DNA of 11,511 nucleotides from Candidatus Omnitrophota bacterium (GCA_020354945.1 CP070655.1:179831-191341); one strand, 5' to 3'; numbered from the stretch's first letter, positions 1 through 11,511 are shown. Made by a program: numbers and translations. Notes: generated by a model not told the origin, from the letters alone.

Positions 1-432
1 ATAATCAATATCATTATCGAATGCGTCTATACGATATTCGTCTGGATTGTTGTGATTATAGACTTTAGTAACTGTATTTATTACTATTGCCTCTACATCG
101 CTTATGCATTTAAATCCGTGATAAACATTGGCTGGAATCTGTACCAGCAGAGGATTATCTAAACTTATTTCAAATTCATCTATCTGTTTATGGGTCTGAG
201 AGCTTTCTCTGGCATCATAAAGAGCAAGGCGTATCTTTCCAAAAACGCAGGCAAAATTATCTTGTTGCAATCGATGGAAATGCCACGCTTTTACAATCCC
301 AGGTTTAGCAACGGTCATATACACCTGGCCAAATTCCGTAAATATTTCGTCATCGCGACGTAATATCTCCATAAGCCGACCTCTTTCATCCGGAATAACC
401 TTAAGCTTTTTTACCTTCACACCGTCTATCAT
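1..432 (-). CDS. dTDP-4-dehydrorhamnose 3,5-epimerase (RmlC/RfbC-like cupin) family protein, 3' end runs off the window
   Basis: Absent from the ORF track. Manual translation from ATG at 432 gives MIDGVKVKKLKVIPDERGRLMEILRRDD...GIVKAWHFHRLQQDNF...IPANVYHGFKC, open to position 1. DERG, AWHxH and IPxxVxHGF are RmlC-like cupin motifs. An AAGGTG SD-like sequence lies upstream. Confidence 0.88.
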   Translation of the reverse strand, partial: MIDGVKVKKLKVIPDERGRLMEILRRDDEIFTEFGQVYMTVAKPGIVKAWHFHRLQQDNFACVFGKIRLALYDARESSQTHKQIDEFEISLDNPLLVQIPANVYHGFKCISDVEAIVINTVTKVYNHNNPDEYRIDAFDNDIDY

Positions 433-478
433 ATAACACCTTCTTCATAGGATTTTGCATATTTGCCAAAAAGCGAAG

Positions 479-515
479 AGTGTTATGAGTGATGCATCAG
501 AGATTTTTTGCCAAA
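479..515. repeat. Partial copy of the left arm of the 4114-4276 palindromic element
   Basis: agtgttatgagtgatgcatcagagattttttgccaaa matches 4121-4157 at 32 of 37 positions without gaps (counted by hand). Confidence 0.85.
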
Positions 516-524
516 AACGCCTTA

Positions 525-562
525 AGCGAAGGGTGTTGTTGAGCGAGACAATACCCTTCGCT
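525..562. repeat. Short palindrome with TGAGCGAG loop abutting the ugd stop codon, related to the termini of the 4114-4276 element
   Basis: agcgaagggtgttgt-tgagcgag-acaatacccttcgct forms a 15-bp stem with one G.T pair on the + strand. There is no U-tract on the minus strand. Confidence 0.85.
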
Positions 563-1856
563 ACCTTCTTCCCATGCAAATATAGCGAAATCCTAACTTC
601 CTCATATCATCAGGCTCGAACATATTCCTGCCATCAATAACAATTGGTTGGTTAAGCAAATCTCTTATCCTTTTCAGATTAAGTTTCCTGAACTCATCCC
701 ATTCGGTAATAATAACTAAACAGTCGCTTCCTTTTGCAACGCTATATGGATCCTTGCAAAATTCTATCCCTTTAAGCGCATCTTTTGCCTTCTCCATTGC
801 CTTTGGATCATACGCCTTAATACGGCTGCCTTCTTTTTGCAACATTTTTATTATGTCAAGGGAAGGAGCCAGCCTGATATCATCCGTATTTGGTTTAAAT
901 GCTATGCCTAATATCCCGATAGTTTTATTATTAAGGTTCCAAAGCGCTGACTTTATCTTATTTACAAAAGCTATTTTTTGCTGTTGATTTACCTTTGCGA
1001 CGGCCTTTAATATTTCAGGATTATAACCATGATTTTCCGCTATATGTATAAAGGCGGCTAAATCTTTTGGAAAACAGAAACCGCCGTATCCGACTCCGGC
1101 ATTTAAAAATCCTTTGCCTATTCTTTTATCCAGGCCCATTCCCTCCGCCACTTTTTTTATATCAGCTCCGCATAAATCGCATATTCTGGAGATAGTATTT
1201 ATAAATGATATTTTCATAGAAAGGAATGAGTTCGATGCGTGCTTTATTATCTCCGCACTTTTTATATCCGTTACTAGTATTGGCGTTTTTAAAGGTTTGT
1301 ATAATTTTTTCAACAAATCCTCAGCCTTCTTGGTCTGAACTCCGATGACAATTCTATCAGGATGCATAAAACTCTCAATTGCCGAACCTTCTTTTAAAAA
1401 TTCCGGATTAGATGCTATGTCAAATTTTATTCTTTGCTCTTTAAATCCATTCAGTGTATATTCCACCCATCTGCCGGTCTCAACGGGCACTGTGGATTTT
1501 TCAACAATAAGCTTATAAGATTTCATGTGCCTGGCTATTTCTGCGGAGACGCTCTCTACTGCTGATAAATCTGCCGCGCCTTTTTTCTTTGACGGCGTGC
1601 CGACTGCGATAAATATAATCCTGGCAAACCTAACGACGTCTTTAATGCTGGTTGAAAAAAACAGCCTTTTTTTCTTTATATTTTTCTTAACAAGGGTAGA
1701 TAGTCCGGGTTCGTATATGGGAATTTTACCATTGAGCAAAGCCATTATCTTTTTTTTATTGTTATCAATACATATTACCTTATTGCCTAACTCGGCAAAA
1801 CAAGCGCTTGTAACTAAACCAACATGACCTGCTCCTATAACTGCAATTTTCTCCAT
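561..1856 (-). CDS. ugd: UDP-glucose 6-dehydrogenase (UDP-glucose/GDP-mannose dehydrogenase family)
   Basis: N-terminal GAGHVG Rossmann motif, AVGTP, EKSTVP, SNPEFLKEG, catalytic GYGGFCFPKD, AFKPNTDDIR and DGRN. AAGGGAG SD upstream. Confidence 0.93.
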   Translation of the reverse strand: MEKIAVIGAGHVGLVTSACFAELGNKVICIDNNKKKIMALLNGKIPIYEPGLSTLVKKNIKKKRLFFSTSIKDVVRFARIIFIAVGTPSKKKGAADLSAVESVSAEIARHMKSYKLIVEKSTVPVETGRWVEYTLNGFKEQRIKFDIASNPEFLKEGSAIESFMHPDRIVIGVQTKKAEDLLKKLYKPLKTPILVTDIKSAEIIKHASNSFLSMKISFINTISRICDLCGADIKKVAEGMGLDKRIGKGFLNAGVGYGGFCFPKDLAAFIHIAENHGYNPEILKAVAKVNQQQKIAFVNKIKSALWNLNNKTIGILGIAFKPNTDDIRLAPSLDIIKMLQKEGSRIKAYDPKAMEKAKDALKGIEFCKDPYSVAKGSDCLVIITEWDEFRKLNLKRIRDLLNQPIVIDGRNMFEPDDMRKLGFRYICMGRR

Positions 1857-1877
1857 AGAGTTTCTCCCTTTAATTGT

Positions 1878-4274
1878 TTAATAAGTCTGAAGCCCTCTCC
1901 CTCTTTTCGGTTCATGATAATTCCTGCCGAATTCAAACGGCATATTAGGAAATGCCTTTAATCTAAAAATCACCAATATCTCTTCACCCTTTTCTCTGAA
2001 TACATTGTAATGCACATCTACTTCCCAGCAGTGCAAATCCCGGGTTATAACATATCTTTGCTCTTTTAGGTCATAGGCCTTTTTCTCGCCTTGCCTTAAT
2101 CTTTTTATATCAAAATCTTCAAATGCCTTTATTTTCCATTTAGAATTTATGTTCCACTCAAGCTGGCCGATTATATTATTTGTCTCATCAAAAGTATAGC
2201 CGTGTGATATCCCGAGCCTAAGATAATCTTCAACAGATACTACAAAATCTGTACCTATTTCTTTCAACCACTCATGGCGATATCGTTTATGTGAATCTAT
2301 TGTTGCATCAGATGTAATAGTCAGCCAATTGTAGGGTAGTAGTTCCAACGCTACCTTATAATCCGAAAATTTCCTCCCAGCGGCCTGTCGGGTGAAATCA
2401 TAGCTTGTATCAATGCCGAGTCTGGCAAAATCAATGGTTTCTTTATCCTTGCCCCGCTTGGTCTGCAATTTATTCTCCAGTGTAAAACTCATCGAGTTGC
2501 CTCTGCCTCCGCCGAGAAATCCGTATATGTCACTACCATACCGTGTAGAAGGAGGCCTATAATTATAACTTATGCTGGGGGTTATGATATGTCTTAAATT
2601 GTTTATTTCCATTCCAAGCGGGGAGGCTTCAGTATAAAATACCTTATAGAATTTAGTACTTACATCAACCCCTGTGTAAAATATCCCGTCGATATGGGAT
2701 TCGCTGCCAAAATTACGGCCATCCCTGCCCCTATCATAGTATGTTTGCCTGGTAGCAGTATAAGGGGTGACATTAAGAAAAGATAATTTGCTAGCATACG
2801 ATAACCTGTTATATGTATCATAACGGTTATTGTGATGGATAGGGATGTTGCTAACGGGGTTTTCGTCTGTGCTTCGTGGATATTTTGCATTTAGATTAAC
2901 TGCGCTAAACTCACCAGAATAATAAAGTGCGCCTCTCTTTATTATATCCGGAATATCTGTATCCATTTCATCATAATAGCTCCTATCTATTCTACTATTA
3001 TTAATAGTTAGTTTAACTTCAGGAAGCTTTTCGTCTATGGTTTCAAACCTATTTGCTCTTTTTTCAGTAAAAACACTCAGGTTATAAAATGGTTGCGATT
3101 TAGTAACTAATAAATATGACCTGGGACTAGGGTCCTTTGCGTATTCATCATTATAACTATTATCATAATAATCCTTTCTAAAATCTTTGTCTCTATATTT
3201 ATATAATTCAGCCACAGCAGTAGTGTCTTTAAACATTTGCCATTTGTGTCTCCATTGCACAATAAATTTCTCCTCTTCCTGCGTAGGTTTTCCTTTGTCT
3301 CGAGAGGTGTAAATATGCTTTCTCTGTAAGTCTCTCTCATGCATATAATAGGTCTTTAATATCCCTTTGCCTATTATATTAGTGTCGTAAACATGGTCAA
3401 AGCCATAGCCAAAATCTTTCCTTTCCCTGTAATCCATATGCACATAACCTTTATGATTTGGGTCTAAATTATAGCGCCAGGCGGTTAAAGTAAACATCCC
3501 CCACTCATCATTCTTACCTGGTATAATTGTAACATGGGGGCGGTCATCGTCTAATGGGTGGGCATAAACCGGTATCCATAATACCGGAACCGGGCCGACC
3601 CAGACAGTCGCATCTCTTATGACTACTTTTACATCCGGATATATTAACACCTTTCTGCCCGATATTCTATAATGAGGGGGCCTATTTTCCTTTTCTAAAT
3701 CGCAGGACGTAATATAACCGTGGTGAACGATAAATTCGTCCGGCCCTGTTCTTTCCGCAGATTTGCCCCTGCTATACCATGGTTCTGTATAGCCGGTAAA
3801 ATTAACTACAGTGCCTGTCTCTTTTTCAAGATTATATGTCATTGTTTCGCCTGTAAAAAAGTCATTCCCTTGAACTATTCTGACATTTCCCTCGGCTTTT
3901 GCATCTTTGGTATCGGCCCATACAGTGACCTTATCACAGGTGAGAGTGGTGTCCTTATATGTTATAACGATGTTGCCTGTACCTACCACCTTTTTCTCCT
4001 TTTCAAAATACTCAATTTCATCTCCATTGCACACAATGGGCTCATCTATCTCCTCTGCCAAACTAACTGCTGCAGAAATAAGTAATACGCTAATTAAAAG
4101 AACGCCTGTTAAAAAATGAAAGTGTTGTGAGCGAGGCATCAGAAATTTTTTGGCAAATGTCCTTTTAGGGCTTATGGTGAGCAGCGGCAGGCTCTTGCCT
4201 ATTGCGTGCAAGCTGCGAGCCACTAAGTCCAAAAGGACGGCAAAAAATTTCAGCCGAGCGAATAATACTTTCAT
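1878..4274 (-). CDS. lptD: LPS-assembly protein LptD (OstA-like N-terminal domain plus outer-membrane beta-barrel); start uncertain, 4274 or ATG at 4139
   Basis: Signal-peptide-like segment FLTGVLLISVLLISAAVSLA/EE, then an OstA/LptA-like region (GDEIEY...GNIVITY...AEGNV), then ITSCD..PPHY and PVLWIP motifs typical of LptD, then alternating aromatic beta-strands and a C-terminal DLHCW. Confidence 0.82.
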   Translation of the reverse strand: MKVLFARLKFFAVLLDLVARSLHAIGKSLPLLTISPKRTFAKKFLMPRSQHFHFLTGVLLISVLLISAAVSLAEEIDEPIVCNGDEIEYFEKEKKVVGTGNIVITYKDTTLTCDKVTVWADTKDAKAEGNVRIVQGNDFFTGETMTYNLEKETGTVVNFTGYTEPWYSRGKSAERTGPDEFIVHHGYITSCDLEKENRPPHYRISGRKVLIYPDVKVVIRDATVWVGPVPVLWIPVYAHPLDDDRPHVTIIPGKNDEWGMFTLTAWRYNLDPNHKGYVHMDYRERKDFGYGFDHVYDTNIIGKGILKTYYMHERDLQRKHIYTSRDKGKPTQEEEKFIVQWRHKWQMFKDTTAVAELYKYRDKDFRKDYYDNSYNDEYAKDPSPRSYLLVTKSQPFYNLSVFTEKRANRFETIDEKLPEVKLTINNSRIDRSYYDEMDTDIPDIIKRGALYYSGEFSAVNLNAKYPRSTDENPVSNIPIHHNNRYDTYNRLSYASKLSFLNVTPYTATRQTYYDRGRDGRNFGSESHIDGIFYTGVDVSTKFYKVFYTEASPLGMEINNLRHIITPSISYNYRPPSTRYGSDIYGFLGGGRGNSMSFTLENKLQTKRGKDKETIDFARLGIDTSYDFTRQAAGRKFSDYKVALELLPYNWLTITSDATIDSHKRYRHEWLKEIGTDFVVSVEDYLRLGISHGYTFDETNNIIGQLEWNINSKWKIKAFEDFDIKRLRQGEKKAYDLKEQRYVITRDLHCWEVDVHYNVFREKGEEILVIFRLKAFPNMPFEFGRNYHEPKRGRGLQTY

Positions 4275-4276
4275 TT
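4114..4276. repeat. 163-bp imperfect palindromic element (REP/MITE-like) overlapping the ROK stop codon and the 5' end of lptD
   Basis: Left arm aaatgaaagtgttgt-gagcga-ggc..gaaattttttg..gtcctttt.gggctta.tgg.ga-gcagc pairs with right arm gctgc-ga.cca.taagtcc-aaaaggac..caaaaaatttc.gcc-gagcga-ataatactttcattt. Confidence 0.9.
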
Positions 4277-5239
4277 ATTCTCTATCACAAGTGAAGCTGC
4301 ACCAGTAATCCCTGCCTCATCAACGAAATTAGCTCGCATTACCTTTAACGCCTTAAGATGCTGGTTCATCGTCCGCCTGACGAGCTCTTTTTTCAACGGA
4401 GTGAAAATAAACTTTCCTGCTTTTGATATACCGCCGCCAATAATTATCCTCTCCGGATTAAGGACATTTACTAAACCGCTTAAACCGATGCCTAAATAAG
4501 TGCCTGTTTCCTTCCAAATTTCTATAGAGAACTTATCACCATTTTTTGCTGCTTTTGTGAGCAACTCAGGTGTTATCTTCTGCAATTTTCCACCTACCAT
4601 ATCTACCAAAGATGTCTTTCTCCCCTCTTTGATTTGTTTTATAACTCTATTTATAATATATTTATTTCCAACAAACGCTTCCATACAACCTTTGCTGCCG
4701 CAGCCGCATCCTGGTCCGTTTATGTCTATGCATATATGGCCTATCTCTCCTGCAGAATAATTGCTTCCGCGATAAACTCCTCCCTCTATTATAAGGCCGC
4801 CTCCAATTCCCGAGCCAAGAGTAACGCATATAGCATTTTTAGCGCCACGGCAAGCGCCCCATTTAAGCTGGCCGCAGGCAAAGGCGTTCGCATCATTGTC
4901 TATAAATACGGGGGTCTTAAAAAATTTGCGTAATATCTTTTTTAAAGGAACTTCCTTCCAGCCTTTTATATTCGTTAAATTATGCACAATGCCTTTACTG
5001 TAATCTACGGTGCCGGGAATCCCGATACCTATACCGGATAAATTACCCTTAGCTCTTCTATTATTTTTTATAACCTGGCCTATCTCCTCAATTAGTCTTT
5101 TAATAAAAGCCTTCTTCGAAACGAACTTTTTAGTAAGAAAAGAGGTTTTGGAAACAATTTTACCGCCTTTTTCCACCAGGCCTACTTTAACTAAAGTTGC
5201 GCCAATATCAACGCCTAAAACATGCTTTTTATTTTGCAT
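4271..5239 (-). CDS. ROK family sugar kinase (glucokinase-like)
   Basis: GVDIGAT phosphate-binding motif, GIGIPG, DNDANA, TLGSGIGGG, AGEIGH and the zinc motif CGCGSKGCME. No N-terminal HTH, so kinase rather than repressor. ATG at 5239 preferred over GTG at 5245. Confidence 0.9.
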   Translation of the reverse strand: MQNKKHVLGVDIGATLVKVGLVEKGGKIVSKTSFLTKKFVSKKAFIKRLIEEIGQVIKNNRRAKGNLSGIGIGIPGTVDYSKGIVHNLTNIKGWKEVPLKKILRKFFKTPVFIDNDANAFACGQLKWGACRGAKNAICVTLGSGIGGGLIIEGGVYRGSNYSAGEIGHICIDINGPGCGCGSKGCMEAFVGNKYIINRVIKQIKEGRKTSLVDMVGGKLQKITPELLTKAAKNGDKFSIEIWKETGTYLGIGLSGLVNVLNPERIIIGGGISKAGKFIFTPLKKELVRRTMNQHLKALKVMRANFVDEAGITGAASLVIENK

Positions 5240-6581
5240 ATACACACACTCTATTTTTGCCGGCTCCTTTTGCCTTATATATCATCCTGTCTGCTTTTTC
5301 TATTAAATTAGACCAAGTTTTAGCATCCTCCGGATAACTAGCCACTCCTATGCTAACCGTTGCCTCAAGGTTTTCCACGCTTTCCCTGAGCCTGCTTGCA
5401 ACAAGCTCTGCGCCTTTTGTATCTGTGTCAGGAAAAATTATGCAAAATTCTTCGCCTCCGTATCTGGCTATAATGTCTATCTCACGAATCCCGCCCTTTA
5501 GCACAGAGGCTATCTTTTTTAATAACAGGTCTCCTTTCAAGTGTCCGTATCTATCATTATAATTTTTAAAGTTGTCTATGTCTATCATGAGCAAAGAAAC
5601 TCTACTGTTAAAGCGGTCTGCTCTATTTAATTCTTCATTCAAGCGCTCAAGCATATGCCTCCTGACAAATACGCCTGTTAACCCGTCGGTAATGGCCAAC
5701 TCCTGAACCAATTCATACAATCTTATGCGCTCCAATGCCATAGAAAACTGGTTGGCTACCACTGTAAATCTATCTCTTTGCTCAAGGTCTATATCCTCTG
5801 CCGCTAAAATTGCATTGGTTTTTTCTCCGGATATTATAGGCGCCGCTATAAAGGTATTTAATTCTTCCGGAGGCATAAACTCTTCGGCATCAATTTTGCC
5901 TTTTTTAATATCTATTTGAAGCAGCTGTTTCTTGCGTAGCATAAATTTAAGCAACCCTTCTCCATATCCTATCCCCTCAATCTGCTCCATCTTAGTTTTG
6001 GTTATTTGATAAATCTTATCAATCTTCACTGTTTCGTCTGAATGGTAGAGAATAATAAGTTCGCATCTTTTAAATTTGAATGATTCTGTTATAGTATCGC
6101 GCAAGATGTTTAAAAGGTTATCAAAGGCAAAGCAAGAACCCATCCTTTTTACCGAATAGTAAAGGTTGCTCATCTCAGACGCCTTATTTTCTAGATAAGC
6201 CCTGGAATCATTTACCTGAGCGGTTGTTGAGCTCGATTTTGCAAATTTTTCCTTTAATAACCCAATGTTATCCTGCTTATAATTTTTTAATTTATCAAAA
6301 ATTCTATACATTCCGATTGATAATAAGGCACTGCCGATAAACAGGGAGATACTCTGGGCTACTTCAGCTGCCGATGCGCCTCCATGCATCAATGTCAAAC
6401 CCAGAACACAGCAAAATGATGTTAGCAATAATGTGCTAAATGCCTTGAAAAAATAGCCGCTGATAACAATAGGGATAATGCAAAGGTTAAAAACAAAATA
6501 ATAATCCTTTATCTGAGTGGCTATTAGTAATGATATCGTATATATGAAACTGACAGATACTAGTAATATCAACTGGTGCAT
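5229..6581 (-). CDS. Membrane-anchored GAF-GGDEF diguanylate cyclase with RxxD I-site
   Basis: About 95 hydrophobic N-terminal residues, a GAF-like middle region (FIAAPII...ANQFSMALE), AITDGLTG, MIDIDNFKNYNDRYGH and REIDIIARYGGEEF. Confidence 0.9.
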   Translation of the reverse strand: MHQLILLVSVSFIYTISLLIATQIKDYYFVFNLCIIPIVISGYFFKAFSTLLLTSFCCVLGLTLMHGGASAAEVAQSISLFIGSALLSIGMYRIFDKLKNYKQDNIGLLKEKFAKSSSTTAQVNDSRAYLENKASEMSNLYYSVKRMGSCFAFDNLLNILRDTITESFKFKRCELIILYHSDETVKIDKIYQITKTKMEQIEGIGYGEGLLKFMLRKKQLLQIDIKKGKIDAEEFMPPEELNTFIAAPIISGEKTNAILAAEDIDLEQRDRFTVVANQFSMALERIRLYELVQELAITDGLTGVFVRRHMLERLNEELNRADRFNSRVSLLMIDIDNFKNYNDRYGHLKGDLLLKKIASVLKGGIREIDIIARYGGEEFCIIFPDTDTKGAELVASRLRESVENLEATVSIGVASYPEDAKTWSNLIEKADRMIYKAKGAGKNRVCVYAK

Positions 6582-7999
6582 ACTTTATTACGCCCTTCCT
6601 TTTTTGCTTTATAGAGGGAGAAATCCATCTTTTTAAACAAATCTTCTTCATTAGATGCGTCGTCCGGAAATGATGCCACGCCGGCTGAAACTGTTATTTT
6701 TGTCTCCTGCCGCCTTAAAATAAAAGGAGTGAATTCTATGTCTTTTCTTATATTCTCAGCTATTGATTTAGCTTTTTCCTTTCCTTCCCCCGGAAGCAAA
6801 ACCACAAATTCCTCTCCGCCGTAACGGGCCAGGATGTCTGTTTCTGTTGTATTTTCCCGCATAATATCAGTTATACCCTTTAGCACTTTATCGCCCGCAG
6901 CGTGTCCGTATTTATCGTTATAATCCTTAAAATGGTCTATATCTAACATAAGAATAGAAAGTTTAGATTCCTCTTCCTTGCATAGATTAAATTCTTCGGT
7001 TAATTTCTCTTTGAAATAGCGATGCACATATAATCCGGTAAGGCTGTCGGTTATGGCCAATTCCCCAGTTTTAATATAAAGGCGGGCATTATTAATCGCT
7101 GCGCTGGCTAAATCTGATATAAAATCTAACAACCTTAAATCGTCTGCTGCATAGGCGCCCTTTTCTTTACTGCCAAGGCGCAAGATTCCTATAATTCTGT
7201 GTTGAATAATTAAAGGAACTATTATCAGGGAATTAAATTGAGGTTTTTCTTTATTCTGCTTGTAATCGAATCTGAAATCGCAAGTTATATCGGATATTTG
7301 TAAAGGTTGCCTTTTATTAAAGACCCATTTATCAAAAATATCACTCTTTTTGGAAGGAGAGGCTGTTATTTGTTTCGATTTGCAAGAGTAGAGTACTAAA
7401 TCCCGGGCATCTTCGGTTACCAGGAACAACTTTGCTTCATCTGTCTTTCCGATTATCTCATAAGCCTTATCTATTGTAAGCTCATAAATTTCGTCTAAAG
7501 AAAGTTTGGCATTAAAGGCCTCGCCAAGGTCTTTAAGCTTATTGTATCTATCTAATTTAAAATAAAGCGCTTCTGTAAGTTCGGCATCCTTTTCTAAGCG
7601 GTCATCTAAAAGATTCTTCTCTTCCTGTATTCTGCTTATCTTCTGGTCTTCTTCTAATAAAAGAGCGTTGCTTTTTTTATAAAATAAATAGGACGGTATG
7701 GCTATGCCTATCATTATAATTATTTGAAAATTATATATCAATGAATTTAAGCTCAAAGATACTAACATAATCAATGGGGCAGAAAGAATGAAAAAGACAA
7801 GCCCCCATACTGAGCCCACGCCCTGCCAGATTAGAATAAAACCTAAAGTCAACAAAATAAAACCATAAGGAGTAACATTTCTTAACGAAGCCGAGCCGGC
7901 GGCTATCTTTGAAAAGCCAAAAACAAATAAAGATGCGGCAATTGCAAAGGCTGCAATAGATATAAATGCACAGATTATTCTATATCTTTGGGGATACAT
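6569..7999 (-). CDS. Membrane-anchored GAF-GGDEF diguanylate cyclase lacking the RxxD I-site
   Basis: About 105 hydrophobic N-terminal residues, a coiled-coil-like linker, a GAF domain (SLIIVPLI..IIGILRL...DDLRLL...AINNARLY), AITDSLTG, MLDIDHFKDYNDKYGH and TETDILARYGGEEF. Confidence 0.92.
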   Translation of the reverse strand: MYPQRYRIICAFISIAAFAIAASLFVFGFSKIAAGSASLRNVTPYGFILLTLGFILIWQGVGSVWGLVFFILSAPLIMLVSLSLNSLIYNFQIIIMIGIAIPSYLFYKKSNALLLEEDQKISRIQEEKNLLDDRLEKDAELTEALYFKLDRYNKLKDLGEAFNAKLSLDEIYELTIDKAYEIIGKTDEAKLFLVTEDARDLVLYSCKSKQITASPSKKSDIFDKWVFNKRQPLQISDITCDFRFDYKQNKEKPQFNSLIIVPLIIQHRIIGILRLGSKEKGAYAADDLRLLDFISDLASAAINNARLYIKTGELAITDSLTGLYVHRYFKEKLTEEFNLCKEEESKLSILMLDIDHFKDYNDKYGHAAGDKVLKGITDIMRENTTETDILARYGGEEFVVLLPGEGKEKAKSIAENIRKDIEFTPFILRRQETKITVSAGVASFPDDASNEEDLFKKMDFSLYKAKKEGRNKVCTS

Positions 8000-8003
8000 G
8001 GAA

Positions 8004-8028
8004 AATTAGTTCGCTCCGTTCACTAATT
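8004..8028. repeat. Small palindrome with GA-rich centre (minus strand AATTAGT-GAACGGAGCGA-ACTAATT)
   Basis: Perfect 7-bp arms aattagt/actaatt fill most of the 35-bp intergenic gap, and the centre contains GAGCGA. Confidence 0.6.
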
Positions 8029-8034
8029 GTGGAT

Positions 8035-9138
8035 TTACACGATGGCCTTGTCGTCCTTGACATCAAAGAAATGCACTTTGCTCATATCAAAGACTAATTC
8101 AAGGTCTTGATTAACTGCTGGTTTGTCATGCCCGCCGACCCGGGCAACAAATGTATGCTTGCCGCTATTAAGGTGTAAGAAAACTTCGGCTCCCATAGGT
8201 TCGCATACCTCGCAATTCGCAGTAACAACATTTTCTTCAGGCGCCTCCTGAACAAATAATCTATCGTATATATCCTCCGGCCTTATTCCAAAAATAACCT
8301 CTTTGCCAACATAGGGGATAAGTTTATCCGTTATCTCATCAAGTATCTTTACCTTGAAATTGCCTTCGTTGAAATAAAATTTTCCGTCTTTTTTTATTAT
8401 CTGGCCGTTCATGAAATTCATCGGAGGCGAACCTATAAAACCCGCCACAAACTTGTTTTTGGGTTTATCATAAAGGGCAATTGGGTCATCTATCTGCTGT
8501 ATTGCACCTTCTTTCATAACTACTATTCTGGTGCCCATGGTCATAGCTTCTACCTGATCATGGGTTACGTATATCATAGTGGTTTGAAGCCTGGTATGGA
8601 GCTTGCTAATCTCTGTCCTCATCTGGACACGCAATTTGGCATCCAGATTGCTCAAAGGCTCATCGAATAAAAAGACAAGCGGTTTTCTCACTATCGCTCT
8701 GCCTACGGCAACTCTCTGCTGTTCGCCGCCGGAGAGTTCTTTAGGCCGTTTATTTAGGTGTTTGGTAATATTGAGAATCTGGGCAGCATCTCTCACCCTC
8801 TGGTCTATTTCTGATTTTGGAAACTTGCGAAGTTTAAGCCCAAAAGCCATATTTTCATACACAGTCATATGCGGGTAAAGTGCATAATTCTGAAATACCA
8901 TCGCAATATTTCTATCTTTAGCCGGGACGTCATTTACCATTTTATCGCCGATCCAAATCTTTCCTGTAGTGGCCTCTTCCAGACCTGCTATCATCCTTAA
9001 GAATGTAGATTTCCCGCATCCGGAAGGGCCTACCAGAACGAGAAATTCTTTATTTTCAATGCCTAGATTGATATCCTTCACCGCATATACATTTGGAGGG
9101 AATTTTTTGCTGACATTTCTTAAGCTAACTTGAGCCAT
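8035..9138 (-). CDS. Carbohydrate ABC transporter ATP-binding subunit (MalK/UgpC/MsmX type)
   Basis: Walker A GPSGCGKST, Q-loop VFQNYALYPHM, signature LSGGEQQR, Walker B FLFDEPLSNLD, YVTHDQVEAMT, GFIGSPPMN and a C-terminal TOBE-like region. AAGGGG SD. Confidence 0.95.
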   Translation of the reverse strand: MAQVSLRNVSKKFPPNVYAVKDINLGIENKEFLVLVGPSGCGKSTFLRMIAGLEEATTGKIWIGDKMVNDVPAKDRNIAMVFQNYALYPHMTVYENMAFGLKLRKFPKSEIDQRVRDAAQILNITKHLNKRPKELSGGEQQRVAVGRAIVRKPLVFLFDEPLSNLDAKLRVQMRTEISKLHTRLQTTMIYVTHDQVEAMTMGTRIVVMKEGAIQQIDDPIALYDKPKNKFVAGFIGSPPMNFMNGQIIKKDGKFYFNEGNFKVKILDEITDKLIPYVGKEVIFGIRPEDIYDRLFVQEAPEENVVTANCEVCEPMGAEVFLHLNSGKHTFVARVGGHDKPAVNQDLELVFDMSKVHFFDVKDDKAIV

Positions 9139-9162
9139 TTTCTGTCAACCCCTTACTGCTGT

Positions 9163-9213
9163 TTTCGTGTACCGTTAACCGTGTACAGTTTCAACGCTAA
9201 ACGGTAAACGAAA
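9163..9213. repeat. Inverted repeat built from degenerate heptamers
   Basis: tttcgtgtaccgttaaccgt (9163-9182) and acgctaaacggtaaacgaaa (9194-9213) are complementary at 17 of 20 positions. Units are cgtgtac/cgttaac/cgtgtac and cgctaaa/cggtaaa. Confidence 0.75.
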
Positions 9214-9254
9214 CGAGGTTAAATTTGATAGACAAAATAACGGTACATGAATCG

Positions 9255-10112
9255 TTACGTTAAATACTCCAGTAATTTCGATATAGTTTCTTTCATCTGG
9301 GGCCTGCTGACAATCATATCTATAAGGCCATGCTCAAGCACAAATTCTGAACGTTGAAATCCTTCCGGAAGCTTCTGCTTTATGGTCTGCTCAATAACTC
9401 TTGGGCCTGTAAAGCCGATCAATGCCTTTGGCTCTGCCATTATAATATCACCTAACGAGGCAAAGCTGGCCATTACCCCGGCCATAGTCGGATGGGTAAG
9501 TACCGATATAAATAGATTTCCTTTTTTATGCAGTCTTGAGATCGCTGCGGAGGTTTTGGCCATCTGCATTAAAGAGAACAGCCCTTCATACATTCTGGCG
9601 CCACCGCCCGAACCTGATATTATAACAAGAGGAAATTTCTTCTCAATAGCCAATTCAGCAGCCCGGGTTATCTTTTCTCCGACTACAGAACCCATAGACC
9701 CCATTATAAATCTTGAATCCGTTACCGCTAAAACTGCATTTGCTCCATTTATCTTTCCGGTGCCATATATCACTGCTTCTTTCATGCCTGTGGCATTTTG
9801 GTCTTCCTTCAATTTATTCTTATATGTTTTTGGCCCTTTGAATGCAAGAGGGTCAGCTGAAGTTATGTCTTTGCCAAATTCTTTAAAGGTGTCTTTATCA
9901 ATAGTGATGTCCACCCGTTCACGGGCACCTATTACAAAATGGTAATCGCACTTAGGGCAAACTTTTAAATTCTCCTGGAGGGCTTTGTTGTATATTATCT
10001 CTCCGCAGCCTTCGCATTTTGTCCACAAGCCACCGGGTATATCCTTTTTCTTCTGTTGTTTAAATTTCTTAGCTCTTACGATAGTATATTTTGGTTTTCT
10101 AAATACAGGCAT
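9255..10112 (-). CDS. accD: Acetyl-CoA carboxylase carboxyltransferase beta subunit
   Basis: Zinc finger LWTKCEGC...VCPKCDYH, FIMGSMGSVVGEK, GGARMYEG..SLMQM, IGFTGPRVIEQT and LPEGFQRSEF. ATG at 10112 preferred over TTG at 10118. Confidence 0.95.
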   Translation of the reverse strand: MPVFRKPKYTIVRAKKFKQQKKKDIPGGLWTKCEGCGEIIYNKALQENLKVCPKCDYHFVIGARERVDITIDKDTFKEFGKDITSADPLAFKGPKTYKNKLKEDQNATGMKEAVIYGTGKINGANAVLAVTDSRFIMGSMGSVVGEKITRAAELAIEKKFPLVIISGSGGGARMYEGLFSLMQMAKTSAAISRLHKKGNLFISVLTHPTMAGVMASFASLGDIIMAEPKALIGFTGPRVIEQTIKQKLPEGFQRSEFVLEHGLIDMIVSRPQMKETISKLLEYLT

Positions 10113-10118
10113 TTTCAA

Positions 10119-10146
10119 TCAGTTTTCAGTCATCAGTTATCAGTTT
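10119..10146. repeat. Tandem heptamer repeat, 4 x TCAGTYW
   Basis: tcagttt-tcagtca-tcagtta-tcagttt occupies most of the gap directly upstream of accD. Confidence 0.85.
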
Positions 10147-10152
10147 GATACG

Positions 10153-10791
10153 CTATAACCCCAATAATTCTTTTACCTTATCTATTGCAGATGAGGCATT
10201 ATCCGCATAGCCATCCGCGCCTATTTCATCTGCATATTCTTGAGTAACCGGCGCGCCTCCGATGATAGTCTTTATCTTACCGTTTAAACCCTCAATCTTT
10301 AATAAATTAATCGTGGCCTTCATAGACGGCATAGAGGTGGTAATAAGGGAAGACATCGCTATAACTTCTGCGTCGCTCTTAATGGCCTCATCAATAAACC
10401 GCCTGGGGGCTACATCTATACCTAAATCGATAACTGAAAAGCCGCCCCCTTTAAACATCATTGATACTAAATTTTTACCTATATCGTGCAAATCGCCTTT
10501 TGATGTGCCGATGACTATTTTCGCCATAGGATTGACTCCGGCCTTAACCAAAAGCGGCTCTAGGATATCTAATCCGGCTTGCATGGCCTTTGCTGATATG
10601 AGTACCTCAGGCACAAAGATTTCATTAGATTTGAATTTCTCGCCAACAATAGACATACCGGCTATGAGCCCTTTATTCAGTATATCCTGCACCGGAAGGC
10701 CATCACATATTGCTCCTTTTACAAGAATTGGTATACCGGCAATGTTTCCTGTAAATATTGCATCTTTTATATTATCCCACTTTATGCCCAT
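10153..10791 (-). CDS. Corrinoid (cobalamin-binding) protein, MtbC/MttC/MetH B12-binding-domain family
   Basis: N-terminal cap domain (GLIAGMSIVGEKF...FVPEVLISAKAM), base-off His motif GDLHDIGKNLV, DLGIDV, MSSLITT, IGGAPVT and IGADGY. Confidence 0.93.
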   Translation of the reverse strand: MGIKWDNIKDAIFTGNIAGIPILVKGAICDGLPVQDILNKGLIAGMSIVGEKFKSNEIFVPEVLISAKAMQAGLDILEPLLVKAGVNPMAKIVIGTSKGDLHDIGKNLVSMMFKGGGFSVIDLGIDVAPRRFIDEAIKSDAEVIAMSSLITTSMPSMKATINLLKIEGLNGKIKTIIGGAPVTQEYADEIGADGYADNASSAIDKVKELLGL

Positions 10792-10814
10792 TTTATATAT
10801 TTAATATAAGCCAT

Positions 10815-10842
10815 ATATTAACACAAAGCGTCGAAATATCAA
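10815..10842 (-). promoter_or_regulatory. Possible sigma70 promoter for the corrinoid protein gene
   Basis: TTGATA (10842-10837), a 16-nt spacer and TG-T-TAATAT as an extended -10 (10820-10815), immediately after the terminator U-tract. The AT-rich context makes a chance match possible. Confidence 0.4.
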
Positions 10843-10844
10843 GC

Positions 10845-10893
10845 AAAAAAAAAGAGGCCGCTTGAAAACCCATAAAATGCCTCAGCGACCTCT
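10845..10893 (-). terminator. Rho-independent terminator
   Basis: Minus strand AGAGGTCGCT...AGCGGCCTCT forms a 10-bp stem with one U.G pair, extendable inward, followed directly by 8 more T. Confidence 0.85.
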
Positions 10894-11155
10894 GTAATTT
10901 CAAAATATAAAATAAAAACGCGTCTTAAACCTAAACCTTTAGAAGAAATTTTTACTTTGAAGAGATGATGTGGAAATTTATGGGCCTTTTATATCTTTTG
11001 CCCTAAGGGGGTATTCTCCCTATTTTCGCATCCTCTTCAAAGATCTCTTTTTGGGGTTCAAGGCGCGCTTTTTTGATGAGACCTCAAAGAATCTAACCCT
11101 CACCTTCTTTTAAAGTAAGGCACGCTTTAGGTGCCATCCTTCTTGGCCTCATCAC
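10845..11155 (-). ncRNA. Candidate ~310-nt structured non-coding RNA or leader RNA, family unknown
   Basis: Bounded by a consensus promoter and a terminator, with no credible ORF. Several long helices are present, and most of their non-Watson-Crick pairs are G.U on the minus strand. Confidence 0.65.
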
Positions 11156-11160
11156 TTTTA

Positions 11161-11189
11161 ATTATACGCTATAAAAGGCGTTGAGTCAA
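11161..11189 (-). promoter_or_regulatory. Strong sigma70-type promoter
   Basis: TTGACT (11189-11184), exactly 17 nt, TATAAT (11166-11161). Predicted TSS about 11155-11153. Confidence 0.85.
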
Positions 11190-11201
11190 TATCTTGAGGA
11201 T

Positions 11202-11274
11202 AAAAATAGTGGGCAGTGGTCCATTTTTGCCAAAATTGCTACAATAACAAAAACAGGCCGCTGTCCCTATTTTT
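11202..11274. repeat. Imperfect inverted repeat immediately downstream of the DUF1015 stop codon (REP-like element or terminator)
   Basis: aaaaatagtgggcagtggtccattttt (11202-11228) pairs with aaaaacaggccgctgtccctattttt (11249-11274), with three G.T pairs on the + strand. Confidence 0.75.
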
Positions 11275-11275
11275 G

Positions 11276-11511
11276 TTAAAATTTATGGATCACTAACCCT
11301 GTGAGAGGCTTAGGATAGAAATAGGTGGACTTATGCGGCATGAATAAACCACCATTTGCCACTTCTTGCAGTTGCTCTATTTTGGTGTAATTCAATAGAA
11401 ACACCACCTGGAAAAGACCACGATCTACCTCTTCCACAGCCTCCAAGGCATCGTGTCGATATTTAATTTTACTCTCGTCATCAAGCATATTCTCATCCAC
11501 TTTGAGGAGTC
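11276..11511 (-). CDS. DUF1015 family protein, C-terminal fragment (5' end outside the window)
   Basis: The frame is open to the window edge, so the GTG at 11500 is internal. The C-terminal MPHKSTYFYPKPLTGLVI matches the conserved DUF1015 MPxKSTxFxPK motif. Confidence 0.85.
   Translation of the reverse strand, partial: LLKVDENMLDDESKIKYRHDALEAVEEVDRGLFQVVFLLNYTKIEQLQEVANGGLFMPHKSTYFYPKPLTGLVIHKF

Follow-up and report, generated by a model that had tools for sequence, protein, structure and literature searches.

Locus and neighbouring genes

The window analysed here is the whole stretch of 11,511 nucleotides from a Candidatus Omnitrophota bacterium, whose genome is referred to below as G000. 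On record this genome is a 'single contig', made up of 129 pieces (median 5.8 kb) joined by runs of 100 N, and the window is exactly one of these pieces. Since it is one whole piece, genes at its ends are cut, not truncated. A reading of the DUF1015 gene at the upstream end as truncated in G000 is consequently wrong, and full-length orthologues of this gene, in G001 (a second genome of the same genus, g1) and in L121 (like L120, a metagenome contig locus), match Pfam DUF1015 at 257 and 259 bits.

Between the stop codon of the DUF1015 gene (11276) and the start of the gene for a corrinoid protein (10791), the minus strand carries, in order, a promoter, an 82-nt domain 1, a 160-nt domain 2, a linker and a terminator, predicted to make up an RNA gene of about 310 nt. 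The features, in the direction of transcription and with positions counted from the first letter of the window, are as follows.

11276..11509, minus strand: 3' end of the DUF1015 gene, the upstream neighbour, cut by the contig end
11161..11189, minus strand: predicted sigma-70-type promoter of the RNA gene, with -35 TTGACT (11189-11184), a 17-nt spacer and -10 TATAAT (11166-11161)
11074..11155, minus strand: domain 1, branched, 82 nt, with a predicted 10-bp closing helix, an inner helix and two hairpins
10914..11073, minus strand: domain 2, by folding a rod of 160 nt with some 53 pairs, two small hairpins arising from its branched tip
10893..10913, minus strand: AU-rich linker, single-stranded by folding; the L121 sequence diverges from here on
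10845..10892, minus strand: intrinsic terminator, by folding a G+C-rich hairpin at about 10892-10853, then nine U, ending at 10845
10815..10842, minus strand: predicted proximal promoter of the corrinoid gene, separate from the RNA (TTGATA-16-TAATAT with TG, 9/12 matches)
10153..10791, minus strand: gene for a corrinoid (B12-binding) protein of 212 aa, the downstream neighbour (Pfam B12-binding, B12-binding_2)

The corrinoid protein resembles MtgC/MtbC but falls below all NCBIfam cut-offs, and its best relatives, at 67-70% identity, come from Omnitrophota metagenome-assembled genomes. No methyltransferase partner adjoins its gene, either at positions 8035-11509 of the window or at loci L104-L114 and L121. 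Throughout the order the genes follow one another as DUF1015, 212-aa corrinoid protein, AccD-like carboxyltransferase beta subunit and MalK-like ABC ATPase. At L009, L010, L011 and L031 a promoter block, TTGATA..TG.TAATAT, with a T-run before it, stands immediately upstream of the corrinoid gene; this block is kept across Omnitrophota genera at 67-91% protein identity, including genera without the RNA, and in G000 it lies downstream of the RNA terminator. Elsewhere in the window (5229-7999, minus strand) lies a pair of neighbouring diguanylate cyclase (GGDEF) genes, of which one also encodes a GAF domain, followed downstream on the same strand by a ROK-family gene and an LptD-like gene.

The transcription unit

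The promoter of the RNA gene agrees with the consensus at 11 of 12 positions and places the predicted start of transcription at 11155/11156. This TTGACT-17-TATAAT element, with a start at about 11155, had been proposed in an initial annotation of the sequence, and the proposal is borne out by the retention of the promoter in all the homologues described below (G001, L120 and L121). Alignable sequence among these begins about 10 nt upstream of the -35 element, while the spacer upstream of the promoter is unalignable. Promoter-like sites with at least 11 of 12 matches number 116 in G000, against a chance expectation of about 40, the latter being a rough estimate of our own from composition rather than the result of a tool. 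Given so many sites of equal quality, the promoter is supportive and, taken alone, not decisive.

At the other end of the unit, folding recovers the U-rich linker and intrinsic terminator that had likewise been suggested, in the form of a hairpin at about 10892-10853 followed by nine U. A simple terminator scan does not list this terminator because its loop exceeds the limit of the scan; it is the folding of the 3' end that reveals the hairpin. The terminator of G001 is a tighter version of that in G000. At L121:3639-3745 (plus strand of that contig) the 5' half of the terminator has been swapped for an unrelated, perfect 22-bp hairpin (-43.9 kcal/mol, z -6.8) with a U-run, and the 3' half of the old terminator persists behind the new hairpin. 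A terminator is thus maintained at this position by different sequence, which would fit an RNA that must end here, and the swap argues against the existence of a conserved antiterminator partner.

The RNA unit of G000 is bracketed by a 17-nt direct repeat (88% identity; 10846-10862 and 11246-11262), each copy being the 3' half of a terminator-like hairpin. Of these hairpins the upstream one, at 11245-11278, comes after the DUF1015 stop codon; it is missing in G001, where the upstream copy of the repeat is also absent.

Predicted fold and coding potential

The minimum-free-energy fold of the whole RNA (11155-10845, minus strand) has an energy of -101.4 kcal/mol (z -4.83; 0/100 shuffles as stable) and contains every helix that had been listed in the initial annotation. 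Domain 1 alone also folds more stably than nearly all of its shuffles (z -4.33; 1/200 as stable). Its two hairpins are GGCAC/GUGCC, with a variable 7-nt loop, and UUACUUU/AAGGUGA; its inner helix (positions 14-20 with 64-70 of the RNA) is poorly supported by the variants, L121 giving A.C at 16-68 and 17-67. Domain 2 alone yields a z of -5.25, with 0/200 shuffles as stable, and is itself an inverted repeat. Its predicted fold has only small internal loops, and the most extensive unpaired region is found at the tip and not midway along the rod.

A strand asymmetry, expressed in imperfect pairs that are mostly G.U on the minus strand, had also been put forward. It holds for the whole RNA, for which the plus strand reaches only -87.6 kcal/mol, but not for domain 2 alone, where the plus strand folds at -55.5 kcal/mol and the minus strand at -49.8 kcal/mol. 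Since domain 2 is at least as stable on the plus strand, the asymmetry stems from domain 1 and the terminator, and the assignment of the gene to the minus strand has three supports, namely promoter, terminator, and domain 1 taken with the direction of one-sided substitutions: in well-supported helices these changes give G.U pairs on the minus strand and would be A.C on the plus strand.

The region is unlikely to be coding, since the only open reading frames that overlap it are of 20-47 aa and since the 20-aa frame at the 5' end of the RNA has six base changes relative to G001, all of them non-silent as read by eye from the alignment; the earlier view that there is no credible ORF therefore stands. 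ARAGORN reported 0 genes in the 11,511-nt window.

Homologues and distribution

A BLAST search with the RNA in 41 genomes located it only in G000 and, at 92% identity, in G001, five short matches (E 1.9e-4 to 5.4e-3) being taken as chance. Scanning of metagenome contigs by 20-mers gave three loci, of which two, L120 and L121, are real and the other, L119, is a chance match with no model hit; viral contigs gave 0. L120 is identical to G001 over the RNA, and L121 is a third version, making three distinct sequence versions of the promoter-RNA-terminator unit (G000; G001 = L120; L121). The whole unit is conserved in G001, L120 and L121, where it recurs between the same neighbours (DUF1015, RNA, corrinoid protein, AccD); in L121 the order DUF1015, RNA, corrinoid protein, AccD is seen to continue to the ABC ATPase.

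Covariance models of domain 2 (R1) and domain 1 (R2) agree with this picture. Scores in the homologues are 186-204 bits for R1 and, for R2, 110.4 bits in G000, 109.7 bits in both G001 and L120 and 90.6 bits in L121. Over 151 genomes of the class the two models have true matches in G000 and G001 only (2/151, both of genus g1), on the basis, as in all searches of more than 40 genomes, of scoring only 19-25 first-look candidates per genome. One extra R1 hit, in G078 (28.7 bits), was rejected as lying inside a 775-aa reading frame. When R1 and R2 were run with filters off on 10 syntenic loci only plain hairpins were found, the best scoring 20.4 and 16.0 bits, respectively. By BLAST, R1 and R2 alike, the RNA is present as a single copy in G000 and in G001.

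The arrangement DUF1015, corrinoid protein, AccD also occurs in other genera of the order, there without the RNA. The spacers between the DUF1015 and corrinoid genes in G002, G007/L010 and G008/L011 are only about 90-155 nt long, those in G009 and G011 hold a tRNA, and that in G003 holds repeated palindromic elements. The intergenic regions between the two genes in other genera, whose collection the initial annotation had advised as a source of homologues, do not contain the RNA. Our reading of these 'empty' sites is that the RNA unit would have been inserted between DUF1015 and a pre-existing terminator and promoter in an ancestor of genus g1. An RNA found only in one genus may be young and dispensable.

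The G003 spacer (L106:2128-2534, minus strand) is of some interest in its own right. Its palindromic elements include a 158-nt rod, which is present in 4 copies at 84-100% identity, and two short elements, which occur at about 30 further places. Within the 407 nt of this spacer there is a 10/12 promoter-like site at the start and no terminator-like site before the gene. At the same site L009 has a hairpin-rich spacer of 373 nt (z -9.3).

Sequence constraint and covariation

Divergence of the RNA was compared with that at four-fold degenerate sites of the neighbouring genes. Positions 1-242 of the RNA differ at 17/242 between G000 and L121, compared with 35/213 four-fold sites (Fisher p 0.0018), and at 13/242 between G000 and G001, compared with 15/84 (Fisher p 0.0011); the RNA has therefore diverged 2.4 to 3.3 times less than silent positions nearby. 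When the four sequences (three distinct) are mapped on the G000 fold, variable columns are depleted among paired positions (10/164) relative to unpaired ones (14/80; p 0.010). The basal half of the rod is the most strictly kept part, both of its strands, of 37 and 39 nt (alignment columns 77-113 and 206-244), being invariant in all four sequences.

Additional variation is available from contigs of four public runs (X2, X3, X10 and X20) that were aligned to the locus. These have at least 26 variable positions and, among those listed, 12 are unpaired and 14 fall in 12 predicted pairs, nine of which stay standard. Two pairs form graded series, 125-188 passing through A-U, G-U and G-C, and 114-201 through C-G, U-G and U-A, the latter on the assumption that two short X10 contigs represent one genome. 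The broken pairs (14-70, 133-180 and 112-208) are all situated at helix ends or in a weak apical helix.

The formal covariation analysis that had been suggested gave no significant result among the three distinct full sequences: one pair shows change on each of its sides, a count attained in 275 of 500 shuffles. RNAalifold assigned no covariation energy. Since two-sided change is no greater than in shuffles, no covariation energy is assigned and L121 contradicts the inner helix of domain 1, the structure is at present supported by thermodynamics and by the pattern of substitution, not yet by statistically sound covariation.

Expression

Run X20, on record as a metatranscriptome, contains a 155-nt contig that lies wholly inside the RNA (10985-11139) and has 5 differences from it. 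The library may include DNA, the contigs give neither ends, strand nor level, and the flanks are not covered, so that the X20 contig is a hint of expression only. The description of the RNA as 'probably abundant' in the initial annotation is accordingly based on nothing beyond promoter strength and this one 155-nt contig of one RNA library. Contigs of X2, X3 and X10 break near 10890-10904, and these may be assembly breaks.

Tests against known RNA families and RNA-binding proteins

No family of Rfam 15 matches the window at gathering score. A search at E<=10 with permissive filters over 511 bases (10780-11290) gave 13 matches, all of them noise (plant microRNAs, snoRNA and so on), and 6S, SRP, RNase P, tmRNA, T-box and riboswitch families are absent from these 13. 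The result accords with the earlier remark that hallmarks of tmRNA, RNase P, SRP, T-box and common riboswitches are lacking. Rfam at gathering score likewise found nothing on locus L002 and only tRNAs on 11 syntenic loci. Models of cobalamin riboswitches (RF00174 and variants) have no match at the RNA locus, nor in the syntenic spacers of 11 related loci.

The initial annotation had left a choice between a novel ncRNA and a very divergent 6S RNA, to be addressed by a cmscan search of Rfam and a search for a separate 6S gene. Besides the lack of an Rfam hit at the locus, a canonical 6S gene is present in G000 15 kb away, scoring 80.9 bits against a gathering cut-off of 46.4. RNase P RNA (172 bits) and tmRNA (156 bits) are also encoded at separate loci of G000. 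The domain 2 model, R1, does not match the real 6S of the genome, the best overlapping match scoring 2.2 bits. Of the two options the novel RNA is upheld by the absence of an Rfam match, the separate 6S gene and the retention of the unit in relatives. The divergent 6S is not, with 6S missing from the matches at E<=10, R1 failing to match 6S and the open region placed at the tip of the rod. The RNA gene is real and lineage-specific, and it is neither a divergent 6S RNA nor a recognisable riboswitch.

Two further classes were considered and set aside. CsrB/RsmZ-type protein sponges carry many GGA motifs in hairpin loops; the present RNA has three GGA triplets, all in stems on a by-eye reading of the predicted structure, and CsrA was not found in G000 (89% complete). 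An Hfq-dependent base-pairing sRNA is disfavoured by the failure to find Hfq in G000, at the same 89% completeness, and by a search of G000 for complementary matches, which gave none beyond chance (the longest exact matches being of 16 nt, E 0.068, in A-rich loops). As for SRP RNA, the models RF00169 and RF01854 have no match anywhere in G000, the RNA locus included. A reading of the RNA as a divergent SRP RNA was dropped because no helix-8-like motif could be discerned by eye and because the M domain of Ffh is absent from G000. A scan of G000 for SRP motifs yielded no more than dispersed matches, most of them in sequence that looks coding.

The signal recognition particle system in Omnitrophota

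The last of these comparisons led to an observation that is independent of the RNA gene and may matter more than it does. The M domain of Ffh (Pfam SRP_SPB) was not found in G000, in any of 26 relatives (0/26) or in the phylum genomes (0/151), and the Ffh equivalog TIGR00959 exceeds its cut-off in 0/26 relatives, all of which (26/26) have the SecY control (TIGR00967). At E<=1e-10 an SRP54-type GTPase domain occurs in 5/151 phylum genomes: one of these represents an FtsY of G000, and three of the other four were fetched and are all FlhF, one beside FlhA. Small SRP RNA (RF00169) is found in 0/26 relatives and in 1/150 genomes of the phylum, where the match is terminal on a short contig and the genome is 85% complete. 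These phylum-wide SRP searches, being of more than 40 genomes, scored only 19-25 first-look candidates per genome.

The G000 FtsY gene (L098:1486-2577, minus strand, equivalent to G000:C1:1078819-1079907) encodes a protein that has no orthologue even in G001, the sister species, so that the contig bearing it may be contamination. Next to the 6S gene tblastn gave a weak FtsY-like match, rejected since it lies on the opposite strand of a 326-aa frame. Across the Omnitrophota sample, then, Ffh, FtsY and SRP RNA were not found, apart from the one G000 FtsY and one RF00169 match. A search for literature pairing Omnitrophota with the signal recognition particle, FtsY or Ffh found no papers.

Proposed function and alternative explanations

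The reading that we favour, with moderate confidence, is that the locus holds an independently transcribed, structured ncRNA gene of about 310 nt, confined to one Omnitrophota genus, whose product would act in trans as a protein scaffold or decoy. Transcription would start at about 11155 from a strong promoter belonging to the gene itself, the RNA would fold into the branched 5' domain and the long rod, and transcription would end at the intrinsic terminator, before the separate promoter of the corrinoid-protein gene. The RNA may then act in trans by binding protein, with the sequence-invariant basal half of the rod as a putative recognition surface; pairing with mRNAs is probably not its mode of action. 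We favour a scaffold or decoy that binds protein because complementary matches beyond chance are lacking in G000, neither Hfq nor CsrA turned up in that 89%-complete genome, stems are preserved where loops vary, and the base of the rod is invariant. The mechanistic part taken alone (protein binding in trans, the rod base as recognition surface, no pairing with mRNAs) is nevertheless rather doubtful. A 6S- or Ms1-like role in binding RNA polymerase would be a sub-case of it that the predicted architecture does not favour.

The most serious competitor to a trans-acting RNA is a transcribed but functionless insertion, in which a palindromic or MITE-like element, with extra hairpins, has separated the DUF1015 gene from its terminator, owes its fold to being an inverted repeat and looks conserved only through the closeness of the genomes. 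Elements of this kind do occupy the same site elsewhere, as the four copies of the G003 rod and the short repeats at about 30 places testify, as does the hairpin-rich spacer of L009 (373 nt, z -9.3), and the partial exchange of the L121 terminator for a 22-bp palindrome, the ability of domain 2 to fold equally well on both strands and the restriction of the RNA to one genus would all be expected of them. Yet the RNA is present in one copy each in G000 and G001, and it diverges 2.4 to 3.3 times less than four-fold sites; changes are enriched in loops, and pair-keeping changes occur; the conserved promoter is placed exactly at the 5' helix; and domain 1, which favours the minus strand, is no simple palindrome. 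We consider a functionless insertion unlikely on these grounds.

Proximity to the corrinoid gene raises a different question, namely whether the RNA is a cis-acting 5' leader (riboswitch-like, or a protein-dependent attenuator) of the corrinoid-protein and accD genes, its terminator being the switch and read-through being set by ligand or protein. The RNA is on the same strand, its terminator ends 53 nt before the start codon, and it always precedes the same gene in the four known sequences; in G003, moreover, a 10/12 promoter-like site stands at the start of the spacer and no terminator-like site comes before the gene. Against this, no cobalamin or other riboswitch family matches, and the gene has its own promoter block between terminator and start codon, kept in genera without the RNA. 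Helices are preserved whereas loop and junction bases vary, opposite to the pattern of a ligand pocket, and the replacement in L121 of the terminator's 5' half speaks against any conserved antiterminator partner. A cis-acting leader thus seems quite improbable. Lower still we would place a second, non-canonical RNA-polymerase-binding RNA, comparable to 6S-2 of Bacillus or Ms1 of mycobacteria, with domain 2 as the polymerase-binding rod. Some bacteria are known to have two RNAs of this type, and the rod shape, the size and the strong promoter are all suitable. However, a search at E<=10 gave no 6S match, the 6S of the same genome is not recognised by R1, the open region is at the tip rather than in a central bubble between two long helical arms, and a canonical 6S is already present, making such a role very unlikely indeed.

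Returning to the trans-acting, protein-binding RNA, a bolder version of it can be entertained tentatively, as a possibility rather than an expectation: that the RNA founds a new Omnitrophota family of regulatory RNAs of medium size and works, with its two domains, as part of a ribonucleoprotein, the invariant 37- and 39-nt strands being its putative binding site and its origin a recent one in one genus. If true, it would show the birth of a structured RNA gene beside an existing terminator, in an uncultured, ultra-small and possibly host-dependent lineage.

Some significance attaches to the locus in any case. Our search for literature on non-coding RNAs of Omnitrophota found no paper. The phylum is uncultured, and a well-delimited promoter-RNA-terminator unit without an Rfam relative is a clean candidate for metatranscriptomic validation. 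The 'empty' site in relatives means that the case can show how a structured RNA gene newly enters the space that separates a gene from its terminator. The narrow distribution limits the wider impact of the RNA itself.

Comparison with known systems

Of the known RNAs that come close in general appearance, one is 6S RNA (SsrS, RF00013), which is nearly universal in bacteria, binds RNA polymerase holoenzyme and templates product RNAs, and whose architecture places a large central bubble between a closing stem and a terminal stem. Like 6S, the RNA described here is highly structured and mostly double-stranded, of comparable size, and encoded by a stand-alone gene with a strong sigma-70 promoter. 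In contrast to 6S, it has no covariance-model match and, in the predicted fold, no central bubble; it carries an extra 5' domain of 82 nt, is restricted to one genus whereas 6S occurs almost everywhere, and belongs to a genome that already has a canonical 6S.

The resemblance to cobalamin riboswitches (RF00174 and variants) lies in the combination of a structured RNA and an intrinsic terminator that immediately precede the gene of a B12-binding protein, and riboswitch-terminated ncRNAs exist in the form of EutX/Rli55. The present RNA differs in having no match to the riboswitch models, in its variable loops and in the position of the downstream gene's own promoter after the terminator. The repeated palindromic or MITE-like elements of the G003 type share with it a rod, roughly 160 nt long and able to fold on both strands, and a location in the same slot between DUF1015 and corrinoid genes. 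The RNA is set apart from them by its single copy, its own conserved promoter, a strand-asymmetric 5' domain and constraint relative to silent sites, and there is no sequence similarity, R1 scoring 11.4 bits on the G003 element.

A further parallel is with the orphan large structured bacterial ncRNAs revealed by comparative genomics, such as the raiA motif, ROOL, OLE and GOLLD, all of which are Rfam families. The present RNA matches none of these, is known from three distinct sequences only, and is simpler, showing no sign of pseudoknots or of conserved nucleotides at junctions. It resembles them in being intergenic and non-coding, in its stable multi-helix fold and in a narrow or patchy distribution. 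It is a new RNA family with no relative in Rfam, of a kind that is already familiar, the orphan structured bacterial ncRNA.
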